DNA of 56,533 nt from SAR86 cluster bacterium (GTDB lineage: Bacteria; Pseudomonadota; Gammaproteobacteria; Magnimaribacterales; TMED112), in contig JADHNL010000003.1 in the NCBI GenBank assembly GCA_016779525.1, positions 1-56,533 of the forward strand. The letters run 5' to 3'. Below, in pieces: positions 1 to 56,533 of this stretch. Both the position numbers and the translations under genes were made by a program. Below the pieces are notes generated by a model. That model worked only from the letters and a program-made list of their open reading frames with translations, was not told the DNA's origin and did not search any database. Positions within the stretch are counted from its first letter, which is position 1, and each line of letters begins with the position of its first letter.

Positions 1-78
1 GTTGCTTACGGAGATGGTAAGCAAATAATAATTGGCGCCTACAAAGCTGACCGTATCGCAGTCTTTAGGGTCGAATAG
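1..78 (+). CDS. 3' end of an unidentified CDS truncated by the window edge
   Basis: Frame 1 is open from base 1 to TAG at 76-78 (VAYGDGKQIIIGAYKADRIAVFRVE*) and converges on gatB. Too short to assign a product. Confidence 0.5.
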   Translation, partial: VAYGDGKQIIIGAYKADRIAVFRVE

Positions 79-103
79 TTAACCAGCGCAGATTTTTAGC
101 AAT

Positions 104-1537
104 TTAAAGTTTAGATTTCAGAATTTGATTAATCAGTCCAGGATTAGCTTTGCCTTGAGTTGCTTTCATTGCTTGACCCACGAAAAAGCCAAATAATTTA
201 TCTTTACCAGACTTATAAGCAGCAACTTGGGATGGATTATCTTTAATGATTTGATCAACAATTATTTCAAGTTCACCCTCATCAGAAATTTGTTGTAGAC
301 CTTTACCCTCTATAACTTTGGCTACATCTTCACCACTTTCCCAAATTTCCTCAAGAACTTCTTTAGCAATTTTGCCAGATATGGTGTTATCAGAAATTTT
401 TTGGATTAACTTGGAAAAGTTTTCTGCGGTAATTTTGCTGTCAGATAAATTGACATCATTTTTATTTATTAAGGCATTAAGGTCGCCAATGATCCATTTT
501 GCCGCTAGTTTAGGGCTGGCATCTTTAACCACTACTTCATAAAAGTCGGCTGTCAGTTTGTCGGCACAAATAACTCCAGCATCGTATTCACTGAGGCCAT
601 AGGTCTCTACTAAGCGCACTTGTTTTTGCTCTGGTAGTTCGCCCATATTAGCTTGGACCTCTTTTTTAAGTTCATCTGAGATAGCAAATGGCACTAGATC
701 TGGACAGGGGAAGTACCGGTAGTCATTGGCAAATTCTTTGGTTCTCATTGAACGCGTCTCATCTTTGATGGCATCGTAAAGTCTTGTTTCTTGTTCAACT
801 GTACCACCTGATTCAAGAATTTTAATTTGTCGTTTAATCTCATAATTTATTGCCCTTTCTACAAAACGAAATGAATTGATATTCTTAATTTCAGCTCGAG
901 TACCATATTCTTTATCATCGGGACGCATGATTGAAACATTGGCATCGCAGCGCAACGATCCTTGCGACATATTGCCATCAGAAATATCTAAATAGGTTAC
1001 TATTTGGTGAATTTTCTTAAGGTATTTTACTGCTTCCTCCGCAGATCTAATATCTGGCTCTGACACGATTTCAAGCAAAGGTACCCCTGAGCGATTAAGA
1101 TCAATTACAGATTCATCATCGTAAATGTCGTGCATTGATTTACCAGCATCTTCTTCAAGATGAGCTTGATGGATACGAACTTCTTTGCCCTCAATGCCTA
1201 CTCGACCATTTTTTACAATAGGGTAGTGTAGTTGAGTGATTTGATAGCCTTTTGGCAGGTCTGGATAAAAGTAATTCTTTCTATCAAAAACCATGGTTTC
1301 AGCAATTTCTGCATTGGTAGCTAAGCCAAATTTAATTCCCTGTTTAATAGCTCCCTCGTTCAACACGGGCAGGACACCAGGAAGCCCTAAATCTATTAAG
1401 TCGACCAGTGTGTTTGCTTCCTCACCAAACTGATTGCGTGAAGGAGAAAAAAGCTTAGTATTGGTCGTAAGCTGCACATGGACCTCTAAGCCTATGACGG
1501 GCTGCCAACCATTTACTAGGGTTTTATCTTGTGCCAA
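104..1537 (-). CDS. gatB: Asp-tRNA(Asn)/Glu-tRNA(Gln) amidotransferase subunit B
   Basis: VIGLEVHVQL, RKNYFYPDLPKGYQI, HLEEDAGK, LRCDANVS and DYRYFP motifs. TTG start with a strong SD (AGGAGGTGA, minus strand 1550-1542). Confidence 0.98.
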   Translation of the reverse strand: MAQDKTLVNGWQPVIGLEVHVQLTTNTKLFSPSRNQFGEEANTLVDLIDLGLPGVLPVLNEGAIKQGIKFGLATNAEIAETMVFDRKNYFYPDLPKGYQITQLHYPIVKNGRVGIEGKEVRIHQAHLEEDAGKSMHDIYDDESVIDLNRSGVPLLEIVSEPDIRSAEEAVKYLKKIHQIVTYLDISDGNMSQGSLRCDANVSIMRPDDKEYGTRAEIKNINSFRFVERAINYEIKRQIKILESGGTVEQETRLYDAIKDETRSMRTKEFANDYRYFPCPDLVPFAISDELKKEVQANMGELPEQKQVRLVETYGLSEYDAGVICADKLTADFYEVVVKDASPKLAAKWIIGDLNALINKNDVNLSDSKITAENFSKLIQKISDNTISGKIAKEVLEEIWESGEDVAKVIEGKGLQQISDEGELEIIVDQIIKDNPSQVAAYKSGKDKLFGFFVGQAMKATQGKANPGLINQILKSKL

Positions 1538-2943
1538 TCGGTCACCTCCTGAAGCTTATGAGTGATGTTAAGCAGTAAATCTTCTGAAAAATAGTTACCT
1601 ACAAACTGTGCTCCTATTGGCAACTCATTGGCCAGACCATTAGGAAAGGATATGGCGGGCAATCCTGCTAGATTTGCCGGGATGGTTAAAAGATCCTCTT
1701 TATACATTCTATTAGGATCCGAACTCGTTCTATTCATTTCAAAAGCTTGGTCAAGTGTTGTTGGTAGAAAAACAAGATCTACGCTTTTAAAGAACTCATC
1801 AAATTTTGACTTCATCATACGCCTTACTTTTTGTGCTTTGCGATAATAGGCATCGTAGAAACCTGCAGAAAGAACGTAAGTGCCAATAAGAATTCGTTTT
1901 CTTACTTCCTCACCAAAACCTTCAGACCTTGTTTGTAAGTAAAGCTCGCTTATATTACTTGAATCGGATCGATGTCCATATTTGACGCCATCAAAACGAG
2001 CGAGGTTGGAGGAGCATTCGGCTGGAGCGATGACATAATAAGAGCAAATTCCAGAAGAAAGTTCGGAAAAATCTAGTTCAACGAATGAGTGTCCCTGTTT
2101 TTCAAGTACAGTTTTTGAGTTTTCATAAGCTTTTAATATTTCCTCAGAAATTCCAAGCTGATCTATGTCTCTGAGAATTCCAATTTTTAAATTGCCAACA
2201 TCGCCTCTTAATGCATCTTCATACTTAACTTTATCTCTTTGAGCAGAGGTTGAATCTTTTGCATCGTAAGATGCCATGGCATCGAGTAATGCAGCGCAAC
2301 CAAATGCATCGCGGGCAAAAGGCCCAGCTTGATCCATGCTAGAGCAAAAAGCTATCATGCCCCACCTAGAAACAAGCCCATACGTTGGCTTTAGGCCGGT
2401 TATACCGCATAGTGCTGCTGGCTGCCTTATAGACCCTCCTGTATCGGTTCCAGTTGCAAGAGAGGTTATATCGGCTGCAACGGAAGCTGCAGAACCACCA
2501 GAGCTTCCTCCGGGTACCAACGACTCTCCCCAGGGATTAATTACTGGTCCAAAAAAACTTGTCTCATTGGAGGAACCCATAGCAAATTCATCCATATTTG
2601 TTTTGCCAATCATAATGGAACCGGCTTGATGACAATTTGATGTGACGGTTGACTCGTAAGGCGGAGTAAAATTCTCCAACATTTTGGAGGCGCAGGTTGT
2701 ACGCTTTCCTTTCGTGCAAAAGATATCTTTATGGGCTATAGGGATGCCACCCAAAGCAAGATCTTTATAATCATTAAAATTATTGTCTATATATTCAGCT
2801 TTTTTAAGCGCATCTTCATCAAAGGTACTAATAAAAGCATTTAAATTGCTGTATTTATGTGCCTTATCAAGACTATCTTTGGTTAGCTCTTTTGCTGAAA
2901 TTTCTTTGTTGCGAAATCTCTCTCTGATATCTTTAAAATTCAT
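1516..2943 (-). CDS. gatA: Asp/Glu-tRNA amidotransferase subunit A
   Basis: Amidase signature GKTNMDEFAMGSS, PGGSSGGSAA, GTDTGGSIRQPA; lies between gatC and gatB. Confidence 0.98.
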   Translation of the reverse strand: MNFKDIRERFRNKEISAKELTKDSLDKAHKYSNLNAFISTFDEDALKKAEYIDNNFNDYKDLALGGIPIAHKDIFCTKGKRTTCASKMLENFTPPYESTVTSNCHQAGSIMIGKTNMDEFAMGSSNETSFFGPVINPWGESLVPGGSSGGSAASVAADITSLATGTDTGGSIRQPAALCGITGLKPTYGLVSRWGMIAFCSSMDQAGPFARDAFGCAALLDAMASYDAKDSTSAQRDKVKYEDALRGDVGNLKIGILRDIDQLGISEEILKAYENSKTVLEKQGHSFVELDFSELSSGICSYYVIAPAECSSNLARFDGVKYGHRSDSSNISELYLQTRSEGFGEEVRKRILIGTYVLSAGFYDAYYRKAQKVRRMMKSKFDEFFKSVDLVFLPTTLDQAFEMNRTSSDPNRMYKEDLLTIPANLAGLPAISFPNGLANELPIGAQFVGNYFSEDLLLNITHKLQEVTDWHKIKP

Positions 2944-3221
2944 TCTACTATTTTAGGTACAACAAAGAAGTCATCGTCTGATTTGGGTGACTCTGCCAGA
3001 AATTCTTTTTTACTATTTCGATCATCTTCACTATCTGCACGACTTACATTAGTCAGTTCAAGCGGATTATTGAGTGGCTCAAATTGGTCTAAGTCCAATT
3101 CATTCATTTGATCAATCATTCCAAATGTAGTTTTTAACTTTTCTATAATTTTTGGGTAATCTTCCTCTTTAGCACCAATTCTTGACAAAAATAAAAGATT
3201 TTTTAACTCGATTTTATCCAT
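2940..3221 (-). CDS. gatC: Asp/Glu-tRNA amidotransferase subunit C
   Basis: 93 aa ending FFVVPKIVE, first gene of gatCAB, overlaps the gatA start. Confidence 0.93.
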   Translation of the reverse strand: MDKIELKNLLFLSRIGAKEEDYPKIIEKLKTTFGMIDQMNELDLDQFEPLNNPLELTNVSRADSEDDRNSKKEFLAESPKSDDDFFVVPKIVE

Positions 3222-3272
3222 TAAAAGCCTTATTCTAGTAAGTTCCGGTTATTATAGGGTTTAATTGAAGAA

Positions 3273-4313
3273 ATGTTTAAATTTTTAAGAAGTCTTTTCT
3301 CAAACGACATATCAATTGATTTAGGAACTGCTAACACATTGATATATACCAAGGAAGATGGAATTGTCCTTGATGAGCCCTCAGTTGTGGCAATACAAGA
3401 AAAAAATGGTCAAAAAACAGTAGTGGCTGTTGGACATGATGCTAAGAAAATGCTGGGCAGAACGCCGGGTCAAATGGAAGCAATTAGACCTCTAAGAGAT
3501 GGTGTTATAGCTGACTTTAACGTTACAGAAAAGATGCTACAGCATTTCATTAAAAAAGTATCTAATAGCTCAATACTGGCACCAAGCCCCAGAGTCTTAA
3601 TTTGCGTGCCTTCAAAAGCAACTCAAGTTGAAAAAAGAGCAATCAGAGAATCGGCTCTTTCAGCAGGAGCCAGTGTTGTAAAGCTTATTGAGGAGCCAAT
3701 TGCGGCTGCATTAGGTGCTGGAGTTGGAATTGATAAACCTAGAGGCAGCATGGTGATTGACATTGGTGGTGGCACTTCAGAGGTTGCAATTCTCTCATTA
3801 AACGGGATAGTCTATTCAGAATCACTTAAAGTTGGGGGCGATAAATTTGATGAGGCCATCCAAGCCTACGTTAGAAGAAAATTTGGAGTAGTCATTGGAG
3901 AATCAACTGCTGAGTTAATCAAACTGCAAGTTGGATGTGCCACACTTAATTGCAAAAAAGATTTTGAGCCATTCGAATTTAGAGGAAGAAATCTTGCTGA
4001 AGGAATTCCAGAATTGGTCATTTTTCAAAAGGAGGATGGTTTTAGAGCCTTAGAAAATCAAACTTCCGCGATTGTTAGATCGGTAAGAACAGCATTAGAA
4101 TTATCTCCTCCTGAATTGGCTGCTGATATTTCTCAAGATGGTATTGTTTTAACTGGTGGCGGAGCTTTATTGCATTGTTTAGATACTCTCATTGAACAAT
4201 CAACAGGAATACCAACTAGAGTTGCTGAAGACCCATTAACTTGCGTAGCTCGAGGCGGAGGTATTGCTTTAGCATTAATGGATAAAGACTTTGATCTCTT
4301 TGCTGAAGAGTAA
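3273..4313 (+). CDS. mreB: rod shape-determining actin MreB
   Basis: [14 protein letters not shown] and LTGGGA actin-ATPase motifs; divergent from gatC as in many gammaproteobacteria. Confidence 0.99.
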
Positions 4314-5113
4314 TGCAAGCAAAAAAATTATCTTTTAGAGATAAAATTGAAACACTAATTCTTTCTATTTTTCTAATTATTTTTTTAGGCTACCTTTCTT
4401 ATTTTGTGGATTTAAATAAAAAATCCCACAGATTTTTAGAAATGCTTTTTTCTTTACCAAGTGAATTTTTTCAAGCTGCTTTTGAAAATATAAGAGAGTA
4501 TGAAAACAAAAAAATATTTGAGCTTGAGAATAAGATAATGACGTTAGAGTCAGATATTTATGAAAAAAACCTTGAAATTTTGGCGCTAGAAAATAAGAAA
4601 AATTTTTCCAGCAACACTATTTCGAGATTTAATAATTTTCAAGCGTATGTTTCAGGATTTGATCAAGTTAACTATTTATGCTGCCGAAAACATAGAATAT
4701 ATATTTCAACAGATAATACGACTAATATTGTTGAACCAAGAGCAATATCCCAAGGTAGTTTTGTTGTGGGCAGGGCCAGCTCAACTATTTTTAATGAAGC
4801 TGAAGTAAAGCTTCTCAGTGACCCTGAAGAATTTATATCTATCAAAAATAGCCTTGGTTTTTTCTGCATAGCTCAAGGGACAGGTATGCCTCAGGGAATA
4901 AGCTGTAATAATGAGTCCAAAACTAGCGAATTTAAAATAGGAGATACTTTTTTTACAACTGGTTTTGATGGTCTATACCCAGAAGGACTGATTATCGGCA
5001 GATTAGATAAAGTTATCGACAACGAGGGCCCAAACTTTAAACAAACATTGCATATAAAGTTATTTTTCAACCCATATAATTCAATGAATAAGCAATTGTT
5101 GATACATGAATAA
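4313..5113 (+). CDS. mreC: rod shape-determining protein MreC (divergent)
   Basis: N-terminal TM helix, coiled coil, then VVGR...VKLLSD...GDTFFTTGFDGLYPEGLIIG resembling the MreC beta domain; follows mreB. Confidence 0.88.
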   Translation: MQAKKLSFRDKIETLILSIFLIIFLGYLSYFVDLNKKSHRFLEMLFSLPSEFFQAAFENIREYENKKIFELENKIMTLESDIYEKNLEILALENKKNFSSNTISRFNNFQAYVSGFDQVNYLCCRKHRIYISTDNTTNIVEPRAISQGSFVVGRASSTIFNEAEVKLLSDPEEFISIKNSLGFFCIAQGTGMPQGISCNNESKTSEFKIGDTFFTTGFDGLYPEGLIIGRLDKVIDNEGPNFKQTLHIKLFFNPYNSMNKQLLIHE

Positions 5114-5561
5114 TTTAAATTTTTTTATTACAACCTTCTTTTGTATTTGCATCAACTACTTATTATTGAGCACAAATATATGGTCTATTATCCCCGATGT
5201 ATTTTTGTTACATATGTTATTTTTAGCCTCAACATACACAACTTACCCCAAGGTTTATTTCTTTATCTTAAATGGGTTTTTTATAGATATTTTCTTTTAT
5301 GAAATTATAGGGCCTTACACCTTAACTTACTTTGTAATTGGTATCTACCTGACATTTTCAGTAGCAAGGTGGGAGCAAAGATCCTTACTCATTCAGCTAG
5401 CTTTAATTTCATCCATTAGTCTATTAGTTAACATTTTAATTGGTGCACTTGAAGAGTATTCATTTGTGCGACACAGAGCTGTTATTAGCACAATTTTTCT
5501 GAATTTAATTTGGGTTTTAATTTTCATGTACCAAAGGGATAAATGGTTGAAAAATATTTAA
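5106..5561 (+). CDS. mreD: rod shape-determining protein MreD
   Basis: 151-aa polytopic membrane protein with PD and GFFID motifs, directly after mreC. Confidence 0.8.
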   Translation: MNNLNFFITTFFCICINYLLLSTNIWSIIPDVFLLHMLFLASTYTTYPKVYFFILNGFFIDIFFYEIIGPYTLTYFVIGIYLTFSVARWEQRSLLIQLALISSISLLVNILIGALEEYSFVRHRAVISTIFLNLIWVLIFMYQRDKWLKNI

Positions 5562-7540
5562 TCTGGCCTGCTAGGCTTTTCTTATATTTCTCGTGCCTAA
5601 CGCTCTTAGTATTCTATGTGTTTATTTTTTCATTAAGCTTCAATTCAGCTTCTAAAGCAATTATCAATTTAATAATGGGCGAGAATGTTTCATACGAAAA
5701 TCTATCAGTTAAACCTCGTTTATTGGGAATTAACATCGAAGGCAAGAACTTTAGTTACAAACAAGAGGATGTGATCTTTAGTGTTGAGAGCATTAGCTTG
5801 GATTTAGATTTTCTTAAAACAATACTAAAAAATAAATTCTACTTAAATGAGTCATCAATACTTAACGGAGGTATTAACTTTCTCGGTAGATCAAGGAATA
5901 TATCAAACTTAAATTTCCAAGTTGAAAATGCGGACTTCACAAATTTTAAATTTGAACATTTAGATTTTAAAAATCTAACGCTAAATAATGTTGTATCTGG
6001 GAAAGATGGAGTAGGTTTTGAATTCTCAAAATTAGATTTGAAACTTCCAAGCAATCTTCAGCAAATTAATAATCTATTCGGAATCGGTTATTTTATTGAT
6101 CGGCAATTAAAACTCCTTGTAAATTCTCCACTTGGGGAGCTGGACATCAATAACTTTGATAGGTTTCTATTCCCAGACTTAAAAGGCTTTATACACTTAA
6201 ATTTCTTAGAGGGTTTTAGCATTTCAAGAGGCCATTTATTCTCAGGAAGTAATAAAGAATTAGTAAATGCATACTTTGAATATGATAGATATTTTAATCT
6301 GCTTATAAATCAACAAGGCGACTCAAATAGTATTATTTCAGCACTTCCTGGAGATCTTGATGAAGTTGCTAGCTTCTTAGCTGAATCAAATTTTTACAGC
6401 AAGCATGTAAATTTACTCTTGTCCTATTCCTCAAAGGGCCAAGAAAATATTTTTGACTCCGTTGCAATTTATGATGAATTAGAAATTAACCTTAGTGGGC
6501 TAAAGCTTCGCTCAGCATTAGCAAAAAGCTATATCAATAGTAATAAGTTCTCACTTTTTTCTGAAAAAATGAATACTGAAAGTTTAAGTTTGAATAAATT
6601 GAATATTTCAAAAAAACATAACGACGATAGATTCCAAGTACATTTCAACTTATTAGGCTCACCATTTTGGTCAAGATACCGTAATCAAATCGCTTTAAAC
6701 TCAATATGGCATTATTCAACTCCTGAAAGTGAAGTTTCCTTTTCGATAGGTAAAGACAAAACAATTTATACCAAAGGTGAGTATGTTATAGGTTTTAGCT
6801 TGCCAGATGAATTGGGAATTAGAAAAAATGGTATACAAATCAATCCAATATCTGTTAGTTCCAATGTTTTTAATTTTAGTGATAGTTTTCAAAATGAACT
6901 TTTTTTTAATTTTGAAAAATTAAGACTTGAAAATGTTAATACAAATGCTTCTTTTAAAAAAAATTATCTTACTCCTGATGGCCTTGATTTTAAAAGTTTG
7001 TCACTCAGCTTGAAGGATGGGTTCGTTGATTTTAGTTCAGATAATCTGAGCATTGGAGGTGAAATAAATATTGCTGGAAGTAATGTAACCTATAGCGAAA
7101 ATACTTTTACTCCCGGAATTTTGGGTGTACTTTCTTTGATCGATATTAGGTCTAATATAATTGATTTATTAAGTTTAGATTTTGATAAATTAAATGCTGA
7201 AAACATCCTTGTAGACAGTCTTGAGGGGAATTTGTTTTTGGATGGTAATAATTTTGTAAATATAGATGTTATTGAACTTAACTTTGGTTCGGCACAAGCG
7301 AAGATTTCAGGGATAGTGAACTCTAATTTAGAGTATCTTGATACTTATGATTTAGATTTAGTATTTGATTCTAATATATCTCAAAATATCCCTTGGTATC
7401 TTGCATTATTTGGCAATATCCCAGCAGCAGCTGGAGCAGCAGTTATAGGTAATTTGCTTGAGCAAGATGGGAGTAAATTATTTTCAGCAAAGTATAAAAT
7501 CACAGGCACAACTAATGAGCTTAAAGTAAGCTCTAAGTAA
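5543..7540 (+). CDS. yhdP: YhdP/AsmA-like intermembrane phospholipid bridge protein, about half length
   Basis: N-terminal TM anchor, beta-rich body, C-terminus NIPWYLALFGNIPAAAGAAV...KYKITG like the YhdP C-terminal region; usual position downstream of mreBCD. Confidence 0.7.
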   Translation: MVEKYLIWPARLFLYFSCLTLLVFYVFIFSLSFNSASKAIINLIMGENVSYENLSVKPRLLGINIEGKNFSYKQEDVIFSVESISLDLDFLKTILKNKFYLNESSILNGGINFLGRSRNISNLNFQVENADFTNFKFEHLDFKNLTLNNVVSGKDGVGFEFSKLDLKLPSNLQQINNLFGIGYFIDRQLKLLVNSPLGELDINNFDRFLFPDLKGFIHLNFLEGFSISRGHLFSGSNKELVNAYFEYDRYFNLLINQQGDSNSIISALPGDLDEVASFLAESNFYSKHVNLLLSYSSKGQENIFDSVAIYDELEINLSGLKLRSALAKSYINSNKFSLFSEKMNTESLSLNKLNISKKHNDDRFQVHFNLLGSPFWSRYRNQIALNSIWHYSTPESEVSFSIGKDKTIYTKGEYVIGFSLPDELGIRKNGIQINPISVSSNVFNFSDSFQNELFFNFEKLRLENVNTNASFKKNYLTPDGLDFKSLSLSLKDGFVDFSSDNLSIGGEINIAGSNVTYSENTFTPGILGVLSLIDIRSNIIDLLSLDFDKLNAENILVDSLEGNLFLDGNNFVNIDVIELNFGSAQAKISGIVNSNLEYLDTYDLDLVFDSNISQNIPWYLALFGNIPAAAGAAVIGNLLEQDGSKLFSAKYKITGTTNELKVSSK

Positions 7541-8876
7541 TAAGAATTGTAATTATCCCAAGAAAACTTACAAACCCAAGAATATCCGTGACTGTTGTAA
7601 TCACAACACCTCCTGAGATCGCTGGGTCATAACCAAACTTTCTAAGCAAACTAGGTACTAGGAAACCAAAAATTGCTGCAGCTATCAGGTTTATAATCAT
7701 TGCGCCAGATATTGCTAATGAAAGCTGAAAGTTATCAAACCAAAAGTTGGTAATTAGAAATATTGCCGAAGAAAAGAATATGGCATTTGCTATCGAAACA
7801 ATAAATTCACGTTTAAACAGATATGTCTTACTCTTGTTATTTAATTTTCTTAAAGCCTCTGCCCGTATGTATATTCCCAATGTTTGTGTTGCAGCGATAC
7901 CACCCATACTAGCTACAATAGGCATTAAAACTGCTGCATAAATAATCTGATCTAAAATCTCTGTAAAAAAGCTTATGGCATAAGAAGCCATTATTGCGGT
8001 CCCTAAATTTATTGATAGCCAAATTAACCGACTAGAGATTGTTTTTTTTGGAGATGCAAAAATATCGTCCTCGATTTGAGTAAGACCAATAAAGTCTTGC
8101 TCAACCTCATCCACTGCTATATCGATAATATCATCTACAGTAATTCTCCCCAGTAATTTATTATTTTCATCAATGACTGGAGCAGAGAAAAGATCTTTAT
8201 TCTTAAATAGGTTGTAAACATCGATTTGGTTCAAGGAAGAGAATATAGGTTGAAATTCAGTATCCATTACTTCTCGTACTGTCAAATTTTGCTCAGATGT
8301 TAAAATTTTTGTAATTGGAAGAATACCTAAATACTCATCATTCTTTGTTACAACATAAATATCATCGGTATTTTGGGGAATATTCTTTAAGAACCGCAAA
8401 TATCTTGAAACAAGTTCAATTGTGTTGTCTGCTCTCACAGTTATGATATCTGTATTCATTAGGCCACCAGCAGTTTCCTCTGAAAAATCTAAAACATTCT
8501 CAACTCTGCCTCTGTCTCTTGAATTCATTAGAGATAAGACCTCATTAGTTATTTTTTCTGGAAGTGATTGCAAAATATCTGCAAGATCATCGGCTTCCAA
8601 GTCACTTATAGCCAAAGAGATTTCCTCAGGATTCATATCAAAGAGCAATTGCTCTCTTAAGGATTCATCTAATTCACCCAATACCTCACCTTCCGCATCA
8701 AGTTGTATTAGGTCCCAAATTATTTTTCTCTCTTGAGGAGGAGAGTTTTCCATCAAGAATGCTAACTCACTTGCTGACATTTCAGAAAGTATTCTTGTTA
8801 GTTTGGCTTTGTATTCTGAATTATTTAGTGTGGACTGAATAAGTTCGTATTTAGATTCAGGGATTCGATAAGCCAT
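7533..8876 (-). CDS. mgtE: magnesium transporter MgtE
   Basis: Acidic N domain, ETAGGLM, two CBS domains (LLGRITVDD), membrane domain with MPIVASMGG and TTVTD. Confidence 0.96.
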   Translation of the reverse strand: MAYRIPESKYELIQSTLNNSEYKAKLTRILSEMSASELAFLMENSPPQERKIIWDLIQLDAEGEVLGELDESLREQLLFDMNPEEISLAISDLEADDLADILQSLPEKITNEVLSLMNSRDRGRVENVLDFSEETAGGLMNTDIITVRADNTIELVSRYLRFLKNIPQNTDDIYVVTKNDEYLGILPITKILTSEQNLTVREVMDTEFQPIFSSLNQIDVYNLFKNKDLFSAPVIDENNKLLGRITVDDIIDIAVDEVEQDFIGLTQIEDDIFASPKKTISSRLIWLSINLGTAIMASYAISFFTEILDQIIYAAVLMPIVASMGGIAATQTLGIYIRAEALRKLNNKSKTYLFKREFIVSIANAIFFSSAIFLITNFWFDNFQLSLAISGAMIINLIAAAIFGFLVPSLLRKFGYDPAISGGVVITTVTDILGFVSFLGIITILIT

Positions 8877-8882
8877 GCGGCT

Positions 8883-8888
8883 ATTTTA
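8883..8888 (-). promoter_or_regulatory. putative -10 element for a leaderless mgtE transcript
   Basis: Minus strand reads TAAAAT-AGCCGC-ATG (6-nt spacer, no SD). Confidence 0.5.
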
Positions 8889-8908
8889 CTAAATAATTAA
8901 GAAAATTA

Positions 8909-9613
8909 TTATTCACCAAAATAAAATTTCTTTGCAAGAGGATCTCTAGAAATTTCTTCAGGGCTGCCAGTTGACAAAATCTTGCCTTGATTCATTAAGA
9001 TAATACTATCGCAGACATTAATAACGTCTCTGAAGTTATGATCACTAATAAAAATACTTATTTCTTTGCTCAGCTTTTTTAGAATTTTGTTAATCTCATC
9101 AACTGAGATTGGGTCTACGCCTGCAAATGGCTCATCCAAAAGGATAACCTTAGCATCTAGTAATATGGACCTTAAGATTTCTGCTTTTCGTTTTTCTCCA
9201 CCTGAAAGGTATTTTGCTTTGGTCTCCCCCCTTGCTACTAACCCCATTTTCATAAAAAACTCATCAATTTTCTTTTCTTTACTTGGCATAATTTTTTTAA
9301 ATTTTAATTCCATTGCAAGTCTAATGTTTTCATTAAGACTCAGTTCTTCAAATAAAGAGTTTTCTTGGGGCACATAACTTAAACCAAGCTTTGATCTCTC
9401 TTCAAGACTTAAACCTGTCATATCTTCACCAAAAAATGTTAATTTGCCAGTATCTATTTTTGATAACCCTGCTATAGCCCTGAAAAGACTTGTTTTGCCT
9501 GCACCATTTGCCCCCAAGAGACCTGTGATCGATTTACTCTTAATAGAAATGCTTATATTGCTAAATAGTTCTTTACCATTGACTGTCCTGGCTATGTTAA
9601 GAACTTCAATCAT
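8909..9613 (-). CDS. lptB: LPS export ABC transporter ATPase LptB
   Basis: GANGAGKT, YVPQE, LSGGE, LLDEPFAGVDP and SDHN motifs. Confidence 0.95.
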   Translation of the reverse strand: MIEVLNIARTVNGKELFSNISISIKSKSITGLLGANGAGKTSLFRAIAGLSKIDTGKLTFFGEDMTGLSLEERSKLGLSYVPQENSLFEELSLNENIRLAMELKFKKIMPSKEKKIDEFFMKMGLVARGETKAKYLSGGEKRKAEILRSILLDAKVILLDEPFAGVDPISVDEINKILKKLSKEISIFISDHNFRDVINVCDSIILMNQGKILSTGSPEEISRDPLAKKFYFGE

Positions 9614-9995
9614 TATTCAATTTAATAACTATTGAGTCAGAAGCAATCTTATTATTGCCAGTAATAAGCTGCACATTGCCTGAAAGAGAGAGCACATTCT
9701 GAAAAAGCTCAAGTTTCATTGATGTGCCAGTAATTTTTTGTCCATCAGCGATATAACTAATATTTATAGGGTTTCCTTCTGCAGAGAATTGTTCTTGTTT
9801 TTGGTCTACCACAAGCTTATTAGAAGAAAAGTTTATTTGCTCGGATAAAAATTGTACATCACCCTTATAAATTACTTGATTATCTCTGGTATTAATTTCT
9901 ACGTATTCTGATTTGATTTCATATTCCTGACTCCAAGACTGACAGGATATTGCCAGAAATAAAACTAGGAAGGTTCTATAGAACATTTGATTCAA
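9606..9995 (-). CDS. lptA: LPS transport periplasmic protein LptA (short, OstA-like)
   Basis: Signal peptide and beta-jellyroll pattern (YKGDV, AEGNP, LSGNV); immediately upstream of lptB. Confidence 0.8.
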   Translation of the reverse strand: MNQMFYRTFLVLFLAISCQSWSQEYEIKSEYVEINTRDNQVIYKGDVQFLSEQINFSSNKLVVDQKQEQFSAEGNPINISYIADGQKITGTSMKLELFQNVLSLSGNVQLITGNNKIASDSIVIKLNND

Positions 9996-10953
9996 GTATC
10001 TGATGCATAGTTAAAAATCCAACTACAACACCATTTTCTTTAACTACAAGGTTATAAATTTTATTTTTCTGCATAAATTTTGCTGCATGAGCTACTAACA
10101 AATTACTTTCAATTGTTTTAAAAGATTTGGTCATCACCTGGCCAATGTTAGCATTATCGATATCTATTTTTTTTTCTAAATTTCTTCTAAGGTCACCATC
10201 TGAAAAAATTCCAATAATTTTAGAATGTTTGTCATTTGTCCGAGTTATCAATGCAAATCCTTGCTTCTTCTTAGAAATTTCAATGAGCACTTTCCTTATG
10301 CTTAATTCCTCATCCACTAAAGGAGCATTCTTAACCTCAGTCATTACATCAGATATTTTTAGTGTTAGTTTTCTCCCAAGTTTTCCGCCCGGATGGGACT
10401 TAGCAAAATCTTTTTCGCTAAATTTTCTAGCCTTAAGAATTGCTACAGCTATTGAATCGCCTAATGCAAGAGTCACTGTTGTGCTTGAAGTTGGAGCCAA
10501 CCCATTTGGACATGCCTCTTTAGTTACTTTTACTTCTATATGAGTATCTGAAGCTAATCCAATAGATGAGCTACTATTCTCAGTAATTGACAATAATTTG
10601 ATTTTTAAATTTTTAATTGCTGGCAGAAGCTCAACTATTTCTTTACTTTCTCCAGATTTTGAAATTGCGATTAATAAATCTTTCTTTTGTATCATGCCTA
10701 CATCGCCATGCAGAGCTTCTGCTGGATGTATAAAGAAAGATGGAGTTCCTGTGCTAGAGAGTGTTGCAGCGATTTTATTTGCTATGTGACCCGATTTGCC
10801 AACACCTGTAAGAAATACCTTGCCTTTACAATTGAAAATATCTTCACAAAACTTATTTACCTTGAAAGATTTTGACTCAATAAAGCTTTTTAACTCATCT
10901 AATTCGATTAAAAGTGCTTTTTTTGCTTCTTTTTGGAAATTTATTTTTTTCAT
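9976..10953 (-). CDS. kdsD: arabinose-5-phosphate isomerase (KpsF/GutQ family)
   Basis: GVGKSGHI, HPAEALHGD, EACPNGLAPTSST, HPGGKLG and a C-terminal CBS pair. Confidence 0.96.
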   Translation of the reverse strand: MKKINFQKEAKKALLIELDELKSFIESKSFKVNKFCEDIFNCKGKVFLTGVGKSGHIANKIAATLSSTGTPSFFIHPAEALHGDVGMIQKKDLLIAISKSGESKEIVELLPAIKNLKIKLLSITENSSSSIGLASDTHIEVKVTKEACPNGLAPTSSTTVTLALGDSIAVAILKARKFSEKDFAKSHPGGKLGRKLTLKISDVMTEVKNAPLVDEELSIRKVLIEISKKKQGFALITRTNDKHSKIIGIFSDGDLRRNLEKKIDIDNANIGQVMTKSFKTIESNLLVAHAAKFMQKNKIYNLVVKENGVVVGFLTMHQILESNVL

Positions 10954-10971
10954 TTCTACTATAATTACAAT
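10954..10971. promoter_or_regulatory. 18-bp divergent promoter region between kdsD and mlaC
   Basis: Plus strand has perfect TATAAT (10960-10965), 6 nt, then the mlaC ATG. Minus strand has TATAGT and TATTGT hexamers 4 and 13 nt before the kdsD ATG. Confidence 0.55.
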
Positions 10972-11598
10972 ATGTTACGACTTTTTTTCTATAAATTAAT
11001 ATTTCTTGCAATATTCTCTCTTAATTTAAATGCAGATCGAATACCGGAAATCCACTCATTCATTGACAAAAATGCTCAGTACTTTTTGACAATAATTAAA
11101 ACAGAAGGTTCAGAGTATGAGGCAGACCCAGAAAAATTTAAAAATAAATTAAAGAATATCTGGGAGCCAATGGTTGATGTTAGGTTAGTCTCTCGATTGA
11201 TTTTAAGTAAAGCATATTCTGCTGCTAGCGAAGATCAAGTTTTGCGTTTCCAAGAGAGAACAAAAAAACTTTTACTAGACACATATGTTACTACTCTTCT
11301 TGAATTCAAAGACTATGATCTTTCCACTGACCAAGAAATAAAAGTAAATAAAAACAAAACGTTTGAGGTTAATGTTAGATTTTCCTCGAATACTTCGTAT
11401 TCATTCTCAACAAAATTCACAGTGTACAAAAATAATGCAGGAGAGTATAAGATTGTAAATATAATAATAGATGGAATAAATTTAGGGCTTACATTTAGAA
11501 ATCAATTTCAAGGAGTGCTAAAAAAATCTAACTTTGATCTTGATGAAGCTATAAATTCTTGGCAACCTTTATCAAGCGAAGAGCTATTTAGTACTTAA
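10972..11598 (+). CDS. mlaC: MlaC/Ttg2D periplasmic phospholipid shuttle
   Basis: Signal peptide and YKIVNIIIDGINLGLTFRNQF motif. Start moved from the track's 10933 to ATG 10972 to avoid overlap with divergent kdsD. Confidence 0.88.
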   Translation: MLRLFFYKLIFLAIFSLNLNADRIPEIHSFIDKNAQYFLTIIKTEGSEYEADPEKFKNKLKNIWEPMVDVRLVSRLILSKAYSAASEDQVLRFQERTKKLLLDTYVTTLLEFKDYDLSTDQEIKVNKNKTFEVNVRFSSNTSYSFSTKFTVYKNNAGEYKIVNIIIDGINLGLTFRNQFQGVLKKSNFDLDEAINSWQPLSSEELFST

Positions 11599-11599
11599 A

Positions 11600-12862
11600 A
11601 TGGAAAGGTTAATTATAAAGGGCGGCATTCAGCTGCATGGCGAAGTTGAATGTTCAGGAGCCAAAAACGCTGGGCTCCCTATTCTTGCTTCTTCTATACT
11701 ATTTGACAATTCAATCTCAATCTTTAATTTGCCACATTTAAAAGATATTTCAACAATGTTGGAATTGCTTAATTCCATGGGATCTCAAATAAGATTTGAG
11801 GAAAACAAAGGCATACATATTGACTCATCTTCTATAACTAACCCTGAAGCAAGGTATGAGCTTGTTAAAACTATGAGGGCATCTGTTTTAGTTATGGGGC
11901 CGCTTCTTGCAAAATATGGCAAAGCAAAAATTTCTCAACCTGGCGGATGTAATATTGGAAGCAGACCTATTGATTTTCATCTCGCAGGATTGCAACAGAT
12001 GGGGGCGAGCATAACCACAGATTCTAAGTTTATTTATTTAGAAGCAAATAAATTGAAGGCTACAAATTTCAAGTTTCCAAAAATTTCGGTGACAGGGACT
12101 GAAAATTTAATAATGGCGTCAATTTTTTGTGAAGGGTCTACTGTTTTAGAAAATTGTGCTAGGGAACCTGAGGTTGTAGATTTAATAAACTTCCTTAACT
12201 CATCAGGCGCAAAAATATCTGGAGGAGGTGAATCCAAAATTATCATAGAAGGGGTAGATGCTTTAAATCAAATAGAGTGGAATATTCTTCCAGATAGAAT
12301 AGAGGCAGGAACCTACCTTGTAGCAGGGGCTATTACCAATGGCCATGTCAAGGTAAACGGCATTCAATCATGTCTTCTAGAGCCAATAATTCAGAAGTTT
12401 GAAGAAATGGGAGTCTTAATAAATACTGGTGAGAATTTTGTTGAGTTAGATGCAACATCAACAGAACTTAAATCATGCAATATTAGTACGGAGCCATTTC
12501 CTGGCTTTCCAACAGATATGCAAGCGCAATTTATGACATTAAATTCAATTTCTAGGGGTAGAAGCACTATTATAGAGAATGTTTTTGAGAATAGATTCCA
12601 ACATGTAGTTGAGCTAAAAAAGATGGGGGCAGATATATCATTAAACGGAAGTTCAGCCCACATTAATGGAGTAGCAAATCTGATTGGTTCGTCTGTAATT
12701 GCCTCTGATCTTAGAGCTTCAGCAAGCTTAGTATTAGCAGGTCTGGTAGGGAAGAATAGAACTGAAATAGAAGATATTTTTCATATCGATCGTGGCTACG
12801 AGTGCATAGAGGAAAAGCTCAATAAGCTTGGGGCAGAAATAATTAGAGAGCCGATTATTTAA
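11600..12862 (+). CDS. murA: UDP-N-acetylglucosamine 1-carboxyvinyltransferase
   Basis: SGAKNA, MRAS, PGGCNIGSRP (active-site Cys), PDRIEAGT, PGFPTDMQAQ, IDRGYE. Confidence 0.99.
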   Translation: MERLIIKGGIQLHGEVECSGAKNAGLPILASSILFDNSISIFNLPHLKDISTMLELLNSMGSQIRFEENKGIHIDSSSITNPEARYELVKTMRASVLVMGPLLAKYGKAKISQPGGCNIGSRPIDFHLAGLQQMGASITTDSKFIYLEANKLKATNFKFPKISVTGTENLIMASIFCEGSTVLENCAREPEVVDLINFLNSSGAKISGGGESKIIIEGVDALNQIEWNILPDRIEAGTYLVAGAITNGHVKVNGIQSCLLEPIIQKFEEMGVLINTGENFVELDATSTELKSCNISTEPFPGFPTDMQAQFMTLNSISRGRSTIIENVFENRFQHVVELKKMGADISLNGSSAHINGVANLIGSSVIASDLRASASLVLAGLVGKNRTEIEDIFHIDRGYECIEEKLNKLGAEIIREPII

Positions 12863-13812
12863 TTTTCAGGCTTTAGGACTGTAACAATCTTAAGTTTAAT
12901 TGTCTTGTTTTCTCTTACTACTTCTAGCTCAATTTCTTCTCCAGGTGCAATACTATTTATTGATGCGATGAAAGTGGCCCAAACGGCGTCTGCTCCTTTA
13001 ATTTTCAGAATAATATCACCGTCTTTCAAGCCGTTGCTTATAGTTCCATCATTCCCTATAACCAACAACCCAGGAATAAGTTGGTTGTCTTGATCTCTGT
13101 ATGAAATGCCTCTAAATCTAAAATCTCCTATCCACGCACGTTTTATTTTTCCATATTTTATTATTTCTTGTGCAATTGAAATAACTTTATCTGAAGGAAG
13201 GGCAAAACCCACGCCCTCTGAGCCTCCAGATATTGATGCAATAGAAACATTCATCCCAATAAATTCGCCGTATTCATTAAGTAATGCACCACCTGAGTTA
13301 CCTCTGTTTATTGAAGCGTCAGTTTGAAAGATATCTAAATATGGATTGCCAAAGTTTCTTCCGGTAGCACTCAAGATTCCTGAAGAAACTGAAATACCCA
13401 AATTAAATGGATTCCCAAGTGCAAAAACCTTGTCTCCAATAGAGACATCAAGTTTCTCTGGAAATTTAATTGGCCTCAGTGAATTCATTTCACTTTTTAA
13501 TACAGCAATATCAGAAAATTGATCATATCCTATAAGTGTAGCCGGAAAATTTTTACCTTCGTAAACTAATGTAATGCTTGTTGCATTATTAACTAGATGT
13601 GATGCAGTAATTACATAACCATCATCAGAGATTATTACTCCAGAACCAAAGTTTGAATTTCCACGAAAATTTGTAGATTTAACCTCAATTATAGAATCAA
13701 TTAATTCCTCAAAATTCAATTCATCATTGATTGATTGGTTTTGCTTAAAAAGCACAATCTGTGAGCCAATAATTAGCCCAAAAAATAATATTACTAAAAA
13801 CAGGTTTTTCAT
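12859..13812 (-). CDS. degS: DegS/AlgW-like HtrA serine protease with one PDZ domain
   Basis: TM anchor, triad motifs TASH, DIAVL and QTDASINRGNSGG, one C-terminal PDZ. Confidence 0.85.
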   Translation of the reverse strand: MKNLFLVILFFGLIIGSQIVLFKQNQSINDELNFEELIDSIIEVKSTNFRGNSNFGSGVIISDDGYVITASHLVNNATSITLVYEGKNFPATLIGYDQFSDIAVLKSEMNSLRPIKFPEKLDVSIGDKVFALGNPFNLGISVSSGILSATGRNFGNPYLDIFQTDASINRGNSGGALLNEYGEFIGMNVSIASISGGSEGVGFALPSDKVISIAQEIIKYGKIKRAWIGDFRFRGISYRDQDNQLIPGLLVIGNDGTISNGLKDGDIILKIKGADAVWATFIASINSIAPGEEIELEVVRENKTIKLKIVTVLKPEN

Positions 13813-13867
13813 GTTTCAAATCTATCCCCTTTATATTAATATATAGCACGTCAACTTTGAGCATTAC

Positions 13868-14293
13868 ATGAAAACTACAGCACTTAGAACTCAAGACATT
13901 GAGCAAAAATGGTACTTAATTGACTGTTCGGGCCAAACATTAGGCAGACTTTCAGTCAAGGTAGCTAATATTTTAAGAGGCAAAAATAAACCTGAATTCA
14001 CTCCAAACGCAGATGTCGGGGATTTTGTAGTTCTTGTAAATGCAAAAAACTTAAAAGTTACAGGTTCAAAGAATGAGGACAAGATTTACTACAGGCATAC
14101 CGGCTATCCAGGCGGAATTAAGCAAATAAACTTCAAGGACTTGCTAGATAGGGATCCTGAGAAAGTTTTAAAGCTTGCGGTCAAAGGAATGCTTCCAAAG
14201 AATAAATTAAACAGGCAAGTAATTAAAAAGTTAAAAGTTTATGCAGGAGAAGACCATCCTCATGAAGCACAAAAACCTGAGGTATTGAATTAA
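13868..14293 (+). CDS. rplM: 50S ribosomal protein L13
   Basis: [33 protein letters not shown]. Confidence 0.99.
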
Positions 14294-14673
14294 TGTCAGT
14301 TATTTCAGGAAGAAGAAAGGAAGCCACAGCTGTGGTAAGATTAAAAAAAGGTAGTGGTGTCATCACGGTTAACAAAAAAAGTCTTGATGATTATTTTGGC
14401 AGGGATGTTGCTAAAATGATCGTTCGCCAACCTCTGGTTCTAACTAAACAAGATAATGCTTACGATTTTGACATTAAAGTTGAGGGTGGTGGTTCGTTTG
14501 GGCAAGCTGGAGCAATTAGACTTGCTATTTCAAAAGCGCTTATTGCCGAGACTCCTGATCTAAGAGCAGAATTAAAAAAAGCGGGTTACCTAACAAGAGA
14601 TTCAAGAGTTAAAGAAAGAAAAAAAGTTGGGTTGAAAAAAGCCAGAAAGAGCCCACAATTCTCTAAGAGATAA
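14293..14673 (+). CDS. rpsI: 30S ribosomal protein S9
   Basis: [30 protein letters not shown]. Confidence 0.99.
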
Positions 14674-14680
14674 TAAATTA

Positions 14681-15235
14681 ATGTCAAAAAAAGTTGACCA
14701 AAATAGAAGAAAAGCTCTTCATATTACATCTGGAATTGTTGGTGCAGTGACAGTAGCAGGTTTTGCAGTCCCATTTTTGAGTGCGTGGAATCCCAGCGAA
14801 AAAGCTAAAGCACTAGGGGCTTCTGTTGAATTCGATCTTTCCAAATTAGAAGTTGGCGCTATGGCGGTTTTAGAATGGAGAAGAACTCCAATCTTTGTTG
14901 TTCATCAAACGTCAAAGGCTCTTGAAAATTTACCTAAACTCGACTCGAAGGTCACAAATCCAGCTATTGAAGAAGGTATAACACGCTCAGAAAATAGCAA
15001 ATATACTGTCCTTAAAGGGGTCTGCACTCATCTATCTTGTGCACCGAAATATTATCCTGAAATAGAGCCCAAAGCTTGGGATCAAGAATGGTTGGGAGGT
15101 TTTTTCTGTCCATGTCATGGCTCAAAGTTTGATTTAGCTGGGAGAGTTTACAAGGGTGTTCCAGCTCCAACTAATCTAGAGGTTCCACCTCATTCTTTTG
15201 ATGGGGATGTGCTCATAGTAGGAGATTCAGCATAA
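14681..15235 (+). CDS. petA: cytochrome bc1 Rieske iron-sulfur subunit
   Basis: Twin-arginine anchor; CTHLSC and CPCHGS boxes. Confidence 0.98.
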   Translation: MSKKVDQNRRKALHITSGIVGAVTVAGFAVPFLSAWNPSEKAKALGASVEFDLSKLEVGAMAVLEWRRTPIFVVHQTSKALENLPKLDSKVTNPAIEEGITRSENSKYTVLKGVCTHLSCAPKYYPEIEPKAWDQEWLGGFFCPCHGSKFDLAGRVYKGVPAPTNLEVPPHSFDGDVLIVGDSA

Positions 15236-15236
15236 G

Positions 15237-16481
15237 ATGGGTGAGCAAAATAAATCTTTCATGAATTGGATCGATAAACGTTTTCCCGTCACTGAAAACC
15301 TAGAAAGACATTTAACAAAACATCCAGTACCTAAAAAAGTAAACTTTTTCTACATCTTCGGTGCCTTGCTCATGGTCATTTTCATGGTTCAGGTAATTAC
15401 TGGAATATGGCTAATGATGTTCTATACAAATACAGAAGAAGGAGCATTTGCATCAGTCGAATACATAATGAGGGATGTAGAGTATGGCTGGTTAATGCGA
15501 TATATGCACAGCACAGGTGCCAGTGCATTCTTTTTCTTAATGTATTTTCATATGTTTAGAGGTTTACTCTATGGGTCTTATCAAAAACCAAAAGAATTAG
15601 TTTGGTTATTTGGATGTTTCCTCTTGTTTTTGTTAATGGCTGAAGGCTTTCTTGGATATGTATTGCCATGGGGGCAGATGTCATATTGGGCGGCAAATGT
15701 AATTTTATCTTTATTTGGTGCAATTCCAGTAATTGGGCCAGATCTCCAAGTATGGATTCAGGGGGATTATGTTTTATCTGGCGCGACATTGTCTCGTTTT
15801 TTTGCCTTACATGTCGTGGTTGTGCCATTGCTTATGATTGCATTGGTTGTATTTCACATATTTGCATTACATGAAGTTGGAGCTGGTAATCCAGAAGGAG
15901 TTGATATTGAGAAACATAGAGACGAAAATGGAATGCCCTTAGATGGAGCCCCATTCCATCCATATAAAACTTTTAGCGCTCTGCCTGCCATTGGAATTTT
16001 CTTTGTAATTTTCTTCGCAATTGTATTTTTTGCTCCAGAGGGCGGAGGATATTTTTTGGAAAAACCAAATTTTGAAGAAGCAGACTTTCTTAAGACCCCA
16101 GAACACATTGCACCAGTTTGGTACTATGCTCCATTTTATTCAATTCTAAGAGCAATAACATTTGGAATTCCATTTTTAGGCATCACAAGCAAATTTCTAG
16201 GTTTCATAATTTTTGCAGCCAGTATTGCAATTCTTTTTGTAGTGCCATGGCTAGATAGATCAAAAGTTCAGAGCATTAGATATAAGGGAATCTATAGTAA
16301 AATTGGAATGATATTATTCGCAGCCTCATTTATTACACTTGGCTATTTGGGAACGAAGCCCGTTAATGAGTTAAGGACTCTAATTGCTCAAATTTCCACA
16401 TTATTTTATTTCTTACCACTTTTGCTAATGCCTATTTACACCAAATATGAAAAAACCTTAGAGGTCCCAGACAGACTATGA
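15237..16481 (+). CDS. petB: cytochrome b
   Basis: RYMH/FH heme ligands, PWGQMSYW, RFFALH, PVWY (PEWY variant). Confidence 0.99.
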   Translation: MGEQNKSFMNWIDKRFPVTENLERHLTKHPVPKKVNFFYIFGALLMVIFMVQVITGIWLMMFYTNTEEGAFASVEYIMRDVEYGWLMRYMHSTGASAFFFLMYFHMFRGLLYGSYQKPKELVWLFGCFLLFLLMAEGFLGYVLPWGQMSYWAANVILSLFGAIPVIGPDLQVWIQGDYVLSGATLSRFFALHVVVVPLLMIALVVFHIFALHEVGAGNPEGVDIEKHRDENGMPLDGAPFHPYKTFSALPAIGIFFVIFFAIVFFAPEGGGYFLEKPNFEEADFLKTPEHIAPVWYYAPFYSILRAITFGIPFLGITSKFLGFIIFAASIAILFVVPWLDRSKVQSIRYKGIYSKIGMILFAASFITLGYLGTKPVNELRTLIAQISTLFYFLPLLLMPIYTKYEKTLEVPDRL

Positions 16482-17197
16482 TCAGAGGGCTTATTTTTTT
16501 ACTACTAACTTTTTTCTCTGGGAAGCTGCTTCCAGCAGGAGAAAGTGAATGTGGGTCCCTAGAAAGCTGTCTTGAGTATAAAGCTGACGTTCATGACTTA
16601 TATTCTCTTCAAAGGGGGTTGGGGGTATACATGAATTATTGTTCAAGTTGCCACAGTTTGCAGTACTTAAGATGGAACAGGTTGCAAAGAGACCTGGATA
16701 TCCCTGAGACCATTTTACAGGATGATCTTATTTTAAACCCAGAAATAAAAAGTAGTGATTATATGATTTTTGGCCTAAATGAAGGTGATTCAACAGCTTG
16801 GCTTGGAGCCTCTGCGCCTGACTTGACACTTAGAACGAGAGTTAGAGGTGAAAGTTGGGTTTATACCTATTTAAAATCGTTTTACGAGGATGCATCAAGA
16901 CCGTTAGGCTCTAATAATTTAGTTTTACAAGGAAGTTCAATGCCAAATGTATTAGCGAGTATACAAGGCAACCAGCAGTTAAGCGATAAGGGTTTCCTGG
17001 TAAAAGTATCAGAAGGTAGCTTAACAGATGAACAGTTTGATAACTCGATGAAGGATCTTGTTAACTTTTTGGCCTATGCAGCTGAGCCAATTAGAAGAGA
17101 CAGAGAAAAAAATGGAATATTTGTGATATTATTCTTCGTGATTTTTACTGCTGTCATGTGGCTACTTAATCGAGAATACTCTAAGGATATAAAATGA
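16478..17197 (+). CDS. petC: cytochrome c1
   Basis: CSSCH heme motif, APDL, SMP axial Met, C-terminal TM anchor. Confidence 0.97.
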   Translation: MIRGLIFLLLTFFSGKLLPAGESECGSLESCLEYKADVHDLYSLQRGLGVYMNYCSSCHSLQYLRWNRLQRDLDIPETILQDDLILNPEIKSSDYMIFGLNEGDSTAWLGASAPDLTLRTRVRGESWVYTYLKSFYEDASRPLGSNNLVLQGSSMPNVLASIQGNQQLSDKGFLVKVSEGSLTDEQFDNSMKDLVNFLAYAAEPIRRDREKNGIFVILFFVIFTAVMWLLNREYSKDIK

Positions 17198-17814
17198 TTT
17201 TTTACTCAGAAGAAAAAGGACATTACAGTCACATGGTGAGGCTTGTGTTGGCTGAAAAAGATATTTCGTGTGAGGTCAAAGAGTTTGACCCAGAGGGAAG
17301 CCTTCCTGACGAGTTACCAGCTATAAATCCCTACAATAAGCTCCCGGTACTTGTAGACAGGGAAGTAACTATTTATGAGCCACGAATTATTCTGGAATAT
17401 CTTGATGAAAGATTTCCTCATCCACCACTTTTACCAATATATCCAAACGAAAAAGCAGAGTGCAAGCTTTTAATTCATAGAATTGAAAGAGATTGGCTGC
17501 CATTGATTGATAAAATGATGGACCCAAAAGTTTCACAAAAAGACTTTGATAAGCTGAAAAAAGAGCTTGTATCTTTGGTATCAGGAATCGTATTGGTCTT
17601 AAAGGAAAAGCCATACTTTATGAGCGATGAATTTACATTAGTTGATTGTTACATGTCAGCTATTTTGTATAGACTTCCATACCTTGGTGTGACTGTGCCA
17701 GATACAAAATCTTTTTCAACCTTAAGAAATTATCAGAAAAAATTATTTTCTAGATCAAGTTTTGACCTATCATTAACTGATTCTGAGAGAGATTTAAAAT
17801 ATTCATTCAATTAA
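17194..17814 (+). CDS. sspA: stringent starvation protein A (GST fold)
   Basis: NPYNKLP, EYLDERFPHPPLLP, YFMSDEFTLVDC; conserved position after petC. Confidence 0.95.
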   Translation: MIFYSEEKGHYSHMVRLVLAEKDISCEVKEFDPEGSLPDELPAINPYNKLPVLVDREVTIYEPRIILEYLDERFPHPPLLPIYPNEKAECKLLIHRIERDWLPLIDKMMDPKVSQKDFDKLKKELVSLVSGIVLVLKEKPYFMSDEFTLVDCYMSAILYRLPYLGVTVPDTKSFSTLRNYQKKLFSRSSFDLSLTDSERDLKYSFN

Positions 17815-18841
17815 AATAAGAAGTTGATTCTATTTTTCTTTTTGTAAGTGTATAAATCCCGCCGTATCCACGCAATTCACCCAGCAATTTATTCGACTTA
17901 GCATAGGCTAACAGCATTGAATCATATCCCAGAGTATAGCTTCTGCTTTTTTTAAGATCGTAACCAAATGGATTTTCATAAGTATGATCAAAAGTATTTA
18001 TTTGATGTAGTGTAATTTCATTTAAATCAAGCTGATTATCAAGATCAAAAGTAAGAATTGAAATCTTATAATTCAACCCATAATTAAAGCGTATCTTTGA
18101 AGCAATATCGTATACTTCATCTTCATTTTCTGGAAAAATTACAATTTGATCTATATCAGTTCGAGTTCTTGGTTCAAAATTTACTTTTGAAAAACTTGCT
18201 TCTTTCACTAACTCGTACCTACTTTCACTTTGAGATACACCTAAAGTAAAGCGAATATTGTTTTCCGATAAAGGTTGCTGTAAAAAAACATAATCCAAGT
18301 TTTGGTCTAGTCTCTCAAAATTTTTTTGAGCATTATTCCCAGCCAATAAAATCTTTGTCGCCTTTAGTCTTAATAGGTGTTTATTCAAAGAGTTTATTTG
18401 TGCTTGCGAATTTGGTGGCACAAACATATTATTCCTTGCAGTATTCATTAAAATTAGATTTAAATTTGCTCCTTGGTTATCAAGAATTTCAACCTGCATT
18501 GGGTCAAATGGCCCAATAATAAAACTATTCTGATTAGAATCTAATGAGCTACCTTCATCAAAAAATTTTACAGAATTTTTTATCTTAAGATCCATGTAAG
18601 CGTGCATTACACCTAGCTGATAATAGGTTGAAAAGCTCTCATATTCATTAGGATCAGGAATTAAGAAAATATATTCAAATGCATTTGATTCGGTTAAATT
18701 TTTAGGAACATTAGAAATTGTCGTGAAAGCTAAATTATCAATTGGCATTAAATAGCTCTCATTATTTTTTTCCAACTGTACATTCGAACAAGCAGAGACC
18801 AGGATTATATGAAATACTATTAATAAAAATGTTCTAAGCAT
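17807..18841 (-). CDS. lpoA: PBP1A activator LpoA/LppC-like lipoprotein, C-terminal domain only
   Basis: Lipobox VSAC; IIGP, RTRTDID, RSYTLGYDS and LRGYGG resemble the LppC domain; divergent from rsmI as in other gammaproteobacteria. Confidence 0.72.
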   Translation of the reverse strand: MLRTFLLIVFHIILVSACSNVQLEKNNESYLMPIDNLAFTTISNVPKNLTESNAFEYIFLIPDPNEYESFSTYYQLGVMHAYMDLKIKNSVKFFDEGSSLDSNQNSFIIGPFDPMQVEILDNQGANLNLILMNTARNNMFVPPNSQAQINSLNKHLLRLKATKILLAGNNAQKNFERLDQNLDYVFLQQPLSENNIRFTLGVSQSESRYELVKEASFSKVNFEPRTRTDIDQIVIFPENEDEVYDIASKIRFNYGLNYKISILTFDLDNQLDLNEITLHQINTFDHTYENPFGYDLKKSRSYTLGYDSMLLAYAKSNKLLGELRGYGGIYTLTKRKIESTSYFN

Positions 18842-19673
18842 GATTTTTTATATTATACCTACACCCATAGGCAACCTTAATGATTTATCAAATAGATCAT
18901 TAAAAATTTTATCCAGCTTAGATTTTCTTGTGGTCGAAAATTTTAGCACTACCAGAAAGCTTTTAAATTATTATTCATTAAAAGTACCAAAAATAATCAC
19001 TTATAACGATCAATCCTCTGCAGAAACCAGATCTAAAATCTATGAACGAATTAAAAAAGGCATGTCTGGTGCATTGGTGTCAGATTCTGGATCTCCCCTA
19101 ATATCTGATCCAGGCTACAAATTAATTAATTTACTCATTAAAGAAAATATTGAAATTGTTAGCATTCCAGGACCAAGCTCGATTTTATCAGCGCTTGTAG
19201 CAAGTGGCCTGCCAACCGATAGGTTTCAATTTTTAGGTTTTTTCCCTAGAAAAGAAAAAGAAAAACTGACTTTCGTAGATTCAATTCAAAAATTTTCTGG
19301 AACTAGTATTTTTTTTGACTCCCCAAAAAGAGTGCTTAAAAATCTTCTTTGGCTTGAGCAAAGCTTTGATGTCTGCAAATTTGATATTTGTATTGCTAAG
19401 GAGATTTCAAAATTAAATGAACAATATCTAAGGGGTAAGCCTTTGGATATCATTAAGTTAATTTCAGAAAAAAAAGACTTCTTAAGAGGCGAATTTGTTT
19501 TACTCATTAACCCTAATTATGAAAAAGTGCAAAACTTTCAGCTAGAAAGTTTTTATGTAAATTTTTCTCGATACTTACCAATAAAGGATTTGACAAATGC
19601 TGTTCATGAAATAACTGGAGAACCAAAAAATAAAATATATAAATTATTTTTAACACTTTCAAAAAAAGCTTGA
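18840..19673 (+). CDS. rsmI: 16S rRNA C1402 2'-O-methyltransferase
   Basis: TPIGNL, LVSDSGSPLISDPG, IPGPS, FLGFFP, RGEFVL. Confidence 0.96.
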   Translation: MIFYIIPTPIGNLNDLSNRSLKILSSLDFLVVENFSTTRKLLNYYSLKVPKIITYNDQSSAETRSKIYERIKKGMSGALVSDSGSPLISDPGYKLINLLIKENIEIVSIPGPSSILSALVASGLPTDRFQFLGFFPRKEKEKLTFVDSIQKFSGTSIFFDSPKRVLKNLLWLEQSFDVCKFDICIAKEISKLNEQYLRGKPLDIIKLISEKKDFLRGEFVLLINPNYEKVQNFQLESFYVNFSRYLPIKDLTNAVHEITGEPKNKIYKLFLTLSKKA

Positions 19674-19679
19674 TAATAT
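19650..19679 (+). promoter_or_regulatory. possible sigma70 promoter of rnpB (and perhaps ftsZ)
   Basis: TTAACA (19650-19655), 18 nt, TAATAT (19674-19679), 6 nt before the P1 5' strand. The AT-rich context makes this weak. Confidence 0.35.
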
Positions 19680-19685
19680 AAACTC

Positions 19686-20007
19686 GAGTTGGTCGAGCTA
19701 TCGCTTAATATTTAAGAGGAAAGTCCGGACTTCATAGAGCAAGGTGCCAGCTAACAGCTGGGAAGCGTGAGCTTACGGAAAGTGCAACAGAAAAAATACC
19801 GCCACTTTGGTAAGGGTGAAAAGGTAAGGTAAGAGCTTACCGCACATACGAAAGTTTGTGGCAGTGAAAACCCCACCTGAAGCAATGCCAAGTAGAGATT
19901 AAATTGTGTTGCTCGCACATAATCAGGGTAGGCAGCAAGAATGATGTGGCGACACATCATCTAGATAAATGATAGCTGAAAACAGAATCCGGCTTATAGA
20001 CCAACTC
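19686..20007 (+). ncRNA. rnpB: RNase P RNA, bacterial type A, compact (about 322 nt)
   Basis: GAGGAAAGTCCGG and ACAGAATCCGGCTTA (P4 strands), GAAAGTGCAACAG, and P1 pairing of GAGTTGGTC with GACCAACTC; follows rsmI. Confidence 0.98.
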
Positions 20008-20031
20008 AATTCTCTAATCTAGAATTTAGAT

Positions 20032-21126
20032 ATGACTTGGCAAATACTTGAAGCAAACTATGAGCAAGCAAAAATAGCCGTAATTGGCATTGGCGGCGGC
20101 GGCGGAAATGCTATTCAACATATGATCAATTCAGGTATCCAGGGTGTTGAATTTATATGTGCAAATACAGATTCACAAGCACTAAGCATAATTAATAATG
20201 CTAAAACAATTAAGTTAGGAAATAACTTAACCAAGGGATTAGGAGCTGGCAATAATCCGGAAATTGGAAAACAAGCAACAGAATTAAGCCGTGAAGATAT
20301 AATTGATCATCTTTCAAATACAGAAATGTTATTTATAGCAGCTGGAATGGGTGGAGGCACAGGAACAGGAGGTGCTCCAGTGATTGCAAAAATTGCTAAG
20401 GAATTAAATATTTTAACAGTTGCAGTGGTAACAACTCCCTTCAAAACAGAGGGCGAGAAAAGAGCAAACCAAGCTAAATTAGGGATATCAAGTCTGATTG
20501 AAAGTGTTGACTCGCTCATTGAGGTTGATAACGAAAGAGTCTTTGACATCTTCCCACCAGAAACACCAATAGAGAAAGCGTTTAACGAAGTTAATGATGT
20601 TTTGATGAATGCAGTAAAAGGTGTGGCAAATATAGTCTTAAAGCCATCAAAAATTAATGTTGATTTTGCAGACGTTCTCTCTGTGATGTCTCAACAGGGT
20701 ATGGCATTGATGGGTTACGGTTCTGCGTCTGGAAATGAAAGAGCATCAAAGGCAATTTCTAAAGCACTCAATAATCCTTTTTTTGATAGAAAAGAGGTTA
20801 AAAATGCTAAGGGTCTTTTGGTAAATGTATGTGCTTCATCAAGCATTACTCAAAAAGAGCTTAAAGATATTTTAGAGGAGGCATCGTCTATAGGTCAGGA
20901 TGGGGTTGAAGCAATCCCAGGATTGACTATTGATGAATCGTTTGGTGATTCAATTAGTGTCATCATCATTGCTACTGGGTTGAGAAGGTTTAATTTAGGA
21001 GATTTTCAAAGACCAAAAGTTTTCTCAACAACCTCTAATATGGAAAATATAAAGAGTGAATATATTGATTTGGATTTAATAAATAAAGCAGATCTAAAGG
21101 CAGCATTAGGGAGATTAAAAAATTAA
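20032..21126 (+). CDS. ftsZ: cell division GTPase FtsZ
   Basis: GGGGGNA, ANTD, GLGAG, GMGGGTGTG tubulin signature, INVDFAD T7 loop. Confidence 0.98.
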   Translation: MTWQILEANYEQAKIAVIGIGGGGGNAIQHMINSGIQGVEFICANTDSQALSIINNAKTIKLGNNLTKGLGAGNNPEIGKQATELSREDIIDHLSNTEMLFIAAGMGGGTGTGGAPVIAKIAKELNILTVAVVTTPFKTEGEKRANQAKLGISSLIESVDSLIEVDNERVFDIFPPETPIEKAFNEVNDVLMNAVKGVANIVLKPSKINVDFADVLSVMSQQGMALMGYGSASGNERASKAISKALNNPFFDRKEVKNAKGLLVNVCASSSITQKELKDILEEASSIGQDGVEAIPGLTIDESFGDSISVIIIATGLRRFNLGDFQRPKVFSTTSNMENIKSEYIDLDLINKADLKAALGRLKN

Positions 21127-22015
21127 ACATGTTCCAGTCATGTTTCAAGAGGCTTTAGATAGCCTTGTAAATGATGTTGATGGAAAATATGTTGATTGCA
21201 CTTTTGGGCAAGGGGGGCATTCAAGGGGTATTTTAAGCCTACTATCTACCAAAGGAGCACTTGCTTCATTTGATTTAGATGAGCTTGCTGAAATTGAAGC
21301 TAAGAAAATTAAAAATCCAAATTTCACCTTCCATAAAACCAACTTTAAAAATATAGCAGATCATTTTAATGATAATGAGCTTGATGGCATTCTTATTGAC
21401 TGCGGCGTTTCATCTCCTCAGATTGATGAACCCAAGAGAGGTTTCAGTTTTATGAAGGATGGACCGCTAGATATGCGATTTGGAGAACAGCTACAAATGT
21501 CATGCGAAAGCATTGTAAACAACTATCCATATGAGGAATTAGTAAGAATTTTTAAAGAATATGGCGAAGAGATTGAATCTAAGAGAATAGCAAGAGAAAT
21601 TATAGCTAAAAGAGAGCAAGATAGAATTGTTTCAACCAAACAGTTATCTAGCCTTATAGAAAACGTAAAAAAAATCAAAACAAAAAAAAATCCAGCTACT
21701 AAGGTATTCCAAGCACTGAGAATAGAAGTTAATCAGGAGCTTGATAATTTAAAAATTTGTCTTGATAACGCAAAACGGCTGTTAAAAAAGAATGGGAAGC
21801 TGGTTGTTATTTCTTTCCATTCTCTCGAAGATCGGATCGTAAAGAATTCTTTTAAAATGGAACACTACCTTCATGAAAAAGACCTACCATTGATTAACGA
21901 AAAGGTGCAAAAAAAGGAATTTTTAGTAAGCAGTGTGATAACACCGGATGAATGTGAATTGGCTTCAAATGTAAGATCAAGAAGTGCAAAAATGAGAGTA
22001 GTGACAAAATTATGA
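21122..22015 (+). CDS. rsmH: 16S rRNA m4C1402 methyltransferase (MraW); start probably ATT 21122, first ATG at 21140
   Basis: DCTFGQGGHS, GVSSPQID, RGFSF, GPLDMR, FQALRI, SFHSLEDR, RSRSAKMR. The conserved HVPV motif lies upstream of the first ATG. Confidence 0.96.
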   Translation: MKHVPVMFQEALDSLVNDVDGKYVDCTFGQGGHSRGILSLLSTKGALASFDLDELAEIEAKKIKNPNFTFHKTNFKNIADHFNDNELDGILIDCGVSSPQIDEPKRGFSFMKDGPLDMRFGEQLQMSCESIVNNYPYEELVRIFKEYGEEIESKRIAREIIAKREQDRIVSTKQLSSLIENVKKIKTKKNPATKVFQALRIEVNQELDNLKICLDNAKRLLKKNGKLVVISFHSLEDRIVKNSFKMEHYLHEKDLPLINEKVQKKEFLVSSVITPDECELASNVRSRSAKMRVVTKL

Positions 22016-22263
22016 ACAATACAAGAGCATTCTTTTTGGTACTGATGTTTTTGTTGGGAGCATCGGCCTTTACAAAAGCTAAACTTGTATTTGAATATAA
22101 AAGACAATTCTTATACCTGGCACAAATCCAAAATAAGATAGATGAGCTTCAAAATGAAAATACAAAGTTAAATCTTGAACTTTCTTTACTTAAGTCATAT
22201 CCATATGTTTTGCAATCTGCAGCAAGCTTAGGTATGAAGAGAATAGAGCAGATCAATGAATAA
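22012..22263 (+). CDS. ftsL: cell division protein FtsL
   Basis: 83 aa with TM helix, leucine coiled coil and A..LGM C-terminus, between rsmH and ftsI. Confidence 0.82.
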   Translation: MNNTRAFFLVLMFLLGASAFTKAKLVFEYKRQFLYLAQIQNKIDELQNENTKLNLELSLLKSYPYVLQSAASLGMKRIEQINE

Positions 22264-23842
22264 AATCAGATTCATTTTTGCAGTTGCATTGTTTCTTTTA
22301 GTGACTCCGTTTTATAAATTCTTTGAGCTTGGTCAAGATAAAGATAGATTTTTAGTTGCAGGAAAATCAAGATCTCAGTTTAATGAAACAATTAATCTTC
22401 CACGAAAAAAAATTCTAGACAGAAATGGGAATGAGCTAGCTGTCAGTATCCTTAGATCAACTTTGCTTTTTAGATCAGCAGAAGAAAAAGATCTTGGACT
22501 AACTTATGCGAAAACAGTTAATGAACCCATTTTTTTATTTAATTCAAAAAGAATTTATTTTGAAAATCAGCTAACTCCAGAATTTATCAAAGAACTAAAA
22601 GAGTTTTGTGATTGCTTTGTAATATCAGAGCCGATATATAGGAGATACTATCCCTATGGCAGCATTATAAGCCCTCTAATTGGTTTTTCTGGAATCAGCG
22701 GAGGATTAGAGGGTCTAGAAAGATCTTTTGATGCATCGCTTATGTCGGATCAAAGAAGTTTAAATTTTTTTCGAGATGCTAAGGGGCGAAGAGTTAAAGG
22801 CGACCTCAAGAATTTTATTGAAAGATCAAGTCAAAGTGATCTAACTTTAACTGTTGATATAAATTTACAATTCAAGCTTTTCGAGGAATTAAAAAAAACA
22901 ATTTCGGCTGCATCAGCAAAAGGGGGGTTTGCAGTCATTATGGATGCTAATAATGGAGCTCTTCTAGCCCTTGCGAATTATCCTACATTTAACCCCAACA
23001 GGTCTGATAGAGTTGTCCATAGAAACTTATTATTTGATGAGTATTTAGAGCCAGGCTCACTTATTAAGCCTATAACAATTGCAGGTGCTTTTAGTAATGG
23101 GATAATAAGTGAAGACTCTTTAATTGATACTAATCCTGGATATATCAATTTATCTGGCTTCAAAAGAGGTGAAGCAGGAGGAAAAAATCATGGGGTATTA
23201 AGTCCCTCTGAAATTATTTCAAACTCTTCTCAAGTGGGGATAGCAAAAATTTCCATCATGCTATCTAGGGATCAAATTATTGCAAATCTTAGAGATTTTG
23301 GTATTGGCAAAGGGTTGGATTTAAATTGGTATGGAATTGATTCCAGTTTTTTGTACGATAGTCCAATTCTTTATGATATTGATAAAGCTTCTTTGGGATA
23401 TGGTTATTTATTGCGGGCGAATATTGTGCAGATAGCAAGAGCATATTCTGCATTTGCAAATAACGGAGAGATAGTTGAGCCAAGAATTACCATCGATCAA
23501 GCAGTTAGAAAATCAAAAGCAATAGATAGTAAAACCGCCAAATATATTTTAGCTTCCTTAAGATCAACTGTCTTGGAAGGAACTGCTAACAAAGTTTCAG
23601 ACTCAATTGTAAGCATCGCTGGAAAGACAGGGACTACTGAAAAATATATTGTTGGAAATGGCTATACCCCAGGTAAATACATTTCAAGTTTTGCTTCTAT
23701 TTTCCCTTATGAGAACCCAAAATATATAATGGTTGTTTCTATTGATGAGCCTGATCCTAATAATTATTTTGGTGGCGATATTTCAGCTCCACTTGTTGCC
23801 ACTTTAGCGGAACACATGCTGATTAATGGCTATATAAAATAA
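22256..23842 (+). CDS. ftsI: peptidoglycan transpeptidase FtsI (PBP3)
   Basis: ILDRNG, RYYPYG, GLEGLE, LTVD, EPGSLIK (SxxK), GYG and GKTGT; dcw position. Confidence 0.95.
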   Translation: MNKIRFIFAVALFLLVTPFYKFFELGQDKDRFLVAGKSRSQFNETINLPRKKILDRNGNELAVSILRSTLLFRSAEEKDLGLTYAKTVNEPIFLFNSKRIYFENQLTPEFIKELKEFCDCFVISEPIYRRYYPYGSIISPLIGFSGISGGLEGLERSFDASLMSDQRSLNFFRDAKGRRVKGDLKNFIERSSQSDLTLTVDINLQFKLFEELKKTISAASAKGGFAVIMDANNGALLALANYPTFNPNRSDRVVHRNLLFDEYLEPGSLIKPITIAGAFSNGIISEDSLIDTNPGYINLSGFKRGEAGGKNHGVLSPSEIISNSSQVGIAKISIMLSRDQIIANLRDFGIGKGLDLNWYGIDSSFLYDSPILYDIDKASLGYGYLLRANIVQIARAYSAFANNGEIVEPRITIDQAVRKSKAIDSKTAKYILASLRSTVLEGTANKVSDSIVSIAGKTGTTEKYIVGNGYTPGKYISSFASIFPYENPKYIMVVSIDEPDPNNYFGGDISAPLVATLAEHMLINGYIK

Positions 23843-23855
23843 GTTTCAAGTAATT

Positions 23856-25220
23856 ATGATTTATGTAGATCATTCTAATGACATAGAGCAAGACTCTATT
23901 TTCATATCAATTAATGGTGGGCACAAATACCTTTCCCCTAAAGAAATTCAATTAGTATCTGAAATCTGGTCTTCAGAACCTTTAACAATTAATTCCGATA
24001 AAACAAAAGTAATTCCAGATTTAGGCTCTAAAGTGCTACAAATTATAGAAAGTAATTATGAGCTAGCACTAAAGAATTTTGAAAATTTTTTTATAACAGG
24101 CACAAATGGCAAAACAACATCTGCTCAACTTGTATCACAAATACTAAACCTAAATAACATAAGCAATGGTGTAATGGGAACATTAGGTAGTTATATAAAT
24201 GGTGAAAGTATTGCCTCTCAAAGATTAACTACAGAAACGCCTATATTCATTAGAAATTTCCTGAAAAAATGTTGCGATAGAAATGTGACAAAAATTATTT
24301 ATGAAGCCTCATCAATTGGTATTGCAAACAAAAGGCTCGAGGGATTAAGCATTGATCATTCTGGCTTTACCAACTTCACTAGGGATCATTTAGATTACCA
24401 TAAAAATATGCCAAATTATCTAAAAGCAAAATTAGAGCTAGTAGAAAATACAAAGAATTCTTTCACATATAATCTCGATGATGATAGTTCAAATAATTGG
24501 ATCAAAGCTTTTGCTGGTGAGAATAAATTTTCTATTTCAAGCATTAAGCCAAGTGCTGATATTTTCTTTTCAGTGAGAAAAATATGTAGTGATGGAAAGG
24601 TTGTATTTGATATAAATAGTCCATGGGGTTCTTCAGAGGGCTACGCCCCAGTCTTCACAGACTTTAATTTACTTAATATTTTAATTGGACTGCCATTTTT
24701 AATGCACCAAGGGCTAGCATTCGATTCATTCATATCCTCTCTGAGCTCAATAAGTTTGCCTGCTGGTAGACAGAAGCTAATAAAATACAAATCCAATAAA
24801 ATTTTTATTGATCATGCCCACACCCCTGATGCAGTGGAAAAGCTTTTATTTGGACTGTCTAAATTGGAGTCTTTAAAAACAACATTAATTATTGGAGCAG
24901 GCGGGAATAGAGATCATGGTAAACGTTCATTAATGGGTAGCGTTTCATCAAAATTTGCAAACCACATAATTATCACCTCTGATAACCCTAGAGAAGAAGA
25001 TCCACAACTAATTGCAGATATGATTGCAGAAGGAATAGAAGAAACAGTTTCTTTTGAAGTAATATTGGACCGAGATAAAGCAATTGCAAAAGCAATAAAA
25101 CAGTTAACTTGCAATGAGACATTAGTAATAATTGGGAAAGGGCACGAAGATTATCAAATTATTGGAGATAAAAGGGTTCACTTCTCAGATGAAGAGGAAG
25201 TAAATAAATGTATTACGTAG
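23856..25220 (+). CDS. murE: UDP-MurNAc-tripeptide ligase (meso-DAP type)
   Basis: TGTNGKTT, TNFTRDHLDYH, DHAHTPD, SDNPR (DAP specificity motif), GKGHE. Confidence 0.96.
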   Translation: MIYVDHSNDIEQDSIFISINGGHKYLSPKEIQLVSEIWSSEPLTINSDKTKVIPDLGSKVLQIIESNYELALKNFENFFITGTNGKTTSAQLVSQILNLNNISNGVMGTLGSYINGESIASQRLTTETPIFIRNFLKKCCDRNVTKIIYEASSIGIANKRLEGLSIDHSGFTNFTRDHLDYHKNMPNYLKAKLELVENTKNSFTYNLDDDSSNNWIKAFAGENKFSISSIKPSADIFFSVRKICSDGKVVFDINSPWGSSEGYAPVFTDFNLLNILIGLPFLMHQGLAFDSFISSLSSISLPAGRQKLIKYKSNKIFIDHAHTPDAVEKLLFGLSKLESLKTTLIIGAGGNRDHGKRSLMGSVSSKFANHIIITSDNPREEDPQLIADMIAEGIEETVSFEVILDRDKAIAKAIKQLTCNETLVIIGKGHEDYQIIGDKRVHFSDEEEVNKCIT

Positions 25221-26365
25221 CAGGATTAAAATCAAAAAATGAATATGCAAAGTTCCTTCAAGGCGATACAACAGGAAAAGATATTGCCATTGATGGCATA
25301 TCATTTGATTCTAGAACTGTCAAAAAAAATGAATTATTCATACCTCTAGAAGGAAAAAATTTTTCTGGTTCCTCATTTGTTGATGAAGCAATAAGGAAAG
25401 GTGCCGTTGTTTTATCAAATGCATGCCATTCAAATAACTGTATCCAGGTAGAGGATATTTACTCTTCTTTAATTATGTTGTGTCAGAAACACATTGAAGA
25501 GCTGGGAGTCAAATTAATTTTGATAACTGGAAGTTATGGCAAGACAACAATAAAAGATATGTTGAGACATTCTATTGGCTCTGCATGCCATACAAATAAA
25601 TTAAACGAAAATAATGAATTTGGCATTCCTTTTACAATTTTGAGTTGCAATCCACATTCTGATTATTTAGTTGTAGAATGCGGAGCAAGAAATATAGGTG
25701 ATTTTGATTATCTTGCAGAGCATCTTAAATCTGATGTCTTTATTTTGACAGATGTTGCTGCAGTGCATCTTGAGACTTTTAGAACCATAAAGAATATCGA
25801 AAAAACAAAGCTCACACTAAAGAAAACACTTAAGGAAAAGAGTATTTTTATTGATGGAAGAAAGCTTAATCATCTAAATTATCAAGAAAAAAATAATCAT
25901 ATCGTTGAGAGCGTGATTAGCAAGTTACATATTGCTACAGAGAAGAATATAAATAGCTATCAACCATCAGCAGGCCGAGGGAAAATCATTAAAATCATGG
26001 GGGGCAGCATAATTGATCAAACATATAATTCCAGTCCCAGCACATTAATTGCAACAGTGACTCCTTATAGCAATAAAAACACCTCATTGATTTTAGGAGA
26101 TATGGCTGAGCTTGGAGAGTCTGAGTTAGATGATCATGTAAAGGTTCTCGATCATTTTCATGAGTACAAAGTTTGGGTTACTGGGCCAATATTTAAGCAG
26201 GCTGTTGCTAAAACAAAGTCAAAAAATGTTATTTATTTTGAAAACGAGAAAGAATTTCCCACAGCTGCATTTCGATTATTATTGCAAAATAATGAAAATT
26301 TATATTTTAAAGGCTCGCGATCATCTAAAATGGAAAGATTCATTAAACTTTTGCTAAATGATTGA
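25208..26365 (+). CDS. murF: UDP-MurNAc-pentapeptide ligase (short)
   Basis: DSR, TGSYGKTT, NNEFGIP, HLE, LGDMAELG, KGSRSSKME. Confidence 0.92.
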   Translation: MYYVAGLKSKNEYAKFLQGDTTGKDIAIDGISFDSRTVKKNELFIPLEGKNFSGSSFVDEAIRKGAVVLSNACHSNNCIQVEDIYSSLIMLCQKHIEELGVKLILITGSYGKTTIKDMLRHSIGSACHTNKLNENNEFGIPFTILSCNPHSDYLVVECGARNIGDFDYLAEHLKSDVFILTDVAAVHLETFRTIKNIEKTKLTLKKTLKEKSIFIDGRKLNHLNYQEKNNHIVESVISKLHIATEKNINSYQPSAGRGKIIKIMGGSIIDQTYNSSPSTLIATVTPYSNKNTSLILGDMAELGESELDDHVKVLDHFHEYKVWVTGPIFKQAVAKTKSKNVIYFENEKEFPTAAFRLLLQNNENLYFKGSRSSKMERFIKLLLND

Positions 26366-27440
26366 ATATTTATTGGACTTTTCCCCTGTAAGTGATGGTG
26401 TTTTTAATGTTTTAACTTACTTGTCTTCTCGAACCATAATTTCTACTCTTACAGGATTATTTGTTGTACTTTTTTTTGGCGACAGGTTCATCTCCCTAAT
26501 TAAAAATATTCAATTTAACCAAAGTTTTGATGGAAGAGCTCCAGAAACACATCGTCATAAAGATGGCACTCCGACAATGGGAGGGCTATTGATAGTCGGA
26601 AGTGTAATTCTTTCGGGTTTACTTTGGGGTGATCTCTCAAATAAATATGTATTATTGGGGTTATTTTGCCTTATTTCTTTCGCAGGCATCGGGGTTGTCG
26701 ATGATTATAAAAAGATTAAAGACCCAGGCTCAAAGGGACTTTCTTCTTCAACGAAGATATTTTATCAGATAATTTTTGCTTCAATTATTGCTCTTACCCT
26801 TTATATGAGTGCTAAGGTTCCAAATGAAACAACATATATCGTTCCTTTTTTTAAAGATGTAATTTTAGACTTTGGAATTGTGTTTGTGCTTATTTCAATC
26901 TTTATTATTATAGGCAGCTCTAATGCAGTAAACCTTACTGATGGTTTGGACGGCCTTGCAATACTCCCAGTTATAATAATTACAATTGCACTTGGAATAA
27001 TTGCTTGGGCAGCAGGCAATACCATTACATCGGATTATCTATATATACCTTATTTAGAAACTACTGGGGAGCTATTAGTTCTTTGCGGCGCATTGGCTGG
27101 AGCAGGCATAGGTTTTTTGTGGTTTAACTCTTATCCTGCTCAAATTTTTATGGGGGATGTTGGGTCTTTATCAATGGGTGCTTTCATTGCTTTTATTGCG
27201 ATAGTTGTGCGACATGAAATAGTTTTTGCAGTTATGTCTGCTGTTTTTATCATGGAGGCAATGAGTGTGATTCTTCAAGTAAGTTCGTTTAAGCTCAGAA
27301 AAAAAAGAATCTTTAAAATGGCTCCAATTCACCATCATTTTGAATTAAGCGGATGGAAGGAGCCAAAAATTATTGTGCGTTTTTGGATCCTGACATTTAT
27401 TTTTGTATTGATAGGACTGTCATTGTTAAAAATACGATGA
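26358..27440 (+). CDS. mraY: phospho-MurNAc-pentapeptide transferase
   Basis: GTPTMGG, DDY, NAVNLTDGLDGLA, FMGDVGS, MAPIHHHFE. Confidence 0.99.
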   Translation: MIEYLLDFSPVSDGVFNVLTYLSSRTIISTLTGLFVVLFFGDRFISLIKNIQFNQSFDGRAPETHRHKDGTPTMGGLLIVGSVILSGLLWGDLSNKYVLLGLFCLISFAGIGVVDDYKKIKDPGSKGLSSSTKIFYQIIFASIIALTLYMSAKVPNETTYIVPFFKDVILDFGIVFVLISIFIIIGSSNAVNLTDGLDGLAILPVIIITIALGIIAWAAGNTITSDYLYIPYLETTGELLVLCGALAGAGIGFLWFNSYPAQIFMGDVGSLSMGAFIAFIAIVVRHEIVFAVMSAVFIMEAMSVILQVSSFKLRKKRIFKMAPIHHHFELSGWKEPKIIVRFWILTFIFVLIGLSLLKIR

Positions 27441-28507
27441 ATGAAAGACCGGTAATATTAGGCTATGGGCTTACAGGAAAATCATTTGAAAAGTTTCTAA
27501 TTAAAAGAAAATTAGAATATTTTTTATACGATGATAAGTACCCCCATAGCAGCAAATTCCTAGGAGTAAAAAATAAATTTATATCAAAATCTGAATTAGC
27601 AAAATTTGATACATTTTATGTTTCTCCTGGTTTCAATAAAAAAAAGCTAAATGAGCTTGGAGTATTAGATAAACATTTGCTTACAGATCTAGATATTTTT
27701 TTTAGGGTTAACGAATCATTTAAAATAGGAATAACTGGAACCAATGGTAAGAGCAGCCTTACACACTATCTTACGCAAATTTTAAATTGTAGATCTACAG
27801 CCATAAGTCTAGGGAACATTGGGAATCCCTTGCTGGAAAATCTTGACCACAAAAATAAATATAGCGTAATTGAACTATCCAGTTTTCAGCTTGAAAAAAT
27901 GGAAGAAAATGAGCTTAATCTATCTGTAATAACAAACATTTCAAAAGATCATATTGATTATCATGGAAACTTTGAGTCCTATAGATCATGCAAGTTTAAG
28001 ATTATGAAAACAAAAACATTTTTTTATAATGATGAATGTCAGCTTCAAGACTTTGCATTTTTGATTGCTAAATCATTGGAACCAGATACTAATAAAAAAT
28101 TAAAATTGGAGGAGCTGCCTTTTAGACTGCAACCAATTTCTAAAAATATTATTAATGATTCAAAATCTACGAATTCTTCATCTTTGTACTATGCTATTAA
28201 AAAGCTGAATTTTGCTGGTATTTTGATAATGTGTGGCAACCCAAACAAAGAGGATTATCAAAATCTAATCATTGATGGCCCAGCTAAGATTTTAATTTTT
28301 GGAAAACATAGGGAAGAGATAAAAAAAAGAATCATCCACAATAACATTGAGCTTTATAGTTCATTAGAATCACTAATCTCATCTTTGGATGTTAGCGATC
28401 AGATATTATTTTCTCCTGGCAATCCAAGTGGCGATGATTTTTCAAATTTCATGGAAAGAGGTGAGTATTTTTCCAAGATAATTGAGGTTCACTTTGATAA
28501 CAAATAA
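27437..28507 (+). CDS. murD: UDP-MurNAc-L-Ala-D-Glu ligase (short)
   Basis: GYGLTG, VSPG, TGTNGKS, GNIG, ELSSFQL, DHIDYH, NDSKSTN, FSPG. ATG 27437 overlaps the mraY stop (ATGA). Confidence 0.93.
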   Translation: MNERPVILGYGLTGKSFEKFLIKRKLEYFLYDDKYPHSSKFLGVKNKFISKSELAKFDTFYVSPGFNKKKLNELGVLDKHLLTDLDIFFRVNESFKIGITGTNGKSSLTHYLTQILNCRSTAISLGNIGNPLLENLDHKNKYSVIELSSFQLEKMEENELNLSVITNISKDHIDYHGNFESYRSCKFKIMKTKTFFYNDECQLQDFAFLIAKSLEPDTNKKLKLEELPFRLQPISKNIINDSKSTNSSSLYYAIKKLNFAGILIMCGNPNKEDYQNLIIDGPAKILIFGKHREEIKKRIIHNNIELYSSLESLISSLDVSDQILFSPGNPSGDDFSNFMERGEYFSKIIEVHFDNK

Positions 28508-29615
28508 TAACGAATTATTTGATAGATACTTGGTCTTACCATTTTTGGCCCTAACTTGTATAAGTTTGGTTTTTATATTTTCATCCTCGAATGTAATGGC
28601 AAATGAAATCTATTCTGATCCATACTTTTTTTTTAAAAGACAACTTCTTGCGGTAAGTGTTGCCTTCATTACTTCAGCAATATTTTTATTCATTCCAACC
28701 TCTTTTTATCGAGAGAATGGAGCAATACTGGTTGTTGTATCTATATTGCTTTTATTTATTGTGGCATTACCCTTTATTGGGACAGAGGTAAATGGAAGCA
28801 GACGATGGCTTAATCTTAGGATATTCAATCTTCAGCCCTCAGAGGTAGCAAAAATATTAATTCCTATATACCTATGCGGCTATTGTTTACGCAGGAAAGA
28901 GCAACTTGAGACAAAATGGAGAGGTTTCTTGAAGCCGCTCATTTTAGTAGCAATATGCTGCTTTCTTTTACTGCTGGAGCCTGATGTTGGGGCAACAGCA
29001 GTGCTTTTTGCAGTATCAATTATTATTCTATTTCTTGGCGGAGCAAAAACTACACAATTAATTATGCTGGCGTTAATATTTTTTGCTCTTATTTCAACTT
29101 TTATTTTCTTTGATGAGGAAAGGTTCTCAAGAGTTCTTAGTTTTTCAGACCCTTTTGATGATCCTTTTGGCACTGATTATCAACTTCTTAACGCCCTAAT
29201 AGCTTCAGTTCAGGGCGGTGTATTTGGAATGGGTGTAGGAGAGAGCACTCAGAAATATTTCTTTTTGCCAGAGGCGCATACAGATTTTATCTTTTCTATT
29301 TATATTGAAGAATCAGGAATTTTAGGTTTAATTGTATTGACTATAATTTACAGTGTAATTTTATTTAGATTATTTTTTTTGGTAAAGGAATCTGCGAAAA
29401 AGAATTTTTTCTTTATACACCTGCTTATCAGTAGCTTCTTTTTAATATTTTTTATACAAACTTTACTTAATATTTTTGTAAATTTAGGTATTTTGCCTAC
29501 AAAAGGTTTGGCATTACCATTTATGAGTTATGGAAGATCAAGCGTTATTATGAACTTTATAGCACTTGCTATAACACTAAGAGCGAGTTGGGAGCTAAGA
29601 AATAACATAAGATGA
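28482..29615 (+). CDS. ftsW: SEDS peptidoglycan polymerase FtsW
   Basis: NGSRRW, QPSE, EPD, LPEAHTDF, LPFMSYG; TTG start. Confidence 0.96.
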   Translation: MRFTLITNNNELFDRYLVLPFLALTCISLVFIFSSSNVMANEIYSDPYFFFKRQLLAVSVAFITSAIFLFIPTSFYRENGAILVVVSILLLFIVALPFIGTEVNGSRRWLNLRIFNLQPSEVAKILIPIYLCGYCLRRKEQLETKWRGFLKPLILVAICCFLLLLEPDVGATAVLFAVSIIILFLGGAKTTQLIMLALIFFALISTFIFFDEERFSRVLSFSDPFDDPFGTDYQLLNALIASVQGGVFGMGVGESTQKYFFLPEAHTDFIFSIYIEESGILGLIVLTIIYSVILFRLFFLVKESAKKNFFFIHLLISSFFLIFFIQTLLNIFVNLGILPTKGLALPFMSYGRSSVIMNFIALAITLRASWELRNNIR

Positions 29616-30613
29616 GAGTAGCTATTTTTGCGGGAGGCACGGGCGGTCATATTTTTCCAGGTATTTCAATAGCAGAGAAATTTAGAAAAGAAGAAGTAGT
29701 TTTCTTTTGCTCCTCTAGAAAACTAGAAAAAGATATCTTTAAAAATTTAGGGTATCAGGTAATTCATCTAAATATCAATGGTTTTCGAGGAAAACCATTA
29801 ATTGAAAAACTTCTTTGGCCATTTATGCTTGCTAATTGTTGTTTAACAGCATTTGCTCACGCAAAGAAATATAGAGTTGATCGTGTTTTATTGATGGGAG
29901 GCTACGTTTCAATAATTGGCTGGGTCCTTTCCAAAGTAAAAAAATTAAAGCTTTATATTCATGAGCAGAACTCGATCCTTGGAAGCGCAAATAAATTGGC
30001 TTACAAATCTTCAATTACAATTTTCACAAGCCATTTCCTAAATTTACCTAATGAGAAATTGACAGGCAATCCCATAAGAAAAAATTTTTTGAATAAAAAT
30101 TACGATGCAAATGATAATCGTAACAAAGTTTTAATTTTTGGAGGCAGTCAAGGTTCAAAGTATTTTGTAGAGAACATAGCAAGCACAGTAGACTCACTAA
30201 TTAAAGAAAACCAGATCATTTTTCAGACTGGAGGAAATCAGCCAAAATTTAAAAGTGATAATATAGTTTATAAAGAATTTATCGATGATCTTCCTAGCCT
30301 TTTCGATGAAGTAAAGTTTGTTATATGTAGATCAGGAGCAACAACTGTTGCTGAGATCCAGTCATATGGCATGCCTGCAATCTTTATTCCTTTGCAAAAT
30401 TCAATTGATAATCATCAACTTCTCAATGCTAAAGCAGCATGTAGTGAGGGAGGTGGGATAGTGGTTGAAGAAGGTGAGAGTGCTGCAGAAGACCTAATTA
30501 ATGCAATTGGCGAAATCCAATCAATAGATTTAATCCAAATGAGCAAAAAGATGAAGAAAGATATACACTTTGAAGCTGCAAAAACAATAGCAAATGAAAT
30601 TAAGCAAAATTAA
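29612..30613 (+). CDS. murG: lipid II GlcNAc transferase MurG
   Basis: GGTGGHIFP, HEQN, GNPIR, GGSQG, RSGATT. Confidence 0.96.
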   Translation: MRVAIFAGGTGGHIFPGISIAEKFRKEEVVFFCSSRKLEKDIFKNLGYQVIHLNINGFRGKPLIEKLLWPFMLANCCLTAFAHAKKYRVDRVLLMGGYVSIIGWVLSKVKKLKLYIHEQNSILGSANKLAYKSSITIFTSHFLNLPNEKLTGNPIRKNFLNKNYDANDNRNKVLIFGGSQGSKYFVENIASTVDSLIKENQIIFQTGGNQPKFKSDNIVYKEFIDDLPSLFDEVKFVICRSGATTVAEIQSYGMPAIFIPLQNSIDNHQLLNAKAACSEGGGIVVEEGESAAEDLINAIGEIQSIDLIQMSKKMKKDIHFEAAKTIANEIKQN

Positions 30614-31982
30614 ACATATTCATTTTATTGGAATTGGTGGCGTAGGAATGGTAGGGATTGCTGAAATCCTTATCCATCAAGGTTACAAAGTCACAGGAAG
30701 TGATTTAGTGGAAAATAAAAACACTGAGAGACTAAAAAAACTTAAAGCAAAAATTTCAATTGGACATCAAGCAAGCAATGTTGGCAAAGCAGATGTAGTA
30801 GTTTATTCATCTGCTGTGAATACAGCAAATCCTGAGATGCAAGAAGCAAAATCAAAGGGCAAAATTATCATCCCAAGAGCAGAAATGCTTTCAAGTCTTA
30901 TGAAAGGCTATCAAAGCATTGCAGTTGCTGGCTCACATGGAAAAACCACAACCACTAGCTTAATTGCTAATATTTTTTCAGATGCAGAATTTGATCCAAC
31001 ATATATTATCGGCGGTAAAATTCTTGGCCAAGAGAACCGAAGCATTTTAGGAAGCAGTGACTTTATCATTGTCGAAGCAGATGAAAGCGATGGATCATTT
31101 TTGCACTTAAATCCTGAAATAAGTGTCCTTACGAATGTAGATAATGATCATTTAGATTTTTATGACAACAAAACAAGCAAATTGGAGGGAATATTTTTAA
31201 ATTTTATGGAAAAGCTGCCTTTTTTTGGAACTGCAGTAATTTGCACTGACTGCCTAAAAGCAAAAAAGTTATTTAAAAAGATATCAAGGCCAAAAATCTC
31301 ATATGGTTTCAATAATTTAGCAGATTATCAGATACTTCAAAGGGAGCAAAATGAGCTTTATCAAAGCTTTACTCTGTTAGAAAAAAAATCAAAAAAAGAA
31401 ATTAAGTTCAAGTTAAAAATCCCCGGCCAACATAATGCATTAAATTCTGTTGCCGCATATATTGTTTCAAACCTTGCAGGGATAAAATCAGGTATTGCTA
31501 AGAGATCGCTTGAAAATTTTACAGGTGTCTCAAGAAGGTTGGAGCTAAAAAGTGTGCTTAACATCGCAAAAAAAACCACTTATCTCTTAGATGATTATGG
31601 CCATCATCCTACGGAAATAAAAGCAACAATATCAGCGGTAAAGGAAAGCTATAGAGGTAAAAAGATCAACATGATTTTTCAACCACACAGGTATAGCAGA
31701 TCTTCATTGTTATTTAATGATTTTATCGATGCATTGTCCAAAGTAGACAAATTAATAGTCATGGATATTTACTCTGCAGGAGAAGATAACCCTACCAACA
31801 TATCATCCTATGATTTTGTTAATAGTCTTATCAAAAAAAATATTAAAGTTTTTTATGGAAAAAACCTCATAGAAATTTCAAAGATACTTGAGGCAAATAT
31901 TTCAAATAATGAAATCTTAATAACTCAAGGAGCGGGAAATGTTGCAGATATCTCTAACTCCCTTGTGGCGATGTACAAATGA
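30594..31982 (+). CDS. murC: UDP-MurNAc-L-alanine ligase
   Basis: HFIGIGGVGM, AGSHGKTTTT, EADESD, DDYGHHPTE, FQPHRYSR. Confidence 0.98.
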   Translation: MKLSKIKHIHFIGIGGVGMVGIAEILIHQGYKVTGSDLVENKNTERLKKLKAKISIGHQASNVGKADVVVYSSAVNTANPEMQEAKSKGKIIIPRAEMLSSLMKGYQSIAVAGSHGKTTTTSLIANIFSDAEFDPTYIIGGKILGQENRSILGSSDFIIVEADESDGSFLHLNPEISVLTNVDNDHLDFYDNKTSKLEGIFLNFMEKLPFFGTAVICTDCLKAKKLFKKISRPKISYGFNNLADYQILQREQNELYQSFTLLEKKSKKEIKFKLKIPGQHNALNSVAAYIVSNLAGIKSGIAKRSLENFTGVSRRLELKSVLNIAKKTTYLLDDYGHHPTEIKATISAVKESYRGKKINMIFQPHRYSRSSLLFNDFIDALSKVDKLIVMDIYSAGEDNPTNISSYDFVNSLIKKNIKVFYGKNLIEISKILEANISNNEILITQGAGNVADISNSLVAMYK

Positions 31983-32857
31983 GAAAAATAATAATTGTTT
32001 ATGGTGGTGAATCGTATGAAAGCGATATCTCTAAACAAACTGCACAGTCTATTTTTGAAAATATTGATAGATCCAAATTTGATCCACAGTTAATAAATTA
32101 TTCAAATATAGATTTTGATGACTACGATCAAGATTGTTTTTTCTTTATTGCTATCCATGGTAAAGGTGGAGAGGACGGCGAAATCCAGGAAATTCTTGAA
32201 AGTAGAAACTTTGCTTTTTCAGGATCCAGCTCTAAAGCAACAAAAAAATGTTGGAATAAAGGCATTTCAAAAAAGATTATGCAAGAAAATCAGATACCAA
32301 CACCAGAATTCATAGTGTGTTCAAAAGAAATCGATTTACAAAACCCTTTAATTTCATCAGAAACAAAATTCTTTATAAAACCTGCGACCAATGGCTCAAG
32401 CTTTGGAGTAACCAAGATTGAAGATAAAGCAAATATTAATAACGCTATAGCTAAAGCATTAACTTATTCTGAAGATGTGATTATTGAAAAGGCTTTTTCT
32501 GGACCTGAGTATACAGTTTCTATACTGGGATCAGACATTCTTCCTCCTTTGGAAATTATTCCAAGAGGTAATGCATTCTATGATTTTTCTGCTAAATACA
32601 GTTCCAATGAAACACAAAAAATCATTGTTACAAATTCAAAAATAAAAGAGGAGCTAAGCAAAATTGCCTATAAAACTTTTCATGCTCATGGCTGCTCATC
32701 TTGGGCTAGGATTGATATTGTTTCAGAGAATAATAATTTAAGCGTTTTAGAAATAAATACTGTGCCAGGGTTTACGGAAAAAAGCTTGTTTCCTATATCT
32801 GCAAATCTTGCTGGGATAAGCTATAAAGAACTGATAACAAGGATAATTGAAAATTAA
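31979..32857 (+). CDS. ddl: D-alanine-D-alanine ligase
   Basis: HGKGGEDG, KP..GSS, YDFSAKY omega loop, RID, EINTVPG. Confidence 0.96.
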   Translation: MRKIIIVYGGESYESDISKQTAQSIFENIDRSKFDPQLINYSNIDFDDYDQDCFFFIAIHGKGGEDGEIQEILESRNFAFSGSSSKATKKCWNKGISKKIMQENQIPTPEFIVCSKEIDLQNPLISSETKFFIKPATNGSSFGVTKIEDKANINNAIAKALTYSEDVIIEKAFSGPEYTVSILGSDILPPLEIIPRGNAFYDFSAKYSSNETQKIIVTNSKIKEELSKIAYKTFHAHGCSSWARIDIVSENNNLSVLEINTVPGFTEKSLFPISANLAGISYKELITRIIEN

Positions 32858-33482
32858 ATTTCATTGTTCAATATTCTTGATTTTTCTAGGGCTTCAATTC
32901 AATCAATTGTCCGCAAAAGATAAATTTACTACTTTGCTTTATGTTCAAGATGAGAGTTTCTGCGCAGAGTGCATATCTAAGTTAAAAAATCACTTTTATA
33001 AATACCCAAAAAATTTTGAAACATTCGTATCAACAAAGAGCTGGGTGGAAAGCTACTCAACTTCCACAGACAACAATCAACAAACATACCAGGTCATTCT
33101 AAAAAAGCCCTACATAAAAAAATCTGAGGGGCTATATTTTGATAGTAATTTAAATTTATTTCATTTTCCATTGCAAAAAAAACTACCCTCTTTTAGTTTT
33201 GATGAAATATTTCCAAAAAAAAATATAAAGGAGCTAAATCAAATTATGAAATTGCAATCAACTGAGCATCTTTTAAGCATTTCATGGAAAAAAATGTTTG
33301 GATGGGAGCTTACTTATAATTTTGGAGTTGTTTTGGTTGGGAAGAAAGATTTTCCAAAAAAAATTGCAAAGCTTGAAAAAATACTTGAAAAAAAATGTTG
33401 TGATGAGTTGAACGGGGTGATTCTGGATTTAAGATATGACAAAGGCTATGTAATAAAGGAGCTTGATGTTAAACATAATTGA
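32847..33482 (+). CDS. ftsQ: highly divergent FtsQ/DivIB-like protein
   Basis: Lies between ddl and ftsA; N-terminal hydrophobic segment, WV in the POTRA-like region, C-terminal DLRY.KG motif typical of FtsQ. Confidence 0.65.
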   Translation: MKIKFHCSIFLIFLGLQFNQLSAKDKFTTLLYVQDESFCAECISKLKNHFYKYPKNFETFVSTKSWVESYSTSTDNNQQTYQVILKKPYIKKSEGLYFDSNLNLFHFPLQKKLPSFSFDEIFPKKNIKELNQIMKLQSTEHLLSISWKKMFGWELTYNFGVVLVGKKDFPKKIAKLEKILEKKCCDELNGVILDLRYDKGYVIKELDVKHN

Positions 33483-34665
33483 CCTTGGTACCTCGAAAAT
33501 AACAGGTATTTCTGTAACAGAATCTAATGGCAGGCAAAAAGTAGTTGGGTTCTCATCAAAATCTACTGCCGGATTAAAAAAAGGTTCCATTATAAATATA
33601 ACAGAGACCTCAAAATCAATCGCAGAGGTTGTAGAGGGCCTTCATAAAGAATCTGGTGAAAATATTAGGGTTGTTGATGTTTCATTTTCAGGCGAGCTTA
33701 TCTCAAGCACAAATTCTACTGGACTTTCAACAATTGGTGATAAAGAGGTTTCCATAAAAGATCAGCAAGCGGCACTGCAAACCTCAATAGCAATGAATGT
33801 TCCTGGAGATAAAGAGTTATTGAATGTAGTTCCATCTCAATACATTATAGACGGACAGCCTGGCATAAAAGAACCAAAGGGTATGACAGGAGTGAGACTG
33901 GAAGTAAGGACCCACTTAGTGTATTGCTCAAAAAACTCTATAAGCAATATCAGAAAGTGCATAGAAGAAATCAATGGACTGCAAATCAGAAAATTTTATT
34001 TTAATCAGCTTGGTGCTGCAAAATGTACTCTATCTAATGATCAGGTAGATTTAGGAGTTTGTCTTTTAGATATTGGTGCCGGCACAACTGATTTGACAGT
34101 ATTTAAAAATGGCTCGCTGATTTTTTCTAAAGTTCTTCCTTATGCTGGAGACTACATTACAGAATCTATTGCAATTGCGTTAAAAATTCCATCTTCTCAG
34201 GCAGAGGAGCTAAAAAAGAAATATGGGTCATCTATATCAGATCGAGTTGCAGATGAAGCTCTAAAAATAAAAGGTATAAGTGGACAAACTGATATCAAGG
34301 TTTCAAGACGACTTTTATGCGAAGTTATTGAGCAATCAATCTCTAATATCTTTCGTTCTTGCCAAGGTTGCATAGAAGAGAATGGTCTTCAAGATTCTAT
34401 TCCAGCAGGTTTTATTTTAAGTGGTGGGACTGCAAACCTCGAGAACATAGAGGAGTTAGGCTCTGTAATAACGCAAAATTCCTTCAAAATAGGCTATCCA
34501 GAGCATGAGCCACCATTAAATAGTGAAAAATTAATTAAGCCTCAATTTGGAGCCCCGTTGGGTATGGTTAAATTTTGTGCGGAAGAACAGAATAAAGAGT
34601 TTACCTTTAATCAAAGCAAGGGTATCATAGCCCGAGTGCTCGATTGGCTTAAATCGGAAATGTAA
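33466..34665 (+). CDS. ftsA: cell division protein FtsA
   Basis: DLGTSK, GMTGVRLE, DIGAGTT, LSGG and a C-terminal amphipathic helix IIARVLDWLK. Confidence 0.97.
   Translation: MLNIIDLGTSKITGISVTESNGRQKVVGFSSKSTAGLKKGSIINITETSKSIAEVVEGLHKESGENIRVVDVSFSGELISSTNSTGLSTIGDKEVSIKDQQAALQTSIAMNVPGDKELLNVVPSQYIIDGQPGIKEPKGMTGVRLEVRTHLVYCSKNSISNIRKCIEEINGLQIRKFYFNQLGAAKCTLSNDQVDLGVCLLDIGAGTTDLTVFKNGSLIFSKVLPYAGDYITESIAIALKIPSSQAEELKKKYGSSISDRVADEALKIKGISGQTDIKVSRRLLCEVIEQSISNIFRSCQGCIEENGLQDSIPAGFILSGGTANLENIEELGSVITQNSFKIGYPEHEPPLNSEKLIKPQFGAPLGMVKFCAEEQNKEFTFNQSKGIIARVLDWLKSEM
34600..34628 (+). promoter_or_regulatory. putative internal sigma70 promoter for rpsF inside the ftsA 3' end
   Basis: TTTACC (34600-34605), 17 nt, TATCAT (34623-34628), 36 nt upstream of the rpsF ATG. 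Confidence 0.4.
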
Positions 34666-34949
34666 TGCAAAACTACGAATTAATGTTACTTTTGAACCCA
34701 AACATCAGCGATGAAGTTGATGAAATATTAGATAATATCAAAAAAACTATCTCTGATAATAAAGGAGTATTAGAAGAAGTAAAATTGCTTGGAAAAAGAC
34801 AACTTGCATATCCTATCAATAAAATGAATTATGTAAATTACGTTCACCTTAACGCAAAAATTAATACAGATACTCTTGCGGTCTTAGAGGAAATGTTTAA
34901 ATTTGAACAGAATATTTTCAGACACCTTACTGTAAAAATTGGTAAATAA
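34665..34949 (+). CDS. rpsF: 30S ribosomal protein S6
   Basis: MQNYE and GKRQLAYPINK motifs. Confidence 0.96.
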   Translation: MQNYELMLLLNPNISDEVDEILDNIKKTISDNKGVLEEVKLLGKRQLAYPINKMNYVNYVHLNAKINTDTLAVLEEMFKFEQNIFRHLTVKIGK

Positions 34950-34950
34950 T

Positions 34951-35154
34951 ATGAGCGACGAAAAGAAAATAAATTTTGATTATAAAGATGCTGATTCCTT
35001 AAAGCCTTATATCTCTGAGAATGGAAAAATTTTATCTACAAGGTATACAAGGCTAAATACTAAACAACAAAGAAAACTTAATACTGCAATTAAGAGAGCT
35101 AGAGTGCTTGGCATAATCCCTTTTACAGATAAACACAAGATAGAAAATAGCTAA
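34951..35154 (+). CDS. rpsR: 30S ribosomal protein S18
   Basis: DYKD, SENGKI, QQRKL..AIKRAR; ATG at 34951 just after the rpsF stop. Confidence 0.96.
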   Translation: MSDEKKINFDYKDADSLKPYISENGKILSTRYTRLNTKQQRKLNTAIKRARVLGIIPFTDKHKIENS

Positions 35155-35603
35155 TGAAAGTTGTTCTAGTAACTAAGATTAAAAACCTTGGTGATATAGG
35201 TGAAATTGTTGATGTTAAATCTGGGTTTGCAAGAAATTTTTTGCTTCCATATCACAAAGCATTACCAGCTACAGAAAAATACATCAAAGACTTCGAAGAT
35301 AAAAAAGAAGACTATCTAAAGAAGGCACAAGACGAATTTTCTTTGGCAGAAGCAAATGCACTTAATCTTGAAAAAATTAAACTTTCATTGAAAGCTAATG
35401 CTCAAGAAAGTGGTGCATTATATGGTTCTGTGGGCATAAATGAGATTTATGATGCTCTACAAGCTGAAGGTGCTGATTATGTGCAAAGGTCTTCAATTAA
35501 TTTACCTGATGGACCAATAAAAGAGGTCGGAGAATTTACCATAAACGTTGAACTTCACCCTGAAATAGTTAAATCTATAGCTATAGAAGTTTTACCAGCG
35601 TAA
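35154..35603 (+). CDS. rplI: 50S ribosomal protein L9
   Basis: LG..G..V.VKSGFARNFLLP, LYGSV, LHPE. Confidence 0.98.
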   Translation: MKVVLVTKIKNLGDIGEIVDVKSGFARNFLLPYHKALPATEKYIKDFEDKKEDYLKKAQDEFSLAEANALNLEKIKLSLKANAQESGALYGSVGINEIYDALQAEGADYVQRSSINLPDGPIKEVGEFTINVELHPEIVKSIAIEVLPA

Positions 35604-36941
35604 TGCCAAGTAGCAATATTGAAGCTGAGCAAGCCGTATTAGGTTCTTTGCTCCTATCCAAAGAAAAGTATCCAGAAGTTGATGCTCTGCTTAGCTCTAC
35701 TGATTTTGAATCAGAGGTCCATAAAGAGATCTATGAATGCATCAAAGTCCTAGCAGATCAGGGTAAAGGCATAGATCATATTACTGTTTCAAAACAGCTT
35801 GACAGAAACAATGCGCTACAGAGAGTAGGTGGTATTGACTATTTAAAGGAGTTGCAAACTATTCCTGTTTCTGCCCTTGCAGCTGATAGCTACGCAAATT
35901 TAGTTAAAGATCAATCAATTGACAGAAACCTTAGAAAAGTCCTTCAGGAACTAATTAATCTTTCTCAGGACCCAAAAGGAAAATCAAGCGATGAGGTGCT
36001 TAATGAAGCAGAATCAAAAATTTTTGAATTATCAGAAAACAGATCCAAAGAGGATTCATTAAAAAAAATAGACGTCTATGTTAAGGAAACACTTGATAAG
36101 CTTGACCATTTATCAAAAAAAACAGGAGACTTGGTTGGTATTTCATCTGGTTTTAAAGCAATTGATGGAGTAACTCAGGGTCTAAAACCAGAAGAATTGA
36201 TTGTTATTGCTGGAAGACCGAGCATGGGAAAAACTTCGCTTGCAATGAATATTGCTGAGAACGTAGCAAAAGAGGAAGATGGTTGTGTTCTAGTATTCAG
36301 CTTGGAGATGTCGTCACAATCACTAACCTCAAGGATGATTGGTTCAATGGCAGGCATTTCTCAACAAAGCATTATGCTGGGTAGAAATCTAACAGACAGA
36401 CAATGGGAAAAAATTGTTGAAAAAAGCAAAAGGCTTGGCGATATGAATATCTTCATTGATGACACTGCAAATATTAACCCTATGGAAATCAGAGCTAAGA
36501 GCAGAAGATTGGCTAAACAGTTTAGAAAAGAAGGTGGAGTTAAATTGATTGTTATAGATTACATTCAGTTGATGCAAATGCCTGGCAGGAATGATAACAG
36601 GGTTAATGAATTATCAGATATTTCAAGAGCTTTAAAGCACCTTGCTAAAGAGGTGAAGGCACCAGTAATTGTTCTATCACAATTAAACCGTAGTGTTGAG
36701 CAAAGACCCAATAAAAGACCACAGATGTCAGACCTAAGAGATTCAGGAGCCATAGAGCAAGATGCAGACCTGATATTTATGTTGTACAGAGACTATGTTT
36801 ATAAGAAGGAAGAGGAGTGGAAGAGTGTTGCAGAAGTTCGATTGGTGAAACATAGAAATGGACCAACCAAGGATCTCTTACTTTCCTTTAGAGAAGAATT
36901 AACAAAATTTGGAGATCTTGCACCTGAGATTATGAATAGCT

Positions 36942-36967
<26 letters not shown>
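35603..36967 (+). CDS. dnaB: replicative DNA helicase
   Basis: EAEQAVLG, GRPSMGKT, FSLEM, IDYIQLM, SQLNR, SDLRDSGAIEQDAD, KHRNGP; no intein. Confidence 0.99.
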
Positions 36968-39633
<2,666 letters not shown>

Positions 39634-39640
39634 TTAAACC

Positions 39641-40459
39641 ATGATGATAAAGCTAGGCACTTCAGAAATTTCAAATGAAAGTAAGCTAACAATCTTTGGT
39701 GGAGTAAATGTCATTGAATCTGAAGATTTGTTGTTTAAAGTAGCCGAAAAATTTTGCACCCTTTCAGATAAAATTGGCTTTAACTATATTTTTAAAGCAT
39801 CTTTCGATAAGGCTAATAGATCTTCATTAGATTCATTTAGAGGTCCAGGTATTGAAGAAGGGCTAAAGGTTTTAGATAAGGTTAAAAGTACTTTCGATGT
39901 ACCTGTTATTTCAGATATTCATGAGCCCGAACAAGCCAAAATGGCTGCCGAAGTTTGTGATGTAATTCAAATTCCTGCCTTCCTATGTAGGCAAACTGAT
40001 TTAGTTGTGGCAGCTGCAAAAACAAAAAAAATAATTAACTTAAAAAAACCACAATTTTCTTCTGCTTCAGAACTTTCTCATGCCATAAAAAAATGTGAAG
40101 TTTCTGGCAATCCAAACGTAATTTTATGTGAGAGGGGTAATAGTTTCGGGTACAACAATCTGGTTGTAGATATGTTAAATTTCCAGTTACTTAAAGAATT
40201 ATCAAAGCCTGTTTTCTTTGATGTTACACATTCTTTACAGCAGCCAGGTGCTCTTGAAAAAAGCACAGGAGGAAGGGGCCAATATGTTTTCGAGCTTGCA
40301 AAAGCTGGAATTTCTCAAAAGATAGCAGGACTATTTTTGGAAACACATCCTGACCCTAGTATTGCAAAATGCGATGGTCCATGTGCTCTTAAACTCTCCG
40401 ATCTAGAAAAATTCCTTAGTGATCTTTTCGAGCTTGACGCATTAGTTAAAAATTTTTAA
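39641..40459 (+). CDS. kdsA: KDO-8-phosphate synthase
   Basis: KASFDKANRSS, QIPAFLCRQTD, CERG, DVTH, CDGP. Confidence 0.98.
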   Translation: MMIKLGTSEISNESKLTIFGGVNVIESEDLLFKVAEKFCTLSDKIGFNYIFKASFDKANRSSLDSFRGPGIEEGLKVLDKVKSTFDVPVISDIHEPEQAKMAAEVCDVIQIPAFLCRQTDLVVAAAKTKKIINLKKPQFSSASELSHAIKKCEVSGNPNVILCERGNSFGYNNLVVDMLNFQLLKELSKPVFFDVTHSLQQPGALEKSTGGRGQYVFELAKAGISQKIAGLFLETHPDPSIAKCDGPCALKLSDLEKFLSDLFELDALVKNF

Positions 40460-40470
40460 AAAAGGAAAAT

Positions 40471-41727
40471 ATGAAAATAAAGTCGATAAAAGCGATAGAG
40501 GTTTTGGATTCGCGTGGCAGGCCTACGGTTTATGCTTCTGTGAATCTTGAAGATGGTTCAAAGGGTGAGGCATACGTTCCTAGTGGAGCATCAACAGGAA
40601 GTTTAGAGGCTCATGAATTAAGAGATTCAGATAATAGATTTTGTGGATTGGGAGTAATGCAGTCAGTAAATAATATCAATAACATTATCCAACCATCTTT
40701 AATCAATAAAGATGCATCAGATCAAGAGGAAATAGATAAATTAATGTGTGAGCTTGATGCCACAATAAATAAAAGCAAGCTTGGTGCAAATTCAGTTCTC
40801 GCAGTGTCACTTGCAGTATCAAGGTCTGCTGCAAATAGCCTTAATATTCCACTCTATGAATATCTAAATATTATCTATAAAAAAAGATTCAATCGAGAAG
40901 TACAAATGTCATTACCAAGACCAATGCTAAATATCTTTAATGGTGGTGGGCATGCTAATAACACCATTGATATCCAAGAATTTATGATTCTTCCTGATAT
41001 TAAATTCGAATTCTCAGAAGGCTTACGAATATCTACAGAGGTTTATATGAATCTAAAAAAAATTCTTTCAGAAAAAGGGTTAAGCACTACTGTTGGAGAT
41101 GAAGGTGGCTTTGCTCCAAATCTGAGAACCAATGAAGAGGTAATAGAACACATTATTCAGGCAGTAGAAGCAAGTGGTATGAGATATGGTGAAGATGTTC
41201 ATTTAGGCTTGGACTGCGCAGCAACAGAATTTTTTCAGGATGGAAGCTATGTCTTGAAAGGAGAAAATAAACAACTCAGTTCTATTGAAATGATAGATTA
41301 TTTAAAAGATTTGATTAATAAATTTCAGATTATTTCTGTTGAAGACCCTTTAGATGAAAATGATTGGGATAGTTGGGCTAAAATTACGGCAGAGTGCCCG
41401 AACACACAGATAGTTGGAGATGATATTTTTGTGACACAAAGTAAATTGCTCGATAGAGGCATCAAAGAAAATGCAGGAAATGCAATTTTAGTTAAACTCA
41501 ATCAAGTTGGATCGCTATCAGAAACTTTGGAGGCAATTAATCTTGCTCAAAACAATAATTTTTCAACTGTTATCTCCCACCGTTCAGGTGAAACTGAAGA
41601 TAGCTTCATCTCTGATTTATCAGTTGCAGTGAATGCAAAACAAATTAAAACAGGGGCTCCTGCAAGATCTGATCGAACCGCAAAGTACAATCGATTACTG
41701 ATAATAAATTCTGAACTCTATCCATGA
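40471..41727 (+). CDS. eno: enolase
   Basis: LDSRG, PSGASTG, GDEGGF, VGDD, KLNQ, SHRSGETED. Confidence 0.99.
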   Translation: MKIKSIKAIEVLDSRGRPTVYASVNLEDGSKGEAYVPSGASTGSLEAHELRDSDNRFCGLGVMQSVNNINNIIQPSLINKDASDQEEIDKLMCELDATINKSKLGANSVLAVSLAVSRSAANSLNIPLYEYLNIIYKKRFNREVQMSLPRPMLNIFNGGGHANNTIDIQEFMILPDIKFEFSEGLRISTEVYMNLKKILSEKGLSTTVGDEGGFAPNLRTNEEVIEHIIQAVEASGMRYGEDVHLGLDCAATEFFQDGSYVLKGENKQLSSIEMIDYLKDLINKFQIISVEDPLDENDWDSWAKITAECPNTQIVGDDIFVTQSKLLDRGIKENAGNAILVKLNQVGSLSETLEAINLAQNNNFSTVISHRSGETEDSFISDLSVAVNAKQIKTGAPARSDRTAKYNRLLIINSELYP

Positions 41728-42017
41728 AAATAAAGCGGGTAGCAAATATTTTCCTTTACTCTTTTTTGTTTGGTTTATTGATTTATCTGCTTTACGACAT
41801 TTTCCTTGGTGACTATAGCTTTTCTCAACAGGCAGAGTTAGAAGAGCTGGTAAACATTAAAGAAGAGGAGTTATCAAAAATTTCAAATGAAAATCAGAAT
41901 ATAAAAACGGAAATACAATTCATCAAAGACAATGATGAGTATCTTGAACTTATCGCCAGAGAGGAGCTGGGATTAGTTAGAGAAGGTGAAGAGTATATTG
42001 ATGATGAGCCGGAATAG
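41724..42017 (+). CDS. ftsB: septum formation initiator FtsB
   Basis: TM helix, coiled coil and E..AREELGLV..GE; conserved position after eno. Confidence 0.9.
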   Translation: MKIKRVANIFLYSFLFGLLIYLLYDIFLGDYSFSQQAELEELVNIKEEELSKISNENQNIKTEIQFIKDNDEYLELIAREELGLVREGEEYIDDEPE

Positions 42018-43149
42018 ATATAAAGTTGCTATTATTCCTGCCGCAGGCTTTGGTACAAGGTTTTCATCAGACACTCCCAAACAGCTGATCAGGTTAAAGG
42101 ATGTATCGATAATTGAAAAAACAATTTCAGCCTTTGAATTTTGCGATCAAATAGATGAAATAATAATTCCAACTAATGATGCTGTAAGACAACAAGTAAA
42201 TTTATCCAATTACAATAGAAAAAAAATTAAGCTAATCCCAGGCGGTGACACTAGAGCTGAGTCAGTCTATCAAGCCTTAAAAGAGGTTATTGATGAGGAG
42301 GCTTTAGTAATTGTTCATGACGCAGTAAGGCCGTTCATCTCGACTGCAGAGATAGTAAAACTAATTGATGAATATGAAAAGAGAAATGCTGACATCTTAG
42401 TGTATGGCATTCCTGTTTATGAATCATTGAAACTTATAGATAGCGAAACGCTCGAAATCAAAAAGAGCGTCGATAGAAATGAATACTATTTAGCACAAAC
42501 ACCACAAATAACTTCAGCAAAAACTTTATTTGAGGCATATGGCCAGAGTTTAAGCAATAATTTTTTTCCATCTGATGAGTGTGAAGCTGTTGAAAGATAT
42601 GGTGGAAGAGGTGAGTTTATTCCCGGAAGTAGAAAAAATATAAAAATTACTGTGCCAGAGGATTTGGTTGCAGATAAAGAACAACTTATTGGCAATGGTT
42701 TTGATAGCCATAGATTTTGTAAAGGTGATGGATTGTTGATTGGCGGCTTCAAGGTTCCATATAAATTTTCTTTTGAAGCTCATTCAGATGGAGATATTGT
42801 GCTTCATGCTTTAATTGATTCAATGCTGGGGGCTTTAAATTTAGGTGATATTGGAACAAATTTCCCTTCAACTGAAGAATGGAGAGATGCTCCAGGAAGA
42901 AAGCTATTTTCATTAGCGTATCAAAAAGTTAGGAATGAGGGATATAAGCTATTGCAATTTGATGTCATAGTCATTGCAGAGCAACCAAAAATGAGTGAGT
43001 ACAGGGAAGAAATTATAAGAAGTCTTTCAGAAATTACCTCAGTCCCTGAAAAAAACATAGGCTTTAAGGCTAAAACTGCAGAAAATATGGGATTTATTGG
43101 TAATAATGAGGGAGCAGCAGCAATGGTAATCTCTAGGCTAAGCAGATGA
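42001..43149 (+). CDS. ispDF: bifunctional IspD/IspF (MEP cytidylyltransferase / MEcDP synthase)
   Basis: AAGFGTRF..PKQ, VHDAVRP, AQTPQ and NIKIT.PED (IspD) run in frame into GNGFDSH, HSDGD..LHA..D and GDIG (IspF). Start is ATG 42001 or 42004. Confidence 0.95.
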   Translation: MMSRNRYKVAIIPAAGFGTRFSSDTPKQLIRLKDVSIIEKTISAFEFCDQIDEIIIPTNDAVRQQVNLSNYNRKKIKLIPGGDTRAESVYQALKEVIDEEALVIVHDAVRPFISTAEIVKLIDEYEKRNADILVYGIPVYESLKLIDSETLEIKKSVDRNEYYLAQTPQITSAKTLFEAYGQSLSNNFFPSDECEAVERYGGRGEFIPGSRKNIKITVPEDLVADKEQLIGNGFDSHRFCKGDGLLIGGFKVPYKFSFEAHSDGDIVLHALIDSMLGALNLGDIGTNFPSTEEWRDAPGRKLFSLAYQKVRNEGYKLLQFDVIVIAEQPKMSEYREEIIRSLSEITSVPEKNIGFKAKTAENMGFIGNNEGAAAMVISRLSR

Positions 43150-43889
43150 AAATATTATTTACAAACGATGACGGCATTGATTCTCACATAACAAGAGAGT
43201 TGTATGAAACCTTATCTGCTGAACACGAAGCTTATTTAATTGCACCTGCTAAAGACAAAAGTGGACAAGGCGCTGCAATTACTCTAAGAACTTCCGTTGA
43301 TGTGGTAAAGCTTGAAGACAAAATTTATTCGGTTGATGGCACGCCAGCGGATTGCGTTTTTATGGGTTTAATGGCAATTATGGATGGCTTGCCAGATATT
43401 ATCATCTCAGGCATTAATAAAGGAGCAAATATGGGTGATGATGTAATACACTCTGGCACTCTTGGCGCAGCTTTTACAGCTAGAAAAATGAAGCTACCTC
43501 CATTAGCAGTATCCATTGCTGGTAGATCATTTGAAAATTATCAGTCTTCTATATTAGCAACCAAGTTAATGCTGGAATACATAGAGAAAAACTACTCAGC
43601 TGTTACACATGGTGGGCTGGTATTCAATGTTAATGTTCCTAATTTGCCTTTTGAGGAAATCGAAGGATTTCAGTTAACAAAGCTTGGCAATAGAGGCATA
43701 CCCTTAGCCCCTGAGTTTGAAGAAAGTGAAGGGAAAATAAGTTATAAGATTGGAAAATCAGGCAGTCCGGATGGAGATTTATCAGGTACTGATTTTGAGG
43801 CAATTCGATCAAATAAGATTTCCGTAACACCACTTTATTGGGATATGACAAATAAAGATATGGTTATTGGAGATCTTCCGAGTGTATAA
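43146..43889 (+). CDS. surE: 5'/3'-nucleotidase SurE
   Basis: TNDDG, GTPADCV, SGINKGAN, SGT, NVN.P, SVTPL. Confidence 0.97.
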   Translation: MKILFTNDDGIDSHITRELYETLSAEHEAYLIAPAKDKSGQGAAITLRTSVDVVKLEDKIYSVDGTPADCVFMGLMAIMDGLPDIIISGINKGANMGDDVIHSGTLGAAFTARKMKLPPLAVSIAGRSFENYQSSILATKLMLEYIEKNYSAVTHGGLVFNVNVPNLPFEEIEGFQLTKLGNRGIPLAPEFEESEGKISYKIGKSGSPDGDLSGTDFEAIRSNKISVTPLYWDMTNKDMVIGDLPSV

Positions 43890-44619
43890 AGTTTTTTATA
43901 ATCTTTTAGCAGGCTTTTGCATGGGTCTAGCTGAAATTACTCCTGGCATATCAGGTGCTACTATTGCCGGGATCTTTAACGTCTATAAAGATTTCCTAGC
44001 TTCATTGAGTTCATTTAACCCACAGTTACTGAATAAAGGCTTTAGGCAGCTAATTGCCAATTTAAATTTATCGTTTATGGCGCCATTACTGATTGGCATG
44101 TCGGCAGCTATTTTCTTAGCCGCAAATATAATCAATTATTTGATAGTTAGTTTTCTTTTCGAATTGAAAATATTTCTTTCTTTGTTGATGGTTTTTGCAG
44201 TGGTAAAAAATTTATTTTTTGACCATGAATATAAACAAATTAAAAACTTCTTTATAAGTTTTTTTATTGGGGTTTTATTTTCTTCATTGGTTGCTTTTAC
44301 TTTAGTAACTCTTAATTTCAGCAATTCTTTTTTACTTATTTTTGCTGGGTTTTTGGGGTTTAGTGCATTTATACTACCGGGGATATCTGGGTCTTTAGTT
44401 TTTCTGATGTTAGGTTCTTATCAGCTAATAATTTCTGCAATAGTGGCACTTGATATTCTTGCTTTGCTCCCCGTTCTTCTCGGAATGTTGCTCTCATTCT
44501 TGTTATTGCCCAAGGTAATAGTAGATAGGTTTGAAGAAAACTCTGAAAGAACGATTATGTTTTTCTCAGGGTTAATATTTGGATCAATTCCGGCTGTCTG
44601 GTTGCATTTACATGCTTAA
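43882..44619 (+). CDS. DUF368-family membrane protein (undecaprenyl-phosphate translocase family)
   Basis: Repeated PGISG motifs ([22 protein letters not shown]). GTG 43882 with upstream GGAG is preferred over TTG 43867. Confidence 0.85.
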
Positions 44620-44939
44620 TCTCTTAGCAGATCAATTTTATCTTTTATGGTTTTAAATTTTTTCGCTTCTGGTAGTGCTTCTTTTTGTTGGGTGATATTT
44701 GGCCATACTTTTGAATATTTTTCATTTAATTCAATGAAAGGAATTTGATCTGGAGGAAGCTCATCCTCTGCATAAATTGCATCTACGGGACATTCTGGTT
44801 CGCATAGACCACAATCAATACATTCATCTGGATTGATTGCCAAGAAATTTGGACCTTCATAAAAGCAATCAACGGGACAAACTTCAACACAGTCGGTATG
44901 CTTACATTCTATGCATGAGTCTGTAACTATAAAAGCCAT
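44616..44939 (-). CDS. fdxA: 7Fe ferredoxin (FdxA type)
   Basis: [18 protein letters not shown] and [12 protein letters not shown]; 107 aa. Confidence 0.96.
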
Positions 44940-44946
44940 TGAGGTT

Positions 44947-44952
44947 ATTTTA
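44947..44952 (-). promoter_or_regulatory. putative -10 element for a leaderless fdxA transcript
   Basis: Minus strand reads TAAAAT-AACCTCA-ATG (7-nt spacer, no SD). Confidence 0.45.
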
Positions 44953-45005
44953 CTTGTGAATAGAAATATTGAAAAACATTCAAGTCATTAATTGGAAGTA
45001 TTTAC

Positions 45006-45048
45006 TTGTAAGAAAAAAAAATATAGATTACTGTATATATATACACTT
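45006..45048 (+). promoter_or_regulatory. recA promoter overlapped by a near-consensus LexA (SOS) box
   Basis: TTGTAA (45006-45011), 17 nt, TACTGT (45029-45034). CTGTATATATATACAC (45031-45046) matches CTGT-N8-ACAG except at the last base. Confidence 0.7.
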
Positions 45049-45055
45049 ATTTAAA

Positions 45056-46033
45056 ATGGCTGATAATAAAAAACAAACTCTCGAAAATGCCCTTAAGCAA
45101 ATTGAAAGTCAATTTGGCAAGGGAACAATAATGAAACTAGGTGCTAGAGAGGCGGTAGAAGTGCCGTCAATATCAACAGGCTCTTTTGGTCTTGATAAAG
45201 CTCTAGGGATTGGAGGGCTTCCTAAAGGAAGAGTAGTTGAAATCTATGGACCAGAATCTTCAGGAAAAACAACTCTAACATTGCAGATTATAGCTGAGTG
45301 TCAGAAAGCTGGTGGAAATGCGGCATTTATCGATGCAGAGCATGCACTGGATCCAGAGTATGCCAAAGCACTTGGGGTTGATATTGATGAACTGCTGCTT
45401 TCTCAACCTGATACTGGAGAACAGGCCCTGGAAGTTACAGATATGTTGGTAAAAAGTGGAAGTTTAGATGTGATTGTTATCGATAGTGTTGCTGCTTTGG
45501 TACCAAGAGCAGAGCTCGAGGGTGACATGGGTGATTCGCATGTAGGCTTGCAAGCTCGACTTATGTCTCAAGCATTAAGAAAAATTACAGGAAGCATTCA
45601 AAAATCAAACACTCTTGTCATTTTTATAAATCAGATAAGAATGAAAATTGGAGTTATGTTTGGAAGTCCTGAAACAACAACAGGTGGTAATGCCTTAAAA
45701 TTCTACTCAAGTGTCCGATTAGATATACGAAGAGTGGGTGCTATAAAAGATGGCGATGAAATTGTTGGGAACGAGACAAGAGTTAAAGTTGTCAAAAATA
45801 AAATGGCACCACCATTTAAGGTTGTAGACTTTCAGATTTTGTATGGCAAAGGTATTAACAGGATGGCAGAAATCATAGAGCATGCTGTTAAAAAAGGAAC
45901 TATAGAGAAAGCTGGATCTTGGTACAGTTTTGAGGGCGATAAAATTGGTCAAGGCTTAAGTAATGCTTCACAGTTTTTAGTCGATAATCCTAAGGTTCTT
46001 GAGAAAGTTGAACAATCTATTATTGAGACTTAG
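45056..46033 (+). CDS. recA: recombinase RecA (325 aa)
   Basis: [43 protein letters not shown]. Start moved from 44969 to ATG 45056. Confidence 0.99.
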
Positions 46034-47901
46034 TTAGCTTTAACTTCTTGAATATATTTATCAATTATTGCCTCTAGTACTGTTAGAGGCAAAGACCCAT
46101 TCATGAGCACGTGATGATGAAAATCTCTAATGTCGTAACGGTTCCCAAGTTCATTTTGAGCCTTCTCTCTAAGCTCTAGGATTTTAATTTGCCCAATCAT
46201 GTAGGCGCACGCTTGCCCTGGCCAAACAATATATCTTTCTATCTCAGATGTAGCTTCACTTTCTTCTGATCCAACATTTTCCATCATATATTTAATTGCC
46301 TCTTCTCTAGTCCACTTCTTATAATGAATTCCAGTATCAACCACCAATCTTACTGCTCTAAATAGTTCTGATTGAAGAGAACCTATCATTTCATAAGGAT
46401 CATTAATTAATCCTGCTTCAATGGCTAATCTTTCCGAATATAATGCCCAACCTTCTCCAAAGGCGGAAGTTCTGTAACCTAGTTTTTTCCAAATTGTTTG
46501 ATTTTGATTTTCTTGATTTAAGGCATTTTGAAAGTGATGTCCTGGTATAGCTTCATGAAAAGAAAGAGCTGGCATCCCAAATTTTTTAGTTGCTTTTATA
46601 TCGTAGAGGTTCGCATAAAAGATGCCTGGTCTTGAACCATCCAGCGCAGGTGATTGATAGTATCCTCCTGCAGCGCTTGCCTCGGCATATTCAGGTATTC
46701 TTTTTACTATTACCTCAGCTTTTGGTAATTGATGAAAATAGCTGCCCATCTCTGTCAAAGCATTTACTTGTATTTCTGTATACTTCTCTATGATTTGTCT
46801 TCTACCTTGATCTGAGTCTTCAAATAGAAATCTTGGGTCATTATTTAATTCATCATATAAAAATGGTAAAGGTTGTGTTGTGTCATAACCCTCATTTTCA
46901 AAAATATTAATGATTTCCGTTTGGATTTCGCTTACAAGTTTTAGGCCAATTTCATGAATTTCTTCAGGGGAGTAGTCTGTGGTGGTATAAATCTTTAATC
47001 GATGTTTATAAAAATCTTGACCATTGGGTAGTGCCCAAACGCCATCCGTAGTTCGAGCATTCAATAGCTGCTCATTAATAACTGAGGCTAGATTCTGATA
47101 GCTTTTGATAAAAGTATTTGAAAGTGCAGCCTCTAGTTGATTCAGATAGAGTTTTTTTAACCCATCATCTATTTCTACTGTTTCAATCTTTTCATTAAGA
47201 TTCTTATAGATTGGGTTATCGATTAGCTCTAATGATGCAAGTGCCTCTATTTGATTCTTAGCTTTTTTGTAAACAAATTTTGGCGAATATATTCCTTTTT
47301 TCTCTCTTTCTCTTAGGAAGAGGATAGATTCATTAATCACATCATCTATTGCAGATACTCTATCAATGTAATTTTTAACAGATTTTTCATCTGTAATCTT
47401 ATGTGTATCTGTCAGAAACTCTACGAGATTGAGATGTAAACCAAAAAATTGTGAAAGAGGATTGAAGTGATGTTGAAAAGATTCGTAGCTTACTTTTTGG
47501 TTTTTGAGACTGAATTTTGCTATCTGTAGATTAAATTTTTCATCTTGCAATTTGTTTTCATCAAATTTTTCTAAAGTGCTCAGGCGAACAATGGTTTCTT
47601 CATAACTCTTCTGGCTACTTTTCTGACTGTAATCGTCCCATCTAGAATTATGGCCAGTGAACATATCTAGCTCATCAAGTCCCATGTAGCTAAGTCTTTC
47701 TGGACTCGATAGTATGTCTTCAATGAGTATACGATCTAGATATCTATCAAGCTGATTTGTTGGGGTTGCACCCCAGTTTCGTAGCTTGTTTTCGAGCATT
47801 TTTGTTGCAAAAAAGTTGGGGTTAAACGAGAGTATGACTAACAAAGCTACGAGCAATGATCCGAGTAAAAAACCACCAATTGTTGTAAAAAATTTGATCA
47901 T
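46030..47901 (-). CDS. DUF885-family putative zinc metallopeptidase with N-terminal membrane anchor
   Basis: [35 protein letters not shown]...PGQAC.Y, FHH..L..GSLPL. Confidence 0.88.
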
Positions 47902-49173
47902 TTAACTGTTTGATTCGATAATTTTTTTAATTTCATCCGCTGTAAAATCATTCTTTTGGCTCAAAACTCGATCATTAAACTCATATTTATTGCTATTAAA
48001 GTTATTAGGACTAATAACCACTGAATACGGTATTCCCAATAATTCATTTTCAGAGAACTTAATTCCAGCTCTTATTTCACGATCATCAAGCACAACATCA
48101 ATTTCATATTTCTTCATCAGTTTGTATAAGGTCACAGAAGCATCTATAACCTCAGGTTTCTTTGGATCTAAGCAAATAATATTCAGCTGGAAGGGGGTAA
48201 TTTTTTTTGGCCACAACATTCCATTTTCAGTGTAATTTTGTTCAATTGCAGCAGCAACAATCCTAGAGATTCCTATGCCATAACAACCCATTGAAAGTAT
48301 TATCTCATCCCCTTGCTCATTTTTTAATTTAACATCCATTTTTTCAGAGTATTTTTGGCCAAGTTGGAAAATATGACCTACTTCAATTCCTCTTTTTAAT
48401 TGTAATTTCCCCTTTCCGTCTGGTGAGGGTTTCCCTTGAAGCTCTGATGGATCTTTATCAAAATCTAAAACTTCAACATTTGCTGCAAAATCACTTTCAT
48501 CGCTAATGGCCAGTAGATCTTCTCCAGAGTTTGCCAAAATATGAAACTCCTCGCTTACATCACCTCCAATATTACCGGCATCAGCCTTAACGACCCTGTA
48601 ATTTAGCCCTAATTCGTCAAATGTTTTTATATAAGCATCTTTCATAATGTTGTAACTTTTTTGTAGGCCATCTGAACTCAAATCAAAACTATAAGCATCT
48701 TTCATAATAAATTCTCTTGCTCTCATGACTCCAAACCTTGGCCTTATCTCGTCTCTAAACTTTGTTTGAATTTGGTACAAATTGATTGGAAGATCTTTAT
48801 AACTTATTGGATAAGATCTAAAAATATCACAAACGACTTCCTCATGAGTGGGGCCTAAAACGAACTCTCTGTCTGATCTATCATTAAATTTAAGCAACTC
48901 TTTACCATATTCATCAAATCTTCTAGATTCTTTCCATAAATCAGAGGGCTGCACCAATGGCATTAGTATTTCTTGAGCACCTGCTTCATTCATATTTTTT
49001 CTTACGACATCTTCAACTTTTCTTAAAATTTTTAAGCCAAAAGGAAGCCAATTATAAATACCCGCAGCTGTTTTTTTAATCATGCCAGCCCTAAGCATCA
49101 ATTTATGACTTATAAGCTCAGCATCAGAGGGATCTTCTCTGCTTGTAGGGACGAAAATTTTTGAGAAATACAC
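47902..49173 (-). CDS. proS: prolyl-tRNA synthetase lacking the INS editing domain
   Basis: SHKLMLRAG, PTHEE, KFRDEIRPRFG, GIEVGHIFQLG, MGCYGIG. GTG start with SD GAGGAG and an upstream TATAAT. Confidence 0.98.
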   Translation of the reverse strand: MYFSKIFVPTSREDPSDAELISHKLMLRAGMIKKTAAGIYNWLPFGLKILRKVEDVVRKNMNEAGAQEILMPLVQPSDLWKESRRFDEYGKELLKFNDRSDREFVLGPTHEEVVCDIFRSYPISYKDLPINLYQIQTKFRDEIRPRFGVMRAREFIMKDAYSFDLSSDGLQKSYNIMKDAYIKTFDELGLNYRVVKADAGNIGGDVSEEFHILANSGEDLLAISDESDFAANVEVLDFDKDPSELQGKPSPDGKGKLQLKRGIEVGHIFQLGQKYSEKMDVKLKNEQGDEIILSMGCYGIGISRIVAAAIEQNYTENGMLWPKKITPFQLNIICLDPKKPEVIDASVTLYKLMKKYEIDVVLDDREIRAGIKFSENELLGIPYSVVISPNNFNSNKYEFNDRVLSQKNDFTADEIKKIIESNS

Positions 49174-49215
49174 TATAATCTCCTCTTTTAATTATATGGT
49201 AGTTTAATTAGGAAT

Positions 49216-49461
49216 ATGCCCATTTACGAGTATTACTGCGAAGTATGTCAATCAAAGTTTGAAGTAATTCAAAAAATTTCAGATCAACCTCTGGGAAAAT
49301 GCTTAAAATGTAAGAAGTCAAAAAAATTAGTAAAATTAGTATCTGCACCCGGATTCAGATTAAAGGGCTCCGGTTGGTACGAAACTGATTTTAAAGTTGG
49401 AGCTAAAAAAAATATTCACGAAGAAGAAAAAAAAGTTAAGAGTAAAAAAAATGAGAACTAA
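49216..49461 (+). CDS. FmdB-family zinc-ribbon protein
   Basis: MPIYEY.C..C...C..C and FRLKGSGWYETDF; usual neighbour of aspS. Confidence 0.92.
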   Translation: MPIYEYYCEVCQSKFEVIQKISDQPLGKCLKCKKSKKLVKLVSAPGFRLKGSGWYETDFKVGAKKNIHEEEKKVKSKKNEN

Positions 49462-51211
49462 TTATTGTGGAGAAATAACAAAAGAACTTCTTGGTGAAGA
49501 AGTAACTGTTTGCGGTTGGGTGCATCGAAGAAGGGACCATGGTGGTGTCATTTTCTTAGATCTCAGAGATACCACAGGAATTGTTCAGCTAGTTATTAAT
49601 CCAGATGCTGGAGAGAGTTTTAAGATTGCTGAAGATGTTAGAGGGGAGTATGTCTTAAAGGCAACTGCAAAAGTAGATCCTAGACCAGAAGACAGCGCCA
49701 ACAAGGATTTGAATACTGGAGAAATAGAGCTTAATGTCAAAGCATTAACAATTTTAAACGTAGCAGAGACTCCAGCTTTTCCTCTTGATCAGTCATCAGA
49801 AGTTGGAGAGGATGTGCGTCTGAAGAATAGGGCACTCGATCTTAGACGGCCTGAAATGCAAAAAAATATTAGAACAAAGGCCTTGCTCACTAAGGCAATT
49901 CGAGATTACCTGGAGAGCAATAGATTTCTTGATATAGAAACTCCAATTTTAACTAAAGCAACTCCAGAAGGAGCACGAGATTATCTGGTACCAAGTAGAA
50001 CTAATCCTGGAAAATTTTTTGCTCTTCCACAATCACCACAACTATTTAAGCAAATGCTAATGATTTCTGGTTTTGACAGATATTATCAAATTGCAAGATG
50101 TTTCAGAGATGAGGATCTGCGTGCAGACAGGCAGCCTGAATTTTCTCAAGTTGATATAGAAGCATCTTTTGTTGAGGAAAACGATGTAATGAACTTTTCT
50201 GAGGAAATGATCAAGGAATGTTTTAAAAATGTTCTGGATGTGGATTTAGGGGAAATAAATAAGATTACATGGACGGAAGCTATGGAAACCTATGGAAGTG
50301 ATAAGCCAGATCTTAGGAATCCATTAAAACTCTTAGAAGTAAGTGAGTTATTTAGCAAAGAGGAATTTAAAGTATTTTCAGATCCAGCCAATGACTCTAA
50401 TTCTCGAATTGCTGCCCTAGTCATTAAAAATGGTAGCTCAATCGGCCGCGGACAAATTGATAGATACACCGATTTTGTAAAAGATTTTGGTGCTAAGGGT
50501 CTAGCTTATATTAGGGTTGAAGAAGCTAAGGTTGAGGGCCTTTCATCTCCAATACTGAAATATCTCTCTAAAGAATGTTTGGAAGCAGTATTTTCAACTC
50601 TCAATTTGGCTAAAGATGATTTAGTTTTCTTTGGTGCAGGTAAGAAAAAAACTGTAAACGATTACATGAGCAGGTTAATGGCTAAGATTGGTGATGATGG
50701 AGAGCTTTTAGATGAAGGCTTCAAAGCGTGTTGGGTAACAAACTTTCCAATGTTTGAAGAAGACAGCAATCAAAACCTTACTTCATTGCATCATCCTTTT
50801 ACCAGCCCAAACATTAATAATGTGGATGAACTTAATAATATCGATCCACTTAACCTTGCTTCTAGAGCATATGATTTAGTAATTAACGGAATAGAGATTG
50901 GTGGAGGTTCAATTCGTATTCACGATCAAAGCATCCAAGACAAGGTATTTAAACTGTTGGGTCTAGATGAAAGTGAAGTTCAGGAAAAATTCGGCTTCTT
51001 TCTGAATACGTTGTCAACGGGGTGCCCTCCCCACGGCGGTATTGCATTTGGTCTTGATAGATTAGCAATGATTATGGTGGGTGCTAATTCGATAAGAGAT
51101 GTAATTGCATTTCCAAAAACACAATCTGCTCTTTGTCTTCTGACTGAAGCTCCTGGTAATGTTTCTAGTGAAAGTCTAGATGAATTAAATATATCTTTAA
51201 TGGAGGAATAG
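49451..51211 (+). CDS. aspS: aspartyl-tRNA synthetase (probably non-discriminating)
   Basis: MRTNYCG, RRDHGG, TPEGARD, LPQSPQ, FRDED.RADRQPEF, HHPFT, GLDR; start ATG 49451. Confidence 0.99.
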   Translation: MRTNYCGEITKELLGEEVTVCGWVHRRRDHGGVIFLDLRDTTGIVQLVINPDAGESFKIAEDVRGEYVLKATAKVDPRPEDSANKDLNTGEIELNVKALTILNVAETPAFPLDQSSEVGEDVRLKNRALDLRRPEMQKNIRTKALLTKAIRDYLESNRFLDIETPILTKATPEGARDYLVPSRTNPGKFFALPQSPQLFKQMLMISGFDRYYQIARCFRDEDLRADRQPEFSQVDIEASFVEENDVMNFSEEMIKECFKNVLDVDLGEINKITWTEAMETYGSDKPDLRNPLKLLEVSELFSKEEFKVFSDPANDSNSRIAALVIKNGSSIGRGQIDRYTDFVKDFGAKGLAYIRVEEAKVEGLSSPILKYLSKECLEAVFSTLNLAKDDLVFFGAGKKKTVNDYMSRLMAKIGDDGELLDEGFKACWVTNFPMFEEDSNQNLTSLHHPFTSPNINNVDELNNIDPLNLASRAYDLVINGIEIGGGSIRIHDQSIQDKVFKLLGLDESEVQEKFGFFLNTLSTGCPPHGGIAFGLDRLAMIMVGANSIRDVIAFPKTQSALCLLTEAPGNVSSESLDELNISLMEE

Positions 51212-51948
51212 TGGCAGGTCATTCCAAGTGGGCAAATATTAAACATAGAAAAGCACGACAAGATGCAAAAAGAGGAGCTGTCTTTACCAAGATTATTAGA
51301 GAATTAACTGTAGCAGCAAAAGATGGTGGAGGAATCATTGAGGATAATCCTAGGTTGCGGTTGGCTTACGATAAAGCTCTTTCAGCAAACATGACGAAAG
51401 ACACAATTAACAGAGCTATACAAAGAGGTGCAGGTGGGCAAGAAGGACAGAACCTTGAGGAAGTTCTTTATGAAGGTTACGCTCCAGGGGGCGTTGCGGT
51501 TTTAGTAAAAACACTTACTGACAATAAAAATAGAACTGTTTCAGAAGTAAGACATGCATTTTCAAAATTTGGTGGCAATTTGGGGACTTCAGGGTCAGTG
51601 GCATATTTATTTGAGTCCAAAGGCAAGTTGTTAGTAAATTCAACTTTAGAAAATGAGACATTCTATGACCTTGTCATAGAAAATGGCGCTGAGGATCTTG
51701 ATCAAGTTAGTGATGAGCAGATAGAGATTGTGTGTCAACCCAAGGATGTATCAAATCTAAAAAGAGTACTGGAAGAATCAGAATTTAGTGTTGAAGCATC
51801 TGAAATTGTGATGGAGGCCGATAATTCAATAAGTCTTGATCCTGAACAATCCGAAAAAAACATGAAACTTACAGATGCTTTAGAAGATCTCGATGATGTG
51901 CAAGAAGTCTTTACAAATGCAGACTTAGATGTTTCAGTATTTGAATAA
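51211..51948 (+). CDS. yebC: YebC/PmpR-family protein
   Basis: MAGHSKWANIKHRK, YEGY.PGG, TDNKNRT, LEDLDDVQ; GTG start with SD GGAGG. Confidence 0.97.
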   Translation: MAGHSKWANIKHRKARQDAKRGAVFTKIIRELTVAAKDGGGIIEDNPRLRLAYDKALSANMTKDTINRAIQRGAGGQEGQNLEEVLYEGYAPGGVAVLVKTLTDNKNRTVSEVRHAFSKFGGNLGTSGSVAYLFESKGKLLVNSTLENETFYDLVIENGAEDLDQVSDEQIEIVCQPKDVSNLKRVLEESEFSVEASEIVMEADNSISLDPEQSEKNMKLTDALEDLDDVQEVFTNADLDVSVFE

Positions 51949-52355
51949 TGACAATTAATCAGAGAAAAAAAGGGCATGATTTTGAACGAAAGATATCAAG
52001 AATGCTCCAAGATGATCTGGAGTTAAAGAAACCGGTTCGTAGAATTCTCTCCCAATATCAAGAAAAAGATCATCCTGATTTAAAACTCGGAAGATGGAAT
52101 TTAGAGTGCAAAGCCTACAAAAAAGGTTTTGAGCCTGCTTCAGCATGGTGGGCACAAGTAGTTGGAGTAACCCGAGAGGATGAATTTCCAGCCTTAGTTT
52201 ATAAATTTGATAACAAACCAATCAGAGTGAGGGTTAGAGTCTCTGAAGTGAATCCTAACCTCACAGATTCACTAAAAGTTGTTGATCTTAATTGGGAAAG
52301 CTATTGTTATTTATTGAAAACAATGTACCAAGACGACCTTAGGAGCCATTTTTAA
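51948..52355 (+). CDS. PD-(D/E)XK endonuclease, putative Hjc/phage-type Holliday junction resolvase
   Basis: RKKG..FER (E13), PD (D44) and ECK (E53, K55) follow the Hjc-like catalytic arrangement; occupies the ruvCAB position. Confidence 0.75.
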   Translation: MTINQRKKGHDFERKISRMLQDDLELKKPVRRILSQYQEKDHPDLKLGRWNLECKAYKKGFEPASAWWAQVVGVTREDEFPALVYKFDNKPIRVRVRVSEVNPNLTDSLKVVDLNWESYCYLLKTMYQDDLRSHF

Positions 52356-53005
52356 TGAACTTAGAGATTTTTGATTTATTAAGCAATGCCTCTTTACCCG
52401 TACAAATAATACTTTTGATACTAGTAGTAGCGTCAGTATTGTCTTGGATTCTAATATTTGAAAGGTTTTTTACTCTCAGCAAAGCCACGAAAAATTCACA
52501 TGAGGTAGAAGACCAATTTTGGGAAGGCGAGAGCGTTGAAAAACTATACTTCGATTTAAAAGAAAAAGATTTAATTGAGCTTGAAACATCAGAGCTTGTT
52601 TTGCTGACCGTGTATGAAGAGTTCTCAGACAAGACTTCAAAAAAAACAGAGGACTTAGAATCGGTAGAGCGTCTTGTACGCGTTGTTATTAATAGAGAAG
52701 AAGAAAGATTATCAAAAAATTTATCACTTTTGGCTACAATTAGCTCTAGTGCCCCATACATTGGTTTGCTTGGTACGGTTATCGGAATAATAAATGCTTT
52801 TGCCGGCCTGTCTACGACAGCTCAGTTAACATTAAGCTCAGTTGCACCAGGAATTTCAGAGGCCTTGGTTGCAACAGCAGTGGGCTTACTTGCTGCTATA
52901 CCTGCATTAATTGGCTACAATCAACTTACCAGGAAGTTGGAAAATGTTCTCAATGGATCCTTGGCTTTTGCAGAAGAGCTAATAACCAAATCATATAGAA
53001 ATTAA
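52355..53005 (+). CDS. tolQ: TolQ (MotA/TolQ/ExbB family)
   Basis: SVLSW, PYIGLLGTV.GI, APGISEALVATA.GL..AIPA. Confidence 0.96.
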   Translation: MNLEIFDLLSNASLPVQIILLILVVASVLSWILIFERFFTLSKATKNSHEVEDQFWEGESVEKLYFDLKEKDLIELETSELVLLTVYEEFSDKTSKKTEDLESVERLVRVVINREEERLSKNLSLLATISSSAPYIGLLGTVIGIINAFAGLSTTAQLTLSSVAPGISEALVATAVGLLAAIPALIGYNQLTRKLENVLNGSLAFAEELITKSYRN

Positions 53006-53008
53006 AAA

Positions 53009-53431
53009 ATGCTTCTTGGAAACAGACTTCAAGGTAAAAAGAAAATCATCAATGAGATCAATGTTGTTCCATATGTTGATGTTATGTTGGTGCTTTTGGT
53101 AATTTTTATGGTTGTGACTCCTTTAGCAGTACAAGGGCTTGATATAAATTTACCCAAAACTGAAGCAAAAGAAATAGAGCTTGAAAATAATTTACCTTTT
53201 GTAATTGATGTAAGTGAAGATGGTAATTATTTCATTGAAGAAGACAATGAGGTTGTTCAAGTCTCTATTGGTTTTCTTGAGGATAGGTTCAGTCGAGTAA
53301 TATCATTAAATCCTGAAGTAGAAGTTATTATAAGAGGAGATGGAGCTGCGGATTATCAATCAATTGCTGAATTACTTGCGGTACTACAATCAAATGGTGC
53401 CAATAATTTTTCTTTAGCAACACAACCATGA
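53009..53431 (+). CDS. tolR: TolR (ExbD family)
   Basis: EINVVPYVDVMLVLLVIFMV with the conserved TM Asp; IRGD. Confidence 0.95.
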   Translation: MLLGNRLQGKKKIINEINVVPYVDVMLVLLVIFMVVTPLAVQGLDINLPKTEAKEIELENNLPFVIDVSEDGNYFIEEDNEVVQVSIGFLEDRFSRVISLNPEVEVIIRGDGAADYQSIAELLAVLQSNGANNFSLATQP

Positions 53432-54009
53432 TTAGATGGCTAGCCGCAATCATATTCTCACTACTAATCCATGCATTAATCATCTTTTCTTATAACTTTT
53501 TTCAGAATTACGACTTAAATGTTAAAGAAAGAAAAGTTACCGGCGTTAAATTTTTGCCAGCTGAGAAAAAACAAGATGTAATTAATGAGATTCAAAAAAA
53601 ATCTACCGAACCAAAAATTGCTCAATCTACAGAAAAGCAACCTGCACTTGTTCAGCAAAAAAAAGACTTTTCAAGCTACATCAGCGAAGAGCTACTAATG
53701 GAAATGGATCAACAAAATTTGGATTTAGTCGAAGAAATAAGCTCAAAAGTTATCAATGATCTTCAAAATATATGGATTGAGCCAAACAATCTACCTCAAG
53801 GTGTTTATGCCGATTTTAGCTTAGAACTTGACCGGCTTGGTAATATCATCTCATTTAAACTCATCAGGTCTAGTGGCATTGGAGCTTTTGATAGGGCTGC
53901 ACAAAATGCAATCCGAAAATACAACAAAATCAAATACATTGCTGAAATTGATCAATCATTGTATTCAACATACTTTGAGAAATTTACAATAAGGTTTATA
54001 CCTAAATGA
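53428..54009 (+). CDS. tolA: TolA-like protein (short)
   Basis: TM with S...H (SLLIH), short linker, TolA/TonB C-terminal domain (W..P, SSG..AFD.AA..AI); between tolR and tolB. Confidence 0.82.
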   Translation: MIRWLAAIIFSLLIHALIIFSYNFFQNYDLNVKERKVTGVKFLPAEKKQDVINEIQKKSTEPKIAQSTEKQPALVQQKKDFSSYISEELLMEMDQQNLDLVEEISSKVINDLQNIWIEPNNLPQGVYADFSLELDRLGNIISFKLIRSSGIGAFDRAAQNAIRKYNKIKYIAEIDQSLYSTYFEKFTIRFIPK

Positions 54010-55259
54010 AAAAACTTTTTTTACTACTAATTAGTATTGGTAATCTCTATGCCGACTTGGTTTTAGAAATTACACAGGGTTCGGAACAACCAGTTAGACT
54101 CGCTCTTATTGAAATTGGAGGATCTTCCTATGAGGGAAACGAGGTCATAGAAATTGTAAGAAACGATCTTTTAAGAACTGGTGAATTTGATGTGCTAACA
54201 AACGATCAGTTGCTTTCTATTCCAGCTTCAGAGGAAGATGTTATCCAAAGAGATTGGTTGTTACTTGAAGCGGATGCAATTGTTTTTATGAACATTCAGC
54301 AGGAACAAGGAGCATTGGATATTGAATATTCTTTTTTTGATATTGGTTATAAAGAGTCAATTGAGAAAAGAAAGGTTTTAGGCTTGCCTGATAGCGTCAG
54401 ACAAACAAGCCATTATGTCTCTGATGGAATATACGAGTTTTTCTACGGGATTGAAGGAGTTTCATCTACAAAATTAATGTATGTTGCCAAGAATTCAGAC
54501 ATATATAAATTAATTGTGAGCGATGCAGATGGTTTTAATGAGCAAGTGCTGCTGAAATCAAACAGTTCCATTATTTCACCGGCTTGGTCAGCCGATGCAA
54601 AAGATATTGCTTACGTTTCTTTTGAAAATAATAGAGCACAGGTATTTACTCAAAACCTAGAAACAGGTGAAAGGGAGTTGGTATTGAGCTCAAATGCTTC
54701 AGTTAGCTCTCCTGCGTGGTCACCAGACAAGAAGTTTCTTGCGTTCTCAACGACTAAAGATGGCAATTCTGAAATATATTTAATCAATCTAAAAAGCAAA
54801 GAGCTAACAAGACTTACAGACAACACAGCCATAGATACAGAGCCTGCTTGGTCTAAAGATGGTAAAAATCTATTATTTACATCAGATCGTGCAGGCTCCC
54901 CACAGATTTACCAAGTCAATATTAGGAACAAATTAAAAAGAAGGATTACCACTGTTGGAAGCTACAATGCTAGAGCATCTTATCTAAACCAAGATGAAAT
55001 AGTATTTGTCCATAGAGGAGAATCTGATTTTAATGTCGCCAAGATGAATCTTAATACAAGATCACTGGATATTTTAACTAGCACTAAGTTTGATGAAAGC
55101 CCATGCATCGCGCCCAATGGAAACGTTATTATTTATTCAACTAAAGACGGAAATTTATCTTACTTGGCTGGTGTAAATATAAGTAGCAGGGTAAAATTTA
55201 AACTTCCAGCACTGTATGGAGAATTAAAGGAGCCAGCATGGTCTCCATATTTAAGGTAA
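54006..55259 (+). CDS. tolB: TolB beta-propeller protein
   Basis: Signal peptide, LEITQG, DADG, repeated SPAWS/EPAWS blades, YVSFE, FTSDR. Confidence 0.96.
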   Translation: MKKLFLLLISIGNLYADLVLEITQGSEQPVRLALIEIGGSSYEGNEVIEIVRNDLLRTGEFDVLTNDQLLSIPASEEDVIQRDWLLLEADAIVFMNIQQEQGALDIEYSFFDIGYKESIEKRKVLGLPDSVRQTSHYVSDGIYEFFYGIEGVSSTKLMYVAKNSDIYKLIVSDADGFNEQVLLKSNSSIISPAWSADAKDIAYVSFENNRAQVFTQNLETGERELVLSSNASVSSPAWSPDKKFLAFSTTKDGNSEIYLINLKSKELTRLTDNTAIDTEPAWSKDGKNLLFTSDRAGSPQIYQVNIRNKLKRRITTVGSYNARASYLNQDEIVFVHRGESDFNVAKMNLNTRSLDILTSTKFDESPCIAPNGNVIIYSTKDGNLSYLAGVNISSRVKFKLPALYGELKEPAWSPYLR

Positions 55260-55261
55260 GT

Positions 55262-55753
55262 ATGAAAAAAATAATTTATTCTTTATTCGCTTTAGCACTA
55301 CTATTTTCTTGCTCATCAACTCAAGTTGAAAAAGTTTCACAACAAAAAACTACAACTGTAGATTTAACTGGTAACCAGGCTGCTCGTGGAGTTGTATCAC
55401 GAGAAAGTGTTGATCTTGGTGAGCCATATGTTCGAATTTACTTTGATTACGATAAAGACAATTTGAGAGAAGATATGCTTTCCGATCTATTGGCTATCTC
55501 AAAGTTAATGAAAGAAAACTCATCCTACACACTTTTAGTGGAAGGTCATGCAGATGAAAGAGGAACAAGAGAATACAACCTAGCATTGAGTGAAAGAAGA
55601 GCAAAATCTGTTGAAGATTTTCTAACGGCATCTGGAGTATCTCCGTTCAATATTGAAGTAGTTGGGTACGGTGAGGAAAAACCAGTAAACAATGCTTCCA
55701 ATGAGAGTGCATGGTCAAAAAATAGAAGAGCTGAATTATTCTTTATTAGGTAG
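55262..55753 (+). CDS. pal: peptidoglycan-associated lipoprotein Pal
   Basis: Lipobox LFSC, YFDYD, EGHADERGTREYN..LS.RRA, GEEKP, NRRA; ATG 55262. Confidence 0.97.
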   Translation: MKKIIYSLFALALLFSCSSTQVEKVSQQKTTTVDLTGNQAARGVVSRESVDLGEPYVRIYFDYDKDNLREDMLSDLLAISKLMKENSSYTLLVEGHADERGTREYNLALSERRAKSVEDFLTASGVSPFNIEVVGYGEEKPVNNASNESAWSKNRRAELFFIR

Positions 55754-56406
55754 TGTTTAGAAATCTATTTCTTTTTTCATTAATTCTTAACCTTCAAGGT
55801 GTTGCACAAGAATCTGAAAGCGATAAAGATTTTCTATCCTTGTTTATGAAAATACAGAATTTAGAGAAGGAAGTTGCACAATTAAGAAACGAGATCGAAG
55901 TATTAGAAGCCGAAGTCAAATATTACGAATCGCAAAATAAAAATTCTATTGATGGACTTGAGCTTAAAGTCCTTTCGCTAATGAGTTTAGACAATCTGCA
56001 GAATGCTGAAAGCACATTAGGTCAAAAATCCAATCAGCTTTTAAATTCTTATGAAGAGGCAATAATACTTATTCAGAAAGGCAACTTAGTCGAAGCGGTA
56101 AATACATTAAATAATTTTGTTGCCAATAACCAAGACGATGAACAAACTCCTTTGGCATACTTTTGGTTGGGTGAACTAAATTTGAGTCAAAATAACTTAG
56201 CTCTATCAATTCAAAATTTTAATACACTCATTGGGCTTTACCCAACTCACTGGAGAGTGCCTCTAGCCAAGTATAAACTTGGGGCAATTTATCTTGAGCA
56301 AGGGAATACAAATAGGGCCAAAACTCAGTTTGAGTTTGTGATTAAAGAATATCCCGATAGTTCTGCAGCAAAAGCTTCCAGAGAGTCTTTAGATAGTCTA
56401 GAATAG
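55753..56406 (+). CDS. cpoB: CpoB/YbgF TPR protein
   Basis: Signal peptide, coiled coil (LEKEVAQLRNEIE), TPRs (AYFWLGE, YKLG, YPDSSAA); follows pal. Confidence 0.88.
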   Translation: MFRNLFLFSLILNLQGVAQESESDKDFLSLFMKIQNLEKEVAQLRNEIEVLEAEVKYYESQNKNSIDGLELKVLSLMSLDNLQNAESTLGQKSNQLLNSYEEAIILIQKGNLVEAVNTLNNFVANNQDDEQTPLAYFWLGELNLSQNNLALSIQNFNTLIGLYPTHWRVPLAKYKLGAIYLEQGNTNRAKTQFEFVIKEYPDSSAAKASRESLDSLE

Positions 56407-56420
56407 CAAAATCATTTTGT

Positions 56421-56496
56421 GGGTCGCTAGCTCAGCTGGTAGAGCACCGGGCTTTTAACCCGTTGGTCATAGGTTCGAATCCTATGCGACCCACCA
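56421..56496 (+). tRNA. tRNA-Lys (anticodon TTT)
   Basis: Acceptor GGGTCGC/GCGACCC, D arm GCTC/GAGC, anticodon loop CTTTTAA, T arm ATAGG-TTCGAAT-CCTAT, encoded CCA; 76 nt. Confidence 0.98.
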
Positions 56497-56533
56497 TTAC
56501 CACTTAAATATACACACATTTAATTATTGATAT

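Follow-up and report, generated by a model that had tools for sequence, protein, structure and literature searches.

In-place displacement of RuvABC across the SAR86 order and a candidate phage-derived Hjc-type nuclease

The yebC-tolQ interval in SAR86 genomes

The window, a 56,533-nucleotide stretch of DNA from a SAR86 cluster bacterium (contig JADHNL010000003.1), contains a candidate resolvase open reading frame (ORF) at positions 51948..52355 of the forward strand, encoding a 135-amino-acid (aa), 15-kDa PD-(D/E)xK nuclease of family PF24608 (PDDEXK_15)/phrog_244. The ORF is bordered on the left by yebC (51211..51948; TIGR01033, 310 bits) and on the right by tolQ (52355..53005; TIGR02796, 221 bits), and TAATG stop/start overlaps join it to both. 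The upstream member of this conserved cluster is aspS (49397..51211; TIGR00459, 751 bits), and the downstream members are tolR-tolA-tolB-pal-ybgF/cpoB (53009..56406; NCBIfam), all on the forward strand. The window's only tRNA gene, tRNA-Lys(TTT) (56421-56496), follows ybgF/cpoB, 4 kb from the ORF. An intact recA gene (44969..46033, forward strand; TIGR02012, 544 bits) lies 6 kb upstream of the ORF. The original prediction, made from the sequence alone, had described a single ORF between yebC and tolQ with TAATG at both ends, and this arrangement was confirmed; R6-K7-K8-G9, F12-E13-R14, P43-D44, and E53-C54-K55 were likewise found at the residue numbers it gave.

We scanned the other 52 ORFs of the window against NCBIfam. 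Housekeeping families accounted for 47 of them and 5 had no match; in none was an integrase or a phage-specific family the best match, and the scan turned up neither a methylase partner nor any mobile gene. Within positions 50500-54000, we found no perfect repeats paired across the ORF. The scan and the repeat search agree with the earlier statement that no integrase, att repeat, or phage gene lies nearby, and nothing about the ORF points to an active prophage or another mobile element: it has no integrase or phage gene beside it, no att repeats, and no patchy distribution. Its GC content (36.8%) and GC3 (30.1%) lie inside the ranges of six neighboring genes (33 to 38% and 18 to 31%, respectively). 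Median dN/dS was 0.051 for the ORF and 0.049 for yebC, calculated from the pairs with a dS of 0.1 to 1.5 (33 of 378 and 34 of 351, respectively), most pairs being saturated. Since this value is near that of yebC, we concluded that the reading frame did not arise by chance. Three long ORFs elsewhere in the window (positions 5543-7540, 17807-18841, and 46030-47901; 665, 344, and 623 aa) had no NCBIfam match at an E value of ≤1e-5.

We read the locus in 48 of the 238 genomes of the SAR86 order that carry the ORF (30 with the best matches and 20 picked for genus coverage, 2 being shared; genera g6, g10, g11, and g17 are absent from the 48). yebC was directly upstream of the ORF in 47 genomes, and the remaining locus stops at a contig edge. 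The order yebC-ORF-ybgC-tolQ was found in all 20 inspected genomes of families f2 to f4. In family f1, ybgC is gone and tolQ directly follows the ORF in 23 of 28 genomes; the window locus similarly has no ybgC, the gene that separates the ORF from tolQ in f2 to f4. In five of the 28 f1 genomes (L035, L039-L042, and L066; genus g1), tol-pal does not adjoin the ORF, which is still attached to yebC. Control loci had the order yebC..ruvA-ruvB..tolQ in 14 of 20 gammaproteobacterial cases, taken around ruvB and hand-picked from genomes with few contigs, and in 4 of 4 alphaproteobacterial cases. In 11 control loci, ruvC was assigned by a sequence motif; NCBIfam confirmed the assignment in two loci. 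Based on the gene order in f2 to f4 compared with that in the control loci, we concluded that the ORF replaces exactly ruvC-ruvA-ruvB. The contiguous sequence of the SAR86 slot contained no ruv remnant.

Distribution of the ORF and absence of RuvABC

The ORF was found in 238 of 266 genomes of the order, in 55 of 57 high-quality genomes, and in all 22 genera, with a single match per genome among the genomes listed, except in G171. The gene belongs to the SAR86 core genome. Our sample spans four families (f1 to f4) and 22 genera, numbers that are also given for SAR86/Magnimaribacterales in the Ramfelt preprint. All genomes of the order are incomplete assemblies, and that of the window itself (G000) is 74.5% complete. 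Because related genomes are not independent, these counts probably describe one ancestral event.

Neither RuvC (PF02075) nor RuvB_C was detected in any of the 266 genomes of the order, and RuvA was detected in one. None of ruvA, ruvB, and ruvC was found in any of the 57 high-quality genomes, several of which are single contigs. In a comparison set of 149 gammaproteobacterial genomes outside the order, RuvB_C was present in 148; the set includes G304 and G405, which are flagged as unpublished and enter no other count. The sole negative among the 149, G289, is a single contig of 0.4 Mb and probably belongs to an endosymbiont. A tblastn search of the whole single-contig genome G120 with real RuvA, RuvB, and RuvC gave only one weak match, in the ClpA region. 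The original prediction had RuvABC missing from the genome and the ORF regularly present among relatives; both held across the order. With RuvABC absent order-wide and the ORF in the ruv position in 20 of 20 loci of f2 to f4, the proposed in-place exchange for ruvC-ruvA-ruvB is borne out. We concluded that there has been a real, order-wide, in-place displacement of RuvABC.

Two sets of apparent ruv matches were rejected. The sole ruvA (L047:1093-1692) has an efflux-like ORF as its neighbor on a contig of 3.3 kb, in a genome (G192) that is 73% complete and 3% contaminated; the contig has a GC content of 38.7%, compared with 33.7% for a locus of the same genus, and is likely contamination. The genome of the window gave RuvB_N matches in frames of 417 to 770 aa, the best at 28 bits against a cut-off of 27. 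We assigned these to other AAA+ proteins, because they are weak and real RuvB queries reach only E values of ≥5e-4 there.

A survey of 117 species recorded RuvAB as missing from only two RecA-positive genomes, both of which have RecG (Rocha 2005, PMC1193525), and a later study put RuvAB loss at under 2% of genomes, mostly parasites (Zhang 2012, PMC3403352). We found no paper on ruv loss in SAR86, although supplementary gene tables or subscription papers could record the absence. The main text of the Ramfelt preprint, which describes a cultured SAR86 isolate, HIMB1674, does not contain the terms "ruv," "Holliday," "recombination," or "repair." Our literature search likewise gave nothing relevant on ruv or Holliday junctions in Pelagibacter or on T5 D14.

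Protein family, predicted fold, and phage relatives

The ORF matched PF24608 (PDDEXK_15) at 30 bits (cut-off, 27) and phrog_244 at an E value of 9.6e-13, and PF24608 matched all 106 rows of our alignment at an E value of ≤0.01. It had no match in NCBIfam, and a direct sequence search against the PDB returned nothing at an E value of ≤10. An AlphaFold2 model made from the 106 sequences (pLDDT, 88.9) has helices at residues 4-24 and 65-74 and strands at 45-47, 50-57, and 80-87, which, with E13, D44, E53, and K55, places the protein in the PD-(D/E)xK superfamily. We compared this model with 48,161 chains by using VIA-align. The best match was the archaeal resolvase Hje (1ob8; Z score, 9.9; rmsd, 2.8; 100 residues aligned), followed by three Hjc structures, 1gef (Z score, 9.6; rmsd, 3.1; 105 residues), 2wcw (9.4; 3.0; 104 residues), and 1hh1 (7.3). 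A homing endonuclease (Z score, 7.2) and restriction enzymes (6.5 to 7.1) came next, and RecU (5.9), the phage enzyme Hjc_15-6 (7bgs; 5.9), and VRR-Nuc (5.3) were lower. There was no RusA or RuvC structure among the 50 structural matches listed. The RuvC profile (PF02075) did not match the ORF, and the RusA profile (PF05866) matched neither the ORF nor any of the 106 rows. A Foldseek comparison with Hjc had been suggested with the original prediction. It placed Hjc and Hje at all of ranks 1 to 11, but with a best E value of 2.5e-3 (TM score, about 0.5), so that none reached 0.001.

The essential residues of Pyrococcus Hjc are E9, R10, R25, D33, E46, K48, and K81 (PMC10956419). The mapping of these residues rests on a weak alignment of the family profile to 1gef (E value, 0.04), identity to Hjc and Hje being about 20%; in it they align to E13, R14, R32, D44, E53, K55, and K86 of the ORF, respectively. 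Each of the seven counterparts is present in 29 of 29 SAR86 rows, and they are largely kept in 74 distant relatives. Hence, the Hjc-type pattern that had been read from the sequence was recovered both in the best structural matches and in these invariant residues. Based on the model and the alignment, E13, D44, E53, and K55 are predicted to form a Mg2+-dependent active site, with R14, R32, and K86 as predicted DNA contacts.

The protein resembles archaeal Hjc and Hje (1ob8, 1gef, 2wcw, and 1hh1) in its stand-alone size, predicted fold, E..D..ExK residues, and counterparts of R10, R25, and K81. It differs from them in its bacterial host, in its subthreshold relation to the Hjc profile PF01870, in the end of motif I, and in motifs of its own. 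PF01870 did not match the ORF at an E value of ≤1 and matched 4 of the 106 rows (best E value, 2.4e-4). Motif I of Hjc ends in G(F/Y), 9 to 11 residues past the Glu (PMC8805305); this end is missing from the ORF, which has L24-E25-L26, and Gly occurs at position 25 in 11 of 29 SAR86 rows. The conserved motifs of the SAR86 protein itself are R32-x-L34-x-Q36 and W67-W68-x-Q70. The ORF is therefore predicted to be Hjc-like by its fold yet outside PF01870. The calculated pI is 9.2 for the window protein and ranges from 5.1 to 9.6 among its orthologs, most of which are not basic.

Two database labels bear on the family. UniRef names a close homolog "Holliday junction resolvase, SAR86 cluster bacterium," which is an automatic label. 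PHROG labels phrog_244 "RusA-like"; our searches do not support this label, since PF05866 gave no match and, among the control genomes, phrog_244 matched only Haloferax and Sulfolobus and not E. coli. The matches in Haloferax and Sulfolobus presumably fall on their Hjc genes. We found no biochemical or genetic study of any PF24608 member in the literature.

Phage relatives include proteins of Roseobacter phages CRP-701, CRP-821, CRP-822, and CRP-406 and phage C72C1, with 24 to 31% identity across roughly 90% of the protein; the closest viral protein models have a TM score of 0.8. All six non-SAR86 relatives whose neighbors we read were in a phage or prophage context, with neighbors that include genes for a primase, a RecE-like exonuclease, a Sak-like annealing protein, SSB, and a terminase. 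Of 397 gammaproteobacterial genomes outside the order that were searched with the family profile, 2 carry the gene, in both cases beside phage genes (terminase and NinB). The phage nucleases belong to the same family as the SAR86 protein, but they are found in phage replication and recombination modules, whereas the SAR86 gene is a fixed chromosomal core gene. Viral contigs scanned with the ORF yielded no relative, and scanning with P0138 yielded no locus. One candidate relative, L016, was rejected: the match was weak and covered 22 residues, the context was not relevant, and its genome has no phrog_244 match.

A quick tree, built from 110 rows with 141 columns and with ten f1 rows labeled by similarity rather than by locus, recovered the four host families with SH-aLRT values of 100, 85, 99, and 97, consistent with vertical descent. 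Two further rows, a phage protein (L079) and one with a long branch, joined the SAR86 rows at an SH-aLRT value of 89. As the tree leaves SAR86 monophyly at an SH-aLRT value of 43, the direction and number of captures are inferred rather than read from the tree. The proposal of a phage-derived resolvase accordingly stood for the phage-type relatives and is less firm for the direction of transfer. Phage-to-host transfer is the simplest reading of the sequences. On this reading, the gene would have been captured once from a marine phage, before the order diversified, and would have come under the transcription and translation signals of yebC.

Recombination without RuvABC

We surveyed the rest of the recombination pathway in 58 genomes of the order, the 57 that are at least 90% complete plus G000. 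RusA (PF05866) was found in none of them, with E. coli as a positive control, and RadA was found in none at an E value of ≤1e-50. YqgF/RuvX was found in all 58. RecA and RecR were each detected in five of five genomes checked, and RecC in none of five. For RecG, the raw tally of 56 of 58 genomes was rejected, as 19 of the best matches were Mfd-like frames of 757 to 1118 aa (Mfd was confirmed in G120). Called by score and frame length, true RecG is present in 37 of the 58 genomes (one as a contig-end fragment) and missing from 21. By family, it was found in 8 of 8 genomes of f1, 14 of 14 of f2, 10 of 10 of f4, and 5 of 26 of f3. The RecG wedge was detected in none of four RecG-negative genomes, with a match in the positive control.

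recG has been cleanly deleted in all five loci that we read (L112-L116, from G128, G120, G065, G177, and G060): the neighbors of recG in G114 (L102, 7134-9191) abut in contiguous DNA. RecG, pyrophosphatase, YicC, and Gmk were assigned with NCBIfam, and the labels of the other flanking genes are putative. The five loci represent genera g7, g8, g12, g13, and g14, which form one branch of the nuclease tree (SH-aLRT value, 85).

In G120 (single contig, 95%), we scanned 58 of 1,030 ORFs, chosen by NTPase motifs, a filter that can miss genes. The scan named RecA, RecF, PriA, UvrD, UvrA/B, Mfd, DnaB, FtsK, and SMC; RuvB, RecG, RadA, RecQ, and Rep were the best match for none of the 58. It also identified a 389-aa SF2 helicase at the end of a trp run (L196:6836-8005), closest to archaeal XPB (E value, 2e-38; RadD, 4.5e-10). 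Weak matches in frames of 391 to 410 aa occur in all five RecG-less genomes, and the helicase was not found in G000. This XPB-like helicase may be a stand-in for branch migration. In E. coli recG ruvABC cells, loss of radA cuts residual recombination about 100-fold (PMC4357459). The original prediction had left branch migration to RecG, RadA, or RecA. RadA drops out, and RecG is available in only part of the order; thus, RecG would serve as migrator for the majority of genera, and the five without it would depend on RecA alone or on an unknown helper.

Taken together, our data favor the reading that the ORF product is an Hjc-type Holliday junction resolvase of phage origin, able to cut without RuvA or RuvB, to which we assign a probability of roughly 0.8. 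RecA, with RecFOR-type loading, would form junctions, and RecG would migrate them in the 37 genomes that have it, leaving RecA or general helicases for this step in the five RecG-less genera. The nuclease would bind the junction as a homodimer, as known Hjc enzymes do, and would make two symmetric nicks on opposite strands near the branch point through E13/D44/E53/K55 and Mg2+. Ligase would then seal the nicks. Hjc has no apparent sequence specificity (PMC10956419), so a nuclease of this type could act without RuvAB moving the junction to a site that can be cut, and the loss of all three ruv genes would thereby be explained. An archaeal Hjc can rescue the repair defect of E. coli without RuvC (PMC8805305, PMC10956419).

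We considered three other explanations. The best of them, which we consider unlikely, is that the ORF encodes a broader phage-type nuclease for branched DNA (forks, D-loops, and flaps) that clears intermediates, with four-way junctions being rare or resolved by YqgF/RuvX. YqgF is in every surveyed genome and has been named as a possible substitute in genomes that lack RuvC and RecU (Rocha 2005, PMC1193525), viral resolvases have been called more promiscuous (PMC3864405), and the lost RadA, partly lost RecG, and missing RecC point to a simplified pathway. However, YqgF was also found in 10 of 14 control genomes, including all 8 that have RuvC, and hence does not explain this locus. The fold matches to Hjc and Hje are well above those to VRR-Nuc and RecU, and the basic Hjc residues R10, R25, and K81 have invariant counterparts. 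Far less probable is a role unrelated to recombination, such as defense or a selfish remnant, with ruv deletion and phage insertion having coincided at the slot. PD-(D/E)xK proteins are functionally diverse, and a homing endonuclease and restriction enzymes follow Hjc in the fold comparison. Against this stand the single-copy core gene with a dN/dS equal to that of yebC, the recovery of the host families in the nuclease tree, a window without partner methylase or mobile gene, and an alphaproteobacterial genome with no RuvB match in which yebC is followed by a different member of the family. Finally, although the genomes are all incomplete, one has RuvA, and the order evolves fast (Ramfelt preprint), it is scarcely credible that RuvABC is present but was missed through incomplete assembly or divergence, given 57 high-quality genomes without any ruvABC gene, a contiguous slot without a ruv remnant, and the single weak ClpA-region match in G120.

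For the Hjc-type resolvase reading, partial precedents were already known, namely, the replacement of RuvC by RecU, the RuvAB-less Aquifex with RusA, and a phage Hjc-like enzyme. RuvABC itself held the same chromosomal slot that the SAR86 nuclease now holds, and in SAR86 the motor is gone too. RecU is also a PD-(D/E)xK replacement of RuvC, but genomes with RecU keep RuvAB and have RecU elsewhere (PMC1193525, PMC3403352). Aquifex aeolicus RusA is likewise a free-standing phage-type resolvase in a RecA-positive bacterium without RuvAB (PMC1193525, PMC10956419), and it cleaves junctions (PMC10956419). In contrast to SAR86, its resolvase has a different fold and Aquifex keeps RecG; in SAR86, the exchange was in place and covers a whole order, RusA and RadA were not found, and five genera lack RecG. 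Hjc_15-6 of Thermus phage Tth15-6 (7bgs) has an E..D..ExK site like that of the ORF, and its junction cleavage has been demonstrated (PMC8805305); unlike the SAR86 protein, it is not domesticated in a host chromosome, and its fold is farther from the SAR86 model than those of Hjc and Hje.

A search with phrog_244 of a 99-genome sample of the alphaproteobacterial class gave two matches. By our reading, one of them lies among phage-like genes. The other, in G717 (1.4 Mb), is a 168-aa PF24608 protein (L117:1369-1875/L119; 76.8 bits) encoded directly after yebC and before tilS-ftsH; at the same place, all four alphaproteobacterial controls carry ruvC-ruvA-ruvB-ybgC-tol-pal. Neither G717 nor its eight small-genome relatives gave a RuvB_C match; four larger genomes did. 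The G717 protein has 44% identity to jumbo-phage proteins and is distant from the SAR86 protein, so it was likely captured separately. The apparent exchange in G717 suggests convergence.

A wider reading, which we hold at about even odds, is that streamlined marine bacteria have, more than once, put different Hjc-type nucleases of phage origin in the very place of RuvABC. An abundant branch of SAR86 would then recombine with RecA, RecFOR-type loading, and one nuclease, without RuvAB, RecG, and RadA, the three branch-migration proteins known from bacteria, a gene set whose loss cripples recombination in E. coli, with the XPB-like helicase perhaps standing in. If the resolvase reading is correct, a free-living, globally abundant order that lacks RuvABC, RusA, and RadA, and partly RecG as well, would set a new minimum for the recombination machinery of bacteria, with relevance to how often bacteria recombine and how well they tolerate UV in surface waters of the ocean. 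The reading would also provide the first function for the uncharacterized phage family PF24608 and would make an archaeal-type resolvase fold a bacterial housekeeping enzyme.

Two minor observations concern other genes. In family f1, all eight genomes had no Mfd-like second match at an E value of ≤1e-100, and G120 Mfd matched only RecG in G000; the family of the window may lack mfd. Small stand-alone PDDEXK_1 frames (249 to 292 aa), absent from the two RecG-less genomes, were found in three of five genomes (L076-L078, from G007, G245, and G230).
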